A DNA stretch of 64,000 nucleotides from an uncultured Brachyspira sp. (GTDB lineage Bacteria > Spirochaetota > JAAYUW01). The DNA lies in the NCBI GenBank assembly GCA_964581895.1, contig CAZOPR010000002.1, positions 254,185-318,184 on the forward strand, given 5' to 3'. The position numbers were made by a program, and so were the translations under genes. The number at the start of each line of letters is the position of its first letter. The stretch's first letter is position 1. The notes under the pieces are model-generated. The model saw nothing but the letters and a program-made list of their open reading frames with translations, was not told the DNA's origin and did no database searches. This document shows positions 1 to 64,000 of the stretch, in pieces.

Positions 1-1115
1 CCACTTTTTTACCTCTATTGTTTTTGTTTTTTACGATTTATATAAATATTTCGCATATTAAAGATGTAAAAATTTTATCTGAAAATCATTTGCAAATTAT
101 TTTTGGTGAATTTTCTGATATTATAATTAATAGAACAAAATCTGACCTTCCTGCTTTTTTTAAGCAATTGAATATATTTTACAAAAAATATCCTGCTTTA
201 TTTAACTATTATTCATCGGCAGATACACTTATTATGTATATAACATTTGTTTCAAGTATGATATCTTCAATAATCTATATTATTACTTTCATTAATTTTA
301 ATACTATATCTATCATAAACCCTATTCAAAGATTAGTTGCAAATATGGAAAAAACAGCCAACCATGATTTTTCAGCTTTTACATATGTTGAATCAACAGA
401 TGAGATAGGTCAGATGGTCGTTAGTTTTAATAAGATGCTTATTGGATTAAATGAAAAAGAGAAAATAAAAGATCTATTTGGTCAATATTTAACTAAAGAG
501 ATATCTGATAAAATACTTACAAATCAGATTAATGTAAATGGAGAATTTTTTGATTCTACTATATTATTTTCTGATATAAGAGATTTTACTAAACTTACAC
601 AGGATATTTCTCCAGTCGAAGTTATCTCTTTTTTAAATGAATATTTTAATGAGATGATTGAAGTTGCAGTCAAATACGATGGGATCATAGATAAATTTAT
701 AGGTGATGGTATGTTGGTTGTTTTTGGTATACCATTTCAAACAAATGATCATGCTACAAAAGCCTTGCTATCATCTATTGAAATGCAAAAAGCCTTATTT
801 AAGATCAATCAGAAAAGACAAAGTGAGGGTAAAATTCCTATTAGAATAGGCATAGGGCTTCACTCTGGAACGGTGTTAGCTGGAAATATTGGGAATAAAA
901 GGAAATTGCAGTACACAGTTATTGGAGATACTGTAAATGTAGCTTCAAGAATAGAAAATTTAAATAAGCAGTTTTCAACTTCGATTTTGCTAAGTGAAGA
1001 TACCTATAAAAGATTGGATATAAATCTATTTAGTAAAGAAAATTTTTGTTTTCATGAAAATGTTGAAATAAGAGGTAAAAAAGAAAAACTCAACTTATAT
1101 TCATATCAATCGTAA
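1..1115 (+). CDS. Class III adenylate/guanylate cyclase with N-terminal membrane/sensor and HAMP-like region; 5' partial (frame open to window start, listed start 18 is a TTG)
   Basis: Cyclase homology-domain motifs FSDIRDFTKL, IGDGMLVVFG, GLHSGTVLAGNIG, GDTVNVASR; hydrophobic segment upstream; no stop between position 3 and 18 in frame. Confidence 0.75.
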   Translation, partial: TFLPLLFLFFTIYINISHIKDVKILSENHLQIIFGEFSDIIINRTKSDLPAFFKQLNIFYKKYPALFNYYSSADTLIMYITFVSSMISSIIYIITFINFNTISIINPIQRLVANMEKTANHDFSAFTYVESTDEIGQMVVSFNKMLIGLNEKEKIKDLFGQYLTKEISDKILTNQINVNGEFFDSTILFSDIRDFTKLTQDISPVEVISFLNEYFNEMIEVAVKYDGIIDKFIGDGMLVVFGIPFQTNDHATKALLSSIEMQKALFKINQKRQSEGKIPIRIGIGLHSGTVLAGNIGNKRKLQYTVIGDTVNVASRIENLNKQFSTSILLSEDTYKRLDINLFSKENFCFHENVEIRGKKEKLNLYSYQS

Positions 1116-2290
1116 AGCTCATTGATTAGTGCAATATATTCTTTAGTCAGAGGGACATTTCTTCTTTTCATTATTTTTTCAATATTTTTAATAAGCGATG
1201 AATAATCATAGTGTTTTTCTTCTCCCCACATTGCATGAGCAACTGCTTTACTTTTAGGATTTTCAAACAAAATAGTACATTCACCAATTATTGTTCCGCA
1301 ATTTATCATAAGTCCTATTGAACATTTGACATGATCTCCAAAAAGCGAACCCATCTTTATTTGACCGCTGTCTATGTTATTGTTTCTGTATATGAACTTT
1401 ATATTTGAATAGTTGTTTTTTAAGTCTGAAGTTGTTGTCATGGCTCCAATATTTACCCATTCTCCCAAATAAGAATGTCCTAAAAAACCAGTATGATGTT
1501 TATTTGAAAAGTCGCTTATAATAGAGGCTTCTATTTCACCAGAGATTCTGCAATTAGAACCTATGGTAACATTATCATGAATATATCCCCTATCTACTAT
1601 GGTCTGAGGTCCTATATAACAACTTCCTCTTACTTCTGTAAATGCATTGATTTGAGCTTCTTTGTCAATTATAATAATGCCATCTAACGGCTCTATTGAA
1701 GTCAAAGGATGAACTTTAGCTTTTGGGTGGATGAAAAGATTATTCCCTTTATGCTTAAATTCCTTTATTCTCCCTGCAATAAATAGAACCTTATCCTGCT
1801 CAATATAACTTTTCTGATTAGATATAATATCAAAAAGATATTTTATAGAAGGAGCTTTTTGGACATCATTACATAATCCAAGAATTTCATAATCAAGTGA
1901 ATGCTCGTATAAGTTTTTTGGATTAATCTTTGCTAATAATTTTTTATTTGTACGTATAGCAAGAATCTCCTTATTTTCATCACATAATGCACAGTTTTCT
2001 TTCAGGCTTGATAAAGAGAGAAAATCAATTAATCTACTATTTATAAAAAGGACATCTTCGGAGTAATCATAAACAGGATTATCTATATTATTTTTTAATA
2101 AAAAATAGGAAAGCTGATTCTTCCTTGCTATGAATGATACTGAATCTATTTTATCTTTTAATATATATTTTAGATTAAATGCTTTCTGATAGATTTTGGT
2201 AAAGCCGGCATAAAGGTCAAATGCAGGATGGAAAGTTGAAAGGGGATGCAGTAAAGAGTTATAATAATCTTCAAATAAGACAATATTCAT
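1106..2290 (-). CDS. Hexapeptide-repeat (left-handed beta-helix) protein, putative sugar-nucleotide transferase-like
   Basis: C-terminal hexapeptide-like repeats (VTIGSNCRISGEIE, WVNIGAMTTTSD); ATG at 2290 has AGGAG 5 nt upstream and is preferred over the GTG at 2296 in the ORF track. Confidence 0.45.
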   Translation of the reverse strand: MNIVLFEDYYNSLLHPLSTFHPAFDLYAGFTKIYQKAFNLKYILKDKIDSVSFIARKNQLSYFLLKNNIDNPVYDYSEDVLFINSRLIDFLSLSSLKENCALCDENKEILAIRTNKKLLAKINPKNLYEHSLDYEILGLCNDVQKAPSIKYLFDIISNQKSYIEQDKVLFIAGRIKEFKHKGNNLFIHPKAKVHPLTSIEPLDGIIIIDKEAQINAFTEVRGSCYIGPQTIVDRGYIHDNVTIGSNCRISGEIEASIISDFSNKHHTGFLGHSYLGEWVNIGAMTTTSDLKNNYSNIKFIYRNNNIDSGQIKMGSLFGDHVKCSIGLMINCGTIIGECTILFENPKSKAVAHAMWGEEKHYDYSSLIKNIEKIMKRRNVPLTKEYIALINELYD

Positions 2291-2397
2291 ATGCACTCCT
2301 TCAAAAAAGATTTTTTACAAAATATCTTTACAATAAATTTTAAACCAAAAAATTTTAATAAAATCTATTTTTCAATTTAATTGTATTTTTTTTGTTT

Positions 2398-4029
2398 TTA
2401 AAAGACTTTCTCACCTTTAAAAAATGTGTTTAGTACTTTTATATCAAGTAGCTGTTCATTGTTTTCAATATGAAAAATATCTTTATTTAATACAATAAAA
2501 TCAGAAGAAAAACCTTCGGTTAAAATTCCACAATTTTCAAACTGACTATACTTATGGGCAAAAGTTGTATAAGCCTTAACAGCATCATAGCTTGAGATAG
2601 CCTCATTTTGATTGAGTGTTTTACCTTTTGATAGTTTAAAACCAGAATGCGTTATTGCACAATAGATACCATAAAAAGGATTTAATGGTGCTACTGGATA
2701 ATCGGTTGAGAAAGAAGGGAAGATATTGTTTTTAATTAAAGAATTGAATCTATAAAGTAGATTTGTTCTATTTTTTAAGTATTTTGTTGCCGAAGCTATA
2801 TCCTGGTCGATATGGACAGGTTGCATTACAATCTGAGTTTTCAAATATTTTAGTTTTTGAATAGCTTCATCAGTTAAAGTCTGTGCATGTTCCATTCTAA
2901 GAGGAATCTTTGGGTCAAGATTTCTTGCAAATTCAAAAAGATTTGAAATATCTAATGTTGCTCTATCACCAATAGCGTGAATGCTAAGTCCTATCTGGTT
3001 TTTTATGGCTTTTTCAGAAAGATAGATTAACTTTTCCATTTCGATATTTGCTTTTCCTATATTATTAGTATCATCGTAAGGCAAAATCATTAAGCCAGTC
3101 TGACTTCCAAGTGAACCATCATATAATATTTTTAAGCCACCTATTTTAAGCTGGTCACTTCCCATGCCAGTCGAAAGGCCTAAAGAGATAAAGTTATCAA
3201 GGGCATCTTCTGGAATCGAGATTAAACAACGGATTGAAATTGTATCTATTGGCATTTTCTGTAGATATCTAAAAGGTGAATCTGAATAAAGGCTTGAGCA
3301 ATCTGTAATTGCTGTTATTCCATTTTGATTAAAAATTTTTACAACCTTTTTTATATTTTCGAGAATCTGTTCATCATCAATCTTGTATTTGATAGATAGA
3401 GAATTTGAAATATATCTCATGGTGTTTTCACAGAAAATACCAGAGATTTTGCCATCTTTATCTTTTTTTATCCCATCAAAATATTGTTTTTCATCTATAT
3501 TTATCTTTTTTAAAAGATTTTTATCCGGGTTTTCTACATCTAAAATTTTCATAGCATATTCATTTAACCAGACAGAATGATAATCCTTAGAAAAGAGGAT
3601 AATTGGGATCTTATCAAAAGAAGTAAGATCTTTAAAAGAAGGATCATCTGATTTATCTACCCAGTTGTTCTTATCCCAGCCTCCTCCAATAATCCAATTG
3701 TTTGAATTTGAGTTTATAGTGCTAAAATAGAATTCTTTAATTTTATCTATCACCTGCTTAAAAGATCTTGCAAAACTTAAATCAATATCATTTAAATGTA
3801 CGACAGGATACATAAAATGCACATGAGAATCACAAAAAGAAGGGATGCAGCAGTAACCTTCAAGATCATAAGTATTTATTTCATATCCTTTTCTTTGAAA
3901 TCTTTTTAGCGGGATCTGTTCATCTGAGGTAAAAACTATTTTACCATCTATGGCAAGCATATATGAAAAAGAATCATTTTCTGATAGTAAAGAGTAAAAT
4001 TTCCCATTTTTAAAATATTGTATCTTCAT
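2398..4029 (-). CDS. Amidohydrolase-family metal-dependent hydrolase
   Basis: N-terminal metal-binding HxH signature (CDSHVHFMYP) in a 543-aa protein; ATG start. Confidence 0.55.
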   Translation of the reverse strand: MKIQYFKNGKFYSLLSENDSFSYMLAIDGKIVFTSDEQIPLKRFQRKGYEINTYDLEGYCCIPSFCDSHVHFMYPVVHLNDIDLSFARSFKQVIDKIKEFYFSTINSNSNNWIIGGGWDKNNWVDKSDDPSFKDLTSFDKIPIILFSKDYHSVWLNEYAMKILDVENPDKNLLKKINIDEKQYFDGIKKDKDGKISGIFCENTMRYISNSLSIKYKIDDEQILENIKKVVKIFNQNGITAITDCSSLYSDSPFRYLQKMPIDTISIRCLISIPEDALDNFISLGLSTGMGSDQLKIGGLKILYDGSLGSQTGLMILPYDDTNNIGKANIEMEKLIYLSEKAIKNQIGLSIHAIGDRATLDISNLFEFARNLDPKIPLRMEHAQTLTDEAIQKLKYLKTQIVMQPVHIDQDIASATKYLKNRTNLLYRFNSLIKNNIFPSFSTDYPVAPLNPFYGIYCAITHSGFKLSKGKTLNQNEAISSYDAVKAYTTFAHKYSQFENCGILTEGFSSDFIVLNKDIFHIENNEQLLDIKVLNTFFKGEKVF

Positions 4030-4142
4030 GAAAATACCCTAAAAAATTTCTTTAAAAAATTTTGCATTAAAGATTGATAATGTCAAATTATAGGAGGTTA
4101 TAATAAATAAAAAAATGTCGAAAAAAATAAGAGGAGGGATTT

Positions 4143-5621
4143 TTGAAAGTTAAAAAATCATTAATTTTAATTATTTTTTGTTTTTCAATCTTCTTTATTT
4201 CTCAATCTATTTACACAAAAGTTTTTTATGAAGGTTCACAAAATTTATGGGGAAATGTATATAAAGAATATAACTTAGATAAAGTTAGTTATAGGAATAT
4301 GATATCTTATAAAATAAAAGAAAATGAAAAGGAATTTGACGAAACGACAGATTTGATAATACATTTTAATGAACAAAAAAAGGATGATTTTAGGATTATT
4401 GGCAATTATAGAATATCCGAGGCTCAATACATCCCTAACATTGATAATAAAGTATATGGGTTAGCCTCAGCAAACTTTTCACTTTCACATCACAGGATAA
4501 AATTACTTGCTGAAAAAGGTTCGCTTTTATATCCTGGTTCAAAGATAGATAATTTTACGATTTCTTTTTGGGTTTATCCTCAATCAAGTTATGAAGGGAA
4601 TGAACTTTTTTCTTATTATAGTCCAGCATACAACAAGAGTACAGATAAAATAGAATTTACCGGATTCAAAGCTTATTTGGTCGATAATATAGTTTATATA
4701 AAATTTGATAATATCTTCTTTATTAAAGGTATCCCTGTCAGTTTCGTCATAAATACTGGAGTTGAATTGGACATAGTAAAATGGCAGCATATCGCATTTA
4801 CATACAATAAGTATAATGGTAAATTTATCTGTTATAAAAACAATCACAAAACTGGAATATTTTATTTTACTGATTCTGGAAATGAAAAAGGAACAGTACT
4901 TGAAGGTATAATCCCAGAAGAACTAAGGACTTATCTTATAATCGGGCAAAGTTTTTTTGGAAATATAGATGAATTTATCCTAGAAAAAAAAGTAGAAGAT
5001 GAATTTGATCTGACACAGTATAAGCAAGAAGGCGGGTACCTTCTTTCTAAAGTGATAGATTTGAATTATTATTCTTCTAAGATATTAAAATTTGAAACTA
5101 AAAGTATTTGTGAAAACAAAACCTCAATAGTTGTTTATTATAGAATAATGGAAGATTTTTATGATGAAGAAGATCAGGCAATTCCATGGAAAATTTACGA
5201 CGAAAATAGTAAAATGACAGGTAGATACCTGCAATGGAAGATATTTTTTTATCCTTCTTATGAAGGTAAATTCACTCCACAACTACTCGATTTTATAATA
5301 ACAATTCTACCAAATTATCCACCTGCACCTCCAAACAACTTGAACTACAATCTTTTACCTAACTCACAGGTTGAGATTTTCTGGAATAAAAATATAGAAT
5401 CAGATGTTATAGGTTATTATGTATATTATGGGACAAAAAGTAAGCAGTATCTATGTAATGATGCAGTAGAAGGACAATCGCCAATTTTTACTGAAAAAAA
5501 TTCAATAATAATAACACTTAAACCAGCCACAGAGTATTTTGTCGCCGTAAAAGCTGTTGATAATGCTTATTATCCTCAGAAATCAGATTTTTCAAATGAA
5601 ATTGTCTTTCGAACAAAGTAA
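4143..5621 (+). CDS. Secreted protein with lectin/LamG-like region and C-terminal fibronectin type III-like domain
   Basis: N-terminal signal peptide; C-terminal FN3-like segment (PPAPPNNLNYN...YYVYYGT...TEYFVAVKAVDN); listed start is TTG, an in-frame ATG exists at 4116. Confidence 0.4.
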   Translation: MKVKKSLILIIFCFSIFFISQSIYTKVFYEGSQNLWGNVYKEYNLDKVSYRNMISYKIKENEKEFDETTDLIIHFNEQKKDDFRIIGNYRISEAQYIPNIDNKVYGLASANFSLSHHRIKLLAEKGSLLYPGSKIDNFTISFWVYPQSSYEGNELFSYYSPAYNKSTDKIEFTGFKAYLVDNIVYIKFDNIFFIKGIPVSFVINTGVELDIVKWQHIAFTYNKYNGKFICYKNNHKTGIFYFTDSGNEKGTVLEGIIPEELRTYLIIGQSFFGNIDEFILEKKVEDEFDLTQYKQEGGYLLSKVIDLNYYSSKILKFETKSICENKTSIVVYYRIMEDFYDEEDQAIPWKIYDENSKMTGRYLQWKIFFYPSYEGKFTPQLLDFIITILPNYPPAPPNNLNYNLLPNSQVEIFWNKNIESDVIGYYVYYGTKSKQYLCNDAVEGQSPIFTEKNSIIITLKPATEYFVAVKAVDNAYYPQKSDFSNEIVFRTK

Positions 5622-5745
5622 TTTTTATTCATTTATTTTTTAGTTGTAAAAACTTACCATTTATACATGTAAAAAAATTGTAAAAAGTTATATTTACTGG
5701 TATAGAAATCTTTTTAAAAAATACTATAATAATAGTAGTAGGTGC

Positions 5746-5800
5746 AAAAATTAAAAAATGTATAATATTTGAAGCGATAAGTGAGAAGAAAAAAAAATAG
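5746..5800. repeat. Direct repeat copy 1 (55 bp) upstream of the MNT-HEPN pair; contains TGTATAAT -10-like element
   Basis: aaaaattaaaaaatgtataatatttgaagcgataagtGagaagaaaaaaaaatag; identical to 6531-6585 except one base. Confidence 0.85.
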
Positions 5801-5823
5801 TATAAAAATAATTAAGGTAAAAT

Positions 5824-6135
5824 ATGGAAAAAGTAATTAAAATTATTAAAGATGAAATCGAAAAATGTGATTTAAAAGTTTTAAAAATAATATTATTTGG
5901 TTCAAGATCTAGAGGTGATTTCAGAGATGATAGCGATTGGGACTTCCTTATTATAATAAATAAGAATTTAGATAGATCCAAAAAATGGGATTTGATAATA
6001 AAAATAAAAAGAAGATTATCTTCTTTAAAAATTCCTAATGATATTATAATAAACTCCTTTGAAGAGTTTGAAGAGAGAAAAGATAATGTAGGTTATATTA
6101 CATATTATGCATTTAGAGAAGGCATATCTTTATGA
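5824..6135 (+). CDS. Minimal nucleotidyltransferase (MNT-type, antitoxin-like)
   Basis: Pol-beta superfamily NTase motif ILFGSRSRGDFRDDSDWDFLII (GS...DxD); 103 aa; stop overlaps next start (ATGA). Confidence 0.75.
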   Translation: MEKVIKIIKDEIEKCDLKVLKIILFGSRSRGDFRDDSDWDFLIIINKNLDRSKKWDLIIKIKRRLSSLKIPNDIIINSFEEFEERKDNVGYITYYAFREGISL

Positions 6136-6539
6136 ATGAACAAAGAGTTGAGCAGTGGATTATTCTTGCTGAAGGAGACTTAAAAACAGCAGAAGATGAA
6201 CTATCTATGTCAGAACCATTTACTAATTCAATTTGTTTTCATGCTCAGCAATTAGTTGAAAAATACTTGAAAGCATATCTAACCTTTTATGGAAAACCTT
6301 TTAGAAAAACTCATGACCTTACAGAGTTAATCAATGAATGCATTGAATTTAATAAAGACTTTCAGAACTTATTTGAATTAGATGTTGATAAATTAACACA
6401 ATATTCTATAGATTCGAGATACCCTGATGATTTTTATATTCCATCATTAGATGAAGCAAAAGAAGCTATAAATTTAGCTAAAGAAGCTAAGACTTTCATC
6501 ATTAAAAAATTTGAGGATAATGGATATAGAAAAAATTAA
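6132..6539 (+). CDS. HEPN domain protein (toxin-like partner of MNT)
   Basis: 135-aa helical protein directly coupled to MNT gene; R-x-x-H (FRKTHDL) and SRYPDD segments typical of HEPN partners. Confidence 0.65.
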   Translation: MNEQRVEQWIILAEGDLKTAEDELSMSEPFTNSICFHAQQLVEKYLKAYLTFYGKPFRKTHDLTELINECIEFNKDFQNLFELDVDKLTQYSIDSRYPDDFYIPSLDEAKEAINLAKEAKTFIIKKFEDNGYRKN

Positions 6540-6585
6540 AAAATGTATAATATTTGAAGCGATAAGTAAGAAGAAAAAAAAATAG
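6531..6585. repeat. Direct repeat copy 2 (55 bp) overlapping the HEPN stop and immediately upstream of folD
   Basis: Same sequence as 5746-5800 with a single G/A difference. Confidence 0.85.
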
Positions 6586-6598
6586 AAGGAAAGAATTT

Positions 6599-7426
6599 AT
6601 GATTGAGCTAAATGGAAACCCAGTTAAAAAGGATATTGAAGAAAAGTTATTGGAAATTATTAATAAGATAAATAGAAAAAAAGTAATAACAATTTTAGAA
6701 AATACTTATGATCCTTCAGCACAAACTTATGCAAAGGCAAAAAAAAAGCTTTTTGATAAATACAGTATTCCTTACAATACTATCCCTGTTTTACAAAACT
6801 ACGGTGAAAATGAAATAATAAATATTATAACTACATTAAATAAAGATGAGAAAGTTGCTGGTATATTTTTGGAACTTCCACTTCCAAATAATATCGATTC
6901 AAAAAAGATTGTAGATTATATAGAATACGAAAAAGATGTTGAAGGAGTTACAACAAAAGCTCTTGGCAAGCTTTTTTCAGGAGATGAAACAATAGTAGCC
7001 CCGACTGCTATGAGTATTATTAAGATTCTTGAATATTATAAAATACCAATCGCAAAAGCAGATGTCGTTGTAATAAATAGAAGTATGATCATAGGCAAAC
7101 CTTTAATTGCTCTTTTACTTAATAGAAATGCAACAGTAACTGTTTGTCATACTAAAACAGTTGATATCGATTCTCATATAGCGAGGGCTGATATTGTTGT
7201 AAGTGGAGTCGCAAAACCTCATTTTTTCGAAGGCAAAAGACTAAAAAAAAATTGTGTCATTATGGATGCATCTATAAATTTTGAAGGCGAAAAAATAGTT
7301 GGTGATTTTGATCCCTATCTTTTTCAAAATAGAGATGATATAAAATATACACCAACACCCAAAGGAGTTGGTGTTGTTACAAACTCTGTACTTCTTGAAA
7401 ATTGCGTTAAGCTACTTTTAAAATAA
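6599..7426 (+). CDS. folD: Bifunctional methylenetetrahydrofolate dehydrogenase/cyclohydrolase
   Basis: ELPLP, KDVEG, VVINRSMIIGKPLIALLLNRNATVTVCHTKT motifs; RBS GAAGGAAAG upstream of ATG. Confidence 0.9.
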   Translation: MIELNGNPVKKDIEEKLLEIINKINRKKVITILENTYDPSAQTYAKAKKKLFDKYSIPYNTIPVLQNYGENEIINIITTLNKDEKVAGIFLELPLPNNIDSKKIVDYIEYEKDVEGVTTKALGKLFSGDETIVAPTAMSIIKILEYYKIPIAKADVVVINRSMIIGKPLIALLLNRNATVTVCHTKTVDIDSHIARADIVVSGVAKPHFFEGKRLKKNCVIMDASINFEGEKIVGDFDPYLFQNRDDIKYTPTPKGVGVVTNSVLLENCVKLLLK

Positions 7427-7457
7427 AATACTTGAAATAAAATATTTGAAATAAAAA

Positions 7458-8483
7458 ATGAGAGATTCACTGTTAAAAATATTCAATCTTGAAGAAAAGA
7501 AAAGCTATGCGATTATTGGAAACTCAAAAAATGCTGGGAAGACAACTGTATTAAATAAAATTGTAAAAGATATTTCAGATATAAATAAAAAATCAGCAGT
7601 TTCATCTATCGGCTGGGATGGCGAGGCTATCGATAGAGTTTATAAGACTGAGAAACCTGCTGTAATTATTCCAAGGGGATCTTTTGTCGCAACTTGTAAA
7701 GAACTTTTACCAATAAATTCATCACTTTTTAAGATTTATGAAGATAGCAAAATAGAAACAATACTTGGTTCAATCTATATAGTTGAAGCATTAAGTAGCA
7801 TGAAAGTAGAAATTGTTGGTCCAAGGGACTTAAAATCAACTAAAAGCCTTATAGATAAACTAAAAAAATACTGCGATTACATATTACTTGATGGAGCATT
7901 AAATAGAAGTACAAGTGCTTCTTCTATGATTACAGATGGTTTTATCCTTTCCATCTTATATAGCGGAAAAGAAAGTATATCAGAATTTGAAAAAAATATA
8001 AAATTGTTTTATGAAAAGTATAATAATTTTGAAATAATAGATAAAAAAGTTTTGAATATAGATTCATCAGAGTTAATAACTAAAAATTTTGTTGCAATTG
8101 GAAGAGATAAAGAAATAATATTTATGGATTTTCAAAATCCGATACAAAACGAAGAAAAACTATTAAAAGTTGAAAATAAAGCAGATTGGATATATCTTCC
8201 AGGAGCCCTTACAGATATTACAGTAGAAAAATTGTCAAATTTTTTTGTAGATATATCCATAATTATAGATGATTGGACTAAAAACTTCTTATCTCAAAGA
8301 ATTTTAACGATATTAAAAAATAGAAATTGCAAGATTTATTATCTATTTAATTCAAAACTTGTTGGAGTTACTATTTCGACATTTTCATATTCAAATTTTA
8401 TTAAATCACTACCTGATCAGTTAATTTCTATCGTAAAATCGATATTTAAAAATTATCCTGTTGTCGACCTTTTTTATAATTGA
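7458..8483 (+). CDS. Hypothetical protein with P-loop (Walker A-like) N-terminus
   Basis: GNSKNAGKTT near N-terminus; no further family recognised. Confidence 0.3.
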   Translation: MRDSLLKIFNLEEKKSYAIIGNSKNAGKTTVLNKIVKDISDINKKSAVSSIGWDGEAIDRVYKTEKPAVIIPRGSFVATCKELLPINSSLFKIYEDSKIETILGSIYIVEALSSMKVEIVGPRDLKSTKSLIDKLKKYCDYILLDGALNRSTSASSMITDGFILSILYSGKESISEFEKNIKLFYEKYNNFEIIDKKVLNIDSSELITKNFVAIGRDKEIIFMDFQNPIQNEEKLLKVENKADWIYLPGALTDITVEKLSNFFVDISIIIDDWTKNFLSQRILTILKNRNCKIYYLFNSKLVGVTISTFSYSNFIKSLPDQLISIVKSIFKNYPVVDLFYN

Positions 8484-8594
8484 TAAATTAAACTTTCATG
8501 TTATTTTTGCTCAATTCTTAAATTAGAATTATTTATTAATAAAAATTAAATATCATGTAAAATTATATATTAAGGGAAAGTAAGGAGAATTTTC

Positions 8595-9479
8595 ATGTCA
8601 TCTAAAAAAATTACTCAGGATAAAAGATTTTTGAATGAGATAAAATCTTACCTTATTATCGCTTTAGGAATGTTTATAAATTCTATTGGCTGGGCAGTAT
8701 TTTTAATCCCTTCAAAAATGGTTGGAGGCGGAGTTAGTGGTATATCTGCCTTACTATTTTATGGGTTTAAGATACCTGTTGGTTTAAGTATAATTGTTAT
8801 AAATGGGTTTCTTGTATTTTTAGGGATGAAGATTATCGGTTCATCTTTTGGTATAAAAACAGTATTTGGCATAATCTCTCTATCAATTTTTATCACAATA
8901 ATTCAAAAATTCATAAAAGGTCCAGTTATTTCAGATACACTTTTATCCTCAATCATTGGTGGAATATTTCTTGGAGGTGGCATTGGTATTGCATTTACTT
9001 CAGGAGGTTCTTCTGGTGGAACAGATATAATAGCTATGATTATAAATAAATTCTGGGATTTGGCTCCTGGTAAAGTTATATTTTTCTTAGATGTCATAAT
9101 AATAGCTTGCTCATACTTTTTAGTTCATTCAATAGAAAGGATAATTTATGGATATGTTACAATGGCTGTTACCGCATATACAATAGATCTGGTTCTTGAA
9201 GGAAGTAAACAATCTGTTCAATTATTAGTTGTTACAAAAGCATCTGATGCTATAGCAAATAGGATAACAAATCAGATAAAAAGAGGTGTCACCTTGATTT
9301 CTGGCAAAGGATGGTATACAAAGCAAACTACAGATATTTTATTGATATTGGTAAGAAAATATGAACTTCAGGATTGCCTCTCAATAATAAAACAGGAAGA
9401 CCCGCAGAGCTTTATATCTGTTTCATCAGTTATGGGTGTATATGGTAAAGGCTTTGATCAGATAAAAAAAGGTCTATAA
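8595..9479 (+). CDS. YitT-family membrane protein (DUF161/DUF2179-like)
   Basis: Multi-TM N-terminal region with Gly-rich segments (GGGVSGISALLFY, GGSSGGTDIIAM) and soluble C-terminal domain; AAGGAG RBS. Confidence 0.6.
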   Translation: MSSKKITQDKRFLNEIKSYLIIALGMFINSIGWAVFLIPSKMVGGGVSGISALLFYGFKIPVGLSIIVINGFLVFLGMKIIGSSFGIKTVFGIISLSIFITIIQKFIKGPVISDTLLSSIIGGIFLGGGIGIAFTSGGSSGGTDIIAMIINKFWDLAPGKVIFFLDVIIIACSYFLVHSIERIIYGYVTMAVTAYTIDLVLEGSKQSVQLLVVTKASDAIANRITNQIKRGVTLISGKGWYTKQTTDILLILVRKYELQDCLSIIKQEDPQSFISVSSVMGVYGKGFDQIKKGL

Positions 9480-9609
9480 ATCAGGATTTATTAAAATTAA
9501 AAATTTATTAAAATTAAGTAATTCACTATTGAAAGAATTTTTAAAGGTAATATTATATGAGTAATTAACAAAAATATTGAAAAGTAGTTTTAAAATGGAG
9601 GTTTTTCAT

Positions 9610-10050
9610 ATGAGTATATGGCTTGTTTGGTTACTTATTGCCATTGTCATGTTTATTATTGAAATATTTACCCCTGGTTTCTTTTCGGCTTGTCTTGGTA
9701 TTGCAGCTGCAATAAATGCTATTTTAATACTTATTTTCCCAAATCTTTCAACTATTTTGCAAATTGTAATCTTTTCTATTTTATCTATTCTTAGCTTTGT
9801 GACTATAAGACCTTTTGCCTTAAAGTACCTTTATAAAAGATCGAATAATATAGCTACAAATGCCGACGGTCTTATAGGCAAAAGAGGTAAGATCATTAAA
9901 CCGATAACTCCATCAAACTATGGTTCTTTGAAGATTTATAGTGATGAATTGATGGCTCTTTCTGAAGATGGCACCCCTATCGAAGAAGGTAGCGAAGTTG
10001 AAATTGTTAAACTTGATGGAATAAAAGTGATAGTTAGAAAGGTGAACTAA
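9610..10050 (+). CDS. NfeD-family membrane protein (partner of SPFH protein)
   Basis: Two TM helices then OB-fold-like C-terminus; directly upstream of SPFH gene; ATG 9610 preceded by GGAGG (track start 9577 is TTG). Confidence 0.6.
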   Translation: MSIWLVWLLIAIVMFIIEIFTPGFFSACLGIAAAINAILILIFPNLSTILQIVIFSILSILSFVTIRPFALKYLYKRSNNIATNADGLIGKRGKIIKPITPSNYGSLKIYSDELMALSEDGTPIEEGSEVEIVKLDGIKVIVRKVN

Positions 10051-10146
10051 CTATTAAAGTTAATTGAATAATAAAAAAATTAAATAATATAGTATAAAAA
10101 TATGACATTATAGTAAAAAAATATAGCATAAAAAAATGGAGGTTTT

Positions 10147-11130
10147 ATGGGAACTTTGATTTATGTTTTACTTGTAGTTCTAATTCTTTTTATCCTTATC
10201 ATGCTAATTAAAGGTATAAGAGTAATACCACAAGCATCTGCTATGATTATTGAAAGACTTGGAAGATACCACAAAACATTAAAATCTGGCTTAAATATTA
10301 TAATTCCAATAATTGATAAACCAAGGACAATAGATGTAATATACACAAAAAAGATGGCTGATGGTAGAGTTTATCAATACTCTAAAACCATGGATAGGCT
10401 GGACTTAAGAGAGACTGTATACGATTTTCCAAGACAAAATGTTATAACAAGAGATAATGTTGTCATTGAAATTGATGCAATAATCTATTACCAGATAATG
10501 GATCCTATTAAAGCAACATATGAAATTGCAAACTATCCTGATGCCATAGAAAAACTTACCAAAACAACACTTAGAAATGTCATTGGTGAAATGGATTTAG
10601 ATGAAACTTTAAGTTCAAGAGATAAGATAAACAATAAGTTAAGGATAATTCTTGATGAAGCAACAGATAAATGGGGTATAAAGATTAATAGAGTTGAGAT
10701 ACAGGATATTAATCCACCTAAAGATATAAAAGATGCTATGGAAAAGCAGATGAGGGCAGAGCGTGATAGAAGAGCCATAATCCTTTCTGCTGAAGGTGAT
10801 AAGCAGGCAGCAATTTTACAATCGGAAGGTGTAAAACAATCTGCTATAAATAGAGCCGATGGTGAAAAGCAAGCAAGAATTTTACAGGCTGAAGGTGAAG
10901 CTCAAGCTAAAGTAAGAATAGCTGAAGCTGAAGCCACTGCTATTAAAACAATTGCTTCAGCAATTTCATCTACAAAAACTGATCCAGGCACATATTTAAT
11001 AGCATTAAAATATATTGATGCATTTAAGGAAATAGCAGCAGGAAAAGATACAAAAACCGTATTTATGCCATTTGAAGCGACTTCTGTTCTTTCTTCCATT
11101 GGCACAATTAAAGAGATTTTCAAACAATAG
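10147..11130 (+). CDS. SPFH/band-7 (stomatin/prohibitin-like) protein
   Basis: N-terminal TM, band-7 core (VITRDNVVIEIDAIIYYQI), Ala/Glu-rich coiled-coil tail; GGAGG RBS. Confidence 0.8.
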   Translation: MGTLIYVLLVVLILFILIMLIKGIRVIPQASAMIIERLGRYHKTLKSGLNIIIPIIDKPRTIDVIYTKKMADGRVYQYSKTMDRLDLRETVYDFPRQNVITRDNVVIEIDAIIYYQIMDPIKATYEIANYPDAIEKLTKTTLRNVIGEMDLDETLSSRDKINNKLRIILDEATDKWGIKINRVEIQDINPPKDIKDAMEKQMRAERDRRAIILSAEGDKQAAILQSEGVKQSAINRADGEKQARILQAEGEAQAKVRIAEAEATAIKTIASAISSTKTDPGTYLIALKYIDAFKEIAAGKDTKTVFMPFEATSVLSSIGTIKEIFKQ

Positions 11131-11178
11131 TTGAATCAGACAATTAAAAAAAAGTAATAAATAAAAAAGTAAAAAAAT

Positions 11179-12570
11179 TTAAACTGAATCTTCTTGATTT
11201 GATTCAATTAATTTTTTTATAAGGTTTGGCTCATCTATTGCAAGGATTTCTTTTTCTTTTGAGTAAGTAACTTTTCCTAAAATTTTAGGAATTGGTTTAA
11301 CATATTTACATCTTGTATAGATTACTGAAGCTTTGCCGGCATTTTTCCCTTTAGAAAAGTGTATTGCAAATGTTGAGGCGATTTTTATATCATCATTTGT
11401 CAAATTTTCATCCAATAAAATGATAAAAGGTCCTTGATAATCTCTAACATGAAACCACCAGAAATTTCCCTTCCCAAATTTTTTTAATATCTCATTATTC
11501 CCGATTGATGATTTTCCAAAAACAAGTTTTTTACCATTTTCTAAAGTAATAATATTATACAAAGAACTTTTTTCTTTTTTTATTTGTTGATTTAATTTTC
11601 CTTCTTTTATTTCATCTTCTTTAGATAAAATCTTGTATGGGTTAATTTCATTATTTTCTACTTTTTTCTTATTTTCATTTAGTATCTCAATCTTTTTATT
11701 AAGTTCTTCAATCTGGCTCTTAAAGTTATTTATGAATTGCGTAAGTTGTTCTTTTTTCCTTAATTGTTTTTTGTAAAGTTCATAAAAATACTGCGCATTT
11801 TCCACTGCAGTTTTATTTTCAATATATTTTATCTTTAGTTTTTCTTTTATCTTGTTTATATCATTTAAGTTTTGTAAGATAAGATCAGCTGTTTCTTTAT
11901 AAGAAAAAGGATTTACATTTTCTAATTCTTCAACTAAACTTTCAAGATATTGATTTTTTTTAATCAATTCATTTCTTATTAAAGTTATTTCACTTTCAAT
12001 CTTTTCTATACTTATTTTTTTTAAATAAAAATTGGTGATTTTTTCTGTAAAAGTGATTTGTGGATTTAAGTTAAATTCTTCTCTTATTGAGAACTCTTTT
12101 TGAGTTTTGCTTCCAAGCCCAATATATTTATTTCCTTCTTTTTCAATTCTTTTTTCTCCAGATCTATTATGAAGTACAGAAAGTATATTGTTTTCATTAT
12201 TTATTAAAAAAATATTTCCATTTTTACCAAGAAGTTCTGCAATTATTTTGAAATTATCAAAAACAAAATATAAAATTCTATCATTTTTTTCAGAATAAAA
12301 ATCCTTTACAGTAAGACCATCTAAATATTTTCTTGCAACCATTGTGAAATGATATGGATTTTTAGGTGCCTTATGCCAAAAATTTCCAGTTCCTAAAAAT
12401 GTATTTTTAGGGTCAATAAAAATTATGATAGATAAGTCTTTATTTTGTTTTCTAAACTCAATCGTTAAAGCATTTTTTGAATATTGGGTTATCTTTTTAC
12501 AATTAGAGCCAATTATGAAATCTTTAAGTTCTGATACTATCTTTTCGAGTTCTGCATAATTTATTGACAT
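11179..12570 (-). CDS. NFACT-family protein (FbpA/RqcH-like)
   Basis: NFACT-N-like N-terminus, long coiled-coil middle, C-terminal NFACT-R/DUF814-like segment (GNFWWFHVRDYQGPFIIL). Confidence 0.5.
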   Translation of the reverse strand: MSINYAELEKIVSELKDFIIGSNCKKITQYSKNALTIEFRKQNKDLSIIIFIDPKNTFLGTGNFWHKAPKNPYHFTMVARKYLDGLTVKDFYSEKNDRILYFVFDNFKIIAELLGKNGNIFLINNENNILSVLHNRSGEKRIEKEGNKYIGLGSKTQKEFSIREEFNLNPQITFTEKITNFYLKKISIEKIESEITLIRNELIKKNQYLESLVEELENVNPFSYKETADLILQNLNDINKIKEKLKIKYIENKTAVENAQYFYELYKKQLRKKEQLTQFINNFKSQIEELNKKIEILNENKKKVENNEINPYKILSKEDEIKEGKLNQQIKKEKSSLYNIITLENGKKLVFGKSSIGNNEILKKFGKGNFWWFHVRDYQGPFIILLDENLTNDDIKIASTFAIHFSKGKNAGKASVIYTRCKYVKPIPKILGKVTYSKEKEILAIDEPNLIKKLIESNQEDSV

Positions 12571-12579
12571 AATGTTTTT

Positions 12580-13326
12580 CTAATTCTGGATTATTATTGG
12601 AGATACTGTGCTTTCTATCGATTTTATCTTATTGATAAGTGCAATTGCATCTTTTTTATCAGTAAATTTTCCACTTCTAATCCTATAATAATATTTACCA
12701 TCTATTTCAGTTATGACAATATAACATGGAATACCTGCTTTTTCAAGTTTGTTTTTAAGAGATATTGCTTTATCAAAATCTGTAAATGAGGCTATCTGAA
12801 TTACATAAGTAATACTTGATGTTTTACTATTTGCAGTCTTGCTACTGCTACTTTTAATTGTCTGAGAAGTTGCATTTGCCTTTTCTGATTCAGTTTTGAT
12901 TTCATTTTTTGTATTGGAAGAACTGACATTACTATTTTGAGAAGATGTGCCGCTTGAAGATAGAGCTGTTATTGAAGGATTTGTCAATATTTGGAATGAA
13001 CTATTCTCGCTATTCTGGCTATTTTGAATTGTATTATCTGATTCAGTACTATCTATTTGAGTGTTATCTATATTTTGCTGGTTTTCAGTACTTAAAACTA
13101 AATTTTGATTATCTTGTTCTTGACTTTGAAATTGAGATTTCTTATCGGTTTCATTTGAAAAGTTTATCTTATTATTTTGAAAATATGAAATAACTATATA
13201 AGCGCTAATTGCAACAGATAAAAGTAAAATAAATACTATCGCAATAATTTTTAGTGTTTGCAGGCTATTATCAGAATTGTTTCTTTTCATTCTTTCATTA
13301 TTTTCAAAATTTTCATTTTTATCCAT
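12580..13326 (-). CDS. SPOR-domain protein with N-terminal TM and S/T/N/Q-rich linker
   Basis: C-terminal SPOR-like segment YVIQIASFTDFDKAISLKNKLEKAGIPCYI...YYRIRSGKF. Confidence 0.6.
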   Translation of the reverse strand: MDKNENFENNERMKRNNSDNSLQTLKIIAIVFILLLSVAISAYIVISYFQNNKINFSNETDKKSQFQSQEQDNQNLVLSTENQQNIDNTQIDSTESDNTIQNSQNSENSSFQILTNPSITALSSSGTSSQNSNVSSSNTKNEIKTESEKANATSQTIKSSSSKTANSKTSSITYVIQIASFTDFDKAISLKNKLEKAGIPCYIVITEIDGKYYYRIRSGKFTDKKDAIALINKIKSIESTVSPIIIQN

Positions 13327-13427
13327 TAGATTGCCTTATCTAAGATTTTTATAAATAATATTTTTGATTTTATATATTATAATTTCGGTCAATTTTAAAA
13401 ATTATCAAAAAGATGACTATTTCAAAA

Positions 13428-14159
13428 TCAAACTATCTTATGCTTTTTATAAGAAAAAAAATCTTCTTCTATAAGATTTAACTCCTGCAAAACTATTTTT
13501 CTTTTATTTGTTGCAAGAACAAAATCATCTAAACTATGTGAGTCTGAGCCAAAAGTAAAAAGAAAACCATTTTTGTTTTTATAAATCTCGATAAGTTTTT
13601 TCCAGAACTTAAAAGAGATTTCTTTATATGATGAAAGGAAATTTTCAATATTAATTTCTAGGGAAATCCTGTTTTTTATTATAATATCTAAAATTTTTTC
13701 AATATAGAAAAAAGAGTTTTGCTCAAAATTATCAAAAAAAGATTCGGCAAAATTTGAATATCTTAATGGAAAGTCGATATGTGCTATAGAATCAATTCTA
13801 TCTAAATCTTTACTTTCTGAAAGTAATTTGTAAAAATTTATATAATAATCTATAGGCGTTTTTGAATTTTGATGAAAAGAGCATAAAATAAAATCAAGTT
13901 CATTATATATCTTTATATTTAAATTGGAAATCTTATTTATCTCTATCTCAATTCCAGCAAACACATTTATTTGCTTACCTATATTAAACTTTTTTATATT
14001 TTGAAGGTAATTACTTAAAAATTCATCTGATTCTAAAATCATATCATGTTCTGTAAAACAAAGAGAGCTATAGCCAGAGTTGTTAGCAAAAACAACATAT
14101 TTTTCAATAGGAGTGGAACTATCGAAAGAAAAATTTGAGTGAATGTGAAAATCGTTCAT
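13428..14159 (-). CDS. PHP-family metal-dependent phosphoesterase (HisJ-like)
   Basis: N-terminal MNDFHIHSNFSFDSS and downstream FTEHD motif typical of PHP domain. Confidence 0.5.
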   Translation of the reverse strand: MNDFHIHSNFSFDSSTPIEKYVVFANNSGYSSLCFTEHDMILESDEFLSNYLQNIKKFNIGKQINVFAGIEIEINKISNLNIKIYNELDFILCSFHQNSKTPIDYYINFYKLLSESKDLDRIDSIAHIDFPLRYSNFAESFFDNFEQNSFFYIEKILDIIIKNRISLEINIENFLSSYKEISFKFWKKLIEIYKNKNGFLFTFGSDSHSLDDFVLATNKRKIVLQELNLIEEDFFSYKKHKIV

Positions 14160-14343
14160 ATTATCCTAATTTGTTCTTTTTTTAAGTTAACCATTTTTAT
14201 AAATTTCGTAAATTTATAAAAATACAAAGACTCAAACTTAAAATTTAGCTAAATTTATAAAAATACTTGCCAATAGAAAATTTATGATTAAAATAAGTAA
14301 AAGTTATAAAAGATAACTTCATTTTAATAATTTGGAGGATATT

Positions 14344-15411
14344 ATGGGAAATCTTCATGATATTTATGATGAACAGCAAACTGGCGACAAAATCAGAGTT
14401 GTCCAGTGGGGAACAGGTGCTATGGGAAGTGGGATGGTTAAAATGATGCTCCATAAAAAAGATATCGAGCTTGTTGGAGTCATCTCTAAAAGAGCAGCAG
14501 CAGCTGGTTTTAAGGATATCGGTGAATTCCTTAACATTGGAAAAATAGGGGTTCCTGTTTACTCAGATCCAGAAGATATTATTACTGCTGAAAAATGTGA
14601 TGTTGTCATTCATGCTACAAAATCTTTTGTTAAAGATGTTTTTGATGATTTGAAATTTATAGCAGAAAGAGGTGTCGATTGTATTACCATTGCCGAAGAG
14701 ATGGCATATGCCTGGCAGCAGCAGCCAGAACTTGCAGAAAAGCTTGATGAAATTGCAAGCGAAAATTCAACAGTTATCCTTGGCACTGGTATTAATCCTG
14801 GTTTCGTTTTAGATAGTCTTATAGTTATGCTTACAGGAGCATGCATAAAGGTTGATAGGATTGAAGCAAGTAGAATAAATGACCTTTCTCCTTTTGGAAA
14901 AACAGTTATGGAAACTCAGGGTGTTGGAACAACTGTTGAACAGTTTAATGATGGCATAAAAAAAGGAACTATAGTTGGACATATTGGATTTCCTGAATCT
15001 ATAAGAATGATTGCAGATGCTCTTGGTTGGGAGATTACAAGAATTGAACAGACAAGAGAACCTATTGTCTCAAAGGTTTATCGAGAAACCCCTGTTGTTA
15101 AAGTTCAGCCAGGCATGGTTGCAGGTTGCAAACATATCGGTATAGGATACGATGCAAAAGGGAATGAAAAAATAAAATTGATTCACCCTCAACAGATTCA
15201 TCCACATCTTGAAGGTGTTGAAACTGGCGATTATATAAATATATATGGCGATCCAGAAATCCATTTTGCAAACAAACCAGAAATTCCTGGTGGAAAAGGG
15301 ACCATTGCAACAACTGTAAATATGATACCTGCTGTTTATTATAGTGAAAGATCTGGACTTTTATCGATGCTTGATTTTGAAATTCCAAGATCTATACCTG
15401 ATAAAGATTAA
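14344..15411 (+). CDS. DapB-like NAD(P)-dependent amine dehydrogenase family (2,4-diaminopentanoate dehydrogenase-like)
   Basis: N-terminal Rossmann motif VVQWGTGAMG; ATG 14344 preceded by GGAGGA (track start 14332 is TTG); visibly GC-richer than flanks. Confidence 0.5.
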   Translation: MGNLHDIYDEQQTGDKIRVVQWGTGAMGSGMVKMMLHKKDIELVGVISKRAAAAGFKDIGEFLNIGKIGVPVYSDPEDIITAEKCDVVIHATKSFVKDVFDDLKFIAERGVDCITIAEEMAYAWQQQPELAEKLDEIASENSTVILGTGINPGFVLDSLIVMLTGACIKVDRIEASRINDLSPFGKTVMETQGVGTTVEQFNDGIKKGTIVGHIGFPESIRMIADALGWEITRIEQTREPIVSKVYRETPVVKVQPGMVAGCKHIGIGYDAKGNEKIKLIHPQQIHPHLEGVETGDYINIYGDPEIHFANKPEIPGGKGTIATTVNMIPAVYYSERSGLLSMLDFEIPRSIPDKD

Positions 15412-15582
15412 TTTTTATAGCTGTTTTATTTTTGAAACTATTTTAATTTTTTAACTTTTTAAATTTTAAAATTAAAATTGGAGTTAAAATTATAATTAAA
15501 ATAGTTGATTCAATTAAGCAGACTAAACAAATAAGTAGATTAATGTAAAACTTAAATTTTTGATATCTTGAAAAAATATTTG

Positions 15583-15622
15583 GGGGCTTTTCTTATTGAA
15601 ATAGGGAAAGTCCCTTTTTTTT
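15583..15622 (+). terminator. Possible hairpin plus T8 run between amine dehydrogenase gene and GNAT gene
   Basis: ggggcttt...aaagtccc stem (one G-U pair) followed by tttttttt. Confidence 0.3.
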
Positions 15623-15663
15623 AAGATGTTGATATAAAAAAATTTTGAAATATAATAATAACA

Positions 15664-16188
15664 ATGCAGAAAAAAAAAGAATCATTAATGAATTTAGCCA
15701 ATGAAATAGATGTTTTACATCTTCCAAATTTTTTATTAAAAAGATTAAAGGTATTAAATGCCTCTGAAAAGGATTTAGAACCAATACAAAACTTAGAATC
15801 TATTATTTTTGAAAATCCATGGCATATGTTTGATTTTACATTTTTTTATTCTGTCTGTTCATTTAAAGTCGTGAAAATCAAAGATTTTATTGTTGGTTAT
15901 ACGATATTCAGGTTTGAGAGAGATTATAAAAACAAAAAGAAGATCTGCCATCTTTTGAAAATAGGTGTTCATCCTGAATTTCAGCATATGGGAGTCGGAT
16001 CAATTCTTATTAAAGATATGATTTACAATATGAGAAAAAATAAAACAAAAATAGTTTATCTTGAAGTTAGAGAAGGAAATAAAAATGCAATTTCATTCTA
16101 TGAAAAAAAAGGATTTTTTAAAGGAAAACTTGTTGAAAACTATTATGAGAATCAAGAATCAGCTTATATGATGATAAAGATTTTTTAA
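15664..16188 (+). CDS. GNAT N-acetyltransferase, RimI-like
   Basis: Acetyl-CoA binding motif HLLKIGVHPEFQHMGVGSILI and FYEKKGF. Confidence 0.7.
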   Translation: MQKKKESLMNLANEIDVLHLPNFLLKRLKVLNASEKDLEPIQNLESIIFENPWHMFDFTFFYSVCSFKVVKIKDFIVGYTIFRFERDYKNKKKICHLLKIGVHPEFQHMGVGSILIKDMIYNMRKNKTKIVYLEVREGNKNAISFYEKKGFFKGKLVENYYENQESAYMMIKIF

Positions 16189-16200
16189 AAGGATCTGGTA

Positions 16201-16869
16201 ATGAAAAAAAATCATTTTATTTTATTTAGTCTAATCCTTGTTTTTTTATCTTTAATTTTTATATCTTCTATCATGGTTTATGCCCAAACTGGGCTTTTTC
16301 CTTCGCTACCTTCTATATCTTTTGGAGCTGATTACGGCTCTTTGATGCAAGAAGAAGATGATGAAGAATGGCAGGAGTACACAATAACCAAATTATATGC
16401 CAAGATAACCCAAGAAATATACAATGGGATTTTTTATATAGCAGAAGGTTATTATGCAACTTATGATTTTACTAATAATGATCTTGATAAAAATGTTTGG
16501 GCTCTATACAATTATATAAGGATAAAAACCTTTCCTTCATTTATAATAAATCTTGTAGTAGGGTTTAAATCTACTGATTATTTATCTACCCATCCAGATT
16601 ATTCATTTTTCAAATTTGGAGCAAACATAAAATATCGCTTTGCAAAATATTCATATTTTTACATAAGCTATGCTTATTACAATAGAGATGCAACAACTGA
16701 TTATAACCTTCATTATCTATATCTAAGCCTTAATATGCCAATCTGGCTTTTTAACTTTTCCTTTTATGCAAAATTCGACTATAAAGTATATACAAGCTTG
16801 AATACAAATTTTAAGTTTATGATTGGATTTGATTTAACTTTTGATTTAAATTATCTGGTAACTGAGTAA
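16201..16869 (+). CDS. Secreted Tyr-rich protein, possible small outer-membrane beta-barrel
   Basis: Signal peptide; alternating aromatic/hydrophilic pattern. Confidence 0.3.
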   Translation: MKKNHFILFSLILVFLSLIFISSIMVYAQTGLFPSLPSISFGADYGSLMQEEDDEEWQEYTITKLYAKITQEIYNGIFYIAEGYYATYDFTNNDLDKNVWALYNYIRIKTFPSFIINLVVGFKSTDYLSTHPDYSFFKFGANIKYRFAKYSYFYISYAYYNRDATTDYNLHYLYLSLNMPIWLFNFSFYAKFDYKVYTSLNTNFKFMIGFDLTFDLNYLVTE

Positions 16870-17543
16870 AAAATTACATATCCCTTAATTCTTACATAAA
16901 TTATAGAACTTGAGAACCTATATTGTGGCATTTCAACAAGATTGAAATATCCATTTATTTCAAAAATATAATTGTTTCCATAACTTTTTATTACTGCATT
17001 TATTATGCAATCTTTAACTGCTTCAAAAAGAACATCTTCTGTTATGCGATCTATTGAGTTGATTTTATCAAAAAAAGAAAAACTTGCTTCGCCTTGAATC
17101 AAATTCCCATTGACCTCTGTAACTCTTTTAACTTTATTTCTAATATAGTCGGTGATTGTAATTAAAGATGTTTTGGAAATATAGTAACCATTTTCTGATG
17201 AAATAGAATAAGGGATTAAATCATATTTAATAAATTCTTTTTTGAACTCTGTAGAAACTTCAAACCCTTTCGACCTTAAACTTCTTCTATGAGTAAAAGA
17301 AATCCCATTTAAAAGAAGATTTGCAATAATTTGCTGGTTTTCCTCTATTTTTTTCTCTATTTCTTCATTTGTATAAGTCTTATTTGCCTTGTCTGAAAAG
17401 AAAGAAAGGTATTGGTTAGGATTAATAAAATAGCCTGTAACAGGAATTTTATCAAGTTTATCTATTTGAAAAATATTAAAACTAAAAAAAATTGAAAAAA
17501 GCATTAAAGAAAAAAATAAAAAAATGCAAATTTTAATTTTCAT
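16851..17543 (-). CDS. Hypothetical secreted protein
   Basis: N-terminal signal peptide; no recognised domain. Confidence 0.3.
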   Translation of the reverse strand: MKIKICIFLFFSLMLFSIFFSFNIFQIDKLDKIPVTGYFINPNQYLSFFSDKANKTYTNEEIEKKIEENQQIIANLLLNGISFTHRRSLRSKGFEVSTEFKKEFIKYDLIPYSISSENGYYISKTSLITITDYIRNKVKRVTEVNGNLIQGEASFSFFDKINSIDRITEDVLFEAVKDCIINAVIKSYGNNYIFEINGYFNLVEMPQYRFSSSIIYVRIKGYVIFYSVTR

Positions 17544-17592
17544 ATGTTTATAACTTATTTTAATTTTAATTTTTTTTTTAATTTTAATTTTT

Positions 17593-18000
17593 TTAATGTT
17601 TGGAAAATTTCATTATTTTCATTTTACCATCTACTTTTTTAAATCTCCACCAAGGAGTATCTTCAATGACTCCATCTTTTCGTATAAACTGAAATTTCAT
17701 TGCAATCTCATCATTATCAAATTTTTCAACTGCTAATACCTTTATTCCTTTAATTTTTTTAAAGGTATCAACTACTACATTGAATTGCTCACTATCTTTA
17801 TTGGATGCAATGTCTTTTGCGTAATTTGAAAAGGATTCAAGTGCAGCGCCAGTTAAAAGATTCTGATATATTTTTTCGAATTTTGCTGATTTTGAATAAG
17901 ATATATATTTATTTATTACGCTGACACATTGTTGTTCTTCAGAGCAGGAAAAAAAGATAAAAAGAAAAAGAATCGCAAAAATTATTGAAAATTTTTTCAT
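17593..18000 (-). CDS. Hypothetical lipoprotein
   Basis: Signal peptide with lipobox-like FFSC. Confidence 0.35.
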   Translation of the reverse strand: MKKFSIIFAILFLFIFFSCSEEQQCVSVINKYISYSKSAKFEKIYQNLLTGAALESFSNYAKDIASNKDSEQFNVVVDTFKKIKGIKVLAVEKFDNDEIAMKFQFIRKDGVIEDTPWWRFKKVDGKMKIMKFSKH

Positions 18001-18036
18001 AATAATCCTAAAATCATTTGTTTTAATGATTATCGA

Positions 18037-18918
18037 TTATGTATTAGAATTTTTAATCTTAAATTTTAAGTAAGATTTCAAACCAGATAAAACAGCATTT
18101 TCATCAATAATTATTTCAATATTTTCAAGTTTATCTTTTATAAGTTCATATATTAAATGACTATCTCCACCAGTTAAAATTATTTTAGGTCTAATCACTT
18201 TTTCCTTATAATTCTTTTCGATTTTATTTATAAAAAGATCGTAAGAATGAATAATAAAGCCGGTGAATAAATTGTATATTCCAGATAAAATCGAATCTTT
18301 TGTTGAAAAGCCAAAAAGCTCATTTTTAATTTTATTTATATTTTCTTTTTCAGAAATATCTTTAGACTTTATAAGAGGCAATTGCCTGGTTTTATAGAAT
18401 AAAGATTTAACTGAAAGGTTTATACCAGATGCTATACAACCACCTTCATATTTTGATTTATGCATCGTATCTATTGTTAGTGCCGTTCCACTATCTATTG
18501 CAAATATTGTATCTTTTGGGTATTTTTCAAAGATGTAGTATAAAATTGATAATCTATCATCTCCGTAAGAAGTTATCGGGTCATAGAAAAATTGAAAACT
18601 TATATTTTTATTTTCATTAAATTTATCGATGCTATTAGTTTTATCAATATAGTTTGTTCTATCAAAATATTTAACTCTATCAAAAAAAATATCTTTTTTT
18701 AAAATTGTTTTTACTTTTTTTATTAAATCATCTGTTTCTTTTCCTCTAACTGATGAATAGACAAGATATTTAATCTGGTATCTTTTTTGGGTATTTTTTA
18801 TATAATTGATAAGAGAATCGGTTTTTTTAAATGATTTAATACTTACAAAAAAATCAGTTTCTAACTGTGTAAGTCCAACTTTAATTCTTGAGTTGCCAAT
18901 ATCTAAAAGCATTAACAT
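18037..18918 (-). CDS. coaX: Type III pantothenate kinase
   Basis: N-terminal MLMLLDIGNSRIKVGL and C-terminal LTGGDS motifs of the acetate/sugar kinase-fold CoaX family. Confidence 0.7.
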   Translation of the reverse strand: MLMLLDIGNSRIKVGLTQLETDFFVSIKSFKKTDSLINYIKNTQKRYQIKYLVYSSVRGKETDDLIKKVKTILKKDIFFDRVKYFDRTNYIDKTNSIDKFNENKNISFQFFYDPITSYGDDRLSILYYIFEKYPKDTIFAIDSGTALTIDTMHKSKYEGGCIASGINLSVKSLFYKTRQLPLIKSKDISEKENINKIKNELFGFSTKDSILSGIYNLFTGFIIHSYDLFINKIEKNYKEKVIRPKIILTGGDSHLIYELIKDKLENIEIIIDENAVLSGLKSYLKFKIKNSNT

Positions 18919-18937
18919 GATATTTCCCTTTGATTAA

Positions 18938-20098
18938 TCATCTTAAAATAATTATTTCTGGTTCTGGAACAAATCCAAAATTTTTATATATTTTTTCCTG
19001 GACGAATTGTACTAAATAAAAGACATCAGAAGCCTTGGCTTTGCCAGTGTTTATAATTATATTCCCATGATAAGGAGCTATTTGTGCATCATTATGCCTA
19101 AATCCTTTTAATCCAAGTTTATCCACAAGAGCACCTGTTGCTGTTCCAAATTGATAGTTGTTCTTAAAAACTGAACCACAACTTGGATAAATAAAATGAT
19201 TTTTAGATATTCTATAATCCTCTATTTTTTCAATCTGCTTAAAGGTTTTTTCACTTAAAAGATTAAAGCTTTTTCCAAGATTTTTTTTGATGTATTTTAA
19301 GCCATAAATTTTGTAAAATTTTTTTAAGTCAGATTCATTTTTAATGGTTTTAAGGGCTAAGTTTTTTTGTTCTATAAAGATTTTTTGCATTTCGTCTGAA
19401 TTTAGTTTTTTAGTTAAATATTTTTCAAGTTTAACATTATTTGGCGAATCAATTTTATTTTCATCTTTAAAATTTTTTGGGAAAGAATTTTTTTTAAAAT
19501 TATCTTTTGAAAAAAAATCTTTAAAAAAGTTTTCTTTATTAAATGAATCTTTATCGATAATTACCTGTAATATTATCCAGTTTTTCTTTTGGAAAATGGA
19601 TGATTTATATGAAAATTCTGCATTTTTACCTTCTATTTCAGAAATCTTAAGGTTTTCAAGGTCAAGATAAATTATTTTGGATAAAAATGGCCCAAGATCA
19701 AAGCTATCATATCTGACATTTATATAAGTAGCTGCTCCAATAGTTCCTGGAAGAAGATAAAGGAAAGAAAGATTATCTTGTAATAAAAAGATTGAAGATA
19801 AAAATGGAAGAAGCGATATTGGAAAACCAGAAGAAAGAGAAAGCTTTTCATTATAATATTCAAAATCTACTAAATTTCTCAGACTAATAAAAAAATAATT
19901 ATCATCTACTTTATCTGGAAATAAGATATTTGCTCCTGAACCAAAAAATATAGGTTTTAAGCTTTTTTTCTGGCAGAAATCTATGGCTTCAAATATTTGT
20001 TCAGTATTTTTCGGTAATGCAAAAAATCTTGCTAAACCACCAATTTTAAAAGTGCTGAAATTGGAAAGTAAAAATTTTTCGTAAATTTTTAAATTCAT
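18938..20098 (-). CDS. murB: UDP-N-acetylenolpyruvoylglucosamine reductase with low-complexity central insertion
   Basis: N-terminal FAD-binding region (FKIGG...FFGSGANILF) and C-terminal SCGSVFKNN...GLKGFRHNDAQIAPYHGNIIINTG. Confidence 0.75.
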   Translation of the reverse strand: MNLKIYEKFLLSNFSTFKIGGLARFFALPKNTEQIFEAIDFCQKKSLKPIFFGSGANILFPDKVDDNYFFISLRNLVDFEYYNEKLSLSSGFPISLLPFLSSIFLLQDNLSFLYLLPGTIGAATYINVRYDSFDLGPFLSKIIYLDLENLKISEIEGKNAEFSYKSSIFQKKNWIILQVIIDKDSFNKENFFKDFFSKDNFKKNSFPKNFKDENKIDSPNNVKLEKYLTKKLNSDEMQKIFIEQKNLALKTIKNESDLKKFYKIYGLKYIKKNLGKSFNLLSEKTFKQIEKIEDYRISKNHFIYPSCGSVFKNNYQFGTATGALVDKLGLKGFRHNDAQIAPYHGNIIINTGKAKASDVFYLVQFVQEKIYKNFGFVPEPEIIILR

Positions 20099-20177
20099 AA
20101 AGTTAATTTATCCGAAATTATAATAAGGAATAAAAAATTTTTCTTAAAATTAGGTAGAATTTTTAATTTGTAAAGAA

Positions 20178-21236
20178 ATGACAGCAAAACAGATAAGAAC
20201 AATTTTCCTTCTTTTGCTTATATTAATACTTTTTGTCCTTGTTTTTCTTATTTTCAAGCCTTTTTTAAATATAATTTTATGGGCAACCTTTTTAACATTA
20301 ATAATAAATCCTTTATATAGTAAGATTATAAAAAATGTTGCATTTTTATCCAGATCTTCTTTTTTACAAAAGCTTGTAGCAGCTATTTTTTCTTTATTGA
20401 TTATCCTTATAATAGTAATACCGATTTTTTATTTTGTCTATAAATTGTATTTTGAGTTCAAACAGTTTTCAGTATGGATAGATAATTTTATCAAAAATGA
20501 AAATATAATTTCATTTGATAAATTCAATAAGCTTGTGGAACAAATAATTTATAAGGTTTCAGGAATTTCTGTAAAATTTAATATAGTTACTGAATTGACC
20601 AAAATCATAAAGACGCAAAGTTTTGAAATCACTCCAATATTGACTTCAACTATATCTAAAATATTAAATAGCATAGTTGGATTGTTTTTTTTGATAATAA
20701 CGATTTATTTTATGCTTACAGATGGAGAAGTTCTTATCAAATATTTTAAAGATATAATACCAGTAGAAAGTAATTATATCGATAATTTTAGCAGTAAATT
20801 TTATGAGGTGATGAATATAATAATAAAAGGATATTTTATAATAGGCATCTATCAATCTGTAGTCTTTTTTTTGATTTTAATAATATTTAAGTATCCAAAC
20901 CCTTTTCTTTTTTCATTTATGACTTTTATTGCTTCTTTTATTCCTATGCTTGGAGCTACAATTGTATGGTTACCAATAACTTTTATTATTATTGTTACAC
21001 AGGGGGTAACTAAAGGTATTTTATTTGGACTATTATCTGGATTTTTTGTATCAACAGTTGATAATTTTATAAGACCTAAAATTATTTCAAGTAAGATTAA
21101 AATTCACCCACTTCTTTTATTTTTTTCCATTATTGGTGGTATAATTGCCTTCGGATATAATGGTATATTATTAGGTCCTTTATTTTTGGCATTACTTTAT
21201 AGTTCTTTAGAAATAGTCAAATATCAAGAAAATTAG
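20178..21236 (+). CDS. AI-2E family transporter (PerM/UPF0118)
   Basis: Multi-TM protein with characteristic C-terminal GILLGPLFLALL. Confidence 0.65.
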   Translation: MTAKQIRTIFLLLLILILFVLVFLIFKPFLNIILWATFLTLIINPLYSKIIKNVAFLSRSSFLQKLVAAIFSLLIILIIVIPIFYFVYKLYFEFKQFSVWIDNFIKNENIISFDKFNKLVEQIIYKVSGISVKFNIVTELTKIIKTQSFEITPILTSTISKILNSIVGLFFLIITIYFMLTDGEVLIKYFKDIIPVESNYIDNFSSKFYEVMNIIIKGYFIIGIYQSVVFFLILIIFKYPNPFLFSFMTFIASFIPMLGATIVWLPITFIIIVTQGVTKGILFGLLSGFFVSTVDNFIRPKIISSKIKIHPLLLFFSIIGGIIAFGYNGILLGPLFLALLYSSLEIVKYQEN

Positions 21237-21376
21237 ATTATTAAAAAATAAAATTTAATAAGGTTTTAAGCATGGTCTTTTATTTGACCATAATTTAGAT
21301 TATTAAAAATTTTGACATAAGTAAAAATTGGGTGAAATTTTGGTTTTTTATCATATAATAATTATGAGGTAATGTA

Positions 21377-22462
21377 ATGCTTCAAGAAGAGATTTTAACT
21401 TTAAGGAAGTCTGTTTCTATTGGCACTTCAAGTAGATCAGGTGGTTCTGGAATTTTTATTATATTTATTGTAATAGTTGGTGTTCTAATTTTTTTGTTTT
21501 TTTATCTTAGAAATAAAGGGTATTTTTCAAGCTTTTTCAAAACTAAAAGCAAAGAACATAAAATGTTTGAGGAAGCAGCAATTGTAAGAGGTATCCCAAA
21601 GGATACAATTGATGCGATTTTGACAGTAATTGATTTTGTGCCAATAAAATCACCAGTTTTACTTTTTGCTTCAAAGCAGAATTTTGAAACTTTTCTTATA
21701 AAAGCTCTTTCAATATTGAAAAGCAAAGATAAAAATTTAACAAATACAGATTTAACAATGACTAAAAATAAACTATATTCATTACTCTCAAATCTTGATA
21801 ACTATTTTAAAGACTTAAAAAAACAGGTTACATCACGAGAACTAAATGTTGGAAAAAGAGTAAGAATATATATAAATGAACTTGGTTATTTTTTTACAGA
21901 AGTTATAGCTTCTCTTGATAAGGGTTTTGTCGTTAAAAAACCTAAAATTGAAATAGAACCAAAAAGCTGGAAATTGCCAGTTACAGTATATTTTTGGCGA
22001 GAAAATGATGCAGGTTATTCATTTGAATCATATATAGAAGATGAAGTAAATGAGACAACTATCCAAGGATTATTGATAAAACATTCAGATATTTTATTAA
22101 GATACCAAAAAAGAAGATATCTTAGAAAAGAATGCAGGTTTTATGCAACTTACTCTCTGGTAGAGATCGAAATAGATTCATATGGTAAGAAAAATATAAA
22201 GGTCATTCCACCCGAATATGACGGAACTGTTTTTGATATAGGTGGTGGTGGGTTTGCCATTGAAGTTGTTACAAAAATTGCAGTAAAAAAATTGATTAAA
22301 GTTTCTATTTTCATTGGAAGGCAAAATATTAAAGCGATAGCTGAAATTGTAAGATATGAAAAAGTTGGAAATAAATACTATATGCATACAAGGTTTGTTA
22401 AAATTTCGCCATCTGATCAAAACATCATATATGAATTTGTTTATTCAAAAATAATAAAATAG
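21377..22462 (+). CDS. Membrane-anchored PilZ-like domain protein (candidate c-di-GMP receptor)
   Basis: N-terminal TM; C-terminal RxxxR (QKRRYLRKE) followed by DIGGGGFAIE resembling the DxSxxG PilZ motif. Confidence 0.45.
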   Translation: MLQEEILTLRKSVSIGTSSRSGGSGIFIIFIVIVGVLIFLFFYLRNKGYFSSFFKTKSKEHKMFEEAAIVRGIPKDTIDAILTVIDFVPIKSPVLLFASKQNFETFLIKALSILKSKDKNLTNTDLTMTKNKLYSLLSNLDNYFKDLKKQVTSRELNVGKRVRIYINELGYFFTEVIASLDKGFVVKKPKIEIEPKSWKLPVTVYFWRENDAGYSFESYIEDEVNETTIQGLLIKHSDILLRYQKRRYLRKECRFYATYSLVEIEIDSYGKKNIKVIPPEYDGTVFDIGGGGFAIEVVTKIAVKKLIKVSIFIGRQNIKAIAEIVRYEKVGNKYYMHTRFVKISPSDQNIIYEFVYSKIIK

Positions 22463-22489
22463 ACAATCAAATAAAAAATAGGTTGAAAG

Positions 22490-24127
22490 ATGGACAAAAA
22501 AGTAAAAATTTTATACATTGAAGATAATCAATATAATTTACTGCTTGTAAAAAAGATACTTGAAGCTAATAATTTTAGTTTTTTTGAGGCAAAAACAGGG
22601 CTGGAAGGCATAGAGAAAGCCAAAGAAATTCAACCAGATCTTATTTTAATGGATATTAATCTACCAGATCTTTCTGGACTTGATGTTACAACAAAGATCA
22701 GGACTATTCCAAATTTTGAAAAAGTTAAGATTGTTGCAATTACTGCAGAAGTTGGAGAGGGTGGAAGAGAAAAGGCTCTGGCTGCTGGTTGTGATGGTTT
22801 TATACCAAAACCTATAGATTCGACATTCTTAAAACAGATAAATGATTTTATAAGTGGTAAAAATGAAAGACTTGAAAGAGATATTGAGGTTAAATATTTA
22901 AGACAGTATTCCAGGGAACTTATAGATAAACTTCTTGTTAAATATGAAGAACTCGAAAAATCAAATAAAGAACTTGAAAACACTTTGAAGATAATTCAAG
23001 AAGTCAATCAGAAGCTTATTTTATTAAATAAAATGGAAGAGAATTTTGTTGCGATTTCATCTCATGAACTTAGAACTCCAGTTGTTGTTGTAAAAGGTTT
23101 TATTGATTTAATTGCAGACGGTGCTTTTGGTGATTTAAACCCTAAACTTTCTGAAATAATAAAAGTACTTCAGATTAATATTAATAGGTTGATAAAGACA
23201 ATTGAAGATATTACAAATTTTGCGAACTTAAAAGATGGCATTTCTTCAACGACATTGACAGAGGTTGATATTGTTGAATTTTTAAAAGCAATATTTAATG
23301 AATATGCAACTAAGTTTGCAGAAAGAAAATTATCATATAGTTTTGAATCTCATGTAGCAAATCCTATGGTGGCTATTGAAACAACATTATTTTCACAGGC
23401 TATTAATAATCTTATATCGAATGCTATTAAATATACTGCCGATCTTGGCTCTATTACTTTAGGGATTGTAGAAGAAGTTACACAATATAAAATCTATGTT
23501 AGAGATACAGGGATTGGTATAGAAAAACAATATCTTGAAAGGGTTTTTGATAAATTTTTTACTATTCAGGATTCTTCCCACTATTTTTCTGGTGAATATG
23601 AGTTTATGGCTGGGGGTAAAGGACTTGGCCTTTCTATAGTTAAAAACATAGCAAGAATTCATCAAGGAAACACCTGGGCAGAAAGTGAAGGCAAAAATAA
23701 AGGATCAACATTCTATTTTACAATTCCAAAAGATTTGAAAAAAAGGTTACAGGAAAAATCAAATGTTATCAGTTCAGAGAAGAAAATATATGTAATAGGC
23801 TGGAAAGATGCCTTAGATTATATAAATTGCGATTTATATGATGTAGAAATAATGTCTGTATCAGATTTTGTCTTAAAATGTGATGCATTGCCAACATCCT
23901 CTATCATAATAATATATATCGCTGATTCTTCAGAAGAGATAATATATGATATTGTTGGGAGAATAAAAACAAATGATAAGCTAAAAATGGTTCCTATAAT
24001 TGCGATAGATAAATCACTCAATACCCATATGAAAGCAAAGCTTTATACTTTAGGGGTAGAAGAGTATCTTACTGAACCTATAGATAAGGAAAGATTTAAT
24101 TCGGCTTTTCAGATTTTTTCTGTTTGA
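22490..24127 (+). CDS. Response-regulator receiver / histidine kinase hybrid with C-terminal receiver-like extension
   Basis: REC (ILYIED...LILMDINLPDLSG...KP), HisKA H-box ISSHELRTP, HATPase GGKGLGLSIVKNIA. Confidence 0.8.
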   Translation: MDKKVKILYIEDNQYNLLLVKKILEANNFSFFEAKTGLEGIEKAKEIQPDLILMDINLPDLSGLDVTTKIRTIPNFEKVKIVAITAEVGEGGREKALAAGCDGFIPKPIDSTFLKQINDFISGKNERLERDIEVKYLRQYSRELIDKLLVKYEELEKSNKELENTLKIIQEVNQKLILLNKMEENFVAISSHELRTPVVVVKGFIDLIADGAFGDLNPKLSEIIKVLQININRLIKTIEDITNFANLKDGISSTTLTEVDIVEFLKAIFNEYATKFAERKLSYSFESHVANPMVAIETTLFSQAINNLISNAIKYTADLGSITLGIVEEVTQYKIYVRDTGIGIEKQYLERVFDKFFTIQDSSHYFSGEYEFMAGGKGLGLSIVKNIARIHQGNTWAESEGKNKGSTFYFTIPKDLKKRLQEKSNVISSEKKIYVIGWKDALDYINCDLYDVEIMSVSDFVLKCDALPTSSIIIIYIADSSEEIIYDIVGRIKTNDKLKMVPIIAIDKSLNTHMKAKLYTLGVEEYLTEPIDKERFNSAFQIFSV

Positions 24128-24134
24128 AAATAAG

Positions 24135-25130
24135 TTACAATGTCTGAAAAACATGAAATTCTTTTTTTAGTTCTAATAGATCTTCTATTGTCAATATCTT
24201 CAATATTTTTTCTTTAATTTTATTTGCAAAAGGGATTTTTTTTGAAAGAGTAAAAAGAATTTTTCTGCTTTCAACTATCGAACTTCTTAAAAATTTTGAA
24301 TATCTATCTTCATTTTTATTTTTATTATTTTTAGCTGAATAAAAGTCAAGATAGATCAAAAGGTTATCAATATAATCAATACAATTGTTGATTTTTTGAA
24401 TTTTATCAGTCACAAAAAATTTACCTGTTCTTAAAAAGTCATTTATCTGCTTAAAAATTGAAGGATCCGATAGTGCTGCTCTTCCTATCATTATTCCACT
24501 ACATTCATATTTATCTAAAACTTCTTTTGCAAAATAAGGATCACTTATATCTCCGTTAAGTATTATTTTAGTCTTATAGTTTTTTATAAAATCTGCATAT
24601 TGATACAAAGCCTTCCCTGAAAAAAGCATTTGAGCTGTCCTCATATGGATAGTTATAAAAGCTAATTTTGCATCTTTTATAGAATCAAGAATTTCCACAA
24701 TCTGTGGCTTTGTAAAACCTAATCTTATTTTTACACTAACCTTATATGGGAATCTATTTGAAATCTCATATATTTTTTTTGAGAATCTATCGATATCTTT
24801 AAGCCAAAAAGAGCCTCCGCCAGCCTTTATAACCTTTTTTGCAGGGCATCCAGAGTTTATATCTATATTATCACAAAATTTTAATGCTATTTCACCAGCT
24901 TTTATAAAATCATCATCTACAGAGCCAAAAAGTTGAATGGTAAATTTATAATCTATATTTAAAAATGGTAGTTCAAAATCTTCTTTAAAAAATATTTCTC
25001 TAACATGAATCATTTCTGAAAATATTCGTGATGCACCAAATTTTGAAAATAATCTTCTTAATGGCCAATTGGTATATCCAGCAATAGGAGCAGAGATAAT
25101 ATTTTCATATTTATTGTTAGATAAAATCAT
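24135..25130 (-). CDS. tRNA-dihydrouridine synthase (Dus family)
   Basis: SAPIAGYTNWPLRRL...SEM N-terminus, NSGCPAKKV catalytic Cys region, TIHMRT. Confidence 0.75.
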   Translation of the reverse strand: MILSNNKYENIISAPIAGYTNWPLRRLFSKFGASRIFSEMIHVREIFFKEDFELPFLNIDYKFTIQLFGSVDDDFIKAGEIALKFCDNIDINSGCPAKKVIKAGGGSFWLKDIDRFSKKIYEISNRFPYKVSVKIRLGFTKPQIVEILDSIKDAKLAFITIHMRTAQMLFSGKALYQYADFIKNYKTKIILNGDISDPYFAKEVLDKYECSGIMIGRAALSDPSIFKQINDFLRTGKFFVTDKIQKINNCIDYIDNLLIYLDFYSAKNNKNKNEDRYSKFLRSSIVESRKILFTLSKKIPFANKIKEKILKILTIEDLLELKKEFHVFQTL

Positions 25131-26011
25131 AAGTTATATGCTTTCTCAAAATTTCTATTAATTAATTGGGTAAAAGCACTTAAATCTATTTTTAGTAAAT
25201 TTGCCATAAATTTATAGGTTTCTATTATATACCATGGCATATTATCTTTCCCTCTATATGGAATAGGTGCTAAAAATGGCGAATCTGTTTCGACAAGTAG
25301 CTTTTCCTCTGGTAAAATAACTAAAGATTCTCTTAAAAACTCCATTTTTTTGTAGGCAACATTTCCAGCAAATGAAAAATAGCAGTTATCGAAAGTTTCC
25401 AAAATCTTTTCCGCTACTTTTTTATCACCACTAAAGCAGTGAAATATAATCTGCTTTTTTAAGTTAAAATTTCTTAAAATATCAATGGCATCATCAAATG
25501 CATCTCTTATATGTAACATAACTGGTAGTTGAACAAGATTTGAAAGATTGAGCTGGTTTTCAAAAGAAGCTATCTGCTCTTTTTTATCAAAAAATTTATG
25601 AAAATAATCAAGACCAATTTCTCCAATAGCAATAATTTTTTTTTCTTTTATATAATCATTTAAATTTTTATCATTAAAGGAAATTGAATTAAAAAATCTT
25701 AATAACTTTTCAAAAGAAAAATTTTCTTCGCAAAGGTCATTTGGAGAAGCTCCGAAAGTAAAATAGATTTTTGGGATTTTTTTTTCAAATTCTTTGTCAT
25801 AAATAATACTTAAAAATTTCGGGAAATAATCATTAAAATCTTTTAATGAAGCACTAACCTGGACAATTTTTGAAATTTGAAATGAAGTTGCATTTTGCAA
25901 AATATTATTTATATTTATATAAGAACTATTGATTAGGTCTATATGGCAATGCGAGTCTATATACATATTTATATTTTCCTGCTGTAAGGTATTGTAAAAA
26001 TAAAATTTCAT
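25127..26011 (-). CDS. TatD-family metal-dependent hydrolase
   Basis: N-terminal MYIDSHCHIDL; ATGA overlap with downstream gene. Confidence 0.8.
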   Translation of the reverse strand: MKFYFYNTLQQENINMYIDSHCHIDLINSSYININNILQNATSFQISKIVQVSASLKDFNDYFPKFLSIIYDKEFEKKIPKIYFTFGASPNDLCEENFSFEKLLRFFNSISFNDKNLNDYIKEKKIIAIGEIGLDYFHKFFDKKEQIASFENQLNLSNLVQLPVMLHIRDAFDDAIDILRNFNLKKQIIFHCFSGDKKVAEKILETFDNCYFSFAGNVAYKKMEFLRESLVILPEEKLLVETDSPFLAPIPYRGKDNMPWYIIETYKFMANLLKIDLSAFTQLINRNFEKAYNL

Positions 26012-26431
26012 AAAAAAATATTAAAATAGTAGGTAAAACTTATATTTATTTTATCAAAAGTAAAGGAGGATTATTTTATAAAGATTATTTTTTATAATTA
26101 TTATTTTTAGGAAAAAGATTATTTTAGAAAAAAGTTTAAAAAAATAATTTTTTATGTATTTTTAGTTGCATATTCTATAAAAATATTTTACTGTTAATCT
26201 GGTTTTTGTTTTATTTTTTTATGGCAATAAAAGGTTTTTATGATTTTAAGAATTAAAATTTTAAAAATATGTTAAAAATAAAGGAATATAAGGTAGAAAT
26301 TTAAATAATGAAAGCTAAAAGTAAAATTTTATAAAGAAACTTAAAATAAAAAAATAAAAAATATAAGTAAGATATTGTAGATAAAAGTTTATTTAAGAAA
26401 AGAGAAGGCAAATTTAAAATAAGGAAATAGA

Positions 26432-27415
26432 ATGAAAAGTTTTAAGAACTGGGAAAAAAGACTTGCAAGTTCTTTTGAAAAATTTGTTAGAAGAATTTTT
26501 GAGTTTATTTCAACCAAGTGGAAACAATTTATAAAGAAAGGGAATGAAAAAGTAACCCTTATGCTTATACCACATAACCAGAAGAAGATATTCAATGTGC
26601 ATATGTCTATTTTTTCAATAGCTTTTTTTATAATTACTATCTCCTTATTGTTTATAGTTTTCTTTATTTCTATTTCCACCCTATCTTCAACTGTCGACCA
26701 GCTTTCTCACTTTAAACTTCAATATATGAAATATAGGGCAAATTATGATGATATGATTAATCAGATAAACGAAATTTATAATAAGATTGTTGAAGCAAAA
26801 GCAGAAAGTACCAAATTAGCATATTTTTTCCTTGGCCAAAAAAACTGGAATCAAGGTGGGATAGGCGGACCAGATATTGAAAAAGATAAAGTTGCTGACC
26901 CATATGAACAACTTTCTGTTATAAAAGAAGAAACCGAACTTTTTTATATGCTTTTTAAGGAATATAACAGTAGACAACCTTTTTTAAAAGATTTAGCTCA
27001 AACATTGCCTTCAAGGTGGCCATTTGTTGATGGAAGTGGTTCTATAACATCTGGATTTGGTTTTAGAAGACATCCTGTACTTGGAGGAGTAATGTTTCAT
27101 ACTGGTGTTGATATAGCATCCTTTCCAGGTGCTTTGATTTGTGCGACAGCAGATGGTGTTGTCAAATTTTCTGGCTGGCGAGAAGGTTATGGTATCGCAA
27201 TAGTTATAGAGCATCCAAGAGGATTTGAGACACTTTATGGGCATCTTATGATGTCTTTAGTAAGACCAGGAGAAGTTGTGAAAAAAGGACAATCTATTGC
27301 TAAAGAAGGTTCTACAGGTCAGGTAACAGGTCCTCATTTGCATTATGAAGTCAGAATGAATGGGCAATTTATTAATCCAGAGTATTTCTTGCATCTATAC
27401 TTTGATTTATTTTAG
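26432..27415 (+). CDS. M23-family metallopeptidase (LytM-like) with N-terminal TM
   Basis: HTGVDIA...GYG..IVIEH...TLYGHL...GSTGQVTGPHLHYEV. Confidence 0.85.
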   Translation: MKSFKNWEKRLASSFEKFVRRIFEFISTKWKQFIKKGNEKVTLMLIPHNQKKIFNVHMSIFSIAFFIITISLLFIVFFISISTLSSTVDQLSHFKLQYMKYRANYDDMINQINEIYNKIVEAKAESTKLAYFFLGQKNWNQGGIGGPDIEKDKVADPYEQLSVIKEETELFYMLFKEYNSRQPFLKDLAQTLPSRWPFVDGSGSITSGFGFRRHPVLGGVMFHTGVDIASFPGALICATADGVVKFSGWREGYGIAIVIEHPRGFETLYGHLMMSLVRPGEVVKKGQSIAKEGSTGQVTGPHLHYEVRMNGQFINPEYFLHLYFDLF

Positions 27416-27551
27416 TTTATTATTTTTCATAGATAGTAAATTATAGGAAATTTATGATAAAGTTTAGTAATATTTAATTTATATAATAAAAAGGTTAAAA
27501 TTAAAAAGTAAAATTTTTCTTATAGGTGAAAAAATAGTAAGGAGTAGGAAA

Positions 27552-27896
27552 ATGGCTGTAATCGAAAGCGGGACTATCGTTTCTAATATAATTTCAGAAA
27601 GCACAAAACTAAAAGGTGATTTTGAACTTGATAATGTTTTAAGAATAGATGGAGAATTTTCTGGAAATATTAAGTCATCATCGAAGGTTTTAATAGGTGA
27701 AAAAGGAAAAGCTTTTTGCAATATAGAAGCAGATGCCATAGAAATTGGCGGAATATGGGAAGGAAATGCAAAAGCAAAAAGCTTGATAAAAGTGTATTCT
27801 ACAGGTAATGTTAAAGGTTCAATCGAATCTCCCAAGATTATAATAGAAGAAGGAGTTATATTAAACGGTACTGTAAAAGTTTTGAAATCAAAATAA
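27552..27896 (+). CDS. Bactofilin (polymer-forming cytoskeletal protein)
   Basis: 114-aa beta-helical repeat pattern with Gly at regular spacing; GGAG RBS; adjacent to M23 peptidase. Confidence 0.65.
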   Translation: MAVIESGTIVSNIISESTKLKGDFELDNVLRIDGEFSGNIKSSSKVLIGEKGKAFCNIEADAIEIGGIWEGNAKAKSLIKVYSTGNVKGSIESPKIIIEEGVILNGTVKVLKSK

Positions 27897-27945
27897 TTTC
27901 TTTAAAAAGCAGTCTTTGATTAATAATCTTTTATGAAAAATTTTT

Positions 27946-28683
27946 ATGAAAAATTCCAAAAATGGCTTATTTGTAGTTTTTGAAGGTGTAGATAAATCTG
28001 GAAAGACGACTCAATTGAATCTTGTTAAAGAGCAGTTTATAAAAGATGGTCATAAAAACATAGTCATTACTTTTGAACCTGGCGATTCAGTTATAGGAGA
28101 TAAAATAAGACCAATTCTATTAAATGCTAATCTGCATCTTACTAATTTAACAGAATTTTTTTTATTTATTTCAGATAGATTGGAACATACAGTTCAATTT
28201 ATAAATAAAAAACTTGATGAAGGTAGTATCCTAATTGTCGATAGATTTCACTTTTCTACTTTTGCATATCAAGTTTTTCCTGCAATTTATAGAATCAAGA
28301 AAAAAGAATATAAAGATTTTAATGAGTTAAAAAGTTTGAAAACCTTAATAAAAATGGATAAAATATTTGGGGATTTTCTTTTTTCTCTAATAGAGCCAGA
28401 TCTTATTTTTTACTTTTATAATGATAAATATTTTTTAGATAAAAAAATTGGTCATAAATTCAAGTTAGAACAGCAAGATAGATTTGAATCAAGGGGAGAT
28501 GGCTTTTTAAAAAAGGTTATGGTTGGATATGAGAAAAGTTTTTACTATTACAAAAACTTTAAGAAAAAGGTTAGTAGGGTTTCTTTTTCTAACGGTATAG
28601 ATAAAAATAAAAACTTTATTTATAAAAAAATTTATGAATCTCTTGAAGATAAAAATTTAGGGAAAAAAACAAAGTGGAGTTGA
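27946..28683 (+). CDS. tmk: Thymidylate kinase with C-terminal extension
   Basis: P-loop FVVFEGVDKSGKTTQ and DRF motif. Confidence 0.8.
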   Translation: MKNSKNGLFVVFEGVDKSGKTTQLNLVKEQFIKDGHKNIVITFEPGDSVIGDKIRPILLNANLHLTNLTEFFLFISDRLEHTVQFINKKLDEGSILIVDRFHFSTFAYQVFPAIYRIKKKEYKDFNELKSLKTLIKMDKIFGDFLFSLIEPDLIFYFYNDKYFLDKKIGHKFKLEQQDRFESRGDGFLKKVMVGYEKSFYYYKNFKKKVSRVSFSNGIDKNKNFIYKKIYESLEDKNLGKKTKWS

Positions 28684-28687
28684 AATT

Positions 28688-29161
28688 TTGATACCTTCAA
28701 TATACAATATCATTCAGAAGTTTTCAGGAAAAGACCAGAAAAAAAGTGGGAAACTTGAAAGAACAGGTAGCTTAAAAAAAGAGGAGAAAAGTTTTGAACA
28801 GATTCTATTTGAAAAAAGGATAGAAGATATTGTTATTGAATATGAAAACCAGCCACCTGAAAATCTTACCTCCATGATAAATGAAGCTGGGAGAAGATAT
28901 AAAAATTCAAGAAACCAGCAAGATTTAATAAACTATAAAGAATTTCTTGCTTCTTTTATAGTATTGATAGAAAGGAAAGCCTATAAAATAAAGATAATAG
29001 ATAAAAAAAAGGATCTTCTTTCAGAAGATGAACTTGATTATATTATAATAGAGATAGAAAAAAGACTTGTTGCACTTATGGAAAGCTTTTTATCTTCACA
29101 AAGAGAGATTTTTTCATTGATAGACGAGATAGAAGGGTTAATTTTTAAGATAATGGTTTAA
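28688..29161 (+). CDS. Hypothetical protein between tmk and PSP1/RicT-like gene (TTG start)
   Basis: Position corresponds to where YaaR-like or holB genes sit in other bacteria; no motif confirmed. Confidence 0.3.
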   Translation: MIPSIYNIIQKFSGKDQKKSGKLERTGSLKKEEKSFEQILFEKRIEDIVIEYENQPPENLTSMINEAGRRYKNSRNQQDLINYKEFLASFIVLIERKAYKIKIIDKKKDLLSEDELDYIIIEIEKRLVALMESFLSSQREIFSLIDEIEGLIFKIMV

Positions 29162-29273
29162 GCTCGAAAAAGAACAAAAAAAAAGAACTAAAAGAAGAAA
29201 TAAAAAAAATTAAGTAAAGAAATAAAAAAAGATATAAAAAAAAGAAAAAAAAGAAATAAAAATAAGGAATTTT

Positions 29274-30305
29274 ATGTATCTTTATAGATGTAGATTATTA
29301 TATTCAAAAGCGATAATGGATTTCTATTCAAATAGTTTTTTTCAAATTTCACCACAATCTATCGTTAAAGTTGAGACAAAGCACGGGGTTGATCTTGCAA
29401 TATATTTAAATAAATTTGTAAATATTGATGATAAGGATTTTGATGAGATAATAAAATATCAGGCAACATCAGTTGAAGAAAATGTTGAAAGCATAGAAAA
29501 CACACAGGATTTTATCGATGAAGTTTCCGATGAACAGATAATTAACCAGCAGATTATTCAAAATTATACAAATTTAGCAAACAACGAAAAAGTAAGTAGA
29601 AAAAAACAGGTTAAAATAGAAGGGAAATTTTTATCTGCTGCAAGTCCTGATGACTTAAAAATATATAGAGAAAATGAGGTAAAGGCAGAAGAAGCGTTCA
29701 ATGTTTTTAAGCAGGAGATAAAAGAATGCAATCTTGAACACGAGATGAAACCTGTTGGAGTCCATTATTTTCTGGATGGTATGAAAATTCTATTTGATTT
29801 TGTTGCAGATCATAGGATTGACTTTAGAGAACTTGTTAAAAAACTTGCCGCAAGATATAGGAAAAGAATAGAACTTCATCAGATTGGAGTTAGAGATGAA
29901 GCGAGGATGATAGACGGGCTTTTTATTTGTGGGCAGCAGCTATGTTGCAGACGTTTTTTGCAACAACTAACACCAATTTCTATAAAGATGGCAGAGGTTC
30001 AAAATGCTCCTTTAAATACAATGAAAATTTCTGGTTATTGCGGAAGGCTGCTTTGCTGCCTTTCATATGAATCAGACCAATATGAAGAGGCAAAAGAGAA
30101 TCTTCCAGAACTTGGGTCAACAGTTATTTATAATAATGAAAAATATACTGTTTCTGAAGTTAATGTGATCAGGCAATATTTGAAAATAAAGAAAAAAGAA
30201 AGTATGGAATTTGTTTTGCTTAAAAATGAGCCTCTTACCTATGAAAAAGATAACGATGGAAATATAATAATTACAAAATATGAGCTTTATAATATGGCGA
30301 AATAA
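29274..30305 (+). CDS. PSP1 C-terminal domain protein (RicT/YaaT-like)
   Basis: Conserved Cys cluster ICGQQLCCRRF ... GYCGRLLCCLSYE; AAGGAA RBS. Confidence 0.6.
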   Translation: MYLYRCRLLYSKAIMDFYSNSFFQISPQSIVKVETKHGVDLAIYLNKFVNIDDKDFDEIIKYQATSVEENVESIENTQDFIDEVSDEQIINQQIIQNYTNLANNEKVSRKKQVKIEGKFLSAASPDDLKIYRENEVKAEEAFNVFKQEIKECNLEHEMKPVGVHYFLDGMKILFDFVADHRIDFRELVKKLAARYRKRIELHQIGVRDEARMIDGLFICGQQLCCRRFLQQLTPISIKMAEVQNAPLNTMKISGYCGRLLCCLSYESDQYEEAKENLPELGSTVIYNNEKYTVSEVNVIRQYLKIKKKESMEFVLLKNEPLTYEKDNDGNIIITKYELYNMAK

Positions 30306-30535
30306 AATAATATGGCGAAATAAAAAAAATAAAAAGATAAAATAAAGAAAATACAAAGAAGATAAAAAAAATTCAATAAAAGTTAAAAAGAAAAAATAAA
30401 AAGAAAAAGTAAAAGAGAATAAAAAGAGAATAAAAAGAAAAAATAAAAAGAGAATAAAAAGAGAAAATAAAGCGAAAATAAAAAAATATTATAAAGATAA
30501 AATAGAATTAATAACCTTAAATAATAAAATCTATC
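30306..30535 (+). repeat. A/G-only low-complexity spacer with internal gagaataaaaa-type repeats
   Basis: About 230 bp almost devoid of C/T on + strand. Confidence 0.7.
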
Positions 30536-31459
30536 TTAAAACTTATAACTTAAATTCATCCCCAAATATAATCTACTGATCTCTGAAATATCTGTGATAT
30601 TATCCGAATAAAAAGAATAGATTAAAACTCCAAATGCTGGTTCAAGTTTGAAATGGTCTAAAGTAAAGATAAGATTTGCTTTTGCATAAATATATTGATG
30701 AATATAAGTTAAAGAAGATACTGTTTTTAAGTCATTGTAAGAGTAACCTAATGCTAAAACAAAACCAAATGCAGTAATTGTTGGAACATATTTTATAATC
30801 AAAGCAAGGTCGTAGGTATTTAATTTGCTGTAATTTATAGATGTAGATGTTGTATCGAAGTTATAAAGAATTGAATCATATTTGAATGCAAGACCTATGG
30901 AAAGCTGATAGATATAAAATCCTATTTCAGTATTTATATCGTATTTTTCAAATGTATCAGATTTTGGAAGTTCAACTAAAGATGAAAAGATTGGCTGAAT
31001 ATATATAGGGTTGTTTATAGAGAGAAAAAAGAAAAGAAGCGGATAAAAATCCAGCAAAATAGAAGTGAAATTTTCAAAATAAGTAAATATATTATCAAAT
31101 GAATCTGAAACTTCAACCTTAAATCTTTCTTCAAAAGTTAAAAAATCTTTAATATATGAAAAACCTAATGAAAAGCTATTTGGTTGCTTAAAATTATAGG
31201 TGTTTCTTTCAAAGAAAAAGGATAAAGAAAGATTTTGGTTAAGATTTATTGAAAAAGATAAAATTGCATTATAGAAGGTATTATTTTTGATAGAAGTAAA
31301 GGAGTTTGAATACTGAAAAGGTAAAAAGCCATAGTCAAAACCAAGGGTAATCTGCTGGGCGAAGATAATATTTGGGAAAATTGTTAAGAAAAAAAGACAA
31401 GTTATTAAAATATTTAAAAGAAAAATTTTTTTATATCTTTTGGTAAATTTTATTTTCAT
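30536..31459 (-). CDS. Putative outer-membrane beta-barrel protein
   Basis: Signal peptide from ATG 31459 (AGGAG 8 nt upstream; track start 31483 adds 8 aa), Tyr/Phe-rich, C-terminal YKF. Confidence 0.4.
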   Translation of the reverse strand: MKIKFTKRYKKIFLLNILITCLFFLTIFPNIIFAQQITLGFDYGFLPFQYSNSFTSIKNNTFYNAILSFSINLNQNLSLSFFFERNTYNFKQPNSFSLGFSYIKDFLTFEERFKVEVSDSFDNIFTYFENFTSILLDFYPLLFFFLSINNPIYIQPIFSSLVELPKSDTFEKYDINTEIGFYIYQLSIGLAFKYDSILYNFDTTSTSINYSKLNTYDLALIIKYVPTITAFGFVLALGYSYNDLKTVSSLTYIHQYIYAKANLIFTLDHFKLEPAFGVLIYSFYSDNITDISEISRLYLGMNLSYKF

Positions 31460-31665
31460 ATAAAATACTCCTGCTTTATCCATTTTATTTCAATTAATAT
31501 ATAGCCTAAAAAAAATAAAATAGCAAAATAAAAAAAATTAAATTGTTAAATTATATAAAAAAAATTTAAAAAAATATGAAAAATCACTTGACAATGAGAA
31601 AAAAGATATTATTTGTATAGTAAGCACGTTATGTGCAGAAAACAAAAAAATCGGAGGAAATTTCT

Positions 31666-32706
31666 ATGAAGAAAATTTTACTAGTTATCGCTCTTATTCT
31701 TCTTATCGCTCTCCCTCTTTTTGCTCAGGAAGTTACAGTTGAAGATTTAAACAAAAGATTAACCAAACTCGAAATGTGGAAGTTTGGTGGTCTTTACATT
31801 AACTGGATGTATGTAAGTATACCAAATTCTGGTTTTCAGTGGGGATTTTTCTATGTCCCAACAGATGGTGATGGAATGCAACTTTCTTACATTCTTCCAA
31901 GATTTACAGCTCAATACAAAAATGGTAACTTTGTTGCTTTTTTCAGATTGAGCGCTGGTAAAGACGACGGCACTTTCCCTGCAGTTGCTTGGGATAGATG
32001 GTATGTTCAGTACAATCTTGGTTTTATGACATTACAAGTTGGTAAATTCACAGTTGGTGATACAATTCAACCTGAAATGTTCTACACATTCTGGTCTTCT
32101 GGTGCTAATATAAAAGATTGGGGTTCAAATGGAGATAATGGTTTTGGACTTCATATCCCAGTTGGTCCTGCTACAATCCATTTAGTTATTCCTTCAAATT
32201 TAAGCTGGGCTACTGGTGCTGAAGCTATCAATATTCATGCGTATGTTGACGGTTCTGTTGCTGATATGCTTAATTTCATAGTTGGTATGGATTATGATAT
32301 GAATGTTGCTACAGCAATATGGGCTGGTTTTTCAGTTACTCCAATGGAAATTTTAACAATTGGTGCTAACTTTGCTATGAATATGCCAGAAGGCGGCACT
32401 TCAGATTGGGAACTTTTATGGAATATTGCAGTTACTCCAACTGAAGATATCGCTATTTACAATGAAGGTGCTTATAGAGCAGGTTTAAGTTATTTACAAA
32501 CAGCTATTTGTGTATATTACACAAGCTTATATTTAAAAGCTGCTTTAGAAATGGATCTTACAACAAGCGATATGACAATTGGTGCTGAAGTTGGTTATGA
32601 TTTGACATTCGGAAGACTTTATTTCACACCAGCTTTCTATTTAACTCTCCCACCAACTGGCGATGCTGATTATGGTTTAAAACTTTTATTCTTGGCTATT
32701 TTCTAG
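31666..32706 (+). CDS. Porin-like outer-membrane protein, likely highly expressed
   Basis: ATG 31666 preceded by GGAGGA (track start 31633 is GTG); signal peptide ending FAQEV; C-terminal LAIF; biased codon usage; strong terminator downstream. Confidence 0.45.
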   Translation: MKKILLVIALILLIALPLFAQEVTVEDLNKRLTKLEMWKFGGLYINWMYVSIPNSGFQWGFFYVPTDGDGMQLSYILPRFTAQYKNGNFVAFFRLSAGKDDGTFPAVAWDRWYVQYNLGFMTLQVGKFTVGDTIQPEMFYTFWSSGANIKDWGSNGDNGFGLHIPVGPATIHLVIPSNLSWATGAEAINIHAYVDGSVADMLNFIVGMDYDMNVATAIWAGFSVTPMEILTIGANFAMNMPEGGTSDWELLWNIAVTPTEDIAIYNEGAYRAGLSYLQTAICVYYTSLYLKAALEMDLTTSDMTIGAEVGYDLTFGRLYFTPAFYLTLPPTGDADYGLKLLFLAIF

Positions 32707-32736
32707 TTTTTTAATAATTGATATAATCTAAAAATT

Positions 32737-32768
32737 GGGTGAAAAGCTTGGCTTTTCACCCTTTTTTT
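32737..32768 (+). terminator. Rho-independent terminator
   Basis: Perfect 10-bp stem gggtgaaaag / cttttcaccc with 5-nt loop followed by T7. Confidence 0.65.
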
Positions 32769-32817
32769 ATTATTGAAAAAAAAAGAAAATAGATAATATT
32801 AAAAAAAAGGAATTTTT

Positions 32818-33408
32818 ATGAAAAAATTTTATTTTATATTTTTTGTTTTTATATTCATAATTTTAATTTCGTGTAATACTACAAATAGTTTTGTAAAGAC
32901 AAGTTGGGTAGAAAGACTAAATCAAAAAGTTATAGTTGAAAATGATTATTGTTATGCTGAATGTAGCTTTGTAGATAAAGAGGCAATGACAAAAAATATT
33001 GCATCAGAGGGGATGAATCCTTTTATCTATAGGGACCCAATAATTACAAAACAGGAATCTATATTATTTTCTCTTCTTATTATACCAAAGGTAAATTTTG
33101 AAATATATGCCCAAGAGGTTTACATTAAAACTGAAGCAGCTAGTTATCCAATACTTTTTAGTGAATATATTCTTGATCAAAATATGTATGAAAGTGAAAT
33201 TGATTCTGTAACAAAAAAGATGAAAGACTTTGTTAATAAATACTTTCTTTCAAAAAAAGAGATATATAAAAATGGTGAAAGAAAAGTTAGATTTTTATAT
33301 TCTATTGTAAATCTAGATTATAAAGGTGCTATGGTTAGGATACCTATTCATATAAATCAGGATAAAATTTCTGTATTAAATTTTATTTTCCCAGAAATAA
33401 AAAGATAA
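32818..33408 (+). CDS. Hypothetical lipoprotein
   Basis: Signal peptide with lipobox-like LISC. Confidence 0.35.
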   Translation: MKKFYFIFFVFIFIILISCNTTNSFVKTSWVERLNQKVIVENDYCYAECSFVDKEAMTKNIASEGMNPFIYRDPIITKQESILFSLLIIPKVNFEIYAQEVYIKTEAASYPILFSEYILDQNMYESEIDSVTKKMKDFVNKYFLSKKEIYKNGERKVRFLYSIVNLDYKGAMVRIPIHINQDKISVLNFIFPEIKR

Positions 33409-33527
33409 AATAAAAAAATAAAGTATAAAAGATAAAGACAATAGATAAAAAAATATTAAAAAAAAGCAAATAAAAATAAAATAAAAGTAAAAAAAATATA
33501 ACTAAGATAAAATAAAAACAAAAAAAT

Positions 33528-33839
33528 ATGCAAAAGGATAAAATCTTAAAGCGAATTGTAACTGAATGTTTCTGGGACTATGATATTGATGAAAATTATT
33601 TATCCAATGCTATAAAAAATGGTGGCTTAACCGAAAAAAGAAAAATAGCTGAAAAAATAATACTAAATATGAGACAACCTGTAGATGGGCTACTTCTATT
33701 TTCAAAGGAAGATTTAGCTAAAATATTTGAATCTTTTAATGAAAAAATCAGGAAAAAAGAAAAAGTATTACTTTTGGAAAATTGTCTTTTAGGAAAAAAT
33801 AATAAAATAGAAAAATATGAATGGAAAAAGTTGGGATAA
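33528..33839 (+). CDS. Small hypothetical protein, candidate partner of AbiEii-like NTase
   Basis: 103 aa; overlaps next gene by 23 nt in a different frame. Confidence 0.3.
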   Translation: MQKDKILKRIVTECFWDYDIDENYLSNAIKNGGLTEKRKIAEKIILNMRQPVDGLLLFSKEDLAKIFESFNEKIRKKEKVLLLENCLLGKNNKIEKYEWKKLG

Positions 33840-34476
33840 GATTTATCAACTTCAAGATAGATTATTAGATATCATTTTTTCAATAGATAATAGTTTTTAT
33901 CTTACTGGTGGAACAGCTCTACATAGATTTTATTATAATTTAAGAGTTTCTTACGATCTTGATTTTTTCTCTTCTTCAACTGAGACTTTTTATGATGAAA
34001 TAGTAAATATTTTACAAAAACTTTTAGATGAAAAAATAGAATATAAAATTATTTCGAAAGTAAAAGATTTTAGTCGTATTTTAATTGAAGATGATCTTCA
34101 AATTGATTTTGTAAATGATAGAGTTTATAGATATGGGAAAAGTAATATAATAAATAGGTTTAGAATAGATAATATCGAAAACATATTATCAAATAAGGTT
34201 TGTGCAATAATAGATAGAGACGAAGAAAAGGATTTTTTCGATTTATTTGCTATTGCAAAAAATCATTCATTTAATTGGGAAAATATTTTTAATATATGCA
34301 ATAAGAAACAGATTGTTGAAAAAGAAGTTTTTGTAGAAAGGATAAAAAGTTTTCCCCTAATATGGCTTGAAAAAATAAGATTGATACAACCTTTTGAAAT
34401 CCATAAAAGTGATATTGAAAAACTGATTGAAGATTCTATTTATGGTAAAGATAATTCGCTAATTATGAAAAAATAA
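33817..34476 (+). CDS. AbiEii/DUF1814-like nucleotidyltransferase (toxin-like)
   Basis: N-terminal motif LTGGTALHRFYYNLRVSYDLDFF (GGTAL ... RxSxDxD). Confidence 0.5.
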   Translation: MNGKSWDKIYQLQDRLLDIIFSIDNSFYLTGGTALHRFYYNLRVSYDLDFFSSSTETFYDEIVNILQKLLDEKIEYKIISKVKDFSRILIEDDLQIDFVNDRVYRYGKSNIINRFRIDNIENILSNKVCAIIDRDEEKDFFDLFAIAKNHSFNWENIFNICNKKQIVEKEVFVERIKSFPLIWLEKIRLIQPFEIHKSDIEKLIEDSIYGKDNSLIMKK

Positions 34477-34479
34477 GAT

Positions 34480-34534
34480 AAATTCAATATAAATTCAATA
34501 TAAATTCATTTTTTCTTCATAATTTCTTCATAAT
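34480..34534. repeat. Two short tandem duplications upstream of efflux operon
   Basis: aaattcaatat x2 (+ partial) and ttcttcataat x2. Confidence 0.7.
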
Positions 34535-34619
34535 TTAAGTTATAGCTTGAATTGCAAAAATATTTTAATTTAATAATATCAAATTTGTTTATGAAAGAAG
34601 ATTCTTAAAAGAAGTTTTT

Positions 34620-35927
34620 ATGAAGAAAAAAATTATTTTTATTTTAACTATATTTTTAGTTTTCATATTTTACTCACAAAATTCATTGCAGGTTTACGAT
34701 TTTGAGCAAATAAAAAATATTTCAGTTGAAAATAATCTTACATTAAAAAATTATGAAAATCAGATGAATCTTGCAAAGCTTTCTTATGATCAAGCTGTTG
34801 CAAATCTTTATCTTCCATCTATTTCAGTAAGTAGCTCGACAAATATCCCTTTTGACCCGACAAAAAGTTTATCATCCTCAGTTAACTTAAATATTTCAAA
34901 ATCAATATTTAATGGTTTTGCTCTTAGGAAAGTAAAGGATTTAGCTTATCTTAATTATCAATATAAAAAAAGTCTTTATGAAAATCAGATACTTCAAACA
35001 AAGTATCTTGCCTTCAAGTATTATTATCAATATCTAAGCAAAATTTTACAGGAAAAATTGTACTTTGAAATTTTAAGGATTAATGAAAAAAGGCTTAAAG
35101 AATACAAGGTAAAATACGATTTAGGTCTTATTACTGAACTTGATTTTACATCACTTGCCCTTACTTTTTCAAAGGTTCAAGTTTCTTATGAAAATGCTAA
35201 AAATGATATGGAACTTTCCTACCTTCAGTTGAAAAATTTTGCAAATATAGAAGGTGATTTTGAAATAATAGAGCAAAAATCAATAGATAAAATTGATTTT
35301 TCTCTTTTATTTGAAAATGAAAAGTTAGATTTAAGTAACTTAAAAGCAGTCAACCTTTTAGGTTCTGCTAAAAAATATGATGCAAACTACTTAAATTCAC
35401 TTTACCAATATTATCAATCAGAAGTAAACCTTAAATATTATTTGGCATCACTTTTCCCATCACTTTCATCAGCCTTTGGGATATCTTATTCTGGCTTGAT
35501 TAAGGATAATAGTTTAAATTTTAACGACCCTTCACTTTCTTTTTCACTTTCAATCTCTTTGGATTTAGACTCACTTTTTGGCTTTTCATCTAAAGGGATC
35601 GAGAAAAAAGTCTTAAAACAGGAGTATGAAAATGCAAAACTAAACCTTTTGAAAGCCGAAAATGATCTTCTTTTATCTCTTGAAACATCTTTTTCAAACC
35701 TGATTTTAAGCCAGAAAAACAAGGAAAATGCGGAAAATACATATAATTATGCATCAAAAGGTTATAATCTTGCTATTGATGCCTTTAACCTTGGTCAAAT
35801 TTCAGCATCAAGCTTCGCCTCCTGGGAAGAGGAGTATGTAAATGCGAAGATAACTTTGTACTCTGCAATTCTTTCATATGTGTTAAATGTCAAATCAATC
35901 GAACTTATGACTGGAAACTTTGAATAA
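34620..35927 (+). CDS. TolC-like outer membrane efflux protein
   Basis: Signal peptide; two-repeat coiled-coil/beta architecture; first gene of adaptor/ABC cluster. Confidence 0.6.
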   Translation: MKKKIIFILTIFLVFIFYSQNSLQVYDFEQIKNISVENNLTLKNYENQMNLAKLSYDQAVANLYLPSISVSSSTNIPFDPTKSLSSSVNLNISKSIFNGFALRKVKDLAYLNYQYKKSLYENQILQTKYLAFKYYYQYLSKILQEKLYFEILRINEKRLKEYKVKYDLGLITELDFTSLALTFSKVQVSYENAKNDMELSYLQLKNFANIEGDFEIIEQKSIDKIDFSLLFENEKLDLSNLKAVNLLGSAKKYDANYLNSLYQYYQSEVNLKYYLASLFPSLSSAFGISYSGLIKDNSLNFNDPSLSFSLSISLDLDSLFGFSSKGIEKKVLKQEYENAKLNLLKAENDLLLSLETSFSNLILSQKNKENAENTYNYASKGYNLAIDAFNLGQISASSFASWEEEYVNAKITLYSAILSYVLNVKSIELMTGNFE

Positions 35928-35952
35928 AACTTAAAATTTCTAAGAGGTAAAG

Positions 35953-37266
35953 ATGAAGAAAAAAATAAATAAAATACTTTTCATTCTCCTTTTAATAATT
36001 ATCATTGCTGCTATTAGTTTTTACTTTATTTATAAAAATAAGGTCGCAGCAAAAAAAAATATTGTTTTCACCACTGCTATAATCCAAAGTGGTAGCATCA
36101 CAAGTTCTGTAAGTGCATCTGGAAAGATAGAGCCAATCGATTCCTATCCTGTAATGGCTTCAATATCTGGTAAAATAGATAAGGTTCTTGTTGATTATAA
36201 TTCAAAAGTCAAAAAAGGGCAGATTTTAGCCATAATAAAACAGGATGATTATTTGTTTGCCTTGAAGCAGGCTCAGCTTAGTTACGATGAAGCAACTATA
36301 ACTTTATCAAATAAAGAGATGGATTATAATAATAATCTTGAACTTTATAAAAAAGGTTTTTTGACTTCTGCTGCACTAAAAGAATCTGAAAATAGTTATA
36401 AACTTGCACAGATAGCAGTTGAATCGGCTAAGGTTTCGCTTGAAAAGGCTAAAACAAATCTTGAAAATACATTATTAAAATCTCCAATAGATGGCTTCAT
36501 ACTTGAAAAAAATGTTGACGAAGGGGATTTTATAAGCACAAATATTTCTCAATCTGAACTTTTTGTAGTCTGTTCAGATCTTTCAAGACTGAAAATAACG
36601 GCAAATGTTGATGAATCAGATATTAGTCTTATAAAGGAAGGCCAAAAAGTCCAATTTACAGTTTTGGCTTATGATACAATGAGTTTTACAGGAGAAGTAA
36701 AACAGATAAGATTAAATTCAAATGAAAGCTCAAATGTTGTGACTTACACAGTTATAATAGAGACAAAAAATATAGATAATAAGCTACTTCCAGGGATGAC
36801 AGCTTCTATAGAATTTGTAAATCAACCAAGCGAGGGAGCATTTTTGGTTCCTCAAACATCAATATCACTAAAAGGTTTGGCGTTGCTTAAGAATATTGGA
36901 CCTTATACTGTTAATATCCCAAAAAATCAAGGGGTTAATCCTTCACAAAATCAAAATCCTTCACAAAATCAAAATCTTTTTAAAACACAAAATCCTTCTC
37001 AAAATCAAAATCCTACTCAAAATTTTAACAAAAGTTCTGATTCAAACCAACTTCAAAACAAGAATATAAAGATACTATGGGTTATAGATGAGACAAAAAA
37101 GATTGTATATCCAATTCCAGTAAAAACAGGAAATACAGATGGGAAAATGATTGAGGTCTTTTCTCCACTTTTGAAAGAAGGGATGAAAATAATTTCAAGC
37201 CTTATGACTAAAAATAAAACCAATAACCAGAACAATAATTTTGGCATGCCTCCAATTCGATTTTAG
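35953..37266 (+). CDS. Periplasmic adaptor (membrane fusion, HlyD/MacA-like) with C-terminal N/P/S/Q repeat
   Basis: N-terminal TM, coiled-coil hairpin, beta-barrel region; NPSQNQ tandem repeats near C-terminus. Confidence 0.7.
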   Translation: MKKKINKILFILLLIIIIAAISFYFIYKNKVAAKKNIVFTTAIIQSGSITSSVSASGKIEPIDSYPVMASISGKIDKVLVDYNSKVKKGQILAIIKQDDYLFALKQAQLSYDEATITLSNKEMDYNNNLELYKKGFLTSAALKESENSYKLAQIAVESAKVSLEKAKTNLENTLLKSPIDGFILEKNVDEGDFISTNISQSELFVVCSDLSRLKITANVDESDISLIKEGQKVQFTVLAYDTMSFTGEVKQIRLNSNESSNVVTYTVIIETKNIDNKLLPGMTASIEFVNQPSEGAFLVPQTSISLKGLALLKNIGPYTVNIPKNQGVNPSQNQNPSQNQNLFKTQNPSQNQNPTQNFNKSSDSNQLQNKNIKILWVIDETKKIVYPIPVKTGNTDGKMIEVFSPLLKEGMKIISSLMTKNKTNNQNNNFGMPPIRF

Positions 37267-37420
37267 GATTTTGGTTAATGTGATTTAATACTGAATTTAA
37301 TTTTTGATTTTGTAATTAATAAAGTTGTTATTTTTTTTGTTATTTGATTAAAATTAAATTTAATAAATTCTGTAATTTTTGCTTTAGGTAAAATTTTAGT
37401 ATAAAAATATAGGAAAATTG

Positions 37421-38143
37421 ATGGAAAATTCAAATAGTACTTTAATAGAAGTTATTGATTTAACAAAGATTTATGGTGTTGGTGATTCAAAAGTCATCGC
37501 ACTTGATGGAATAAACTTAAAAATATTTACTGGAGATTTTATCGCAATAATTGGTGCATCTGGTTCTGGTAAAAGCACATTTATGAATATTTTGGGAACA
37601 CTTGATATACCAACCTCAGGTAAATATCTATTTGAAAACATTAATGTTGAAAAGATGGATGATGATGAAAGAAGCTATATTAGATCGAAACATATAGGTT
37701 TTGTTTTTCAAAGTTTTAATCTTGTAAAGACATTAAATGCTGTCGAAAATGTTGAACTTCCTTTATTTTATATGAAAGATGAAAAGAAGGGAAATTTCAA
37801 TAAAAAAAGAGCTTTGATAAGAGAAAAAGCCATATCTATATTAAAAGATGTTGGACTTAGCAATAGGATTTATCATAGGACTAACCAGCTTTCAGGAGGT
37901 CAACAGCAGAGAATAGCGATAGCAAGGGCTCTTATAAATGACCCAGACCTTATTTTGGCTGATGAACCAACTGGAAATCTTGATTCAAAAACAAGTCTTG
38001 AGATTATGGAAATTTTTATCAATCTGCATAAAAATGGGAAAACTATTGTTCTTGTAACTCATGAACATGATATAGCCGCTTTTGCTAAAAAAATTGTTGA
38101 ATTTAAAGATGGGAAAATTATCGATATAAGAGAAAATATATGA
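37421..38143 (+). CDS. ABC transporter ATP-binding protein (MacB/LolD-like)
   Basis: Walker A GASGSGKST, signature LSGGQQQRIAIARAL, Walker B ILADEPTGNLD; ATG 37421 (track start 37418 is TTG). Confidence 0.85.
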   Translation: MENSNSTLIEVIDLTKIYGVGDSKVIALDGINLKIFTGDFIAIIGASGSGKSTFMNILGTLDIPTSGKYLFENINVEKMDDDERSYIRSKHIGFVFQSFNLVKTLNAVENVELPLFYMKDEKKGNFNKKRALIREKAISILKDVGLSNRIYHRTNQLSGGQQQRIAIARALINDPDLILADEPTGNLDSKTSLEIMEIFINLHKNGKTIVLVTHEHDIAAFAKKIVEFKDGKIIDIRENI

Positions 38144-39357
38144 GATTAGAAATTTTATTAAATTTTTCAGTTCGAAGTCTTTTACATAGCAAGCTTAGAA
38201 CATTTTTAACTATGCTTGGTATAATTATCGGTCTTGCTGCAATTGTAGTAATGGTAGCGATAGGACAAGGTGTTTCAAAACAGGTGCATGATCAGATCGC
38301 ATCTTTTGGGAACAACCTTTTAACTGTAATGCCAGCGCCACCTTCAAGTTCTGGAGCAAGGCAATCCACAAGCTCGGGTGTAAGATTAACGGAAGAGGAT
38401 TATTTAGCTATTAAACAAAGATCAAATTATTTAAAAGCTGTTTCTCCCTTAGTTCAAACAAGAGCTCAGGTTATAACATCTGGAGGGAACTGGAATACCA
38501 TGGTATATGGTGGAAGTACGGATTATCTTTCAATAAGAGACTGGCCTATTGAAAGTGGCAGAAATTTCACAAATGCCGAGGAAAAAGCAAAAGCAAAAGT
38601 TTGCATTATAGGAAAAACAATAGCAGAAGAGCTATTTGATGGAACAGATCCAGTAGGTTCTGAAATAAGAGTTGCAAGATTAAACCTGAAAATAATTGGG
38701 GTATTAAAGGAGAAAGGGACAAATTCTTTTGGGATGGATCAGGATGATTTAATAATAGTTCCTTATACAACATTACTCTATAGGTTAAGTAGGTTTAGAT
38801 ACATTCAACAGATACTTTGCTCTGCGATAAGTGAAGATCAGATAGATATTGCACAACAGGAAATTGAGCAGATAATGAGAGCCTCACATAGATTGGAGGA
38901 AGGAGAGGAAAATAATTTTAGAATATCAAATCAAGCCGATGTTCTTGAAGCATCTATGAATACCACAAGAACTTTGACGCTATTTTTAGCTATAGTTGCT
39001 GGGATTTCCCTTCTAGTAGGAGGCATCGGCATTATGAACATAATGCTTGTAAGTGTTGTTGAAAGGACAAAGGAGATAGGACTGCGAAGGGCAATAGGAG
39101 CAAAAAAAGTTGATATCCAGCAGCAATTTTTGATAGAAGCTCTTATCTTATGTTTGCTTGGAGGTATCATCGGAATATTCTTGGGTGTAGTAATTGTATT
39201 TTTATTGAAATTTGTTTCTACATTATCATTAGTGATTTCAGTAAATTCTATAATAATAGGTTTTGTTGTTTCTTTTGCAGTAGGTGTTTTTTTTGGGTAT
39301 TATCCTGCAAAAAAGGCTTCGGATATGAACCCTATAGATGCATTAAGATATGAATAA
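38140..39357 (+). CDS. ABC transporter permease (FtsX/MacB-type)
   Basis: N-terminal TM, large periplasmic domain, C-terminal 3 TM helices; ATGA overlap with ATPase gene. Confidence 0.8.
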   Translation: MRLEILLNFSVRSLLHSKLRTFLTMLGIIIGLAAIVVMVAIGQGVSKQVHDQIASFGNNLLTVMPAPPSSSGARQSTSSGVRLTEEDYLAIKQRSNYLKAVSPLVQTRAQVITSGGNWNTMVYGGSTDYLSIRDWPIESGRNFTNAEEKAKAKVCIIGKTIAEELFDGTDPVGSEIRVARLNLKIIGVLKEKGTNSFGMDQDDLIIVPYTTLLYRLSRFRYIQQILCSAISEDQIDIAQQEIEQIMRASHRLEEGEENNFRISNQADVLEASMNTTRTLTLFLAIVAGISLLVGGIGIMNIMLVSVVERTKEIGLRRAIGAKKVDIQQQFLIEALILCLLGGIIGIFLGVVIVFLLKFVSTLSLVISVNSIIIGFVVSFAVGVFFGYYPAKKASDMNPIDALRYE

Positions 39358-39439
39358 AATTTTATATTAAATAAAAGATAAAATTAGATAAAAGAAATAT
39401 TAAATAAAAGAAAATATTAGATAAAAGCTAAGAGTAGGT

Positions 39440-40264
39440 ATGGAAAAAATAAAATTTGCATTTTTGTTTTTCATTTTAGTTTTACCTTTATCTTTATTCT
39501 TTAATTTTGGGGCAAAAAATTTTTCAGATAATTTAATTTATGAAAGAAAAGTATATTTTTCAATCCAGTCATTTCAAAATGATAAGGCTTTTGAAAGGTA
39601 TTTAGGATTTTTGAAAAACAACAAGATAAGTGGAATAACATTTTATGGACTTCATAAAAAACTTGAGGTTAGTCCATCGGTAATTTTCGCAAAATTGAAA
39701 AATGAGATACCAGAAATTCAGATATTTATAGCAGGAGACAACTTTGATTTTTTCAATACTTTAAATGAAGATAAGAACTTGATGCAATATGTAGATGGAT
39801 TTCATATTGAGTATGAATACTGGAATTATTACAAATATAAGAAAAAAGATAGAAACGATGCTTTCAATTATTTTATAGAAGAATCAAAAAAAATTAAAAT
39901 TCTTACCAATGAAAATAAGAAAAAATTTGAAGCATATTTTGGATGGTTTAACGATGAAGAAGCAAAAAGTTTTTTACCTTTTTTTGATTCTATTTTACTT
40001 CATTCATACACGAATCAGATACAAAAAACAGGGCAATATATATTTGAAAGATTGTTGACTTTAAGTAAAATAGACTCCCAAATCCCCTGGTTTATACTAT
40101 GCTCAGCAGAAAAAGATTTTATGGAACAAACCTTAAAAGAGTACGGCCTATTTAATTTAGAAAAATTGATTCTTGAAAATATAAAACCAAGCTTTGATTA
40201 TTTAAAAAATTTTAAAGGATTTTACTGGTTTACTGGTGAGCTAGTCGAAAAAGCAATAAGATAG
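39440..40264 (+). CDS. Hypothetical secreted protein
   Basis: Signal peptide; no recognised domain. Confidence 0.3.
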   Translation: MEKIKFAFLFFILVLPLSLFFNFGAKNFSDNLIYERKVYFSIQSFQNDKAFERYLGFLKNNKISGITFYGLHKKLEVSPSVIFAKLKNEIPEIQIFIAGDNFDFFNTLNEDKNLMQYVDGFHIEYEYWNYYKYKKKDRNDAFNYFIEESKKIKILTNENKKKFEAYFGWFNDEEAKSFLPFFDSILLHSYTNQIQKTGQYIFERLLTLSKIDSQIPWFILCSAEKDFMEQTLKEYGLFNLEKLILENIKPSFDYLKNFKGFYWFTGELVEKAIR

Positions 40265-40333
40265 AATTATCTCCTGAAAAAGGAACTCATATTTCAAAGG
40301 TTTATATACAGTCGAAAAAACAATAAGATAGAA

Positions 40334-43075
40334 TTATCTTGTCTTAAATCCTTTCCTTTTCATCATTCCCCAGGAGCTTTTGCCTATAAGGTTATTGAAA
40401 TATGCTACTAATCTAAGAATATTCATTAACTGTCGATATCCGAAATTTTCAACAAGTCCAATAAGTATTAAAATTATATCTTCATACCAGGCAAAATATA
40501 TTACATTTTTTTCAGAAATTGCTAACGATAGGATAGATAAAACAATCCCAAGCAAGATGCTTGTCAAAAAAAGAAATAAAAATAAAGGTAAGGTAAAAAT
40601 CCCTAAAAATATTGCTAAGATAGAAAAGAAAAGTCCCATAACCTCATAAAAAGGTCCAAGAGTTTCAAAGATAAGATAATAAGGAAGGGCTACTACGCCA
40701 ACTCTGCCATAATTTTTATTAAAAATCATCTTTCTATGATATAAAAGGATTTCAATAAGTCCTCTTTGCCACCTATCTCTTTGTTTTTTAAGTATCTTAA
40801 AAGATTCTGGAACTTCAGTCCAGCAAGTGGCATTTATCGAATAGTTAACTGCTTTTTCCTCTTTATTTTCCAACGCATATCTTCTTAGTCTAACTATAAG
40901 TTCCATATCCTCGCCAACAGTATTTTGTCTGGCAGAAGTTCGAAATGTCATATATCCACCGATTTTTTGAACTGCTTTTCTTTCAAATACTCCAAAAGCA
41001 CCAGAAATAATGAGTAAAGATTTTATAAAAGCCCAGCCAAGTCTTCCAGTAAAATATGCCCTTAGGTATTCCATTGTTTGAAATTTTGCAAGTAGATTCT
41101 TGCCTATCCCTATTTTGATCAGTGAACCATTTTCAACTTCACAGCCATTTACTGGCATTATTTTTCCACCAGTTGCAATAATTTTTTCATCACTTTCTAT
41201 GATTGGTGAAATGGCATATAAAAGTGCATCCTGTTCTAAAAGACTATCCGCATCTATGCCACATATATACTCACCATTTGCTAAATTTATACCAGCATTT
41301 AATGAATCTGCTTTTCCACCATTCAATTTGTCAATGACAAAAAGATTTGAATGTAACCTGCTTTTATACACACCAATTATTGACGCTGTGCTTATATGTT
41401 GAGGCATAATTTTAAATGGAATTCTTTCAAGTTCAAAATTTTCTTTTAACACATTCAAAGTATTATCTGGTGATCCATCATTTACAACAATTACTTCGAA
41501 ACTCGGGTATTTAAGTGCAAGCAGGCTTCGAACATTTTGCACAATAGTTGCTTCTTCTCTAAAAGCAGGGACTATAACTGAAATTGAAGGTAAAACCCCT
41601 TTTTGGAAATAATTTAAGTATGAAATAGAATATTTTAGTTTATTTTGTCTTGATATTTCAAGATTTGCAAAAAATAAAAAAAGAATAGATATTGAATTTA
41701 ATGTTAAAGCATAGTATCCAAAAAACTTTATGTAAAAAACTATAAAAGATTTTAACCAGGGTAAAAATGGGAACAAACTTTCTTTTTTAATTAAACAAAA
41801 TATCAAAATTGGTGCTAAAAATAATGCTGCTGCAAGAGCAATAAGGAAAGGTCTATCCTTTTTAGAAGCTTCTGGTGCTTTTTGAGCTTCAACTTTTTTC
41901 TTTGGTGGGAAATTGTGTCTTTGGCATATTTCATCGTTAAGTGAAAAGGTAAATTCTTCAAATATTTTAATCCTTTTTTCATAATCAGGTTTCTTAAAAT
42001 TAACAATATCAAGAACCTGAACAATTTTTAATATTAAGATCTCCTCTATCTTTTTATCTTCATTACTATTTAAGTATGAGACTATGTTGTAGATTAACCC
42101 ATTTTTGATACAATACTCTAATAAATCATTTACCTTTTCATTCAAAAACCAATCTTTTATATCTAAAAAATAATATAGATAACTTTCAAGGATAAAAGCT
42201 AATTTATCTTTAATAGAAGTTTCACCTGTCTTAAAAAAAATTTCTATCAATTTATCCTTAAATTCATCGTTATTTTTAGTTGCATTTTCTAAAGCAGCCA
42301 AAGCATATTGTTCATTTTCTGGTTCACCCAAAAATTGCAAAATTCTATGGAAATTATCAACATTTTGAACCCTACCAAGAGCTTTAATGGCAAATTCTCT
42401 TATTTCATTATTTTTATGCCTTAAAAAAAATTGTGAATTAAGCATTGATGGAACAATATGATAGATAACACTTGCAGCCTCGGAAGAAAGATCCTTATCT
42501 TCTGACATTAATGATTCAACAAGTATTTTTTCAAGTGATGAAGATGGGAAATATATACATAGTCTAATCCCTATAATTGTTTCAGCCTTATTGTATGGAT
42601 ATCTTGAGGAAATAATATTGGCTGTAATATCAGGATATTCCTGTAAGATTGCAATATATTGAGTAAATCTACTTATGTTCCCACTTTCATACTCTTTAGC
42701 TGCACTATCCAGGATTAAAGGTATCAAATCGTAACTTTGAGAAAAAAGAAGGGATTCACAGATCTTAAATCTTATCGAACTGGACTTTTCAACTACTAAA
42801 AAACCAGAAAGAATCTGTACACCTTCAAAACCATAAAATCTCAAAGAAAATGCAGCATTTGCTCTTTTGATTTTGCTTTTTGACTTTATCTGATGGACAA
42901 GCTTCTTAAAAAGTCTCGATTTTTTTTGAGTGTAAAATTCTATATTTTTTAATTCTATAGGTAAAACTATTCTTTCACTGCATATATTTAAGGCTGTAAT
43001 TAAAAGAGATTCTGGGAATTTATTGAAGATATTTTTTTCTTTTTTTCTTAAAACTCTGTATATTTGTTTCGTCAA
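40334..43075 (-). CDS. Family-2 processive glycosyltransferase with N-terminal HEAT-like repeat region (polysaccharide synthase-like)
   Basis: GT2 motifs VIVPAFREE, VVNDGSPDNT, GIDADS, QRDRWQRG (QxxRW); TM segments flank the catalytic domain; TTG first codon immediately follows an in-frame TAA. Confidence 0.7.
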   Translation of the reverse strand: MTKQIYRVLRKKEKNIFNKFPESLLITALNICSERIVLPIELKNIEFYTQKKSRLFKKLVHQIKSKSKIKRANAAFSLRFYGFEGVQILSGFLVVEKSSSIRFKICESLLFSQSYDLIPLILDSAAKEYESGNISRFTQYIAILQEYPDITANIISSRYPYNKAETIIGIRLCIYFPSSSLEKILVESLMSEDKDLSSEAASVIYHIVPSMLNSQFFLRHKNNEIREFAIKALGRVQNVDNFHRILQFLGEPENEQYALAALENATKNNDEFKDKLIEIFFKTGETSIKDKLAFILESYLYYFLDIKDWFLNEKVNDLLEYCIKNGLIYNIVSYLNSNEDKKIEEILILKIVQVLDIVNFKKPDYEKRIKIFEEFTFSLNDEICQRHNFPPKKKVEAQKAPEASKKDRPFLIALAAALFLAPILIFCLIKKESLFPFLPWLKSFIVFYIKFFGYYALTLNSISILFLFFANLEISRQNKLKYSISYLNYFQKGVLPSISVIVPAFREEATIVQNVRSLLALKYPSFEVIVVNDGSPDNTLNVLKENFELERIPFKIMPQHISTASIIGVYKSRLHSNLFVIDKLNGGKADSLNAGINLANGEYICGIDADSLLEQDALLYAISPIIESDEKIIATGGKIMPVNGCEVENGSLIKIGIGKNLLAKFQTMEYLRAYFTGRLGWAFIKSLLIISGAFGVFERKAVQKIGGYMTFRTSARQNTVGEDMELIVRLRRYALENKEEKAVNYSINATCWTEVPESFKILKKQRDRWQRGLIEILLYHRKMIFNKNYGRVGVVALPYYLIFETLGPFYEVMGLFFSILAIFLGIFTLPLFLFLFLTSILLGIVLSILSLAISEKNVIYFAWYEDIILILIGLVENFGYRQLMNILRLVAYFNNLIGKSSWGMMKRKGFKTR

Positions 43076-43280
43076 TTATTATAATTTCATCTTCTTTTGG
43101 CTCTTTATTTACATATTCATATGCAATATTAGCTATTTTTTTTACAAGAATATTGATTGTTTTAGTTTTTCTCTTTTCTTTATATTTAATATAGAAAAGG
43201 GATAAAATAGATAAAATAATGAGAAAGCTAATAAAATATATTGAAATAAATAATATATTTAGCGAATTAAATATTTTCAT
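43020..43280 (-). CDS. Small membrane ORF, possibly the true N-terminus of the GT2 synthase separated by a frame break in an A7-G-A7 tract
   Basis: N-terminal TM helix; 56-nt overlap with GT2 ORF in +1 frame across 43032-43046. Confidence 0.35.
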   Translation of the reverse strand: MKIFNSLNILFISIYFISFLIILSILSLFYIKYKEKRKTKTINILVKKIANIAYEYVNKEPKEDEIIIIDETNIQSFKKKRKKYLQ

Positions 43281-43287
43281 ATTTTTC

Positions 43288-44235
43288 TTAAATACTTGAA
43301 CTTATAAAAATTCTTATAATTGAGAGAAGTTCATTTATAAAATATGGCTTTTTTATGAAATAATTTATCCCTAATAAAGATGCTGTTTTAAGTAGATCAT
43401 CATTTTTTTGGGTGCTTAATATTATCAAAGGGATATTTATATCCTCTTCTAAAAGTTTTTGTCTTAAATCAAAGCCTCCATATCCAGGGGCTGCAAGTTC
43501 GGAAATAATGCATATTGGATGAGAACTTTTTAATTTTTCGTAGGCAAGTTTACCATCTCTAAACCAGACACAATTTATCTTGTTTTGTCTTAAAATATCT
43601 ATAACTATAGCTGCATTAAAAGGATCTGGTTCGACAAGGAAAATTTCAGGAGTTTCATAAATTTCTGAAGCATTTGCCAATATTACCTTCGAGTTTGTAT
43701 CAGGTTTTTGTTCTGAAAACAAGTTATTAAATTTACTTAAAAAATGTTCCCTAATCGACTTCCCTTCTTCAATATTTAATAGACAATTTTGAACTGAAAA
43801 AATATAAATATTTGATTCTAAAAAAGAAGATAAAATAGATTGATTTAATTCATAAATAAAAAGATTAGATTTTGCCTTTATTTCAGATATAGAGTCTGCA
43901 AATGAAAATAATATAATACCACTATTATAAAAAAAAATTGGAGAAAAAGGGATTAGTGTATTAAAAATTATTGTATTAAGCTCATTTTTTATTTCATTAA
44001 CATTAATTTTATGATCTGTTTTGTTTACTAAAAAGATATACAAAAGATATACATCTATTTCATATTCATCAATCAGTCGAATAAGATGCTCTAAAAAATT
44101 GAAATTATCTAAAAAAGTAAGAAATTTATTTTTATCATTTACTAAAAATTTTTTATCAAGTTCATATTTTATGATATTTTCTTTCAATCTTTGATTTTCT
44201 TTTTCAAGTTGAAAAATATTTTTTTGTTTTCTCAT
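43288..44235 (-). CDS. Receiver-like domain protein with Glu at the phospho-acceptor position and N-terminal coiled coil
   Basis: C-terminal REC-like layout IFLVEPDP ... ICIISELAAPGYGGFDL ... PLIILST ... FIKKP. Confidence 0.5.
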   Translation of the reverse strand: MRKQKNIFQLEKENQRLKENIIKYELDKKFLVNDKNKFLTFLDNFNFLEHLIRLIDEYEIDVYLLYIFLVNKTDHKINVNEIKNELNTIIFNTLIPFSPIFFYNSGIILFSFADSISEIKAKSNLFIYELNQSILSSFLESNIYIFSVQNCLLNIEEGKSIREHFLSKFNNLFSEQKPDTNSKVILANASEIYETPEIFLVEPDPFNAAIVIDILRQNKINCVWFRDGKLAYEKLKSSHPICIISELAAPGYGGFDLRQKLLEEDINIPLIILSTQKNDDLLKTASLLGINYFIKKPYFINELLSIIRIFISSSI

Positions 44236-44375
44236 AATTACGACATTTTCTAAGATTTTCGGTTTTTATATTAATCTTTTAATTTTATCGCTACTTAATA
44301 TTGGTAGCTCATGAAACTTTAAGTAAAATATAAAAAATATAAATTTTAATGTAAGATATATTTTAATCTTTTTAG

Positions 44376-45098
44376 CTATAATTTTACAACTAAGGCAAAA
44401 CCAATATCCAAAAATCCAGCTTTATTGAAAAAATAAGGTTGAAAATAAGCGCCAACTGAAAAAATCGGGAAATTGAATTTAATACCAATTAAACAGGACA
44501 AATTAAAAAGGCTTTGCTCTATAGCAAAACTTACCCCTAAATCCATTCCAAAAATCTGAAAGAAAGCAAGATAAGATTTCATCCATAGTGCATAGGAGAT
44601 ACCTTTACCAGTTTCGTAACCGATAGCAGAATTTACAAAAAAGTTATAACCATTTGGGAAATTATAAATCGAGTAAATATAGCTAATAGAAGAGAAAAAA
44701 TCAGGGCTAAATTTCAGTATTTGTCTGAAGGCGAGATACCATTCATTTTTCTCAAAGTTGACACTTAATAAAATTTCATGCCTATCTATTTTATCTGTAA
44801 AATAAAAACCATACATAAAGTCGATATACCAACTTTTAGGGAAGATAAATGTCCCACCAAGCATTATTTTATAACCAGTATCACTTTCATAATAATATGA
44901 ATAACCAAAAAGAGCAGATAAAGCAAAAAAATTCGAGATTGGAAAAGATAAAGATTGATTTAATCTTCATTGAGAAAGGTTAGAATCATCTAAGCTCATA
45001 TCAAATTCAGTTGAAATCCAGATTTTTGGGGAAGCAAAAAGTGGAAGACTAAAAAAACATAGTACGATAAATAATATAAATAATTTTCTATTTTTCAT
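44376..45098 (-). pseudogene. Outer-membrane beta-barrel-like gene interrupted by in-frame TGA (minus-strand codon at 44967-44969)
   Basis: Signal peptide ORF MKNRKLFILFIVLCFFSLPLFASP... is in the same frame as the 162-aa ORF starting at 44864; single TGA between them. Confidence 0.45.
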
Positions 45099-45223
45099 AG
45101 CAAGAATATAATAAAAATAAGCTTATTTGTCAACTTTAGAAGTTTAAAAACTTTATTAATTCTTCATTAAAGTTTTTAACAGTAAAAGTCAAAATTTATC
45201 TTATTTGTTTCATTTATAGATTT

Positions 45224-45260
45224 AATAAAAAACCAAGCCTGTCAAGATAACAGGCTTGGT
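45224..45260 (-). terminator. Rho-independent terminator downstream of tRNA-Pro
   Basis: 9-10 bp stem ccaagcctg / caggcttgg with 9-nt loop, followed on the minus strand by T6. Confidence 0.55.
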
Positions 45261-45286
45261 AAAAGGAGGTAAATTATGAAAAAAAG

Positions 45287-45359
45287 TCGGAAAGAGGAGA
45301 TTTGAACTCCTGACCCCATGGTCCCGAACCATGTGCGCTACCATCTGCGCTACTTTCCG
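45287..45359 (-). tRNA. tRNA-Pro (anticodon CGG)
   Basis: 73-nt cloverleaf: acceptor CGGAAAG/CTTTCCG, D-arm GCGC-AGATGGTA-GCGC, anticodon arm CATGG-TTCGGGA-CCATG, T-arm AGGAG-TTCAAAT-CTCCT; CCA not encoded. Confidence 0.85.
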
Positions 45360-45568
45360 ATAAAAGCTGAGATTAAAAAGAAAATTACAAAAGAAAATTA
45401 CAAAATAAAATAAAAATTACAAGTTAACCGTTTTTATTTATTAGACTAGATTTTTGCTTAAAAATTACATTTTATTAATAAAAAATTGTCTTTTAAAAAA
45501 TTTTTGAATTAACTTTTCATAAAATAGATTTTACATTAAAATAAATCTTATTAAAGTCGCTATTTTTT

Positions 45569-47545
45569 TTATTTTTTTGTTAGTAGTTTTATCTTATCTC
45601 GAAGCACTGCTGCTTCCTCAAATTCCCACTTTTTAGCAGCTTCCATCATTTGATTTGTCAAAATTTTAATCAATTTTTCTTTTTCTTTTGGATTTAATAT
45701 ATTGTATTTTTTTATCAAAAGATCATAGGCAAGACTTGCGCCTTCTTCTTTTGCCTTTTCCTCTCTTTCGATAAATGTTTTAACCTCTTTTTTTATACTG
45801 GCAGGCACTATATTGTTCTTTTCATTGAACTGGATTTGTATCTGTCGCCTTTTTCTTGTAAGCTCTATAGCCTGCTTCATCGAATCTGAGATTTCATCGG
45901 CATACATTATTATCGTTCCATTGACATTTCTCGCCGCCCTACCCATCATCTGTATTAAAGATTTTTCTGAACGTAAAAACCCGACTTTATCTGCATCTAA
46001 TATTGCGACAAGAGTAACTTCGGGTAGATCCAACCCTTCCCTTAAAAGGTTGATACCAACCAGTATTTTATATTCACCTTTTCTAAATCTGGTAATGATA
46101 TCTATTCTATCGAGAGAGTCAATTTCTGAGTGAAGATAGGCAGCAGGGTATCTTTGCTTTTCAAGATAATCAGCCAGGTCTTCAGCATTTTTTTTGGTTA
46201 AAACAAGTGCCAAAATCCTTTCATCATTAGCAAGTCTTTTATCTATTTCAGCTATTAAATCCTTAACCTGGTTTTCTGCTGGGCGAACAATTATTTCAGG
46301 GTCTAAAAGTCCTGTTGGCCTTATCCATTGTTCGACAACAACACTTGAACTTGTTTCATATTCAGAAGGTGTTGCACTTACAAATAAGACCTTGTTAAAA
46401 TATTTTTCTACTTCTTCAAAACGAAGTGGTCTATGGTCATAGGCAGAAGGAAGTCGAAAACCATAATCGATAAGCGCTTTCTTTCGCGATAGATCTCCAC
46501 CATACATGGCATGAAGTTGAGGAATTGTAACATGTGATTCATCGATAACTATAAGAAAATCTTTTGGGAAGTAGTCAAGCAAAGTTGCAGGCGGTTGCCC
46601 TGGGAGCCTTCCACTAAAATGTCTGCTATAATTTTCAATCCCTTTTACAAAGCCTACCTCATTTATCATCTCTATATCATAAGAGGTTCTTGATAAAAGT
46701 CTTTCTGCTTCAAGGTTTTTCCCCATTTCTTTAAGCTGCCTATATCTATCATTAAGTTCATTTTCTATGGAAATTAGTGCTCTTTTTCTTTCGTCAAGGT
46801 TTGTGACAAAATGCTTTGCCGGATAGATGGTGAATTGTTCTACTTCTGAAATCAAATCTGTAGTAACCGAATGAATAAGCAAAAGCTTTTCGATATTATC
46901 TTGAAAAAATATAATTCTTAAAGCATGCTCGGTATAAGCAGGGAAGATATCTACAATATCCCCTTTGATTCTAAATTTTCCAGGGGTAAATTCTATATCA
47001 GATCTTTCATAAAATATTGCGACAAGAAGCGAGGTAAGCTGTTCTATAGGCATTTGTTCATTTACCTTTAATGGTATTCTCTGATTTTTATATTCATCAG
47101 GATTTCCTATACCATAGATACAGCTTACCGTAGCCACTACTATTACATCATTTCTTGATAAAAGTGCTTCTGTCGCTTTGAGTCGGAGTCGCTCAATCTC
47201 TTCGTTTATATCGGAGTCCTTTTCTATATAGAGATCTCTTGTTGGTAAATATGCTTCTGGTTGATAATAATCAAAGTAAGATACAAAATATTCAACTGCA
47301 TTTTCAGGAAAAAAAGAGTGAAGTTCGCTATAAAGTTGACCAGCTAAAGTTTTGTTATGAGATATCACAAGAGTTGGAAGTTGAAGTTTTTCAATGATAT
47401 GAGCAACCGTAAATGTTTTGCCAGAGCCAGTTACCCCGTGCAAAGTAACTCTTTGTTTACCACTTTTAAAAGCTAAAGTTATCCTTTCTATTGCTTGTGG
47501 CTGATCTCCCGCTGGTGAAAAATTTGAATGAATCTTAAATCTCAT
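45569..47545 (-). CDS. uvrB: Excinuclease ABC subunit B
   Basis: Walker A GVTGSGKTFT, helicase motifs, C-terminal UvrB/UvrC interaction region EEAAVLRDKIKLL. Confidence 0.95.
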   Translation of the reverse strand: MRFKIHSNFSPAGDQPQAIERITLAFKSGKQRVTLHGVTGSGKTFTVAHIIEKLQLPTLVISHNKTLAGQLYSELHSFFPENAVEYFVSYFDYYQPEAYLPTRDLYIEKDSDINEEIERLRLKATEALLSRNDVIVVATVSCIYGIGNPDEYKNQRIPLKVNEQMPIEQLTSLLVAIFYERSDIEFTPGKFRIKGDIVDIFPAYTEHALRIIFFQDNIEKLLLIHSVTTDLISEVEQFTIYPAKHFVTNLDERKRALISIENELNDRYRQLKEMGKNLEAERLLSRTSYDIEMINEVGFVKGIENYSRHFSGRLPGQPPATLLDYFPKDFLIVIDESHVTIPQLHAMYGGDLSRKKALIDYGFRLPSAYDHRPLRFEEVEKYFNKVLFVSATPSEYETSSSVVVEQWIRPTGLLDPEIIVRPAENQVKDLIAEIDKRLANDERILALVLTKKNAEDLADYLEKQRYPAAYLHSEIDSLDRIDIITRFRKGEYKILVGINLLREGLDLPEVTLVAILDADKVGFLRSEKSLIQMMGRAARNVNGTIIMYADEISDSMKQAIELTRKRRQIQIQFNEKNNIVPASIKKEVKTFIEREEKAKEEGASLAYDLLIKKYNILNPKEKEKLIKILTNQMMEAAKKWEFEEAAVLRDKIKLLTKK

Positions 47546-47579
47546 ATTTACCCTTTTTCTTTAATAAAAAATAACCTTT

Positions 47580-47680
47580 AATAAAATATAATTTTTATTA
47601 AAATATAATCTTTATTAAAATATAATCTTTATTAAAATATAATCTTTATTAAAATATAATCTTTATTAAAAAATATTTTA
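47580..47680. repeat. Tandem 17-bp repeat (attaaaatataatcttt), 4 exact plus 2 degenerate copies, in the uvrB upstream region
   Basis: Exact copies at 47597-47613, 47614-47630, 47631-47647, 47648-47664; each contains tataat. Confidence 0.85.
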
Positions 47681-47714
47681 AGTACTAAATTTAAATAATT
47701 TATTAAAAACTTGA

Positions 47715-48887
47715 TCATTCAAAAATCAACTCGACATTTCCCATATTTACATCAAGATTAACTTTCAATAAATTTTTTTCATCAATTTTATTTTGATCAG
47801 AATTTAGCTCAAAATCACTAGAAAAGCTGTGAGTCTGTCCTTGATATCTTATTTTAACACTTGCAGCATTTGTTTTTGATTTAACAAAAAAGTTGGGGCA
47901 GTTTTTCACCTGGAAAATAGAATTCGTCATATTTGATTTGTAATTAAAAGATGAAGGAAAATTTGTAAAGTTTTCAGATATTATTGTATAATTTCCAGCG
48001 TTTTCTTTAATGCCGATAGTTGAAGAGATATCTAACTTTTTTGCATTCAAAACAGAATTTGAGGCATTAAAGTCAAAAGATAAATTTTCTGTTTTTAGTA
48101 GGTTTGTAGAAATTTCTGATTTTGAAGCATTTAACTTATAAGAAAATGAGTTTTTTGCAATAATTTGCTCACTTTCAAACGAATTTTCTGATGCAGAAAA
48201 ATTCAGCTGAATCTGGTTTGAAGTTAAATTTAATATTTTTTCGCTAATATCGCTTGCATTAGCATCCATTTCAAAAAGATTTGAAATATCAATCTTTTCT
48301 GATGCAATCTGAATATTTGATGCATTTGACTCAAATTTTAGGTTTGAATACTTCGTTGGAAGAATAATAAATGCAAAAAGATACATTTCATCATCAAAAT
48401 TATAGTCTTTTTTTGAAAGATTTTCTAAAATTTCAAGTTTATCAGAAGTAAAAATAACTGGATTATCAATCCCCGATATTTTGGTGTAAAATTTATAAGA
48501 AATTTTTGGTTTTTCTTTATCTGAAAAGATTAAAACAGCCTTTGTCAGGTTAAGTGTAAGATTAAAATCTTTAATAACATTTTCAAGGCTTAGCTCATTT
48601 TTTTCTGATATAGGAAAACTTGTTGAGCTTTTAATAAAAGAATCTGCCTCCTGGAAAAACTGATCTTCGATAGCATTTAAGTTATTTAAATCATTTAAAT
48701 TAACTTGGAAGCTTGCAGCATTCTTAAAATTATCAATATTATGGTAAAAAGGTCTGATACTATGAGGAATGAACTTAAAACCAGTATCTTTACTATCTAA
48801 ATATGCCTTTGCAACAAAAAGTAAGACAAGACCAATAATTAAAATGACAGCAAGGAATATCCCTAAAATTCTTGTGCTATTTTTCAT
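47715..48887 (-). CDS. Membrane-anchored protein with repetitive Asn/Ser-rich beta-strand-like C-terminal repeats
   Basis: N-terminal TM; repeated units such as NASNIQIASEKIDIS, ANASDISEKILNLTS, DFNASNSVLNAKKLDIS; ATG 48887 has GGAG upstream (track start 48899). Confidence 0.35.
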   Translation of the reverse strand: MKNSTRILGIFLAVILIIGLVLLFVAKAYLDSKDTGFKFIPHSIRPFYHNIDNFKNAASFQVNLNDLNNLNAIEDQFFQEADSFIKSSTSFPISEKNELSLENVIKDFNLTLNLTKAVLIFSDKEKPKISYKFYTKISGIDNPVIFTSDKLEILENLSKKDYNFDDEMYLFAFIILPTKYSNLKFESNASNIQIASEKIDISNLFEMDANASDISEKILNLTSNQIQLNFSASENSFESEQIIAKNSFSYKLNASKSEISTNLLKTENLSFDFNASNSVLNAKKLDISSTIGIKENAGNYTIISENFTNFPSSFNYKSNMTNSIFQVKNCPNFFVKSKTNAASVKIRYQGQTHSFSSDFELNSDQNKIDEKNLLKVNLDVNMGNVELIFE

Positions 48888-49015
48888 TTTCATCTCCATT
48901 TAATTTTATTCTTAACTTTTTATTATCAATTTTTTTCATAAAATTTTTGATATTATCATTTTTTTATAGAATGTTCAATATTATCAATTTTTTTCATCGT
49001 CAATACTGTTAATTT

Positions 49016-49420
49016 TTAATTTTTTTCTTTATTTAATTTTTCATTTTCAATACTGTTATTTTTCAAATTTTCTTCATTTATAAAGCTTATAAGTTCATCA
49101 ACTGTAATACTTAAAATCTTCATTTTCTTTATAATATCTGGTATCTCATTTTTAATGAATTCTTCTTTTTTTATTTTTAATATTTTGTTATATGAATCTT
49201 TACTTAAAAAATAACCTATTCCTCTTTTATTATAAATAACGCCCAGATCCAGACATTCACTAAATGCTTTGGCTACGGTGTTTGGGTTTACTTCAAGATC
49301 AAATGCAAGTTCTCTAATAGATGGGATTCTTTCTTCTTCTTTCCATTTTTTTTGCAAGATTAAATCGAAGATCAATTCTATGATCTGTAAATAAATAGGT
49401 TTTGTTTCATCAAATCTCAT
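49016..49420 (-). CDS. GntR-family transcriptional regulator
   Basis: Winged-HTH segment RIPSIRELAFDLEVNPNTVAKAF. Confidence 0.7.
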   Translation of the reverse strand: MRFDETKPIYLQIIELIFDLILQKKWKEEERIPSIRELAFDLEVNPNTVAKAFSECLDLGVIYNKRGIGYFLSKDSYNKILKIKKEEFIKNEIPDIIKKMKILSITVDELISFINEENLKNNSIENEKLNKEKN

Positions 49421-49423
49421 TAA

Positions 49424-50236
49424 TTATTCTCCTTTTACATCATACTCTACTATTCTTAAATATGTCAGAAAATAGAAGAAGAAAGAAAGAAGGAATTTTA
49501 TAATTTCGCCAAGTAAAGTGTAATTTATCTCTTTTAATCCTAATCTTGATAGAGTATCTGAAAGATTGAGTGAAAATTGCATTGACATATTATTAAAGAA
49601 TAGCAAAAATACTGATGTATATATCAAAAAAAAGGCGAAGAATATTGCAAGTATAGTTAATATTGTGAGTAGAAAACTATTTTTTTTGAAATATGTCGAA
49701 CCAAGCATAAAGATAGAAGTGATAAAAAAGTATGAAGAAATTATTTTATAGTTAAAAAGAGATAATATCGCATCTAATGGATAAGTTCTTCGCAAAAAAG
49801 CAAAAATAAAAATATTATTAACTAAGAAAGCGATGATAGTAAATAATATACTTAAAAGAAGATAAAAGAAAAAATAGTAAAGCCAGATACTCAAAAATTT
49901 TTCAAAGATTGTTACTGGAACCATAAAAAATTGTGTTGCTTTTTCTTCCTGATGAAGATGCTTAAAACTATTTGAAGCCATAATGCAACCAATAAATAAA
50001 GAAATTATTAGATAAAAATTAAGGTTGATAGAATTAGTTATCATTATAGAACTGGCAATAAAAATCTTTTTAATAAAAATAGTAAATAAAATACCAAAGA
50101 TAAAAATTAAGTTTACAACTAAAGGCGCTATAAAAATTTGTTTACCATATAAATTAAAATCAAGTTTCAATAAAGATAGAAAATTCTTAGTTTTCGAATT
50201 TTCGTAAATTCTAAGTTTTTTATCTATTTCTGTCAT
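49424..50236 (-). CDS. Multi-pass membrane protein, probable ABC-2 type permease
   Basis: Six predicted hydrophobic segments; sits between ABC ATPase and GntR regulator. Confidence 0.4.
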   Translation of the reverse strand: MTEIDKKLRIYENSKTKNFLSLLKLDFNLYGKQIFIAPLVVNLIFIFGILFTIFIKKIFIASSIMITNSINLNFYLIISLFIGCIMASNSFKHLHQEEKATQFFMVPVTIFEKFLSIWLYYFFFYLLLSILFTIIAFLVNNIFIFAFLRRTYPLDAILSLFNYKIISSYFFITSIFMLGSTYFKKNSFLLTILTILAIFFAFFLIYTSVFLLFFNNMSMQFSLNLSDTLSRLGLKEINYTLLGEIIKFLLSFFFYFLTYLRIVEYDVKGE

Positions 50237-50253
50237 TTTTTACTCCTATTGTA

Positions 50254-50460
50254 ATGTTATTTTTTCCTTTTTTCGTTTTTATTTTTTATTTTTATATTTT
50301 TATATTTTTTACTTTTCTTTATATTTTTTACTTTATTTTTATTTATTTCTTTTCTATTCTTTTTTTACTTTTTGCTTTTTTATTTTCTTTTTTTAATTTT
50401 TTTTATTTTTTGCTTTTATATTTTTTGTTTATTTTGTTTTTATTATTTCAGTTTGACTGA
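50254..50460 (-). repeat. Polypurine (A/G-only on minus strand) spacer between ABC ATPase and permease genes
   Basis: About 200 bp of T/C-only sequence on + strand. Confidence 0.7.
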
Positions 50461-51275
50461 TTAAAAATAGTCGGATTTGATATAGCAGCATTGAAGAAAA
50501 ATTCTAAATCTACTACCTCATTATTATTTTTTCTATTAAGAAGGTAGATTTTGCCAGTTGCTGACTGCTCAAAATATATAATATTTTCCTGATCATTTTG
50601 TTGATTTGATTCAGTAGCAATAGAATAATTTTGAGTAATATAGTCTAAAGAGTTATTAAAAATGATCTTGCCTTCGTGAAGTATTATAATTTTATCAAAA
50701 AGCTGAGACAGATCTCTTACCTGGTGTGTAGATATTATAAAAATTTGATTTTCAGTTAAACTTTCAGCTATTTTTTTTCTTACAGAAGTCTTTGAAGGGA
50801 TATCAAGACCATTTGTTGGTTCATCTAAAAGCATTATTTTAGCAAATGTTGAAAGGCCAAATGCAAGGTAAAACTTTTTCTTCTGACCAAATGAAAGAGA
50901 GATCAGGTTTTTATCAAGAGGGATTTCAAATTCTTTGCAGGTTTTGAAAAAGTATTCTTCATCAAAATTTGGGTAAAATTCACTGTAAAGTTTATAAAAT
51001 TTTTCACCATTGAAAGATGGCAAGTAAAAATTTTCAGGGAAAAAGAAGATATCTTTCAGCATTTCTGGATCTCTTTTTATAGATTTTTTACCCATAACTT
51101 CGATTTCGCCATTATTTAAATGAAGTAGTCCTGTTATACATTTTAATAATGTCGTTTTCCCTGCACCGTTTTTACCTAAGAGTCCATAGATATGTCCTTG
51201 CTCAAAATTTGCATAAAGATTATTGAAAAGCAGGTTTTTTGAATAACCAAAGACAAGATTTTTACATTCAATCAT
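50448..51275 (-). CDS. ABC transporter ATP-binding protein
   Basis: Walker A GKNGAGKTT, signature LSFGQKKK, Walker B MLLDEPTNGLD; AAGGAG 5 nt upstream of ATG 51275. Confidence 0.85.
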   Translation of the reverse strand: MIECKNLVFGYSKNLLFNNLYANFEQGHIYGLLGKNGAGKTTLLKCITGLLHLNNGEIEVMGKKSIKRDPEMLKDIFFFPENFYLPSFNGEKFYKLYSEFYPNFDEEYFFKTCKEFEIPLDKNLISLSFGQKKKFYLAFGLSTFAKIMLLDEPTNGLDIPSKTSVRKKIAESLTENQIFIISTHQVRDLSQLFDKIIILHEGKIIFNNSLDYITQNYSIATESNQQNDQENIIYFEQSATGKIYLLNRKNNNEVVDLEFFFNAAISNPTIFNQSN

Positions 51276-51478
51276 CATATCTCCTTAATATTAATATTTT
51301 AGTGCATTACATCACTAATACACCAAATAAATAATACAATAATTTCAAAAGTCAACTATTTTTAAATTTATTTTGAAAATTTAATTAAAAAATATATTCT
51401 TAAAAAATTAATTTTTCAAAAATTTCTTTTTGAAAAATTAATTTTTGAAAAAAGATTAAAAAAAAGTATTTTATTTAT

Positions 51479-53197
51479 ATGAAACGAAAATATGGTTTTC
51501 TATTAATCTTAATAATTTTTATAACTCTGTTTCTTTCTTTTCAAAATGAAGATAATGAAGAAAGGATAATTTCAGATTCACAGCTTTTAATAAAAGAAGG
51601 GAATTATTCAAAGGCTTTGACTATTTTACTTGCTGAATTTAATAAGAATAATAAATCCTATAAAATTCCAGAAAAAATTGCCTCAATCTTTTTTTCTCAG
51701 CAAGTTTATGACCTCGCATTGAAGTATTATAAGATTGCCTACGAAAATGGATTGAAAAATGTAGAGATTTTAGAAAAAATTGGTGAATCTTATGCATATG
51801 TAAATGACAATAAAAAAGCTATTGAATACTTAAAAGCTGCATTTTTACAGGGGAATTCAGACCCATATTATCTTTATTCATTAATATGGGTTTTATTAAA
51901 AGAGAAAAAATTTAGTGAAGCATATAGTTTACTTGAATTTGGCAACTCGATGTATCCAAATCTTTCATATTTTATTGGTGCAAGAGCATTATACTATGCA
52001 AATACTTTTGATATTGAAAACGCAAGAAAAGATTATGAAAAAGTTCTGATTTTGACTGCATCTTACTCTCCAATCTATTTTTATAATTGGGGAGTCATGG
52101 AATATCAGCTTAGAAATTTTGCTAAGGCACAAGCTTTATTTTCTGAAGCTGCAAATTTTTCAGGTTTTGGAGAGGCTTTTTTAGCTTTAGGGGAGTTAAA
52201 TCTAAGTAAAGCAGAGATAGATCTGGCTGAAAAGTATTTTCTTAGGGGGAAACCACTATTAAAATCTCCATTTATTCTGTATGATTTGATCTACCTTTAC
52301 AGCATAAAAGGAGAAAAAGATAAACTTTTATCAGTATATAAAAGCATTATTAAATTTCCAAATAAATGGTGGATATATCAGTACAATTTGAACCTTTATG
52401 AACAGATGATGAATTTTTATGAGTTAGAATCTTTTTACTATAAAAATCTTGCCCAGCTCGAAAAGAAAAGTTTTTATCAAAATTTTTCAGCAAGATTGAA
52501 ATCTTTTTTTAATATTTTAAATTACAGGATTTTAGGTTTCGTTTCAAGTCTTAGATTAAGATATTTCGCCATTATTCATCTTATGAGTATAGATAAAAAG
52601 CTCGAATCTTTGAATTACTATCAGATTTCAAGAAAGGCATTATCTAGCTTTCCATTTATAAACAAAAAATTGATTTTAACTGAAAAATCAATTTATGAGA
52701 AGGTCAATTCAAAAGATAGTCATATATATGATCTTTATCTTGCGCAAATTTTAAAATCAAAAATAAAAAAAGAAAAATTAATAGATCAGTTTTTATTAAA
52801 AGCCGATTACCATTATGAAAGATTAGATATACTTAATGCACTTGAGATAAAGGCAAAATTAAATAGAAAAAATATTGAAAAATATATTGAAATTATAGGA
52901 AAAATTTATGAAATTCTTCCTTATTACTTCAATAGCAGCGATTTGAAAATTCCTATTGATATTCAATTTGATGGCAAAAAAGAAAATATAAAATTAATCA
53001 AAAGTTATTTTAAGGCTAAAGGAATTATTATAAATAAAGATTCAAACTTGAAACTAAATGTAAGTTGTGGAGATACTTTTAACTTTGTTCTTGAATATAA
53101 AGGAAGTTCAAGTTTTTTCTCTTTGACTAAAGAGGATATAAGTTACGATAGAGTTTCAATTTATGCAAATCTACTATCAATCTTAAGAAATAATTAA
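51479..53197 (+). CDS. TPR-repeat protein with N-terminal signal/anchor
   Basis: Multiple 34-residue TPR-like units (ALKYYKIAYENG, AIEYLKAAFLQG). Confidence 0.5.
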   Translation: MKRKYGFLLILIIFITLFLSFQNEDNEERIISDSQLLIKEGNYSKALTILLAEFNKNNKSYKIPEKIASIFFSQQVYDLALKYYKIAYENGLKNVEILEKIGESYAYVNDNKKAIEYLKAAFLQGNSDPYYLYSLIWVLLKEKKFSEAYSLLEFGNSMYPNLSYFIGARALYYANTFDIENARKDYEKVLILTASYSPIYFYNWGVMEYQLRNFAKAQALFSEAANFSGFGEAFLALGELNLSKAEIDLAEKYFLRGKPLLKSPFILYDLIYLYSIKGEKDKLLSVYKSIIKFPNKWWIYQYNLNLYEQMMNFYELESFYYKNLAQLEKKSFYQNFSARLKSFFNILNYRILGFVSSLRLRYFAIIHLMSIDKKLESLNYYQISRKALSSFPFINKKLILTEKSIYEKVNSKDSHIYDLYLAQILKSKIKKEKLIDQFLLKADYHYERLDILNALEIKAKLNRKNIEKYIEIIGKIYEILPYYFNSSDLKIPIDIQFDGKKENIKLIKSYFKAKGIIINKDSNLKLNVSCGDTFNFVLEYKGSSSFFSLTKEDISYDRVSIYANLLSILRNN

Positions 53198-53267
53198 TAA
53201 TAAAAAGTTAAATTTATAAAAAAAATAATTTTATAAGATAATTATGAGCTACTCTTTTCTAGTGTTA

Positions 53268-55097
53268 TCACTCTTGCTCTTCATCTATTTCAAGTTTTAA
53301 TCCAGAAAGATCGGTTTTTTCAAGTCTATAGATAAAAGCCTTGATAAAGTAATAAGCCTTTGTAAAAATATATATTATTGGCTTACCATTAAGTTTCTTT
53401 ACCCCATGAAGTTTTTCATCTATAAATAATTTTTCATCTGGATTGTCAATAATATGAAACTTTTTATCTGTATAATCTTTTATTACTTTCATAGTTAGAA
53501 TAAGAAATGATTGTAATATTTCTATAAGTTTATTTCTTATGGAAACTGAAAGTTTTATCAACTCTTCCTTATCGGTTTTAAAAGTTTCATCATAGAAAGT
53601 TTGTTCAGCTTTTATTTTTGTTTTTAAGGATAACTCAGCATAAGATTCAAAATCTTGATATAAAAGATTGAGAGAGTTTAAGACATTGTTTAAGTCCGAT
53701 TTGACATCTATTTTTTTATGCTCTTCATAATCAATTTTATATCCAACTTCTTTTAATGTCATAAAAGTTGTATATTGTTCATTTAGTTCTTTATAAAAAA
53801 TATAAGTTAAAGTCATTTTGTCGTTGACATTAAGTCTTTGTAGTATTCCATCACTTTGAATTATATCCTCTTTGAATTTATTAAAGGCATTTTGAATTTC
53901 ATCCATAAATTCAAAACCTTTTTTTACATCATCTGGTATTTTTGCTACCTCTTTATTCTCTATATCCTGTTCAATCATTTCCTTTTTGTCTTTATTCTTT
54001 TTCATCATTTCAGCTAATGCTTTTTCTTCCTCATTTTTCTCCTTTTGAAAATAGTAACCTATTGAATCAGTCTTATCAAGATTAAGATATTCTTTAATAT
54101 GAGGAGAATTAAAAGAGATATATTTACCAATATTTCTGCAAAAAAGTATATGAAATTTTTCATAAGCAGTTGTTATTAAAAAGGAAATATCATTAATAAG
54201 CTCCTGCTCTGGAATATTAAGCCTATAATATTGCAAATAAATATTTCTTGCGGTTAAAAGTGAAATTTCAAAAACACCTGAATGTTCCTTTATAAAAAGA
54301 AGTTTTTTAAAATAAAAGGAAAATTTTTCAAATTCAGTCTCATCTAATATTGCAGAAAAATTTTCAAAGGATTTTTCATAAAAATTAGAAAGATAATCAT
54401 CATCAGCAAGATTTAAAAATTGATGAAGAATGTCATAGTGCAAAGGGGACAATTTACCTAAAGTATCTCTTATTTTTTTCTTTATGATAGGATTATTAAA
54501 GCAACCTCTAATAAAATAACCAAGTTTTGATATTAAAGAAGCAAAGTGAGGGAAAAAATTCACTAAAAAGTCCTGATGAAGTTTAGAAATCTTGAAAGAC
54601 AAAACCTTGAAAAAGTATCCATTAAAAATAAAAAGAATTCTATCTGTTATAGAAAGAGACAAAATTCTAATATTTTTTGAATTATCTTTAATTTCTTCAT
54701 TTTGACTTTTCTCAATTATTTTTTCTTTTTTTTCAAATCTAGATTCACTTGATTTATTTAATTGATCAACCTTTTGGATTATTTTTTTTTCAGTATCTAG
54801 TTTTTTTTCAATTTTTTTAAAATTTTTAAATGATTCTTCTTTATTTTTATAATAACTTGGACTTTCTACTCTTTTTCTTTTTCTTTGACCTTCAATAATA
54901 TCTGAATTTACATTACTTTGATTGTTTCTTTGAAAAATACCATAACTTGTTTTAGAATTTTTATCTAAAAGAGAAAAATCTACTTTCCCACCTGCTTTTT
55001 TAAGTTTTTCAAGCATCTCTTTTCTTGCTTTTTCATCAAGTTGATCCACCCCAAGTCTCTGTCTCAAATCGTGGTACTTATCATTTTTATAAGACAT
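53268..55097 (-). CDS. Hypothetical protein, Lys/Glu-rich N-terminus, downstream of cmk
   Basis: 609-aa ORF, ATG start 5 nt after cmk stop; no recognised motif. Confidence 0.3.
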   Translation of the reverse strand: MSYKNDKYHDLRQRLGVDQLDEKARKEMLEKLKKAGGKVDFSLLDKNSKTSYGIFQRNNQSNVNSDIIEGQRKRKRVESPSYYKNKEESFKNFKKIEKKLDTEKKIIQKVDQLNKSSESRFEKKEKIIEKSQNEEIKDNSKNIRILSLSITDRILFIFNGYFFKVLSFKISKLHQDFLVNFFPHFASLISKLGYFIRGCFNNPIIKKKIRDTLGKLSPLHYDILHQFLNLADDDYLSNFYEKSFENFSAILDETEFEKFSFYFKKLLFIKEHSGVFEISLLTARNIYLQYYRLNIPEQELINDISFLITTAYEKFHILFCRNIGKYISFNSPHIKEYLNLDKTDSIGYYFQKEKNEEEKALAEMMKKNKDKKEMIEQDIENKEVAKIPDDVKKGFEFMDEIQNAFNKFKEDIIQSDGILQRLNVNDKMTLTYIFYKELNEQYTTFMTLKEVGYKIDYEEHKKIDVKSDLNNVLNSLNLLYQDFESYAELSLKTKIKAEQTFYDETFKTDKEELIKLSVSIRNKLIEILQSFLILTMKVIKDYTDKKFHIIDNPDEKLFIDEKLHGVKKLNGKPIIYIFTKAYYFIKAFIYRLEKTDLSGLKLEIDEEQE

Positions 55098-55102
55098 TAT
55101 TT

Positions 55103-55750
55103 TTAATTTTCCCTTTTTATAATTTTAATAATTTTTTCCAACACCTCTTCTATTTTAAGACTTGTTGTGTCAATTTCAATAGCATCTTCTGCTTTTTTTA
55201 AAGGATTTTCTTTCCTTGTAGAATCATATTTATCTCTTCTTATTATATCTTCAATAATATACTCTAAACTTTTGTCATTTCCTTCTTGAGCCTTTCTTCT
55301 TCTTGCTCTTTCTTTGATATCTGCGACTAAAAAAAATTTAAAATCAGCATCTGGGAAGACATTTGTTCCTATATCTCTGCCTTCTAATATCGAATTTTGC
55401 TTTCTACCAATCTTTCGCTGAAGATCTACAAGATATTTTCTAACATCTGAAAGCGAAGAGACATAAGAAACTTCTTTAGTTACCTCTTCACTTCTAATCT
55501 TTTCACTTACATCAGAATTATTTAAAAAAATCTTTTCATCTTCAATTTCAATGCCTATCTTCGGCAAAATCTCTCTTATTTTGGTTTCATCGTTTTTTAC
55601 TGTTTCTAAAAGTTTTTCATTTAATAAATATAAAGTAACAGCTCTGTACATCGCCCCGGTATTGATGTATAAAAAGTTTAATCTTTTAGCTAAAAGACTT
55701 GCAATAGTGCTTTTTCCACTTCCGGCAGGTCCATCAATAGCTATTATCAT
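55103..55750 (-). CDS. cmk: Cytidylate kinase
   Basis: IIAIDGPAGSGKSTIASLLA P-loop; ATG 55750 has GAGG 6 nt upstream (track start 55780 would overlap upstream gene). Confidence 0.85.
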   Translation of the reverse strand: MIIAIDGPAGSGKSTIASLLAKRLNFLYINTGAMYRAVTLYLLNEKLLETVKNDETKIREILPKIGIEIEDEKIFLNNSDVSEKIRSEEVTKEVSYVSSLSDVRKYLVDLQRKIGRKQNSILEGRDIGTNVFPDADFKFFLVADIKERARRRKAQEGNDKSLEYIIEDIIRRDKYDSTRKENPLKKAEDAIEIDTTSLKIEEVLEKIIKIIKREN

Positions 55751-56489
55751 AGTCATCCTCGATAGATTTTTTGATTTCATATCTATTAGGTTTTTTTTTG
55801 GTACTTAAAATAAGTGGTTCTATTAAAGAAAGTGGAACTATCTTTTTTTCCCCTGGTTTTAAGTTTCCGATTTTTAAGGGACCTATTCGAACTCTTAAAA
55901 GACGAGCTATAGGTTGTTTGAAAGTAGCAAAAACATTTCTTATTTCTCTATTTTTGCCTTCTTTCAGGACAATTTTAGCAACAGTATCTTTTATTAAATC
56001 AAAACTTTCAGCTTTATAAAACTCACCATCCAGTGTTATACCTTTTTTAAAATTTGATATTAACTCTTTTTTTATTGGTTGGTATGAAAAAACAAGGTAC
56101 TCTTTTTCAATCTGATAGGAAGGATGTGTTAGAATATTAATAATATCTGTATTGTTTGTTACAATTAAGATTCCTTCAGAAAAATAGTCCAACCTTCCAG
56201 CAATTTTTAAGTTTCCTCTATTTTCAAAAAATTCTTTTATCCCTTTCTGATCATTTTGGTCATAAAAAGAAGAAAGATATCCAGATGGTTTATAAAAAAC
56301 ATAACAGATTTGCTCTTTCGTCGGTTTTATGATTCTGCCATTAACAACGACTTTATCTTTTTCTTTTACATCATAGTAAGGGATCGTTACAACTGTTTCA
56401 TTAACTTTTACCCTTCCATCTTTTATTAGTTGTTCAGCTTTTCTTCTTGAAATAGATGAAAAGTTTGAAATATACTTTTGTAATCTCAA
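55734..56489 (-). CDS. Pseudouridine synthase, RsuA/RluB family
   Basis: S4-like N-terminus RLQKYISNF...RRKAEQLIKDGRVKVN and catalytic AGRLD; TTG 56489 with GGAG upstream. Confidence 0.75.
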   Translation of the reverse strand: MRLQKYISNFSSISRRKAEQLIKDGRVKVNETVVTIPYYDVKEKDKVVVNGRIIKPTKEQICYVFYKPSGYLSSFYDQNDQKGIKEFFENRGNLKIAGRLDYFSEGILIVTNNTDIINILTHPSYQIEKEYLVFSYQPIKKELISNFKKGITLDGEFYKAESFDLIKDTVAKIVLKEGKNREIRNVFATFKQPIARLLRVRIGPLKIGNLKPGEKKIVPLSLIEPLILSTKKKPNRYEIKKSIEDDYDNSY

Positions 56490-56490
56490 T

Positions 56491-57051
56491 TTAATCTCCA
56501 AAAAATTTAATATTTGAAAGTAATTCCTCTGGTTTTGGAAGTTGATCTAAGGAACTTAACTTAAAAAGTTGCAAAAACTTCGTAGTTGTACCATACAAAG
56601 AAGGTTTTCCAGGGATATCTTTTTTCCCTTTTACTTCAATTAATTCTAATTCTAAAAGCTTTTTTAATGAATAGGTGGAATCAAGCCCTCTAATAGAATC
56701 AATTTCTGTTTTGGTTATAGGTTGTTTAAAGGCTATTATCGAAATAACCTCTTTCAAAGAATCAGATAGCCTAAATTTGTCTTCCTTTATTTTATGTATC
56801 TTAACAAAAACATCTTTTATCTTCGGATTCACAATATAAAAGAAGGTATCTTCCTTCTGCTGGATAAGTATACCTCTATCAAGATACATAAATTCCTTTT
56901 TAAGCTCAAGAAGAAGTTGCAAAGTAGTATCTTGGTCAATTTCTAACATTTTAGAAATTTCTGATATTGATACTGGTTTGCCTTCATAAAAAAGAATTGT
57001 CTCTATTAATTGAAGATAAAGTTTTTTTTGCTCATCTGTCAATAACATCAT
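56491..57051 (-). CDS. scpB: Segregation and condensation protein B
   Basis: Tandem winged-helix segments ending KPSLYGTTTKFLQLF. Confidence 0.8.
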   Translation of the reverse strand: MMLLTDEQKKLYLQLIETILFYEGKPVSISEISKMLEIDQDTTLQLLLELKKEFMYLDRGILIQQKEDTFFYIVNPKIKDVFVKIHKIKEDKFRLSDSLKEVISIIAFKQPITKTEIDSIRGLDSTYSLKKLLELELIEVKGKKDIPGKPSLYGTTTKFLQLFKLSSLDQLPKPEELLSNIKFFGD

Positions 57052-57062
57052 AAAAAGGTACT

Positions 57063-57788
57063 CTACCGCTTTATTTTTGAAATCTTTATATCTGAAAAAT
57101 GGTCAATCTGAGAAATAATAACATATTTACTTTTTACAAGTTCCAAAATTGCAAGGAAAAGGCAGATAAATTCTATTCTACTACTGTACAACATACTTAT
57201 ATTTGAAAATAACAGAAAATCATTTTGATTCAATAATTCTTTTATTTTTTTTATCATTTCATCTACAGTTATTGAAGATCTTGCTATAATAAAATCTTTC
57301 TGTTTTGGCAGTTTTGAGATTAGAGCCTCAAAGTGTTTAAATAGATCAATAATTGAAATACTTTCCCATTTATCATCTTCACCTTTAAATATTTCTGAAG
57401 GATTTTTGTTAAATAATGGTATGATATTTTTTTCTTCATCATTGTATATTTTTTCAAATGCGTCTTTTAATGATTTATATTCAAGTATTTTTTCTGCAAA
57501 TTCATTATTAAAATAGCCATTTTCATCTTCAAAGAAAGAGGAAGGTTCATCATCCTTATTTATAATATTTCTTGATTTTATATTGATAAGTTCAGAAATA
57601 ATTGATATAAAACTTGATACATCTTCAATGGGATATTGATTTAACTTTTTCAAATATTCAGAAAATTGTTGTATTAAAAAAATAATGGGAATCTGGTAAA
57701 TCTCTATTTTCTTTTCTTTGACCAAAAAAAGTAAGAGATCTAAAGGACCTTCAAAAATATCATCAATTATATATACTATTTTTTCCAT
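57063..57788 (-). CDS. scpA: Segregation and condensation protein A
   Basis: N-terminal FEGPLDLLLFLV motif; immediately upstream of scpB. Confidence 0.8.
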   Translation of the reverse strand: MEKIVYIIDDIFEGPLDLLLFLVKEKKIEIYQIPIIFLIQQFSEYLKKLNQYPIEDVSSFISIISELINIKSRNIINKDDEPSSFFEDENGYFNNEFAEKILEYKSLKDAFEKIYNDEEKNIIPLFNKNPSEIFKGEDDKWESISIIDLFKHFEALISKLPKQKDFIIARSSITVDEMIKKIKELLNQNDFLLFSNISMLYSSRIEFICLFLAILELVKSKYVIISQIDHFSDIKISKIKR

Positions 57789-57876
57789 CTAAATAGAATG
57801 AAAAACTAAAAAAAGAAGGTGTCAACTTAATTTAATCTAAGGTAAAGTTTAAGTTTTGCAACACTTAATTTAACCA

Positions 57877-57955
57877 AAATATTTAATCCTGATATTTAAT
57901 TTTAATATTTAATTCAAACATTTAATTCAAATATTTAAATCTAATATCTAACCTT
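57877..57955. repeat. Phased degenerate ~13-bp repeats (atatttaattc-like) in the scpA upstream region
   Basis: aaatatttaatcc / tgatatttaatt / ttaatatttaattc / aaacatttaattc / aaatatttaaatc. Confidence 0.6.
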
Positions 57956-60860
57956 AATTAATAAAAGATTCTATAAGCATTTGTAAAAGTTTTCTATAAG
58001 TATAAGGCTTACCTATTATAGTTTTATTTTTTGAAATAATAGCGTTATCTTCATCAAAGATGATGTGAGGAATTGCTTCGAATTTATCACTTGACTTTTG
58101 AAAGTTATTTTTATCTATAATCAAAAATGAGATTTCCTTTTCAAAATCTAATGATTTCGGGAAATTAAAATCTAAAAGATTTAAACTCAATCTTTTATTT
58201 TTGTCAAAGTCAAATATATTAAATTTAATTTTAATATAATTAAGGAAGGAAACTATTTTTTCTTTTAATAATTTATCCTCTAAATAAATCGAGATATTCA
58301 TTTTTTCCTTATCTTTAAGATTATTAAGTTTCATAAATTTATCAAGGTATTTTAATATTTCCTTATCTATCTGGCTTGGCAAATTATCTTTGTTTAATAA
58401 AGAACTATTTTTATATGGGATTTCAAAATTGAAAATTGTCCCAAAACCTTTACTACTTTTAACTGTTATTCTTCCTTCAAGAAGTTCCACAAGGTTTTTT
58501 GCTATAGAAAGTCCAAGACCAGTTCCTCCATATTTTTGGTAAATCTCTTTATTTGCTTGCTTAAAAGGTTTAAAAATATTAGGGATATCATTTTCAGAAA
58601 TCCCAATTCCACTATCTTCAACTTGAAATATCAATTGTTTTTCATTTTTATCATTTGAATAATACTTAGAAATAAATAGTTTTATAAAACCTTTTGAAGT
58701 AAATTTCAAAGAATTACTTATTAGATTCATAGTAATTTGCTTTATCTTTATCTCATCAGAAACAAAAATATCTTCCACATTAGAATCTACAATCGAAGAA
58801 AAATTTAATCCTTTTTCTTTAGCTAATAGATAATAATATTCTTCGATTTCATCTGCAAAATTTCTTATTGAAAAAGGTTTTAATATTAATTCTATGCTAT
58901 TTGATTCAATTCTATAAAAATCAAGGATGTGATTTACTAACTCCAGGGTCTGTTCTGAGTTTTTCTTAAGAGTTAATGCGATTGACTCCAAAGGTTTGTC
59001 TTTTAATTTTTCAGTCAATAATGAAGATATCCCAGTAGAAGCAGTTAACATATTTTTTAGCTCATGACCTAAAAATGCAAGAAAGTTTGATTTATCTTCA
59101 TTTGCTTCGGTTGCTGATTTTTCGGCTTTTTCAATTTCTTTTATATTTTTCAAAAGTTGATTTTCAAGATTCTTTTGACTTGAAATATCTAAAACTATAA
59201 CTATTAATTTATTTTCAAACTTTTTACCATAGAAAGATAAAACTTTGCTTTCACCGCTTTTATATTTCAATTGGATTATATTTTTAGCAAAATTATTTTT
59301 CTTAAGCCTTAGATAAAATCTTTTCATTTTTCTTTGAGAATTTTTATCAAAATAGGATAGGAATAAATCTCTTGTCATTTTTTTATTAATTGGGATATCG
59401 ATCAAGTTTTTAATATATTTTGAAAAAGTAACTTGACCGCTAAAAAGATCTTCTGTCCAGAAAGATAGATCTATTGTTTGTTGGATTAATTCAAGATTAT
59501 TTGAATATTCCTTTATCTTTGATTCCTCATTGATTTTATCAATCAAATCATATAAAAAGTAAGAAAAGATGGAAAGTGTTTTCTTCTGGTTTTTAGATAA
59601 ACCAAAGTATTTTACATAATCCAGAACATCTTGATTGAAATAATCAAATATATCTTCCTTTTCATTTATTAAAAGAAGAACTGCCTTAGTCTCTTTCTTA
59701 TGGATTACAGGGAAAATTATTATTTCATAATTGGAATCAATAGAAGAAATATCATTAAAAAATATATCTATTATTTTTTCATCTTTTTTATTTATTGTTA
59801 AATATTTTTCTTTGATAAATTTTTCTTTTATTTCGTAATCTATATCTTTTAATTTTATTTTATCTTTGAAGATCTTATTTCTTTTTATAGTTGAATAATA
59901 TGAAATTAAGATAATTTTATTTTTGTTTTCAAAATCCTTGAAATAAAAGGCTATTGAAATCAGATTTAGGTTTTCACAGATTGATTTTAATGAACTTTTT
60001 AAGGTTTTTTCAATGGAAAATGTCTCTAAAAGATTGTACATCGATTCTTCAATAGATTTTGAAAGATAGAGGTTGGATTTTTGTTCTAAAATTTTTAGAT
60101 GATTGGAAGTTATATCTTTTGAAATTCCAATTATACCAATAGTTTTACCGGAATCAGATAGAATCGGACTTTTTATTGTATTAAAGCATAATATATCATC
60201 TTTAAAATTATTTTTTGGATTTTTAAATTTTTTCCAATGTACCTCTGATATTGTTAGATTCTGAGCAAGAACATATTGATCACTTTTAATGTAATCTTTT
60301 GCCTCCTTTGGTTCAAATATGTCAAAATCTGTTTTATTGACTATATCTTCTTTTGAAATACCGAATAGATTTTCAAAATGCTTATTTATTATTATGTACT
60401 TTTTATTTTGATCTTTTATAAAAATAGGGTCAGTTATTAAGTTCAATAATGAGTAAAAATAATTGGTATGAATATCAAAAATATCTATCAGTTCATTGAT
60501 TTCCCCATAACTTCTTAAAAAAACCAGGATATAATCAATATTATTTTCTTTATCATTAATATAATGCATTTCTATTTGAAATTCCTTAGTATAATTTGAT
60601 TTTGAATATAACAATTTGGTTTTTACTTTGCTTGTATAATATTTTACTTCTTTAAGAGTTTTAATCGCTTTTTTGATCTCTTCTTCTTTTTCAAAGATAT
60701 TAAAAAAGTATTCTAGATTATTTAAATTTTTTGCAAAAGTATTTTTTGCAGTACTATTCATTAAAAATATCTGCCCTTCTAATGAAAGAATAATTATACC
60801 ATATGGAGCTTTATTAAAAAAGGGGGTATTAGAAATCTTAAAATAAAGATTTTTATCCAT
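57954..60860 (-). CDS. Multi-domain sensor histidine kinase (PAS-like regions, HisKA, HATPase_c, C-terminal receiver-like tail)
   Basis: H-box LAFLGHELKNMLTA, G-box GGTGLGLSIAKNL; no obvious TM segments. Confidence 0.8.
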   Translation of the reverse strand: MDKNLYFKISNTPFFNKAPYGIIILSLEGQIFLMNSTAKNTFAKNLNNLEYFFNIFEKEEEIKKAIKTLKEVKYYTSKVKTKLLYSKSNYTKEFQIEMHYINDKENNIDYILVFLRSYGEINELIDIFDIHTNYFYSLLNLITDPIFIKDQNKKYIIINKHFENLFGISKEDIVNKTDFDIFEPKEAKDYIKSDQYVLAQNLTISEVHWKKFKNPKNNFKDDILCFNTIKSPILSDSGKTIGIIGISKDITSNHLKILEQKSNLYLSKSIEESMYNLLETFSIEKTLKSSLKSICENLNLISIAFYFKDFENKNKIILISYYSTIKRNKIFKDKIKLKDIDYEIKEKFIKEKYLTINKKDEKIIDIFFNDISSIDSNYEIIIFPVIHKKETKAVLLLINEKEDIFDYFNQDVLDYVKYFGLSKNQKKTLSIFSYFLYDLIDKINEESKIKEYSNNLELIQQTIDLSFWTEDLFSGQVTFSKYIKNLIDIPINKKMTRDLFLSYFDKNSQRKMKRFYLRLKKNNFAKNIIQLKYKSGESKVLSFYGKKFENKLIVIVLDISSQKNLENQLLKNIKEIEKAEKSATEANEDKSNFLAFLGHELKNMLTASTGISSLLTEKLKDKPLESIALTLKKNSEQTLELVNHILDFYRIESNSIELILKPFSIRNFADEIEEYYYLLAKEKGLNFSSIVDSNVEDIFVSDEIKIKQITMNLISNSLKFTSKGFIKLFISKYYSNDKNEKQLIFQVEDSGIGISENDIPNIFKPFKQANKEIYQKYGGTGLGLSIAKNLVELLEGRITVKSSKGFGTIFNFEIPYKNSSLLNKDNLPSQIDKEILKYLDKFMKLNNLKDKEKMNISIYLEDKLLKEKIVSFLNYIKIKFNIFDFDKNKRLSLNLLDFNFPKSLDFEKEISFLIIDKNNFQKSSDKFEAIPHIIFDEDNAIISKNKTIIGKPYTYRKLLQMLIESFIN

Positions 60861-61022
60861 AAACTTTTATGCTCTTGTTTAATAATATTATAATGCATAA
60901 ATTTAAATATGAAAAGTCAGATTTTTAATTTTATTTTTTTGTGCTATAATAAATTCAAGACATAAATTTAAAGTATATTTTATTTAATTAAAATTAAATT
61001 TATCGAAAAATAAGAGGTTTTT

Positions 61023-63188
61023 GTGCAAAAGATACAAAGTCTAACTGAGTTAGATGGAGTTATAACATCATTACCAAGAGGTGGTTATTTAGTTAACACT
61101 TCTGTTGGATATATACAATTTGGTTCGCCTCCTGAGACATTAAAAGATACAATATTTTTACCTTTAGGTGTCCCAAAAATATTTATTTTACCTATGGAGC
61201 ATTTTGATCCAAAACAAGGAATGAGTGTTGCAGAGATAGAATTCCCAATATATTATAACTTTTTCTTAAAAAAATCTAAAACAAAGATTTATGTAAGCAG
61301 TGACCATATTAAAAACATGGAAATTGTTTTGAATGAAGCTGTTTTTGGACCGAAAGATGTAGATGTAAAAGATGAAGTAGTGATGACTGAAAATGCTTAT
61401 GTTCCAGACTTAAAATCCGAGATGGAATTTTTTAGAAACAATAGATCACTTGAAGACATGGTTGAACTTTTACCTTTGGAACAGACAATAGAGATCCAAA
61501 ATGTTGCTATAAAAAGAATTGATGATGGCTCATTTGAAGTATTTGATAATGGCAAACATCTTGTAAATGTTCCAGCTAAAATAAAATTTTCTGCAATTTA
61601 CGATTTAGGTGCGGTATTAAAAGAGCCATTTCATCCCCCTATTTTCGGTATAACCTGTCTTGGCCCTTCTCATGGCTTCGACCCTTACCAAAACACATCT
61701 GGATTTATTATATGGATAAATAAAGGTGGTATAATGGTAGATCCGCCAGCAAATTCTACTTTATGGCTTAAAGACTCAAATGTAAATCCAAAACTTATAG
61801 ATTCGGTTATATTGACTCATTGCCATGCTGACCATGATTCTGGTACATTTCAAAAGATATTGGAAGAAACAAGGATTACCATATATACAACACCTACTAT
61901 CATGGCAAGTTTTATTAGAAAATACTCTGCTCTTACCAGAATTTCTCCAAATAAGCTTAAAGAGATGTTTAATTTTTTCCCAGTTAAGATGAATCAGCAA
62001 TATAACATTAATGGGGCAATATTCTCTTTTTTCTATACACTTCATTCAATTCCAACAATAGGATTTCAATTTAATTATCGAAATAAAACTTTCATTTATT
62101 CTTCAGATCACTTAAATGAACCTAATATAATAAAAGGATTATATGAAAAAGGTATAATCAATGAAAAAAGATATAAAACTCTTGTAAATTTTCCTTGGGA
62201 TAAAGATATAATATATCATGAAGCTGGAATACCACCTTTACATACACCGATAAGTTATCTAAATTCTCTTCCGGTTGAGATTCAAAAGAAAATAACAGTG
62301 TATCATATTGCTGAGAAAGATTTTCCAAAAGAGACTCATTTAAAATTGGCAAAGTTTGGGATAGGAGAAACTTTTTATCCAGATATTGAAAAGCATAAGT
62401 TTGAAGAAGCATATCAGATACTTGATGTATTTAGCAGGATAGATATTTTTAAAGATTTACCATTTGAGAGGGTTAAAGATTTATTATTAATCGTTAAAAA
62501 GGTAAATTTCAAAAAAGGGGATTGTATAATCAAAAAAAATAGTGACCCAGACTATTTTTATGTTATAGTGTCAGGCAATGTCTCAATTTCTGGATTAAAG
62601 GATAACAATATCAAGGATAAGATCTATACTACATTTGAATATTTTGGAGAAGCTGCAATATTGAATAATGAAAAAAGAAAAGCAGATGTTGTCGCTCTAA
62701 ATTCAGTTGAAGCCTATGCTATAGATAAAACTTCCTTTTTAAAACTTATCCAGGACACACCAATTGAAATAAAAATGCGACAAGTTGCCAAAGTTAGAGA
62801 TGAACTATCCTGGAAAGTCATAAAAGCGAATGAGTTTTTCAAAGATCTTTCCTCTTCTCAGATAACTCAGATTGAAGGGATGAGCAAGATAAAAGAGATA
62901 AAAAAAGGGCAAATTATTTTTTCAAAAAAAGAATATCAAAAAAGCATATATTTACTTATTGAAGGAGTTGTGAAAACCGAAGATGGTAGGATAATAGAAA
63001 ATATGGGAGATTTCATAGGTGCAATATGCAACTTATATGAAGATAAACCAATAGATACAGATTATATAGCTAAAACAAAGTTAAAAGTCTATGAAATTGC
63101 AGCTGAAAAAATCAAAGGATTTTTAATAGAAAATCCAGGCATAACAATGAATATACTTTTTTCCAAATCAGATAAATGTAACACTTAA
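61023..63188 (+). CDS. Metallo-beta-lactamase-fold hydrolase fused to two cNMP-binding domains (candidate cyclic-nucleotide phosphodiesterase)
   Basis: HxHxDH motif ILTHCHADHDSG; two CAP-family cNMP-binding segments (FGEAAILNNEKRKADVVA and a second degenerate copy); GTG start. Confidence 0.65.
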   Translation: MQKIQSLTELDGVITSLPRGGYLVNTSVGYIQFGSPPETLKDTIFLPLGVPKIFILPMEHFDPKQGMSVAEIEFPIYYNFFLKKSKTKIYVSSDHIKNMEIVLNEAVFGPKDVDVKDEVVMTENAYVPDLKSEMEFFRNNRSLEDMVELLPLEQTIEIQNVAIKRIDDGSFEVFDNGKHLVNVPAKIKFSAIYDLGAVLKEPFHPPIFGITCLGPSHGFDPYQNTSGFIIWINKGGIMVDPPANSTLWLKDSNVNPKLIDSVILTHCHADHDSGTFQKILEETRITIYTTPTIMASFIRKYSALTRISPNKLKEMFNFFPVKMNQQYNINGAIFSFFYTLHSIPTIGFQFNYRNKTFIYSSDHLNEPNIIKGLYEKGIINEKRYKTLVNFPWDKDIIYHEAGIPPLHTPISYLNSLPVEIQKKITVYHIAEKDFPKETHLKLAKFGIGETFYPDIEKHKFEEAYQILDVFSRIDIFKDLPFERVKDLLLIVKKVNFKKGDCIIKKNSDPDYFYVIVSGNVSISGLKDNNIKDKIYTTFEYFGEAAILNNEKRKADVVALNSVEAYAIDKTSFLKLIQDTPIEIKMRQVAKVRDELSWKVIKANEFFKDLSSSQITQIEGMSKIKEIKKGQIIFSKKEYQKSIYLLIEGVVKTEDGRIIENMGDFIGAICNLYEDKPIDTDYIAKTKLKVYEIAAEKIKGFLIENPGITMNILFSKSDKCNT

Positions 63189-64000
63189 ATAATTTGTCCA
63201 AACATTGCATCTATATTTACTTTACTTATCTTATTTCCCAGATCCTTTTCTATCAATAAGAATTTTTTAATTATTAAAAGTAAAATCATCCATTTATAAG
63301 TCGAAGCTCTTTTATTTTCATAAAAAACTCTATATAGTTTATTGTCATAATAAAATTCAAGAACTTCTTTATTTTGAACATTTATCCCTTCCATTTTAGA
63401 TATAGAAAATGAGTAAAGAAGTTTGTTTTCTTGCTTTGAATATATTTCAAAATATTCTTTTTTAAGTTTAATATAACCTTCCCCTAAGAATTTTGTTTTA
63501 TCATATCTATAACCTATATGTGCTTGTGCAATTTCAGGGTCTTGTAAAACTAGATGATCCTTTTCAATTTTTTTTGAAAATAAATCTTTAATAAGTTCAA
63601 ATGAATATTTAATCTGCCATCTATTCCACTTTGATACATTATTAAAATTGTTATCTATGTTTTCACCTTCAAACTGACCATATTCATTGTATTTTAAGTT
63701 TAAATTGCACTCTTGACATTTAACATAGTCGCCTTCGCTATAAATAGATAAAAGGCTTTTACAATTTGGGCAAATATACAATATCTGCTCTAAAAATTGA
63801 GCTAAATTTTCACCAACATACTTGTACTTAAATTTCTCTTCAAATTCATCATCTGAGTGTTTTAGCCATTTCGTAATTGCTTCATTTATCTGTTCAGAAG
63901 TCAAAGATAAGACTTCTTCCTTTTGTAATATTGTAGAAAACTCTATAGCTACTTTACCTTTTCTTTTCTTTTCAGCCCATCTTGGAAGAGAGAGATATGC
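63185..64000 (-). CDS. Zinc-ribbon protein, 5' partial (frame open to window end; listed start 63904 is TTG)
   Basis: CPNCKS...CQEC zinc-ribbon; no stop codon in frame from 63905 to 64000. Confidence 0.4.
   Translation of the reverse strand, partial: AYLSLPRWAEKKRKGKVAIEFSTILQKEEVLSLTSEQINEAITKWLKHSDDEFEEKFKYKYVGENLAQFLEQILYICPNCKSLLSIYSEGDYVKCQECNLNLKYNEYGQFEGENIDNNFNNVSKWNRWQIKYSFELIKDLFSKKIEKDHLVLQDPEIAQAHIGYRYDKTKFLGEGYIKLKKEYFEIYSKQENKLLYSFSISKMEGINVQNKEVLEFYYDNKLYRVFYENKRASTYKWMILLLIIKKFLLIEKDLGNKISKVNIDAMFGQII

What the first reader, a model, noticed from the sequence alone, without database searches (positions are those of the whole stretch)
43020..43075. Frame break inside an A7-G-A7 tract between the small TM ORF and the GT2 synthase
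The synthase ORF begins with a TTG that is the very first codon after an in-frame TAA and has no convincing RBS. The upstream 86-aa ORF (TM helix) stays open in the +1 frame through a 56-nt overlap that contains AAAAAAAGAAAAAAA (minus strand; T7-C-T7 at 43032-43046 on plus). Loss of one A would fuse the two into a single TM-HEAT-GT2 protein. This could be a homopolymer sequencing error, slipped-strand phase variation, or transcriptional slippage.
Basis: seen in the sequence. Interest (0 to 1): 0.65.

Follow-up and report, generated by a model that had tools for sequence, protein, structure and literature searches.

The report
Frameshifted polysaccharide synthase gene, 8-bp deletion
A membrane sugar-polymer synthase gene of an Exilispira-like spirochaete is split in two because one copy of an 8-base repeat (GAAAAAAA) is missing compared with the closest relative, and together with a stop codon in a neighbouring gene this looks like ordinary gene inactivation rather than a special decoding mechanism.

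Summary
An 86-aa ORF (43280..43020, minus) and a 913-aa TTG ORF (43075..40334, minus) overlap by 56 nt across A7-G-A7 (43046..43032).

The two ORFs are the halves of one gene. Every relative recovered encodes a single 979-985-aa protein, or 1185 aa with a fused receiver domain: N-terminal TM helix, basic linker, alpha-helical repeat domain, PgaC-like GT2 synthase.

The lesion is probably not a lost single A. The closest relative (87% aa) has (GAAAAAAA)x3 where the window has x2. Adding one 8-nt unit gives 984 aa and the same KKKRKKEKNIF junction.

A JGI metagenome contig with one substitution over 9 kb carries the same split, so a one-off assembly error is unlikely.

The first gene of the same operon has an in-frame TGA (44969..44967) where three relatives have TGG-Trp. 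TGA is a normal stop in this window.

There is no conserved two-ORF arrangement, no stimulatory RNA structure and no start codon other than an accidental TTG. The commonest slippage event (+1 A) would not rescue the frame.

Best reading: a recent, real, slipped-strand 8-bp deletion that inactivates the synthase in a decaying exopolysaccharide operon. Reversible phase variation or leaky rescue cannot be excluded, but nothing supports them. Low interest.

The parts
43020..43280 (-). 86-aa ORF. This is the N-terminal fragment of the synthase gene: TM helix at about residues 3-33, a basic/acidic linker, then an out-of-frame tail 'YLQ*'.
   Evidence: aligns to residues 1-~83 of the 984-985-aa orthologues; hydrophobic segment 3-33.
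40334..43075 (-). 913-aa ORF. This is the C-terminal fragment: alpha-helical repeat (HEAT-like) domain, two TM helices, a PgaC/IcaA-like GT2 catalytic domain (DAD, GEDME, QRDRW motifs) and C-terminal TM helices.
   Evidence: Pfam: PF00535, PF13641, PF13632. NCBIfam PgaC_IcaA at 115 bits, below its 422-bit cut-off.
43032..43047 (-). (GAAAAAAA)x2 tandem octanucleotide, the site of the frame break. The closest intact orthologue has x3.
43073..43078 (-). In-frame TAA (43078-43076) followed by TTG (43075-43073), the nominal start of the 913-aa ORF. The TTG lies across the conserved Ile-Asp codons (ATT GAC) of the original reading frame, so it is accidental.
   Evidence: The next in-frame start codon is TTG at codon 78.
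43288..44235 (-). 315-aa protein with a C-terminal response-regulator receiver domain. It is the second gene of the operon, intact, and ends 8 nt before the synthase ATG. In a distant clade it is fused to the synthase.
44376..45098 (-). First gene of the operon: 240 codons, signal-peptide-like N-terminus, no family hit. It is interrupted by the in-frame TGA listed separately at 44967-44969.
44967..44969 (-). In-frame TGA replacing the conserved Trp codon (TGG) of the first operon gene.
   Evidence: L001 and L011 have TGG at the DNA level and L002 has W in the protein. TGA ends 12 of 48 long ORFs, so it is a normal stop here.
45105..45133 (-). Best promoter-like site of the region (TTGACA-17-TATATT, 11 of 12 matches), directly upstream of the first gene's ATG. 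This is a consensus match only.

Best explanation
This is a genuine frameshift mutation. One unit of a short tandem octanucleotide repeat, (GAAAAAAA)x3 to x2, was lost, most likely by slipped-strand mispairing during replication. The repeat encodes the Lys/Arg-rich linker between the N-terminal membrane anchor and the helical-repeat domain of a roughly 984-aa PgaC-like processive GT2 polysaccharide synthase.

Translation from the gene's true ATG (43280) now ends after 86 residues. The remaining 913 codons have no evolved start, so little or no full-length synthase should be made.

The same three-gene operon (secreted or outer-membrane-like protein, receiver-domain protein, synthase) also carries a nonsense codon in its first gene. 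The locus therefore appears to be switched off and starting to decay in this strain.

Shown: the gene is single and intact in all relatives; the difference from the closest one is 8 nt; a second assembly has the same sequence; the second lesion exists. Inferred: the mutational mechanism, the loss of function, and that the loss is recent.
For: Relatives have one intact gene.
- Six lineages (L001, L002, L003/L011, L004/L009, L010, L005-8/L015) encode one intact ORF of 979-985 aa, or 1185 aa with a fused receiver domain (L004/L009 is cut by its contig end at 960 aa). The two window ORFs align collinearly to it.

The difference is one repeat unit.
- L001 reads AAG-A7-G-A7-G-A7-TATCTT and the window reads AAG-A7-G-A7-TATCTT.
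- Tandem Repeats Finder reports period 8, 3.2 copies, 100% matches in L001.
- Restoring one unit gives 984 aa with no stop and the junction KKKRKKEKNIF, the same as in P0002.

The sequence is reproduced elsewhere.
- JGI contig Ga0495054_004389 differs by a single substitution in 9 kb and has the same 86-aa and 913-aa split.
- The 86-aa product is on record from NCBI, JGI and Logan.

The operon has a second lesion.
- TGA replaces a conserved Trp in gene 1, and TGA is a standard stop here.

The N-terminal anchor is conserved.
- 35 of 37 full-length representatives of the wider family have a hydrophobic helix near the N-terminus, usually followed by K/R residues.

Nothing suggests an alternative way of making the protein.
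- The TTG at 43075 is the only in-frame start before codon 78, and the same ATTGA sequence is present in intact L001.
- There is no RNA structure (MFE z = +0.9).
- The two-ORF arrangement is absent from all relatives.

The lesion is recent.
- There are no further stops in 2.9 kb. Window-unique residue changes number 20, against 16 for the sister lineage.
Against: - No read-level data could be inspected. The two assemblies might derive from the same or related samples, since they differ by one substitution in 9 kb.
- About half of the genes in this genome lack an SD, so initiation at the TTG cannot be dismissed on RBS grounds.
- The coding sequence downstream of the break shows no excess of damaging changes. 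That fits a recent lesion, but it fits a still-used gene equally well.
- Two lesions in one operon is suggestive, not statistically strong. The chance is roughly 0.08-0.2, depending on the gene set used for comparison.
- A repeat that lost a unit can regain it, so 'permanently dead' is not proven.
Confidence: 0.62

Rival explanations
1. Reversible phase variation. The (GAAAAAAA)n repeat and/or the A7 runs act as a contingency locus that switches the exopolysaccharide synthase between ON (x3, in frame) and OFF (x2) by slipped-strand mispairing. The sequenced population happens to be OFF.
For: - A perfect tandem repeat lies at the break, and the two states seen (x3 in frame, x2 out of frame) differ by exactly one unit.
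- Surface-polysaccharide synthesis genes are classic targets. S. aureus switches PNAG production off and on by gain or loss of a TTTA unit in icaC (PMC4117637).
- The downstream coding sequence is undamaged.
Against: - No variation is seen within a lineage. Both records of the window's strain are x2.
- All 12 distinct 984-aa variants of the sister species have the same in-frame junction.
- Two to three units, or A7 runs, are short for a high-frequency switch.
- More distant relatives encode the linker with imperfect, non-repetitive A-rich sequence, so the repeat is not a conserved device.
- The nonsense codon in gene 1 is not a reversible-switch type of lesion.
Confidence: 0.15
2. Leaky rescue by recoding. 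RNA-polymerase slippage on the A7 tracts (net -1 or +2 A) or +1 ribosomal slippage on AAA-AAA yields some full-length 981/982-aa synthase, so the gene remains partly functional.
For: - Two A7 runs lie in the 56-nt overlap.
- Net -1, +2, -4 or +5 nt all restore the frame.
- Slippage on A/T runs is documented and can restore disrupted ORFs (PMC1088944).
- The organism is very AT-rich.
Against: - Selection against slippery runs becomes evident at about 9 nt in a large proportion of the bacterial genomes analysed, with 8 productive in a few. These runs are 7.
[quoted passage not shown] A single +1 A leads to a 93-aa dead end.
- There is no stimulatory RNA structure and no SD-like element.
- The two-ORF layout is not conserved in any relative, which is the usual hallmark of programmed recoding.
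Confidence: 0.07
3. Functional split gene. The 86-aa membrane-anchor peptide and the 913-aa protein, initiated at TTG 43075, are both made and together or separately still give an active synthase.
For: - An in-frame TTG exists.
- Many genes here lack an SD.
- The break falls in a low-confidence, variable linker between the first helix and the helical-repeat domain (pLDDT 34-42 at residues about 59-85 of the model; variable sequence). The folded domains are therefore left intact.
Against: - The TTG lies across the Ile-Asp codons (ATT GAY) of the original reading frame, and the same ATTGA sequence is present in the intact relative L001. It is inside a translated upstream ORF and has no SD.
- The N-terminal TM helix is covalently attached in 35 of 37 distant family members and in all close ones.
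- No relative is split.
Confidence: 0.08
4. Sequencing or assembly artefact. The true genome has an intact gene, either x3 or one A fewer.
For: - The region is low-complexity and A-rich.
- No reads could be inspected.
- The two assemblies are nearly identical and may not be independent.
Against: - The difference from the intact relative is a clean 8-nt unit, not the ±1 nt typical of homopolymer errors.
- The same sequence is in a JGI contig that begins with a transposase-adapter-like sequence, suggesting Illumina data, and the 86-aa product is on record from NCBI, JGI and Logan.
- There are 200 other homopolymers of 7 or more in the window, and its ORF map looks otherwise clean.
Confidence: 0.06

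Closest known systems
Frameshift-disrupted genes (young pseudogenes) created by slipped-strand loss of a short tandem repeat unit
   Same: Two overlapping ORFs are collinear with one intact orthologue. The indel equals one repeat unit. The lesion is lineage-specific. There is a second disabling mutation in the same operon.
   Different: Loss of function has not been shown experimentally, and the rest of the gene shows no decay yet.
icaC tetranucleotide (TTTA) repeat phase variation of PNAG synthesis in Staphylococcus aureus (PMC4117637)
   Same: Gain or loss of one unit of a short intragenic tandem repeat shifts the frame of a gene in a PgaC/IcaA-type polysaccharide locus and switches production off.
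   Different: In S. aureus, reversibility and variation among isolates were demonstrated. Here neither is seen. The unit is 8 nt with only 2-3 copies, and the affected gene is the synthase itself.
Transcriptional-slippage rescue of frameshifted genes at poly(A) runs (Thermus thermophilus dnaX; genes with disrupted ORFs at 9A/9T runs; PMC1088944)
   Same: An A-rich homopolymer lies at the junction of two overlapping ORFs in an AT-rich genome.
   Different: The runs are 7 nt rather than 9 or more. The required change is -1 or +2, not the common +1. The arrangement is not conserved in homologues.
PgaC/IcaA poly-beta-1,6-GlcNAc synthases (TIGR03937) and related processive membrane GT2 synthases (BcsA, NodC, chitin and hyaluronan synthases)
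   Same: GT2 fold domains are present, with D/DxD, (G)ED and Q(R)xRW motifs, and the catalytic domain is flanked by TM helices.
   Different: The score is far below the equivalog cut-off (115 against 422 bits). The protein has an extra roughly 470-residue N-terminal module (TM helix plus alpha-helical repeat domain). It is partnered with a receiver-domain protein instead of PgaABD or IcaDBC. The polymer made is unknown.

Membership tests
Frameshift-disrupted single gene (pseudogene candidate) | Both ORFs align collinearly, without overlap, to one orthologous protein | tested here: met
   the 86-aa ORF matches residues 1-~83 and the 913-aa ORF matches the rest of the 984-985-aa proteins.
Frameshift-disrupted single gene (pseudogene candidate) | Orthologues in related genomes are single intact ORFs | tested here: met
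   979-985 aa in four lineages (L001, L002, L003/L011, L010); an unbroken 960-aa reading frame cut by the contig end in L004/L009; 1185 aa with a fused receiver domain in L005-8/L015; 12 sister-species variants are all 984 aa.
Frameshift-disrupted single gene (pseudogene candidate) | A defined indel explains the break | tested here: met
   one GAAAAAAA unit is missing, and restoring it gives 984 aa.
Frameshift-disrupted single gene (pseudogene candidate) | Loss of the full-length product or function | not testable with these tools
   Needs proteomics or a phenotype. Indirect support: the only start is an accidental TTG, and there is a second lesion in the operon.
Phase-variable contingency locus (slipped-strand mispairing) | Simple sequence repeat inside the coding region whose unit number sets the frame | tested here: met
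Phase-variable contingency locus (slipped-strand mispairing) | Repeat number varies among closely related strains or within a population | tested here: not met
   The window and JGI contig L014 are both x2. All 12 sister-species variants have the same in-frame junction peptide. Sampling of the window's own species is minimal: two near-identical records.
Phase-variable contingency locus (slipped-strand mispairing) | Reversible ON/OFF switching at elevated frequency | not testable with these tools
   Requires culture and amplicon sequencing.
Programmed recoding (ribosomal frameshift or transcriptional slippage) | The two-ORF arrangement and slippery site are conserved among homologues | tested here: not met
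   no relative has overlapping ORFs. More distant relatives have non-repetitive A-rich sequence at the site.
Programmed recoding (ribosomal frameshift or transcriptional slippage) | Slippery sequence of adequate length and correct direction | tested here: inconclusive
   The A7 runs are below the roughly 9-nt length at which selection against slippery runs is evident in many genomes. Rescue needs -1 or +2, and +1 A gives a 93-aa product. [quoted passage not shown]
Programmed recoding (ribosomal frameshift or transcriptional slippage) | Stimulatory element (downstream structure or upstream SD-like sequence) | tested here: not met
   MFE -9.9 kcal/mol, z = +0.90, and 162 of 200 shuffles fold at least as well. 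No GGAGG-like sequence is visible upstream.
PgaC/IcaA poly-beta-1,6-GlcNAc synthase (TIGR03937) | Score at or above the curated equivalog cut-off | tested here: not met
   115.2 bits against a cut-off of 422.3.
Processive membrane-embedded GT2 synthase (general class) | GT2 domain with DxD and Q(R)xRW motifs, flanked by TM helices | tested here: met
   (PF00535, PF13641, PF13632); the translation shows GIDADS, GEDMEL and QRDRWQRG; hydrophobic segments.

The most novel reading that the evidence does not exclude
The perfect (GAAAAAAA)n repeat that arose in the Exilispira lineage is a working contingency locus. Gain or loss of one 8-nt unit, possibly helped by low-level RNA-polymerase slippage on the A7 runs, reversibly switches an uncharacterised receiver-domain-regulated exopolysaccharide synthase. 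That would be phase variation of matrix production in a bacterium whose relatives come from environmental samples.
Probability: 0.12. Interest if true: 0.4.

Novelty: new member of a known kind. Interest (0 to 1): 0.18.

Why it matters
The main value is for annotation. The 86-aa ORF carries the source name 'low temperature requirement protein LtrA' in one record, and the 913-aa TTG ORF is named a glycosyltransferase. They should be annotated together as one frameshifted gene. The upstream 162-aa ORF should be annotated as the tail of a nonsense-interrupted 240-codon gene.

Biologically, this strain has probably lost the polymer made by the operon, which matters for any biofilm or aggregation phenotype attributed to it.

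The case also shows that a break in an A-rich tract should not be assumed to be a 1-nt homopolymer event. Here the comparison points to a whole 8-nt repeat unit. Nothing in the evidence calls for a new mechanism.

Tried and rejected
- TGA read as Trp (code 4) as an explanation for the gene-1 stop: rejected. 12 of 48 long ORFs end in TGA and the window's genes are intact under table 11.
- Independent start for the 913-aa ORF: only the accidental TTG exists before codon 78, and there is no SD. Absence of an SD is uninformative here, since about half the genes lack one.
- Stimulatory RNA structure: none. Rfam finds only tRNA-Pro in the window.
- More same-species alleles: the genome contigs and metagenome-contig scans returned only other species. 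Look-ups for P0001, P0011 and P0012 were unavailable. P0010 and P0014 in the clusters are unrelated short fragments.
- Relaxed-selection test: window-unique substitutions 20 against 16 in the sister lineage, so there is no signal.
- AlphaFold model: overall poor (pLDDT 55, six-sequence alignment). It was used only to show that the junction lies in a low-confidence linker next to a well-predicted all-helical domain. No fold search was run on it.
- PDB sequence search: only short generic GT2 N-terminal matches.
Full report
**1. Observation**

On the minus strand, an 86-aa ORF runs from ATG 43280 to TAA 43022-43020. A 913-aa ORF begins at TTG 43075-43073, immediately after an in-frame TAA at 43078-43076. 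The two overlap by 56 nt (43020-43075). The overlap contains A7 (43046-43040), G (43039) and A7 (43038-43032).

The tract alone is not unusual. The window is 26.9% G+C, has 200 A or T runs of at least 7, and has a second A7GA7 at 29237.

**2. What the two ORFs are**

A search with the fused translation found a small family, with named hits from Exilispira sp.. Full-length members:
- P0002: 984 aa; 86% identity to the fused query, 86.6% in the alignment.
- P0003: 985 aa.
- P0004: 984 aa.
- P0005: 960 aa, cut by a contig end.
- P0006: 1185 aa, with the upstream receiver domain fused on.

The 86-aa ORF aligns to the first ~83 residues: a TM helix followed by a charged linker. The 913-aa ORF aligns to everything after that. 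Genomic loci for all of these, and two further MAG loci (L010, 979 aa; L011, 984 aa), show one uninterrupted ORF starting at the ATG of the TM helix.

Pfam and NCBIfam place the C-terminal half among processive GT2 synthases. The best match is PgaC/IcaA at 115 bits, far below its 422-bit cut-off. DAD, GEDME and QRDRW motifs are visible in the translation.

An exhaustive profile-free search with the N-terminal 470 residues of the 913-aa ORF found 64 representatives at E up to 0.001. Many of them are 930-1020 aa long. Of the 37 longer than 900 aa, 35 have a strongly hydrophobic helix within the first 70 residues, usually followed by K/R residues.

The architecture TM helix, basic linker, alpha-helical repeat domain, TM helices, GT2, TM helices is therefore deeply conserved. 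The window's split is unique among everything recovered.

**3. The lesion**

At the DNA level the closest relative (L001) reads …TTCAAG-AAAAAAA-G-AAAAAAA-G-AAAAAAA-TATCTT…. The window reads …TTTAAG-AAAAAAA-G-AAAAAAA-TATCTT….
- Tandem Repeats Finder scores the L001 tract as period 8, 3.2 copies, 100% matches.
- Re-inserting one GAAAAAAA unit into the window gives an open 984-codon gene, the same length as P0002, with the same junction peptide KKKRKKEKNIF.
- More distant relatives encode the same-length Lys/Arg linker with imperfect A-rich sequence. The x3 length is therefore ancestral and the window's x2 is derived.

A single clean loss of one 8-nt unit is more parsimonious than a 9-nt deletion plus a 1-nt error. 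It is also not the signature of a homopolymer miscall.

**4. Real or artefact**

The exact 86-aa product is on record from NCBI, JGI and Logan. A JGI metagenome contig (Ga0495054_004389, 13.4 kb) has the same 86-aa and 913-aa gene pair. Over 9 kb it differs from the window by one substitution, at 43821. Its first bases look like a transposase adapter, which suggests Illumina data.

The window's ORF map looks clean apart from this operon, despite 200 long homopolymers. I could not inspect reads, and the two assemblies may not be fully independent. I leave about 6% for an artefact.

**5. A second lesion in the same operon**

The ORF listed upstream as 162 aa (44864..44376) is the tail of a 240-codon gene starting at ATG 45098. 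That gene has a signal-peptide-like N-terminus. Its codon 44 is TGA (44969..44967), where L001 and L011 have TGG and L002 has Trp in the protein alignment. TGA terminates 12 of 48 long ORFs in the window, so the code is standard.

The middle gene (315 aa, receiver domain) is intact. The flanking genes that could be compared with L001 and L011 are also intact: uvrB, the convergent 274-aa gene, and the MacB-type ABC transporter genes. Two of the three operon genes are thus disabled. This is suggestive of operon inactivation, but it is not statistically decisive.

**6. Tests of the recoding and split-gene ideas**

*Start codons.* The only in-frame ATG, GTG or TTG before codon 78 of the 913-aa ORF is the TTG at 43075. 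It lies across the conserved Ile-Asp codons (ATT-GAC) of the original reading frame, and the same ATTGA sequence is present in intact L001. It is therefore accidental. Lack of an SD is uninformative, because about half of the window's genes lack one.

*RNA structure.* The 161 nt around the junction fold no better than shuffles: -9.9 kcal/mol, z = +0.90. Rfam finds nothing there.

*Direction of the shift.* The frame is restored only by a net -1, +2, -4, +5 or +8 nt. A single extra A gives a 93-aa dead end.

*Published slippage data.*
- Selection against slippery A/T runs becomes evident at about 9 nt in a large proportion of the bacterial genomes analysed, with 8 nt productive in a few (PMC1088944).
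- Transcription insertions in homopolymers are mostly single nucleotides, and deletions are rarely tied to homopolymers (PMC5574713).
- Designed or efficient rescue is therefore unlikely. A trace of full-length product cannot be excluded.

*Conservation.* No relative has the two-ORF layout, which would be the key signature of programmed recoding.

**7. Phase variation**

The mutational mechanism is almost certainly slipped-strand mispairing on a tandem repeat. This resembles the TTTA-unit switch in S. aureus icaC that turns PNAG production off and on (PMC4117637).

Membership in that class requires observed variation and reversibility. Here both records of the strain are x2, and all 12 distinct full-length variants of the sister species have the same in-frame junction. 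The repeat has only 2-3 units, and the operon also has a nonsense mutation. I give reversible switching about 15%.

**8. Age of the lesion**

There are no other stops or frameshifts in the 2.9-kb gene. At positions where the other four lineages agree, the window has 20 unique residue changes against 16 for L001. There is no sign of relaxed selection. The lesion is therefore recent, or the gene is still used. These data cannot separate the two possibilities.

**9. Structural context**

An AlphaFold model of P0002, built from a six-sequence alignment, is poor overall (pLDDT 55). It predicts:
- a long N-terminal helix (residues 7-58);
- a low-confidence segment at residues 59-85, which contains the junction;
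- a confidently all-helical repeat domain from about residue 90 to 460.

The break thus lies in a flexible linker. That is why a split protein is conceivable, but nothing supports it.

**10. Verdict**

The finding is real and correctly located, but it is an ordinary frameshift-disrupted gene. The cause is loss of one 8-nt repeat unit, not one A. It is probably inactivating, and it sits in an operon that carries a second disabling mutation. Novelty is low: a new member of a known kind. The chief practical consequence is corrected annotation, and the expectation that this strain does not make the operon's polysaccharide.

Noticed in passing
window 44967-44969 (minus), within gene 45098..44376: In-frame TGA where three relatives have Trp (TGG at the DNA level in L001 and L011). 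The annotated 162-aa ORF (44864..44376) is the tail of a nonsense-interrupted 240-codon gene with a signal-peptide-like N-terminus and no Pfam or NCBIfam hit.
   Followed up: yes
L005-L008 and L015 (P0006, 1185 aa), compared with window 43288-44235 plus the synthase: In a more distant clade (55% identity) the upstream receiver-domain protein is fused in frame to the synthase. This Rosetta-stone fusion suggests that phosphorylation of the receiver domain regulates this uncharacterised PgaC-like synthase.
   Followed up: partly
window 40334-43280 and proteins P0025-P0086: There is a wider, apparently uncharacterised family: 64 representatives at 50% clustering, many of them 930-1020 aa. The architecture is N-terminal TM helix, roughly 400-residue alpha-helical repeat (HEAT-like) domain, then a PgaC-like GT2 domain. 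No solved structure matches beyond generic GT2 N-termini.
   Followed up: partly
window 39440-40264 (+): A convergent 274-aa gene with a hydrophobic N-terminus is syntenic next to the synthase in L001, L004 and L011 (279-321 aa). It has no Pfam or NCBIfam match and may be a polymer-processing partner.
   Followed up: no
window 45105-45133 (minus) and ATG 45098: The best sigma-70-like match of the region (TTGACA-17-TATATT) ends 6 nt before the first gene's ATG, and no SD is present. The operon's mRNA may be leaderless. This is a consensus match only.
   Followed up: no
window 43821 compared with L014 position 1528: This is the only substitution (T in the window, A in the JGI contig, minus-strand reading) across 9 kb between the window and JGI contig Ga0495054_004389. 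It lies in the receiver-domain gene. The first ~20 bases of the JGI contig look like residual transposase adapter.
   Followed up: partly
L010 (DYJT01000037.1) and L011 (CAYVTU010000001.1): MAG records titled Brachyspira murdochii and 'uncultured Brachyspira sp.' carry this Exilispira-type locus with the same gene order. The taxonomic labels of these MAGs may be loose.
   Followed up: no
window 43020-43280: In the protein collection the 86-aa fragment carries the source name 'low temperature requirement protein LtrA'. That name fits neither the Pfam scan of the repaired full-length protein, which shows no LtrA match, nor the fragment's alignment to the synthase N-terminus.
   Followed up: partly
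window 45286-45359 (minus) and 45232-45260: tRNA-Pro (CGG) followed by a strong terminator-like hairpin (13 pairs plus a T run), lying between uvrB and the polysaccharide operon.
   Followed up: no

Follow-up and report, generated by a model that had tools for sequence, protein, structure and literature searches.

The window considered here, i.e. the whole stretch of 64,000 nucleotides (64 kb) that was analysed, contains on its minus strand a reading frame that begins like the gene of a secreted protein and is then cut by an in-frame TGA. This raises the question whether the TGA marks a broken gene, separates two genes, encodes an amino acid, acts as a leaky stop, or is an error of sequencing or assembly.

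From the ATG at 45098, 43 codons (MKNRKLFILFIVLCFFSLPLFASPKIWISTEFDMSLDDSNLSQ) lead into the TGA at 44967-44969. Beyond it, the frame is open for another 196 codons, to the TAG at 44376-44378. Only the last 162 codons, from an ATG at 44864, are listed by the ORF tool. The preliminary description had drawn attention to the signal peptide behind ATG 45098 (MKNRKLFILFIVLCFFSLPLFASP...), to the 43 codons that run into the TGA, and to the stop-free continuation into the 162-aa ORF. Rereading of the minus strand agrees with it on all of this. The features of the gene are as follows:

45232-45359, minus strand: upstream boundary of the unit, consisting of tRNA-Pro(CGG) (45286-45359) and an intrinsic terminator (45232-45260)
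45105-45133, minus strand: sigma-70-type promoter TTGACA-17-TATATT, with 11 of 12 matches, ending 6 nt before the ATG
44376-45098, minus strand: the whole interrupted gene, for a predicted 240-codon outer-membrane beta-barrel protein with signal peptide and 14 strands (from full-length orthologues, an AF2 model and fold matches)
45030-45098, minus strand: signal peptide, about codons 1-23 (MKNRKLFILFIVLCFFSLPLFAS), read from the sequence, with a putative cleavage site
44967-44969, minus strand: premature TGA, codon 44, in beta-strand 2 of the model; TGG (Trp) in every orthologue
44637-44639, minus strand: codon 154, TTT (Phe), derived by C>T at 44638; Ser in all other family members
44376-44864, minus strand: leftover 162-codon ORF from Met79, a gene-caller artefact that starts in the middle of strand 4, without signal peptide or Shine-Dalgarno motif
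44376-44378, minus strand: stop codon TAG of the interrupted gene, from reading the frame

One interrupted gene and its predicted product

The 43-codon and 162-aa pieces, which appear in public annotation as separate calls of 43 aa and 162 aa, are halves of one broken 240-aa gene. The fused 240-aa product has 10 relatives among 5.8 billion proteins. Seven of the ten are full-length (240-257 aa) and match it end to end, with 63-98% identity and E-values from 3e-148 to 2.5e-93; the fusion is therefore more than a chance juxtaposition. The sole name found among the relatives is "hypothetical protein, Exilispira sp.". The type strain of E. thermophila has 24% GC, compared with 26.9% in the window, so that the organism probably belongs to another species. 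When 1.84 billion representatives were searched exhaustively with a profile, eight family matches resulted, which makes the family tiny, and three of the eight are distant relatives from high-GC organisms.

A Trp is found at the interrupted position in all seven full-length relatives, within the motif LSQWRL. The six other members of the cluster at 90% or more are without exception intact at 240 aa, and retain W44 and S154. At the DNA level, codon 44 stands in the context caa tgg aga in every intact lineage (tgg caa in L015), and in the context caa tga aga in the window. The conspecific metagenomic contigs L004 and L012, with 98.8% and 99.0% nucleotide identity to the window, also have TGG. 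The preliminary description had suggested a comparison with orthologues, and its outcome is TGG (Trp) at codon 44 in every one of them. The signal peptide is likewise present in all full-length orthologues, and Met79 is invariant in the family alignment, as is S154 apart from the allele of the window and of scaffold L021 (see below).

An AlphaFold2 (AF2) model with a seven-sequence alignment as input (mean pLDDT 76.1, pTM 0.65) has an N-terminal helix (residues 2-17), followed by 14 beta-strands. In the model, strand 2 (residues 40-53) contains W44, and strand 4 (residues 74-85) contains Met79. Judged by eye, the N-terminus has the basic n-region, the hydrophobic h-region and the site (...LFAS/P) of a signal peptide. 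A Foldseek comparison of the model with the PDB gave 143 matches at E<=0.001, and all those listed are porins or other outer-membrane beta-barrels. The top superposition is with the PgaA barrel 4y25 (query-normalised TM-score 0.67); the 14-stranded OmpG structures superpose with TMq 0.60-0.66 and rmsd 4.3-5.9. At the sequence level, the protein stays below threshold for Pfam OMP_b-brl PF13505 (20.1 bits, E = 7.6e-4; gathering score 28.7), and searches of NCBIfam models and of PDB chain sequences returned no match. The Exilispira-type members of the family end in ...ALVVKL, with Leu and not Phe as the last residue, and the distant homologues P0011 and P0012 end in ...RF. With the 14-strand model and the porin-like fold matches, the earlier guess of a beta-barrel holds up: the intact form of the gene product is predicted to be an outer-membrane beta-barrel that belongs to an unnamed family of its own.

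The model also bears on the possibility that the two pieces are genuine genes in their own right, one for a small secreted peptide and the other for an independent 162-aa protein. Three lineages have a 162-aa protein among their gene calls (P0008, P0009, P0020), Met79 is conserved throughout, and contig L002 keeps 162 intact codons behind an N-terminal part that is unrecognisable. However, a protein starting at Met79 would begin halfway through strand 4 of the 14-strand barrel, and would be without the signal peptide and 3.5 strands. Met79 is not preceded by a Shine-Dalgarno motif in any lineage, a normal N-terminus occurs elsewhere in the L002 lineage (P0013), and all other lineages encode a single protein. 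The independent 162-aa gene is thus rejected, and the two-gene reading has next to no probability. The preliminary description had allowed for a separate downstream gene with its own signal peptide; the orthologues and the model instead show one gene.

The mRNA should be leaderless, or nearly so, because the promoter ends 6 nt before the ATG. In each of the nine lineages (9/9), the TTGAC(A/T) box keeps a fixed distance to the ATG, and the leaderless or near-leaderless layout therefore appears to be conserved. This layout of the barrel gene promoter is a by-product of the analysis, as is the definition of a tiny, unannotated family of predicted 14-strand outer-membrane barrels.

Coding status, authenticity and age of the stop codon

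TGA is an ordinary stop in this organism, as the preliminary description had maintained. In the 64-kb window, it terminates 12 of the 52 stop-to-stop ORFs of at least 150 codons. A scan of the same window for TGA sites that join two stretches of at least 40 codons yielded 13 sites. Among them, the site in the barrel gene alone lies in a real coding frame, and the others are antisense to genuine genes.

A recoded TGA, read as Trp under a table-4-like code or as selenocysteine, would agree with the location exactly at a conserved Trp codon, and with a very AT-rich genome (26.9% GC in the window). It is hard to reconcile with the use of TGA as terminator of long ORFs and with the lack of a second in-frame coding TGA in 64 kb. 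Conspecific strains have TGG at the site, and homologues have Trp rather than Cys or Sec. The stretch of 86 nt that surrounds and follows the TGA has a folding energy of -6.6 kcal/mol, no better than that of shuffles (z = -0.33), no SECIS-like element was detected at the TGA, and Rfam matches only the tRNA, i.e. the tRNA-Pro that is the only tRNA in the window. Neither a tRNA-Trp gene nor prfB lies in the window. The preliminary description had proposed a check for a SECIS-like element and had not expected one, correctly as it turns out. Both the table-4 code and selenocysteine were discarded, and the probability of recoding is practically negligible.

A single transition at 44967, G>A when read on the coding strand, separates the TGA of codon 44 from TGG. 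When changes were polarised by comparing the window with L004 and L012, using L013 as outgroup, three derived changes in the barrel gene turned out to be specific to the window: the W44stop mutation, S154F in an invariant column, and a change from TAA to TAG at the stop codon. The number of synonymous changes was zero. Relaxed constraint would thus show in a single non-synonymous change besides the stop.

It has to be considered that the true base at 44967 might be G, and the gene intact. The case for a sequencing or assembly error is that a single base separates the window from contigs with about 99% identity. The best evidence to the contrary comes from L021, a 13.4-kb scaffold from JGI metagenome 3300045276 that has an N-gap and chimeric high-GC ends. 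It differs from the window by two SNPs over 11.5 kb, both located elsewhere, and shares the codon-44 TGA, S154F and an 8-nt deletion in the neighbouring GT2 gene. Since a separately assembled scaffold carries the same three changes, a random base-call error is unlikely, although the scaffold and the genome of the window could go back to a common data source. Moreover, the exact 162-aa product is present on contigs of three distinct sizes. The TGA is accompanied not only by S154F, but also by a lesion in the neighbour that is an 8-nt deletion and not a +/-1 homopolymer error, and the rest of the neighbourhood is without broken genes. An error at 44967 is accordingly improbable. With regard to sampling, the window genome and L021 might come from related samples, so that the independence of L021 is not proven.

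The age of the lesion can be judged from the conserved columns of the alignment. There, the number of deviations found in one sequence only is 1 for the window, 5 for L001 (a contig with an interrupted gene copy of its own, see below), and also 5 for the intact L018. Long-term decay of the interrupted copies was rejected on these counts, and the lesions in the window and in L001 both look young.

The putative polysaccharide module and its second lesion

Downstream of the barrel gene lie three further genes of the same module:

43288-44235, minus strand: intact 315-aa protein, second gene of the module; receiver domain at the C-terminus, GGDEF-homologous domain at the N-terminus
40334-43280, minus strand: HEAT-repeat and GT2 (PgaC/IcaA-like) polysaccharide synthase, split
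43032-43047, minus strand: tract of two (GAAAAAAA) units in the synthase; three units, in frame, in L013 and L009
39440-40264, plus strand: convergent 274-aa secreted protein of unrecognised fold, conserved as the fourth module member (E = 3e-36 against its positional counterpart in L017)

In the 315-aa protein, the receiver (PF00072, 1.9e-14) is the only Pfam domain found. The protein aligns end to end with the GGDEF+REC protein of the distant high-GC locus L017 (E = 2e-38), and its length is 315 aa in close relatives and 313 aa in L003. The synthase starts with a TM helix, continues with HEAT repeats, and ends with the GT2 domain, which scores above the gathering thresholds for PF00535 (7e-22), PF13641 (9.6e-22) and PF13632 (8.2e-12). 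Its top NCBIfam model is PgaC_IcaA (TIGR03937, E = 1.9e-35), with 122.6 bits against a cut-off of 422.3. For the 274-aa secreted protein, searches of Pfam, NCBIfam and the PDB gave no convincing match.

The order of the module (barrel, GGDEF-like/receiver protein, HEAT-GT2 synthase, convergent secreted protein) is kept in L003, L013, L019 and L017. As a further by-product, the analysis thus describes a four-gene module whose conservation extends from Exilispira-like spirochaetes with 27% GC to a lineage of high GC. By analogy, the module would be a synthase-dependent exopolysaccharide system that synthesises and exports a polymer, and the barrel would serve as the outer-membrane conduit.

In relatives, the synthase is encoded by a single ORF (979-985 aa in L003, L013 and L019; 968 aa in L017). 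The window has it in two pieces, of 86 aa (43020-43280) and 913 aa (40334-43075, with homology from 43048), which lie in different frames. One 8-nt (GAAAAAAA) unit has been lost, and the synthase is therefore frameshifted after about codon 80. The lesion is an event of the slipped-strand type, and not a +/-1 homopolymer miscall. The preliminary description had counted it as the second lesion in the same polysaccharide locus, and this is borne out by the 86 + 913 aa split. The remaining neighbour genes have lengths equal or nearly equal to those of their relatives, and none of them is broken. The A-rich tract in the GT2 gene could permit some transcriptional or translational slippage. A GT2 break was also seen in L007; it comes from a duplication of about 100 nt that L008, identical in all other respects, does not have, and an assembly artefact is its probable cause.

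A tandem repeat of this kind is the classic substrate of slipped-strand mispairing, and the module might accordingly be phase-variable, with reversible ON/OFF switching by slippage of the octanucleotide repeat in the synthase, and with the barrel stop as a secondary event in an OFF lineage. In this case, one would expect what is seen in the GT2 gene, where a perfect tandem repeat of 8 nt has lost precisely one unit, the frame being kept with three units and broken with two. However, there are only two copy-number states, and they differ only between lineages that are 87-92% identical. Three units are also short for high-frequency switching, and the repeat is absent from the other lineages, which have only an imperfect Lys-rich tract at the site of the (GAAAAAAA) units. 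L021 was the only conspecific sequence found to cover the repeat tract, and it has two units like the window. A homologue search with the reconstructed synthase N-terminus for conspecific 5' ends gave one 73% match only. The barrel gene has no repeat at its TGA, which is a point mutation and hence not a switch. Altogether, phase variation of the module appears unlikely. Of the alternatives "decay or ON/OFF switching of the whole module" in the preliminary description, decay is favoured by the two lesions and S154F, and switching is conceivable for the GT2 repeat only.

Leaky stop or recent loss of the module

There is one observation that does not fit easily with a simple nonsense mutation. 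L001, a Logan contig from a lineage with about 72% identity and with a different upstream context, has an in-frame TGA at the adjacent codon, R45 (aaa tgg tga ctt), where relatives have Arg (AGA). No stop interrupts the 162 codons downstream, which at conserved columns deviate no more than the intact L018 does. Two random nonsense substitutions would fall within one codon of each other with P = 0.018-0.028, a post hoc statistic that involves a single L001 contig. The coincidence is unexplained by plain random decay. A third TGA at W44 seemed to be present in L002 (tct aat tga taa). This claim was dropped: nhmmer homology goes back no further than about codon 58, and the lineage of L002 has an unbroken YQWRIEES in P0013. 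The L002 copy is therefore either truncated at its 5' end or a chimera.

The TGAs at W44 and R45 could be explained by a leaky-stop hypomorph under selection, which arose twice, and in which UGA tunes down an export porin through readthrough by the near-cognate tRNA-Trp. The adjacent codons are affected in two independent lineages (W44 in the window and L021, R45 in L001), and the L001 frame downstream is as well preserved as described above. At W44, readthrough by tRNA-Trp would yield exactly the wild-type protein. Ordinary translational control through a 5' UTR is not open to a leaderless mRNA. Bacterial tRNA-Trp(CCA) can decode UGA, weakly when its structure is normal and efficiently when the anticodon stem has 4 bp, and in E. 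coli the endogenous tRNA-Trp(CCA) gives background UGA readthrough, which variant tRNAs increase (PMC13092985). The same work finds suppressor tRNAs in 0.3% of standard-code genomes, and makes no mention of spirochaetes in connection with a UGA-reading tRNA-Trp (PMC13092985).

Against a selected leaky stop, there is no stimulatory structure, as the hairpin z-score of -0.33 and the lack of an Rfam match at the site indicate. All other conspecific sequences (6/6) have TGG, and fine-tuning of the porin would be pointless in a haplotype that has a frameshifted synthase. The adjacency statistic is post hoc, with L001 represented by a single Logan contig, and the apparent third case has no TGA at the site, but a 5' truncation. 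The selected leaky-stop reading draws its entire weight from the adjacent-codon coincidence in L001. We therefore regard such a hypomorph as quite unlikely, and consider it very improbable that W44/R45 is a recurrent, selected leaky-UGA site for heritable low expression of an export porin on a leaderless mRNA. If the L001 adjacency were more than coincidence, bacteria would offer here a natural case of attenuation by a leaky stop.

The data are probably best explained by a recent, strain-specific nonsense mutation in the barrel gene, which, with the synthase frameshifted as well, would mark the early loss of a conserved four-gene exopolysaccharide module. Codon 44 would have changed from TGG to TGA by a G>A transition. 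Translation would still start at the 5'-proximal AUG of the leaderless or near-leaderless mRNA, and would end after the signal peptide and about 20 mature residues, so that no barrel would be made. In the same haplotype, slipped-strand loss of one unit of (GAAAAAAA)3 would have frameshifted the synthase. With the synthase frameshifted and the barrel stopped, the whole pathway is most likely off and in early decay. Loss of barrel function in this strain and polysaccharide export as the function are inferred, as would be any order of the two lesions. Among stop codons, UGA is the most prone to leak, and the near-cognate tRNA-Trp would put the wild-type Trp back; the allele may accordingly be strongly hypomorphic and not strictly null. 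Through such basal misreading of UGA, traces of the wild-type protein could still be made, with no sign of programming.

The preliminary description had left the choice between a nonsense mutation, a sequencing error and regulated readthrough. The first is supported by TGG in all orthologues and conspecifics, and the other two have lost ground, because of L021 and because no SECIS-like element, significant structure or change of code was found, respectively. In biological terms, this is an ordinary event: conspecific strains retain a surface-polysaccharide system that the present one has probably lost.

In its predicted strand number and size, the barrel resembles the 14-stranded monomeric porins of the OmpG type. 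However, sequence identity to OmpG is only 8-9%, and the context of OmpG is sugar uptake, whereas the context of the barrel gene is polysaccharide synthesis. The module resembles the poly-beta-1,6-N-acetylglucosamine (PNAG) system (PgaA/PgaC) and other systems for synthase-dependent exopolysaccharides (Bcs, Alg, Pel). As in these systems, there is a membrane-embedded processive GT2 synthase. PNAG and other synthase-dependent systems also have an outer-membrane beta-barrel encoded in the same unit, and a partner related to c-di-GMP signalling domains, of which the GGDEF+REC protein of L017 is a possible counterpart. There are differences as well. The synthase is far below the PgaC equivalog cut-off. 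PgaA has a TPR periplasmic domain, whereas the barrel stands alone, with 240 aa, 14 predicted strands and no TPR, and it is the synthase that carries an N-terminal TM helix and HEAT repeats in place of a barrel-borne TPR scaffold. Unlike in Pga, neither a deacetylase nor PgaD was recognised in the module, and the fourth gene is without a known family.

Simple-sequence-repeat contingency loci are phase-variable surface and capsule genes. The GT2 gene is similar to them in that an intragenic tandem repeat sets the frame in a surface-polysaccharide gene. In contrast to contingency loci, there are only 2-3 units, and the repeat is missing from most lineages of the family. A close parallel to the barrel gene is provided by ordinary nonsense pseudogenes and by natural UGA nonsense alleles that show basal misreading by tRNA-Trp. 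The sole unusual point in comparison with these is the adjacent-codon TGA of L001. In other respects, with a single TGG>TGA change at a conserved Trp, in one strain of a species that is otherwise intact, and with a second lesion in the same pathway, nothing essential differs.

Interrupted and possibly truncated barrel genes

L001 5896-5901 (Logan contig SRR20820566_335001): in-frame TGA in the barrel gene
L002 1-640 (JGI 3300010023, Ga0130028_101353): partial barrel gene
Window 44511-44530, minus strand: terminator-like hairpin with a T-rich tail, within the barrel coding sequence

The TGA in the outer-membrane beta-barrel gene of the window has a neighbour in L001, an independent lineage with about 72% amino acid identity. 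The L001 codon adjoins the position of the window's TGA (K-W-stop-L versus W-R-L in relatives), and the 162-codon remainder on its 3' side is intact. The probability of such adjacency by chance is about 0.02. L002, a 1.2-kb contig, keeps 162 intact codons of the barrel gene; homology to the gene ends near codon 58 and the sequence upstream is full of stops. Either the gene copy in L002 has lost its 5' part or the contig is chimeric; a normal barrel N-terminus is present in P0013, from the same lineage. The hairpin in the window's barrel gene consists of 8 pairs, 3 of them G-C, and may be a chance match.

Promoter of the barrel gene

Window 45105-45133: promoter of the barrel gene
L021 1-15, about 9700 and 11481-13015 (JGI 3300045276, Ga0495054_004389): anomalous segments

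The 50 nt upstream of the barrel gene were compared in the window and in L001, L004, L005, L011, L013, L015, L018 and L019. A -35 box, TTGAC(A/T), is found at constant spacing to the ATG in all nine lineages, and each of the nine also has a -10-like box 6-8 nt upstream of the ATG. This fixed layout suggests that the barrel mRNA has no leader or almost none, and that this is a conserved feature. The window carries a specific T>C change (45104) in the stretch that separates the -10 box from the start codon; the change is present in the metagenome scaffold L021 and absent from the conspecific contigs L004 and L012 and the outgroup L013. The public L021 scaffold has one N-gap and switches abruptly at its ends to high-GC sequence, which includes an N6 methyltransferase gene; the gap and the abrupt ends suggest that the assembly contains chimeric joins.

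The four-gene module and its GT2 synthase

Window 39440-45133 and L017 432-5961: four-gene module
Window 43032-43047, minus strand: tandem (GAAAAAAA)x2 repeat of the GT2 synthase gene

The module, which comprises the barrel protein, a GGDEF-like and receiver protein, a TM, HEAT and GT2 synthase and a convergent secreted protein, is kept both in 27%-GC Exilispira-like genomes and in a high-GC lineage (L017). The GGDEF-like domain of the window's receiver protein is no longer picked up by Pfam, and searches of Pfam and PDB gave no match for the secreted protein (274-293 aa). In the synthase gene, the (GAAAAAAA) unit is present in three copies in the relatives L013 and L009 versus two in the window. 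Because one 8-nt unit has been lost, the window's gene is frameshifted and split into 86 aa and 913 aa, and the tract could be a slippage-prone site. The locus L007 (GCA_964386645.1, CAYLSG010000120.1) equals L008 except for a duplication of about 100 nt (L007 5054-5155) that breaks the GT2 frame; this duplication probably arose in the assembly of the MAG.

A small ORF pair elsewhere in the window

Window 5824-6539, plus strand: two small neighbouring ORFs, 103 aa and 135 aa

These ORFs occupy an otherwise 'empty' gap. Judged by eye, they look like a nucleotidyltransferase/HEPN-type pair, and are possibly a toxin-antitoxin pair.

Follow-up and report, generated by a model that had tools for sequence, protein, structure and literature searches.

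A copy-number-variable 17-bp tandem repeat upstream of uvrB in an Exilispira-like lineage

The uvrB locus and the array upstream of it

We analyzed a stretch of 64,000 nucleotides (the window), which has a G+C content of about 26%. The UvrB protein encoded in the window is 81% identical to a protein that is named "Exilispira sp.," and a cluster at 94% identity bears the same name (MCR4421642.1); we refer to the latter as the sister species. The window thus belongs to an Exilispira-like spirochete that is known from metagenomes. When we searched genome contigs with UvrB, the matches listed were relatives at 50-55% identity.

The cluster at 47715-51278 has the order ABC ATPase, membrane protein, GntR/YtrA-type regulator, hypothetical membrane protein of ~390 amino acids, and uvrB (Table 1). 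This order is kept at four loci from Exilispira-like lineages (L104, L105, L108, and L111; 81-100% UvrB identity), and the relatives that keep it have UvrB identities of 94, 88, 87, and 81%. Across these lineages, the spacer between the hypothetical gene and uvrB varies from 9 to 169 nt. In two relatives, this spacer is only 28 or 9 nt, so uvrB is presumably either cotranscribed with the upstream gene or served by a promoter inside it. More broadly, uvrB may belong to the ABC/GntR operon. No intrinsic terminator was predicted in the spacer between the hypothetical gene and uvrB, so the uvrB transcript may start upstream of the array. As for the hypothetical gene itself, the gene calls of public assemblies give a protein of 390 amino acids that starts at 48887; by exact look-up, this version was matched and the 394-amino-acid version was not.

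Open reading frames in the window are intact under the standard genetic code (table 11). A code in which TGA is a sense codon, as in Mycoplasma, was rejected: the table 11 reading frames are intact, UvrB has no in-frame TGA, translating TGA yields merely spurious extensions of open reading frames, and the sister species ends the upstream gene at the same TGA.

Separately, a gene for a 240-amino-acid protein with a signal peptide-like N terminus (44376-45098, minus strand) is interrupted at codon 44 by an in-frame TGA; the corresponding codon of the sister species is TGG (Trp). Of this gene, the public calls cover just the C-terminal part (162 amino acids), and a contig from another sample (L081, 100% identical to the window) has the same sequence. 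This TGA could be a nonsense mutation, the mark of a pseudogene, or a sequencing error.

Table 1. Positions of genes, repeat units, and promoter-like sites around the uvrB spacer
Feature	Position	Strand	Sequence or basis
uvrB, 658 aa, intact	45569..47545	-	Pfam UvrB_inter, UvrB, Helicase_C, UVR
Leader tail and ribosome-binding site	47546..47558	-	aaaaaGGGtaaat, then ATG; sister species equivalent aAGGtaaatATG, conserved
17-bp tandem array, seven units	47559..47677	-	Direct reading and TRF; G+C 6%
Perfectly periodic core, 78 nt (4.6 units)	47594..47671		Includes the three units missing from the 4-unit allele
Unit D	47677-47661	-	aatattttttaataaag, read 5' to 3' on the uvrB strand
Units P1-P3, identical (perfect)	47660-47644, 47643-47627, 47626-47610	-	attatattttaataaag
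Unit V1	47609-47593	-	attatattttaataaaa
Unit V2	47592-47576	-	attatattttattaaag
Unit V3	47575-47559	-	gttattttttattaaag
Only sigma-70-like site on the uvrB strand in the spacer	47653..47681	-	TTAAAA (47681-47676)-17-TATATT (47658-47653), 9/12 matches
Three overlapping promoter-like sites	47598..47660	+	TTAAAA-17-TATAAT, 10/12 matches; antisense to uvrB and the upstream gene
Promoter-like site in 3' end of upstream gene	47785..47812	-	TTGAGC-16-TAAAAT; sister species TTGAAT-16-TAAAAT, same position
Upstream hypothetical gene, N-terminal transmembrane segment, no Pfam family	47715..48899	-	TGA stop at 47715
GntR/YtrA-type regulator	49016-49420	-	NCBIfam
Membrane protein (permease), 270 aa	49424-50236	-	NCBIfam
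ABC ATPase	50448-51278	-	NCBIfam

The spacer upstream of uvrB (47546-47714, 169 nt) is mostly occupied by seven head-to-tail units of 17 bp, in the order D, P1-P3, V1, V2, and V3 on the uvrB strand; V3 is followed by aaaaagggtaaat and then ATG. An earlier reading of this DNA, from the sequence only, had described four exact and two degenerate copies of a 17-bp unit between the uvrB start (47545, minus strand) and the upstream gene. We found ATTAAAATATAATCTTT exactly at 47597-47613, 47614-47630, 47631-47647, and 47648-47664, with degenerate copies on either side, and the array (47559-47677) does lie within 47546-47714. When TRF was run on the window, it reported a single array in the uvrB spacer (47558-47675, period 17, 6.9 copies, 93% matches, score of 194). 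Seven head-to-tail 17-bp units with 93% matches are a minisatellite, which has units of about 10-100 bp.

To compare the periodicity to chance, we used the length of the exact periodic run rather than the TRF score. The TRF score alone is a poor discriminator here, because shuffled A/T-rich spacers score as high as 242. At a lag of 17, the array matches itself exactly for 61 nt, which corresponds to a periodic core of 78 nt. Across 1,000 dinucleotide-preserving shuffles of the spacer, the same run was 10.0 ± 1.5 nt, with a maximum of 17, and the second-longest such run in the 64-kb window was 22. The periodicity of the array is far beyond chance. There are stop codons in every frame of the array on both strands, so it is noncoding.

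Repeats in strains, in relatives, and in other spacers

We recovered the locus from four other metagenome samples by exact-protein look-up, so the evidence for polymorphism comes from metagenome contigs, and perfect repeats can be collapsed in short-read assembly. Two contigs span the spacer (L082 from JGI 3300043540 and L103 from JGI 3300009503). Both contain D-V1-V2-V3 only, that is, four units; relative to the seven-unit array of the window, exactly 51 nt, or three P units, are missing. In the flanks, they share 99.0-99.2% identity with the window, and they have a linked g-to-a change in V3. In the other two samples, the contigs break inside the array. In Logan SRR10095374, both contigs match the window at 100% identity; the left one (L127) stops after D-P, and the right one (L081) begins within a P unit. 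In the sample JGI 3300045276, L128 is the left contig and stops 8 nt into the first P, and L083, on the right, opens with three or more P-type units, with an A-to-T change in the middle one. The breaks in these two samples could reflect heterogeneity or merely the length of the repeat. Breaks from both sides are expected only in the presence of perfect units, and they are restricted to the haplotype that has such units; the haplotype without them was assembled through.

Thus, two complete alleles were seen, with seven and four units, both from metagenome assemblies. The sequence-only reading had proposed that copy number be compared across strains, and it would have been weakened by a repeat number that was the same in all of them. 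Instead, the window has seven units while L082 and L103, which are two independent contigs, have four; the change is in whole units and the flanks are about 99% identical. Whole-unit differences between conserved flanks are what defines a variable-number tandem repeat (VNTR), and in these metagenome assemblies the array has them.

We then considered more distant relatives. In the sister species, the spacer is 91 nt, and its length is invariant in 11 contigs from different samples. These sort into two alleles that differ by one SNP, with 33 nt between the end of a TATAAT and the ATG, and none of the 11 contigs has the repeat in its uvrB spacer. In further relatives, the gene order is unchanged and the spacers are 28, 9, and 147 nt (the last in the relative with 81% UvrB identity); these spacers also lack the repeat. 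Because the repeat is missing from both the sister species and the more distant relatives, the array postdates the split from the sister species. The array is also not a conserved part of uvrB control, since the sister species does without it and the spacers of relatives are as short as 9-28 nt.

Tandem arrays are not limited to the uvrB spacer. In a census of the window (tandem arrays with periods of at least 7), arrays covered 1,611 of 5,768 intergenic bases (28%) versus 1,064 of 58,232 coding bases (1.8%). In the 33 spacers that we tested, arrays covered 1,398 bases versus 770 ± 116 in shuffles, or about twice as much. Within the cluster, all five spacers have arrays: the ABC promoter region, ABC-permease, GntR-hypothetical, hypothetical-uvrB, and uvrB-tRNA. 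No arrays were found in the corresponding regions of three scanned relatives, whose G+C content is similar or slightly higher (27-33%); L108 has one short array, which is inside a called gene. Since every cluster spacer has an array and the relatives have none, the arrays point to a lineage-wide mutational habit and not a device that is specific to uvrB. The uvrB array is the most perfect example of this lineage-wide enlargement of spacers by tandem duplication. For instance, the ABC-permease spacer (50237-50447) is 211 nt in the window versus 45-59 nt in relatives, and the GntR-hypothetical spacer is 116 nt versus 42-53 nt in the relatives with 94% and 88% UvrB identity. A genome-wide periodicity of 17 nt was rejected: across the other spacers there was a modest excess at lags 13, 16-17, and 26, which was due to a few individual arrays.

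Degenerate A-rich repeats of the type AAATAAAAAGA, with periods of 11-12 and multiples, fill four spacers (29167-29270, 30318-30504, and 33393-33544 on the plus strand, and 50258-50449, where the minus strand is the A-rich one); for all but one of these spacers, the flanking genes have the A-rich strand as their sense strand. Upstream of the ABC/GntR cluster, the divergent promoter region contains a 15/30-nt tandem repeat of TTAAAAAATTTATTT (51385-51452; 4.5 copies, 83%), which is a candidate for an operator or promoter duplication for the GntR-type regulator. A 17/33-nt tandem repeat of ATATTAAATAAAAGAAA (39364-39427; 3.8 copies) fills nearly all of the 82-nt spacer upstream of the gene at 39440, and its unit is unrelated to the uvrB unit. 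At 48921-49081, a segment of 28 nt is duplicated in tandem (2.6 copies), as is one of 47 nt (1.9 copies); the latter duplication covers the end (3') of the GntR gene together with the next spacer. Arrays of 13-nt units lie between a histidine kinase gene and scpA (57877-57951; 5.8 copies, 80%) and between uvrB and the tRNA-Pro(CGG) at 45286-45359 (45372-45411; 3.2 copies, 92%). Finally, an 18-nt repeat of AATCCTTCTCAAAATCAA (36937-37023; 4.8 copies) lies in frame inside a 437-amino-acid open reading frame (35953-37266), where it would encode a short peptide repeat.

Promoter-like sites and alternative explanations

First, we considered the promoter-like sequences in the array. The sequence-only reading noted a TATAAT-like hexamer in each unit, and it suggested that the array might provide multiple -10 elements for uvrB or a promoter spacer of variable copy number. 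TATAAT is indeed present, as five exact copies, but these are in antisense orientation to uvrB, on the plus strand. The uvrB strand of the array has no TATAAT; instead, TATATT occurs five times at 17-nt intervals, and the hexamer within the array at the -35 distance is AAAGAT, which is a poor match. In this form, the suggestion of multiple -10 elements for uvrB is not supported; the sequence-only reading is borne out in part, by the location of the array and by its whole-unit differences between strains. A variable promoter spacer does not fit either, because a 17-bp unit cannot tune a -35/-10 spacer of 16-18 bp, and the sole sigma-70-like site on the uvrB strand has identical hexamers and spacing in both alleles.

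That site (TTAAAA-17-TATATT) marks the array's 5' edge and is unchanged in the four-unit allele; it is a match to a consensus, which is not evidence of use. Because of its location, the perfect units alter its distance to the start codon and not the spacing of the -35 and -10 elements. If the site is used, the leader would be about 101 nt with seven units and about 50 nt with four. The promoter-like site in the 3' end of the upstream gene is an alternative potential source of the uvrB transcript, and if it is used, the entire array would be part of the 5' leader. The conservation of this site in the sister species may simply reflect coding constraint.

Each unit might also act as an UP element. 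UP elements are A/T-rich sequences, with the consensus AAAWWTWTTTTNNNAAA, that lie at -40 to -60 of an active promoter. A UP-element-like pattern, WWTWTTTTNNNAAA, is matched by all seven units in the uvrB orientation. Across the window, the pattern had 53 matches versus the 44 ± 8 expected from shuffles, so it is not enriched.

These sequences suggest an alternative explanation, in which TATATT boxes, UP-like sites for the alpha subunit, or both, lie upstream of a proximal core promoter and tune uvrB: added units would raise or lower uvrB transcription, and excision-repair capacity would vary heritably between clones. The regular TATATT boxes and the UP-like match in every unit are consistent with this, as is the position of the most proximal TATATT, which ends 39 nt before the ATG, near the 33 nt for TATAAT in the sister species. 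Strains do differ in copy number, and the VNTR upstream of clbR has a 2-fold effect on expression (PMC7364221). However, AAAGAT occupies the -35 distance and the single site that our scan yielded for the uvrB strand is at the array's edge; the UP-like pattern is no more common than expected in this AT-rich window; the sister species and other relatives have no array, and some of their spacers are just 9-28 nt; and neighboring spacers that are unrelated to uvrB hold similar arrays. Overall, we consider it unlikely that the array is a promoter or UP-element array of this kind, although this is the leading alternative.

Second, the length difference might be an artifact of assembly, with one true copy number and with collapsed repeats in the four-unit contigs. 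Perfect tandem repeats do cause collapses or breaks in short-read assemblies, and within this array there are four contigs that break. However, the four-unit contigs came from different samples, share the SNP in V3, and differ from the seven-unit haplotype by about 1% in the flanks. They also lack any perfect unit, while a collapse usually leaves at least one copy, and the breaks are confined to the haplotype with perfect units. Given the restriction of the breaks and the linked SNP, we argue that the four-unit allele is real, and an artifact seems quite improbable.

Third, the plus-strand TTAAAA-17-TATAAT sites might act as promoters of an antisense RNA that enters the gene for the upstream membrane protein at its 3' end, which would modulate that gene or interfere with transcriptional read-through into uvrB. 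These three sites, at 10/12 matches, are the best promoter matches in the region. They are created by the perfect units, and the four-unit allele does not have any 10/12 site of this type. But the sites are matches to a consensus in DNA of 6% G+C, the relatives do not conserve the sites, and there is no plus-strand gene or RNA family downstream: the next plus-strand gene begins at 51479 and the Rfam search was empty. We therefore view antisense promoters as a very unlikely explanation.

We also searched for structured elements, operators, origins, and dispersed copies. A structured RNA or DNA element was rejected: the predicted RNA fold of the leader is no better than those of shuffles (z = 0.08; 97 of 200 shuffles did equally well or better), and the same holds for the DNA fold (z = 0.53); the mean probability that the Shine-Dalgarno-to-AUG region is unpaired is flat, at 0.54-0.63 across zero to eight perfect units. 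Rfam reported no family in the region, with a best match of E = 0.78 that is outside the array. The sequence-only reading had recognized no SOS-box-like palindrome, and a search of 47501-47800 agrees: six variants of the LexA box, as well as half-sites, are absent, which rules against an SOS box or LexA operator. An origin of replication with iterons was rejected as well, because DnaA boxes are at chance level (19 in the window versus 19.1 expected, none of them within 5 kb of the array), there is no rep gene, and the flanks are a conserved chromosomal cluster.

A dispersed motif or regulon was rejected because the full unit, its core (AGATTATWTTTT), and the UP-like pattern are all at chance levels outside the array. 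In particular, the unit had 20 matches in the window, including 13 outside the array, versus 9.6 expected for the whole window, and is not enriched; the core motif is not enriched elsewhere in the window either. In a collection of metagenome contigs, which we scanned with a unit-and-a-half pattern, there were no tandem copies, just 19 single matches in unrelated AT-rich DNA. One other locus is of note: a 420-nt divergent spacer contains imperfect repeats of 14-17 nt (26069-26132), whose consensus (ATTATTTTTTATAAAG) resembles V3. The unit of this array (at 26074) is the sole other unit that resembles the uvrB unit (p of about 0.01 before correction, with 8 comparisons), and the similarity to V3 is not significant once corrected for multiple comparisons.

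Finally, the array might be a set of operators or iterons for a DNA-binding protein, such as the adjacent GntR/YtrA-type regulator, a LexA-like repressor, a replication initiator, or a nucleoid protein, but although the direct repeats are regular and of operator-like size, adjoin a regulator gene, and each contain a weak dyad on direct reading (TTAT-N6-ATAA), the results for LexA and DnaA boxes, the absence of rep, the conserved chromosomal gene order, the lack of enrichment of AGATTATWTTTT elsewhere, a 17-bp spacing that would be out of helical phase, and the retention of the GntR gene by relatives that lack the repeats make this extremely unlikely.

Origin of the array and comparison with known systems

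The array is probably a young and lineage-specific VNTR (minisatellite) that was generated by slippage in the leader of uvrB or in its spacer and that has little or no regulatory role. Its origin and its changes in length would be due to slipped-strand mispairing, or to unequal exchange between units, in an extremely A/T-rich spacer. Older duplications may have given rise to the four diverged units, D-V1-V2-V3. The sequence of P is made up of the 16 nt at the 5' end of V1 together with the final base of D, and a single 17-nt duplication, out of register across the D/V1 junction, would produce P; repeats of this step would lead to the seven-unit allele. The reverse route, in which P units were lost by deletion, would be equally consistent with the alleles.

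As a slippage-generated VNTR, the array would be transcribed within the uvrB leader, with a start at the site at its 5' edge or further upstream. Copy number would then change the length of the leader in steps of 17 nt and would leave promoter geometry and the accessibility of the ribosome-binding site unchanged. By our estimate, copy number probably has little effect on uvrB expression, or none. The -10-like and UP-like sequences that recur in the units would be by-products of the multiplication of an A/T-rich segment.

The array might instead be a contingency locus for DNA repair, with copy number setting the output of uvrB via the UP-like and -10-like units or via antisense promoters, but we think this is highly doubtful. 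If it were true, the capacity for nucleotide excision repair, tolerance of UV and chemicals, and the mutation rate would vary heritably between clones of a thermophilic spirochete. More generally, if the number of repeats did tune uvrB, this would be a rare example of a repair gene under VNTR control; none of our findings requires that. In practice, the difference between four and seven units serves as a clean marker of strains in an uncultured Exilispira-like population, and the array is also a point where short-read assemblies break. Together with the neighboring spacers, it shows that tandem duplication enlarges the intergenic regions of this lineage and not those of close relatives with similar base composition, which is a modest point about genome evolution.

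Several known types of repeats resemble the array in part, and the nearest are intergenic VNTRs of bacteria and the VNTRs in the clbR and hmw1A leaders. Phase variation via the promoter spacer, as in hif of Haemophilus influenzae, with (TA)n, or vlp of Mycoplasma hyorhinis, with poly-A, involves tracts between the -35 and -10 elements. These tracts sit inside the 16- to 18-bp spacer and alter its length in steps of 1-2 bp. The array is similar in that it is a repeat, probably generated by slippage, near a putative promoter, but its 17-bp units are outside the spacer of the sole sigma-70-like site on the uvrB strand. Mycobacterial MIRUs are intercistronic minisatellites within operons, and they form a dispersed family with units of 40-100 bp at many loci. 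Like them, the array consists of tandem units that vary between strains and lie in the spacer between two genes of a conserved cluster; unlike MIRUs, or REP-like repeats, its unit is confined to one locus.

In H. influenzae, hmw1A and hmw2A have a heptamer repeat, (ATCTTTC)n, in the 5' untranslated region, and it acts through a long RNA hairpin that is cut by RNase III (PMC12721329). Both repeats are upstream of a gene and vary in copy number, and both lie in the transcribed leader, if our view of the uvrB transcript is correct. However, the fold of the uvrB leader, at the level of shuffled sequences, is not a hairpin of the hmw type, and the accessibility of its ribosome-binding site does not depend on copy number. 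Another parallel is the VNTR upstream of clbR, in the colibactin island of E. coli, where 2-20 copies of an 8-bp unit (ACAGATAC) are found; the transcription start was measured, and expression changed by about 2-fold between 20 and 5 repeats (PMC7364221). There, as in the putative uvrB leader, a strain-variable repeat lies between the promoter (putative in our case) and the start codon. The units differ in size, with 8 bp for clbR versus 17 bp here, and it is for clbR only that an effect on expression was measured.

Bacterial intergenic VNTRs or minisatellites are also used in MLVA typing, as in Yersinia pestis (PMC3689786). The array differs from these in coming from an uncultured, Exilispira-like lineage of thermophiles, in having two complete alleles seen, and in having a unit that is almost pure A/T. 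Otherwise it is alike: these VNTRs have no demonstrated function, and they are built from head-to-tail noncoding units of 10-100 bp that differ between strains by whole units and lie between conserved flanks.

Follow-up and report, generated by a model that had tools for sequence, protein, structure and literature searches.

A bacterial protein predicted to be a GbpA/PdeD-type cyclic-nucleotide phosphodiesterase, with a modelled second metallo-beta-lactamase fold at its N terminus

The stretch of DNA analysed here (64 kb; the window) carries, at 61023..63188 on the forward strand, an open reading frame that starts at a GTG codon and encodes a 721-aa protein. From its N terminus the protein consists of a region of about 205 aa, a metallo-beta-lactamase (MBL) domain and two cyclic-nucleotide-binding (CNB) domains, CNB-A and CNB-B. 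The features of the locus, all on the forward strand, are as follows.

60942..60950 (+): candidate extended -10 element TGcTATAAT, 72 nt ahead of the GTG; read from the sequence, weak
61012..61017 (+): Shine-Dalgarno sequence AAGAGG, 5 nt before the GTG; read from the sequence
61023..63188 (+): coding sequence, including the stop codon, of the 721-aa predicted GbpA/PdeD-type, cyclic-nucleotide (cNMP)-regulated MBL phosphodiesterase; from the reading frame, Pfam and homologues
61023..61637 (+): predicted pseudo-MBL domain at the N terminus, aa 1-205; has the MBL fold but lacks the metal-binding motif
61071..61148 (+): family signature of the N-terminal domain, LPRGGY...QFGSPPETLKD, aa 17-42; almost unchanged between bacteria, Dictyostelium and algae
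61638..62387 (+): predicted catalytic MBL domain, aa 206-455, Apyc1-like
61818..61835 (+): metal-binding motif H266-C-H268-A-D270-H271; kept in 346-347 of 347 family members
62403..62798 (+): CNB-A, aa 461-592, canonical, of the PKA-R/PKG type; Pfam cNMP_binding at aa 494-578, best PDB matches PKA-R and PKG
62643..62684 (+): phosphate-binding cassette of CNB-A, F541-G542-E543...R552-K-A554; from family conservation
62799..63179 (+): CNB-B, aa 593-719, a CNB fold whose ligand site is degenerate; Pfam match on its own, confidently modelled
63006..63056 (+): degenerate cassette of CNB-B, GDFIGAICNLYEDKPID; from family comparison

A preliminary description of this DNA had read the same 721-aa frame and had placed in it an HxHxDH-bearing MBL domain followed by two CNB domains. 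Both points hold: the frame is exact, and Pfam returned Lactamase_B and cNMP_binding. These features lie well outside what chance would produce. The roughly 200 aa that it saw ahead of the MBL domain come to about 205, and in our local scan they matched no Pfam family. The GTG start is sound, because the Shine-Dalgarno sequence lies at a spacing of 5 nt and the N terminus (MQKI...) is common to the protein and its homologues in the alignment. The candidate -10 element sits in the AT-rich, 162-bp intergenic region that separates the gene from its divergent neighbour; the number of sites in a promoter scan was not above that in shuffled sequence, a terminator scan found no terminator, and G+C content is 24-32% throughout the window.

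The divergent neighbour (57954..60860) encodes a 968-aa PAS histidine kinase. On the other side lies a convergent acyltransferase gene that overlaps the stop codon of the phosphodiesterase gene and runs off the window. One Exilispira metagenome-assembled genome (MAG) repeats this order of histidine kinase, phosphodiesterase and acyltransferase, and the other lineages do not: the gene immediately upstream in Thermospira and in another two Brevinematales genomes is a co-directional gene of the GAF-HD-GYP type (with a 4-nt start overlap or an 18 bp gap), and in two further lineages the homologue has unrelated neighbours. The surroundings in the window are chromosomal housekeeping genes with no phage or defence context. 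A class III cyclase gene does stand at the start of the window, as previously noted (18..1115; HAMP and Guanylate_cyc, 108.6 bits, Pfam). The accompanying idea that synthesis and degradation of a cyclic nucleotide are paired locally did not survive, since the cyclase lies 60 kb from the phosphodiesterase gene and a cyclase adjoins the homologue in none of six related loci. By tblastn, the 64-kb window holds no further CNB, cyclase or GAF-HD-GYP gene.

The catalytic assignment of the MBL domain starts from the stretch ILTHCHADHDSG (aa 263-274), which contains the HxHxDH motif. Over about aa 227-362 the domain matched Pfam Lactamase_B (28.2 bits, cut-off 22.7) and Lactamase_B_2 (28.4 bits, cut-off 27). 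Residue conservation, here and below, was counted over 347 family members. Besides the motif, D240, H341, D362, H399/E400, H407 and H428 are invariant candidates for metal ligands, and every candidate in this domain is conserved in 346-347 of the 347 members, in bacteria and eukaryotes alike. Read from its sequence, the 721-aa protein thus retains an intact binuclear metal site, with HxHxDH and the distal His and Asp residues all present. The solved structure nearest to the model of the domain is the cNMP phosphodiesterase Apyc1, and a profile of the domain matched solved cNMP phosphodiesterases (Apyc1 structures) weakly, with E-values of 6e-4 to 3e-3. The Pfam family Anti-Pycsar_Apyc1 (PF23023) is precomputed for the 100%-identical entry P0001 and, at E<=1e-5, for all the homologues retrieved; our local Pfam-A hmmscan did not list PF23023 even at E<=10.

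RNase Z and glyoxalase families had been named as the ones that might instead claim this domain, and their profiles scored far under cut-off. Membership in RNase Z was rejected at 33.7 bits for TIGR02651 (cut-off 292.95) and 33.1 bits for NF000801 (cut-off 252). Assignment as a glyoxalase II or lactonase was rejected on NCBIfam scores far below cut-off, and a match to the glyoxalase II structure 7l0b covered the motif region only. The classical class II phosphodiesterase family (PF02112, PDEase_II) gave no match even at E<=10; its members, such as yeast PDE1, Vibrio CpdP and Dictyostelium PdsA, lack CNB domains and a pseudo-MBL domain, and several are secreted or periplasmic. By sequence, we assign the 721-aa protein to the 'IIb' or Apyc1-like branch and not to the classical class II enzymes. 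The earlier view of a cNMP-gated phosphodiesterase of MBL fold is thereby kept, on the strength of GbpA/PdeD homology (below) and of Apyc1 as nearest structure, and its class is corrected.

Structure prediction offered an account of the N-terminal region, which had previously been left without one. In a fold search, the isolated model of this domain matched MBL folds only. ELAC2 (8cbl) and Trz1 (5mtz), both long-form RNase Z enzymes, align over 355 and 363 residues of the model, and single-domain MBL proteins over at most about 250. The layout of long-form RNase Z, an inactive N-terminal MBL domain followed by an active one, is present here as an architectural resemblance on a predicted model and not as family membership. 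At the position of HxHxDH, the N-terminal domain carries the relic ILPMEHFDPKQG (aa 55-66), and no His is conserved there among the 347 members. Comparison of the two MBL-like halves by hhalign gave no sequence similarity (probability 0.2%), and a profile of the N-terminal domain had no meaningful match to PDB sequences. The pseudo-MBL assignment is one of fold, because hhalign saw no internal duplication at the sequence level. In the model, the first 205 aa turn out to be a strongly conserved, metal-site-less, dead second copy of the catalytic fold, packed on the catalytic MBL domain as in long-form RNase Z. The conservation resides in the signature (R19, Q32, PPET.KD, AE.EFP), which is near-invariant (K41 in 336, E38 in 333 and Q32 in 332 of the 347 members) and about as strongly conserved as the catalytic site. 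In the literature searched we found the N-terminal domain of GbpA/PdeD-type proteins nowhere described as a pseudo-MBL domain, and no account of a fused pair of dead and live MBL domains for any cyclic-nucleotide phosphodiesterase.

The C-terminal 260 aa had been read as two CNB domains of the CAP type. Two CNB folds are indeed present (cNMP_binding matched twice, at 92.9 bits and E 1.2e-26 overall, and CNB-B by itself reached 35.6 bits against a cut-off of 27.5), and their type is that of the PKA-R/PKG tandem, with no DNA-binding domain. The best sequence match is PKA-R, with E down to 1.9e-23, and Foldseek aligned the tandem with PKA-R/PKG over about 258 columns (E 5.6e-18). A CRP/FNR (CAP-type) factor was considered and set aside: the Pfam scan gave no helix-turn-helix family, the CRP equivalog scored 35.3 bits against 266, and the C terminus is the second CNB fold. 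A Foldseek search of the full model against the PDB was dominated by tandem-CNB matches and was uninformative on the other domains.

The two CNB domains differ in their ligand sites. The cassette of CNB-A is well kept in the family, with its Gly in 333, Glu in 318, Arg in 295 and Ala in 296 of the 347 members. In CNB-B the cassette aligns as G662-D-F-I-G666-A667..., and position 667, an Ala in the 721-aa protein, is Glu in 140 and Asp in 133 of the 347 (one or the other in 273). Its phosphate-binding Arg is absent from all 347 members examined, no Arg being conserved at positions 675-678, and the Dictyostelium sequence likewise lacks it. Of the phosphate-binding residues expected in the preliminary description, the Glu and Arg of CNB-A are therefore present and the Arg of CNB-B is missing throughout. 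Judged from these residues, each chain probably has one canonical nucleotide site, in CNB-A. At the position that follows the cassette Arg, family members have S, N, T, K or A. In the 721-aa protein it is Lys553, which matches neither the Ala usual in cAMP sites nor the Thr usual in cGMP sites, and the cassette therefore does not tell cAMP from cGMP as the ligand. In PKA-R and PKG, by comparison, both CNB sites bind nucleotide and the regulated output is a kinase, whereas the second site of the 721-aa protein has neither Arg nor Glu and its output would be a hydrolase on the same polypeptide.

Many homologues share this length and architecture. We retrieved more than 2000, and an exhaustive profile search yielded 971 clusters (50% identity) at E<=1e-30. 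The family is present in Spirochaetota, Planctomycetota, deltaproteobacterial and Myxococcota-type lineages, and many protists and algae; many of the 971 clusters consist of long proteins of eukaryotes (Chlorokybus, Rhodelphis, Paulinella, Cyanophora, Phytophthora, Hondaea, Protostelium and others), and PdeD supplies the name that eukaryotic members bear. Among genomes, Exilispira MAGs come closest, with proteins 91-94% identical. Close relatives, including a 93%-identical partial Exilispira protein, bear the NCBI name 'cAMP/cGMP-dependent 3',5'-cyclic-AMP/GMP phosphodiesterase'.

Dictyostelid proteins were reached with the Protostelium member as an intermediate query. By BLASTP the 721-aa protein is 36% identical over 612 aa (E 4e-128) to cluster P0301, which contains D. 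discoideum proteins; the alignment spans the end of the N-terminal domain, the MBL domain and both CNB domains, and a further segment, aa 11-110, matches at 44% identity (E 2e-25). The D. discoideum entries are labelled 'hypothetical protein'. UniRef names the D. purpureum and Polysphondylium orthologues 3',5'-cyclic-GMP phosphodiesterase, and from these names and the protein length we infer that P0301 is GbpA/PdeD. A 1096-aa protein (P0185), suspected from its length to be Dictyostelium GbpB, was discarded as eukaryote-like and not obviously dictyostelid. GbpA and GbpB are intracellular 'class IIb' MBL-type phosphodiesterases activated by cGMP or cAMP at two downstream CNB domains, GbpA being a cGMP-stimulated cGMP phosphodiesterase (PMC11988041; PMC8684759). 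Their module order (GbpA also known as PdeD or DdPDE5, GbpB as PdeE or DdPDE6) is that of the 721-aa protein along the whole chain. The Dictyostelium and bacterial proteins have in common LPRGG...QFGxPPETxKD, HCHADHD, a CNB-A of canonical form and the absence of the cassette Arg from CNB-B. They differ in length, the Dictyostelium protein having 865-871 aa with an insertion of roughly 135 aa in the N-terminal domain whereas the bacterial one is compact at 721 aa, and in the residue after the cassette Arg, Ser in Dictyostelium and Lys here. It is from the full-length homology to the Dictyostelium cluster, together with the published description of GbpA and GbpB, that we take the 721-aa protein to be a bacterial member of the GbpA/PdeD-type family. 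The family is already known and its close relatives are already annotated as such; our search of the literature turned up no bacterial member that had been characterized. The present analysis adds that the N-terminal region is assigned as a pseudo-MBL domain, arranged as in ELAC2, that CNB-B is degenerate across the family, that the protein is tied directly to Dictyostelium, and that a local pairing with the cyclase is refuted.

Sequence and analogy to Dictyostelium together make it probable that the protein hydrolyses cAMP and/or cGMP and that a nucleotide bound at CNB-A turns this activity on, so that cNMPs are cleared in a substrate-stimulated way. As a phosphodiesterase of the GbpA/GbpB (PdeD/PdeE, 'class IIb') type it would act on 3',5'-cyclic nucleotides in the cytoplasm, its binuclear-metal MBL domain hydrolysing cAMP and/or cGMP to the 5'-monophosphate. 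The dead MBL copy would buttress the catalytic domain, replacing the second subunit of the Apyc1, YhfI or short RNase Z homodimer as the N-terminal half does in long-form RNase Z. Control would fall to the C-terminal PKA-R-like tandem: a cyclic nucleotide bound at the CNB-A cassette (G542-E543...R552-x-A554) would activate the enzyme, and CNB-B, presumably unable to bind cyclic phosphate canonically, would serve as a structural or relay module. The direction of regulation, activation rather than inhibition, is taken over from Dictyostelium. Such substrate-stimulated degradation could sharply clear cNMP spikes that rise above a threshold. Most class III cyclases of bacteria are adenylyl cyclases, which favours cAMP over cGMP as the nucleotide.

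Other readings of the same architecture have to be weighed against a nucleotide-activated cAMP/cGMP phosphodiesterase. The protein might be a cNMP-regulated MBL hydrolase with a substrate other than a 3',5'-cyclic mononucleotide, cAMP or cGMP being an allosteric signal only (pathway cross-talk); RNA or tRNA 3' ends (RNase Z-like), 2',3'-cyclic nucleotides (PhnP-like) and cyclic dinucleotides are the candidate substrates. We regard such a change of substrate as unlikely. Long-form RNase Z (human ELAC2, 8cbl; yeast Trz1, 5mtz) shares the pseudo-dimer layout in the model; it has no CNB domains, its substrate differs from the one predicted for the 721-aa protein, and membership is absent at the sequence level. 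Loss of the MBL activity altogether, leaving a non-catalytic cyclic-nucleotide receptor or scaffold, would be in keeping with the degeneracy seen in one MBL-like domain and one CNB domain of each pair; yet the metal-ligand candidates of the second MBL domain are kept almost without exception across the family, as purifying selection on an active enzyme would leave them, and we give this reading very little credence, the least of those considered.

The likeness to Apyc1, a phage anti-Pycsar phosphodiesterase (PDB 7u2r, 7u2s, 7t28; PF23023) that the catalytic-domain model resembles, raises another alternative, in which the protein is a host scavenger of cCMP/cUMP immune signals that regulates or insulates a Pycsar-type anti-phage system. 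Apyc1 is the best structural match and its family is the one precomputed by Pfam, the CNB domain matches those of Pycsar effectors in PADLOC, and it has been suggested that host homologues of Apyc1 may regulate Pycsar or other cNMP signalling (PMC9117128). However, the PADLOC matches are domain-level only, of the CNB domain to Pycsar effectors (23.8-37.5 bits) and of the cyclase to PycC, and no Pycsar-like cyclase-effector pair adjoins the gene in the window or in the six related loci. Unlike that of Apyc1, the setting is one of housekeeping neighbours, in the local order seen in the Exilispira MAG, and the family is widespread, uniform at roughly 720 aa, chromosomal and extends into many eukaryotes. 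Cellular proteins closely related to Apyc1 (YhfI), moreover, prefer cAMP and cGMP (PMC9117128). An immune role of this kind is improbable, well behind that of a hydrolase with a different substrate.

Both Apyc1 and YhfI, at about 250 aa, stand alone as unregulated homodimers (PMC9117128). Compared with Apyc1 and YhfI-type structures (1zkp, 6kns), the model of the 721-aa protein seems to replace the partner subunit by a fused pseudo-MBL domain and to append the CNB tandem. We suggest tentatively, from the model, that all GbpA/PdeD proteins, those of bacteria and those of eukaryotes, may be obligate pseudo-heterodimers within one chain, pairing a dead with a live MBL domain as ELAC2 does; the idea is possible, though it falls short of probable. 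A role of the N-terminal domain beyond scaffolding may be part of it, because its signature and the catalytic site are conserved to about the same degree: the domain could reach across the pseudo-dimer interface and complete the pocket for the substrate, or take up the allosteric signal of the CNB tandem. The pseudo-MBL assignment thus gives a testable role to a 200-aa region without a Pfam match, and, if the pseudo-heterodimer is real, the compact bacterial protein would be a convenient system for the mechanism of substrate-activated cNMP degradation.

For genome annotation the result is an ordinary one. Dictyostelium GbpA shapes the cGMP transient in chemotaxis, and to our knowledge substrate-stimulated cNMP phosphodiesterases of the GbpA type have been studied in Dictyostelium only; by the homology described above, the full-length Dictyostelium-type enzyme is widespread in bacteria, protists and algae. 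The gene points to cAMP/cGMP signalling in Exilispira, by way of a cNMP phosphodiesterase with one predicted working cNMP sensor domain. The 721-aa protein lacks low-complexity inserts and comes from a genus whose cultured species is thermophilic, which would make it attractive for structural work and enzymology.

The gene encoding the predicted cNMP-regulated MBL phosphodiesterase (PDE) is flanked, and partly overlain on its complementary strand, by the following features:

Window 53268-55097, minus strand: ORF of 609 aa with no match in Pfam or PADLOC (defence-system models)
Window 57954-60860, minus strand: PAS/HisKA/HATPase histidine kinase, 968 aa, divergent from the PDE gene
Window 61776-62045, minus strand: antisense ORF of 89 aa within the PDE gene
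Window 62158-62412, minus strand: antisense ORF of 84 aa within the PDE gene
Window 63185-64000, minus strand: acyltransferase (PF01553) fragment, listed as a 239-aa ORF, 3' of the PDE gene

An AT-rich spacer of 162 bp separates the PDE gene from the histidine kinase, and this divergent pair is kept in an Exilispira MAG (L001). Pfam matches are absent from three parts of the kinase (the first ~130 aa, aa ~255-585, and the last ~150 aa). The 609-aa ORF has a counterpart of 613 aa at the equivalent position in the Exilispira MAG (L001:2372-4213), likewise without Pfam matches. On the other side, the acyltransferase and PDE genes meet tail to tail with overlapping stop codons. By tblastn, the L001 acyltransferase (PF01553) matches the window through its residues 158-428, at 82% identity, from base 64000 down to 63188; because the alignment reaches base 64000, the 239-aa ORF is only a fragment of a gene that continues past the window end. 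We regard the two antisense ORFs as chance products of the AT-rich sequence.

In three Brevinematales genomes, one of them from Thermospira aquatica, the PDE gene has a different neighbor: a gene of ~405-414 aa with GAF and HD/HD_5 (HD-GYP-type) domains lies directly 5' of it and on its strand:

L002:8787-10004, PDE gene's strand: GAF + HD/HD_5 gene
L003:4738-5982, PDE gene's strand: GAF + HD/HD_5 gene
L006:4787-6004, PDE gene's strand: GAF + HD/HD_5 gene

Their 3' ends either run 4 nt into the PDE gene or stop 18 bp short of it. Such adjacency on a common strand suggests an operon coupling the cNMP PDE to a second nucleotide-signalling hydrolase; the partner is missing from the window, L001, L004 and L005 (the latter two from further lineages).

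Fusions in eukaryotes place the module (N-domain, MBL, and both cNMP-binding domains, CNB-A and CNB-B) beside other domains. In two Rhodelphis marinus proteins (P0151 and P0406), a class I PDE domain (PF00233) comes after the complete module, so that each chain has two PDE catalytic domains unrelated to one another. In Chloropicon roscoffensis and relatives (P0171/P0275), proteins of ~1950-2113 aa named guanylate cyclase contain the module (profile positions 7-712) within their length, and these algal fusions may therefore combine cNMP synthesis and degradation in one polypeptide.

A cyclase also lies at the opposite end of the window:

Window 18-1115, plus strand: HAMP + class III nucleotidyl cyclase ORF, opening at the extreme window edge

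Its true start, with a sensor or membrane part, is probably upstream of base 1. The ORF matches the PADLOC models for the Pycsar cyclase PycC (89 bits); since no effector gene adjoins it, we attribute this match to the similarity that class III cyclases share in general. For the PDE, the precomputed Pfam annotations of the identical protein, and of all homologues, include PF23023 (Anti-Pycsar_Apyc1), whereas hmmscan against Pfam-A did not report it even at E<=10, a discrepancy that may reflect a version or library difference.

Within CNB-B, one codon stands out:

Window 63021-63023, plus strand: Ala667 codon, equivalent to the cassette Glu

Of the 347 family members, 273 have Glu or Asp here, and the close relatives P0004 (94% identical) and P0009 (90%) have Glu. 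Ala667 looks like recent further decay of a site already without its Arg.

A full-length PDE orthologue, 81% identical, is encoded in a MAG labelled Brachyspira murdochii (L008, DYJT01000006.1). As the orthologue in an Exilispira-labelled MAG (L010) is more distant (71%), the L008 label may be wrong.
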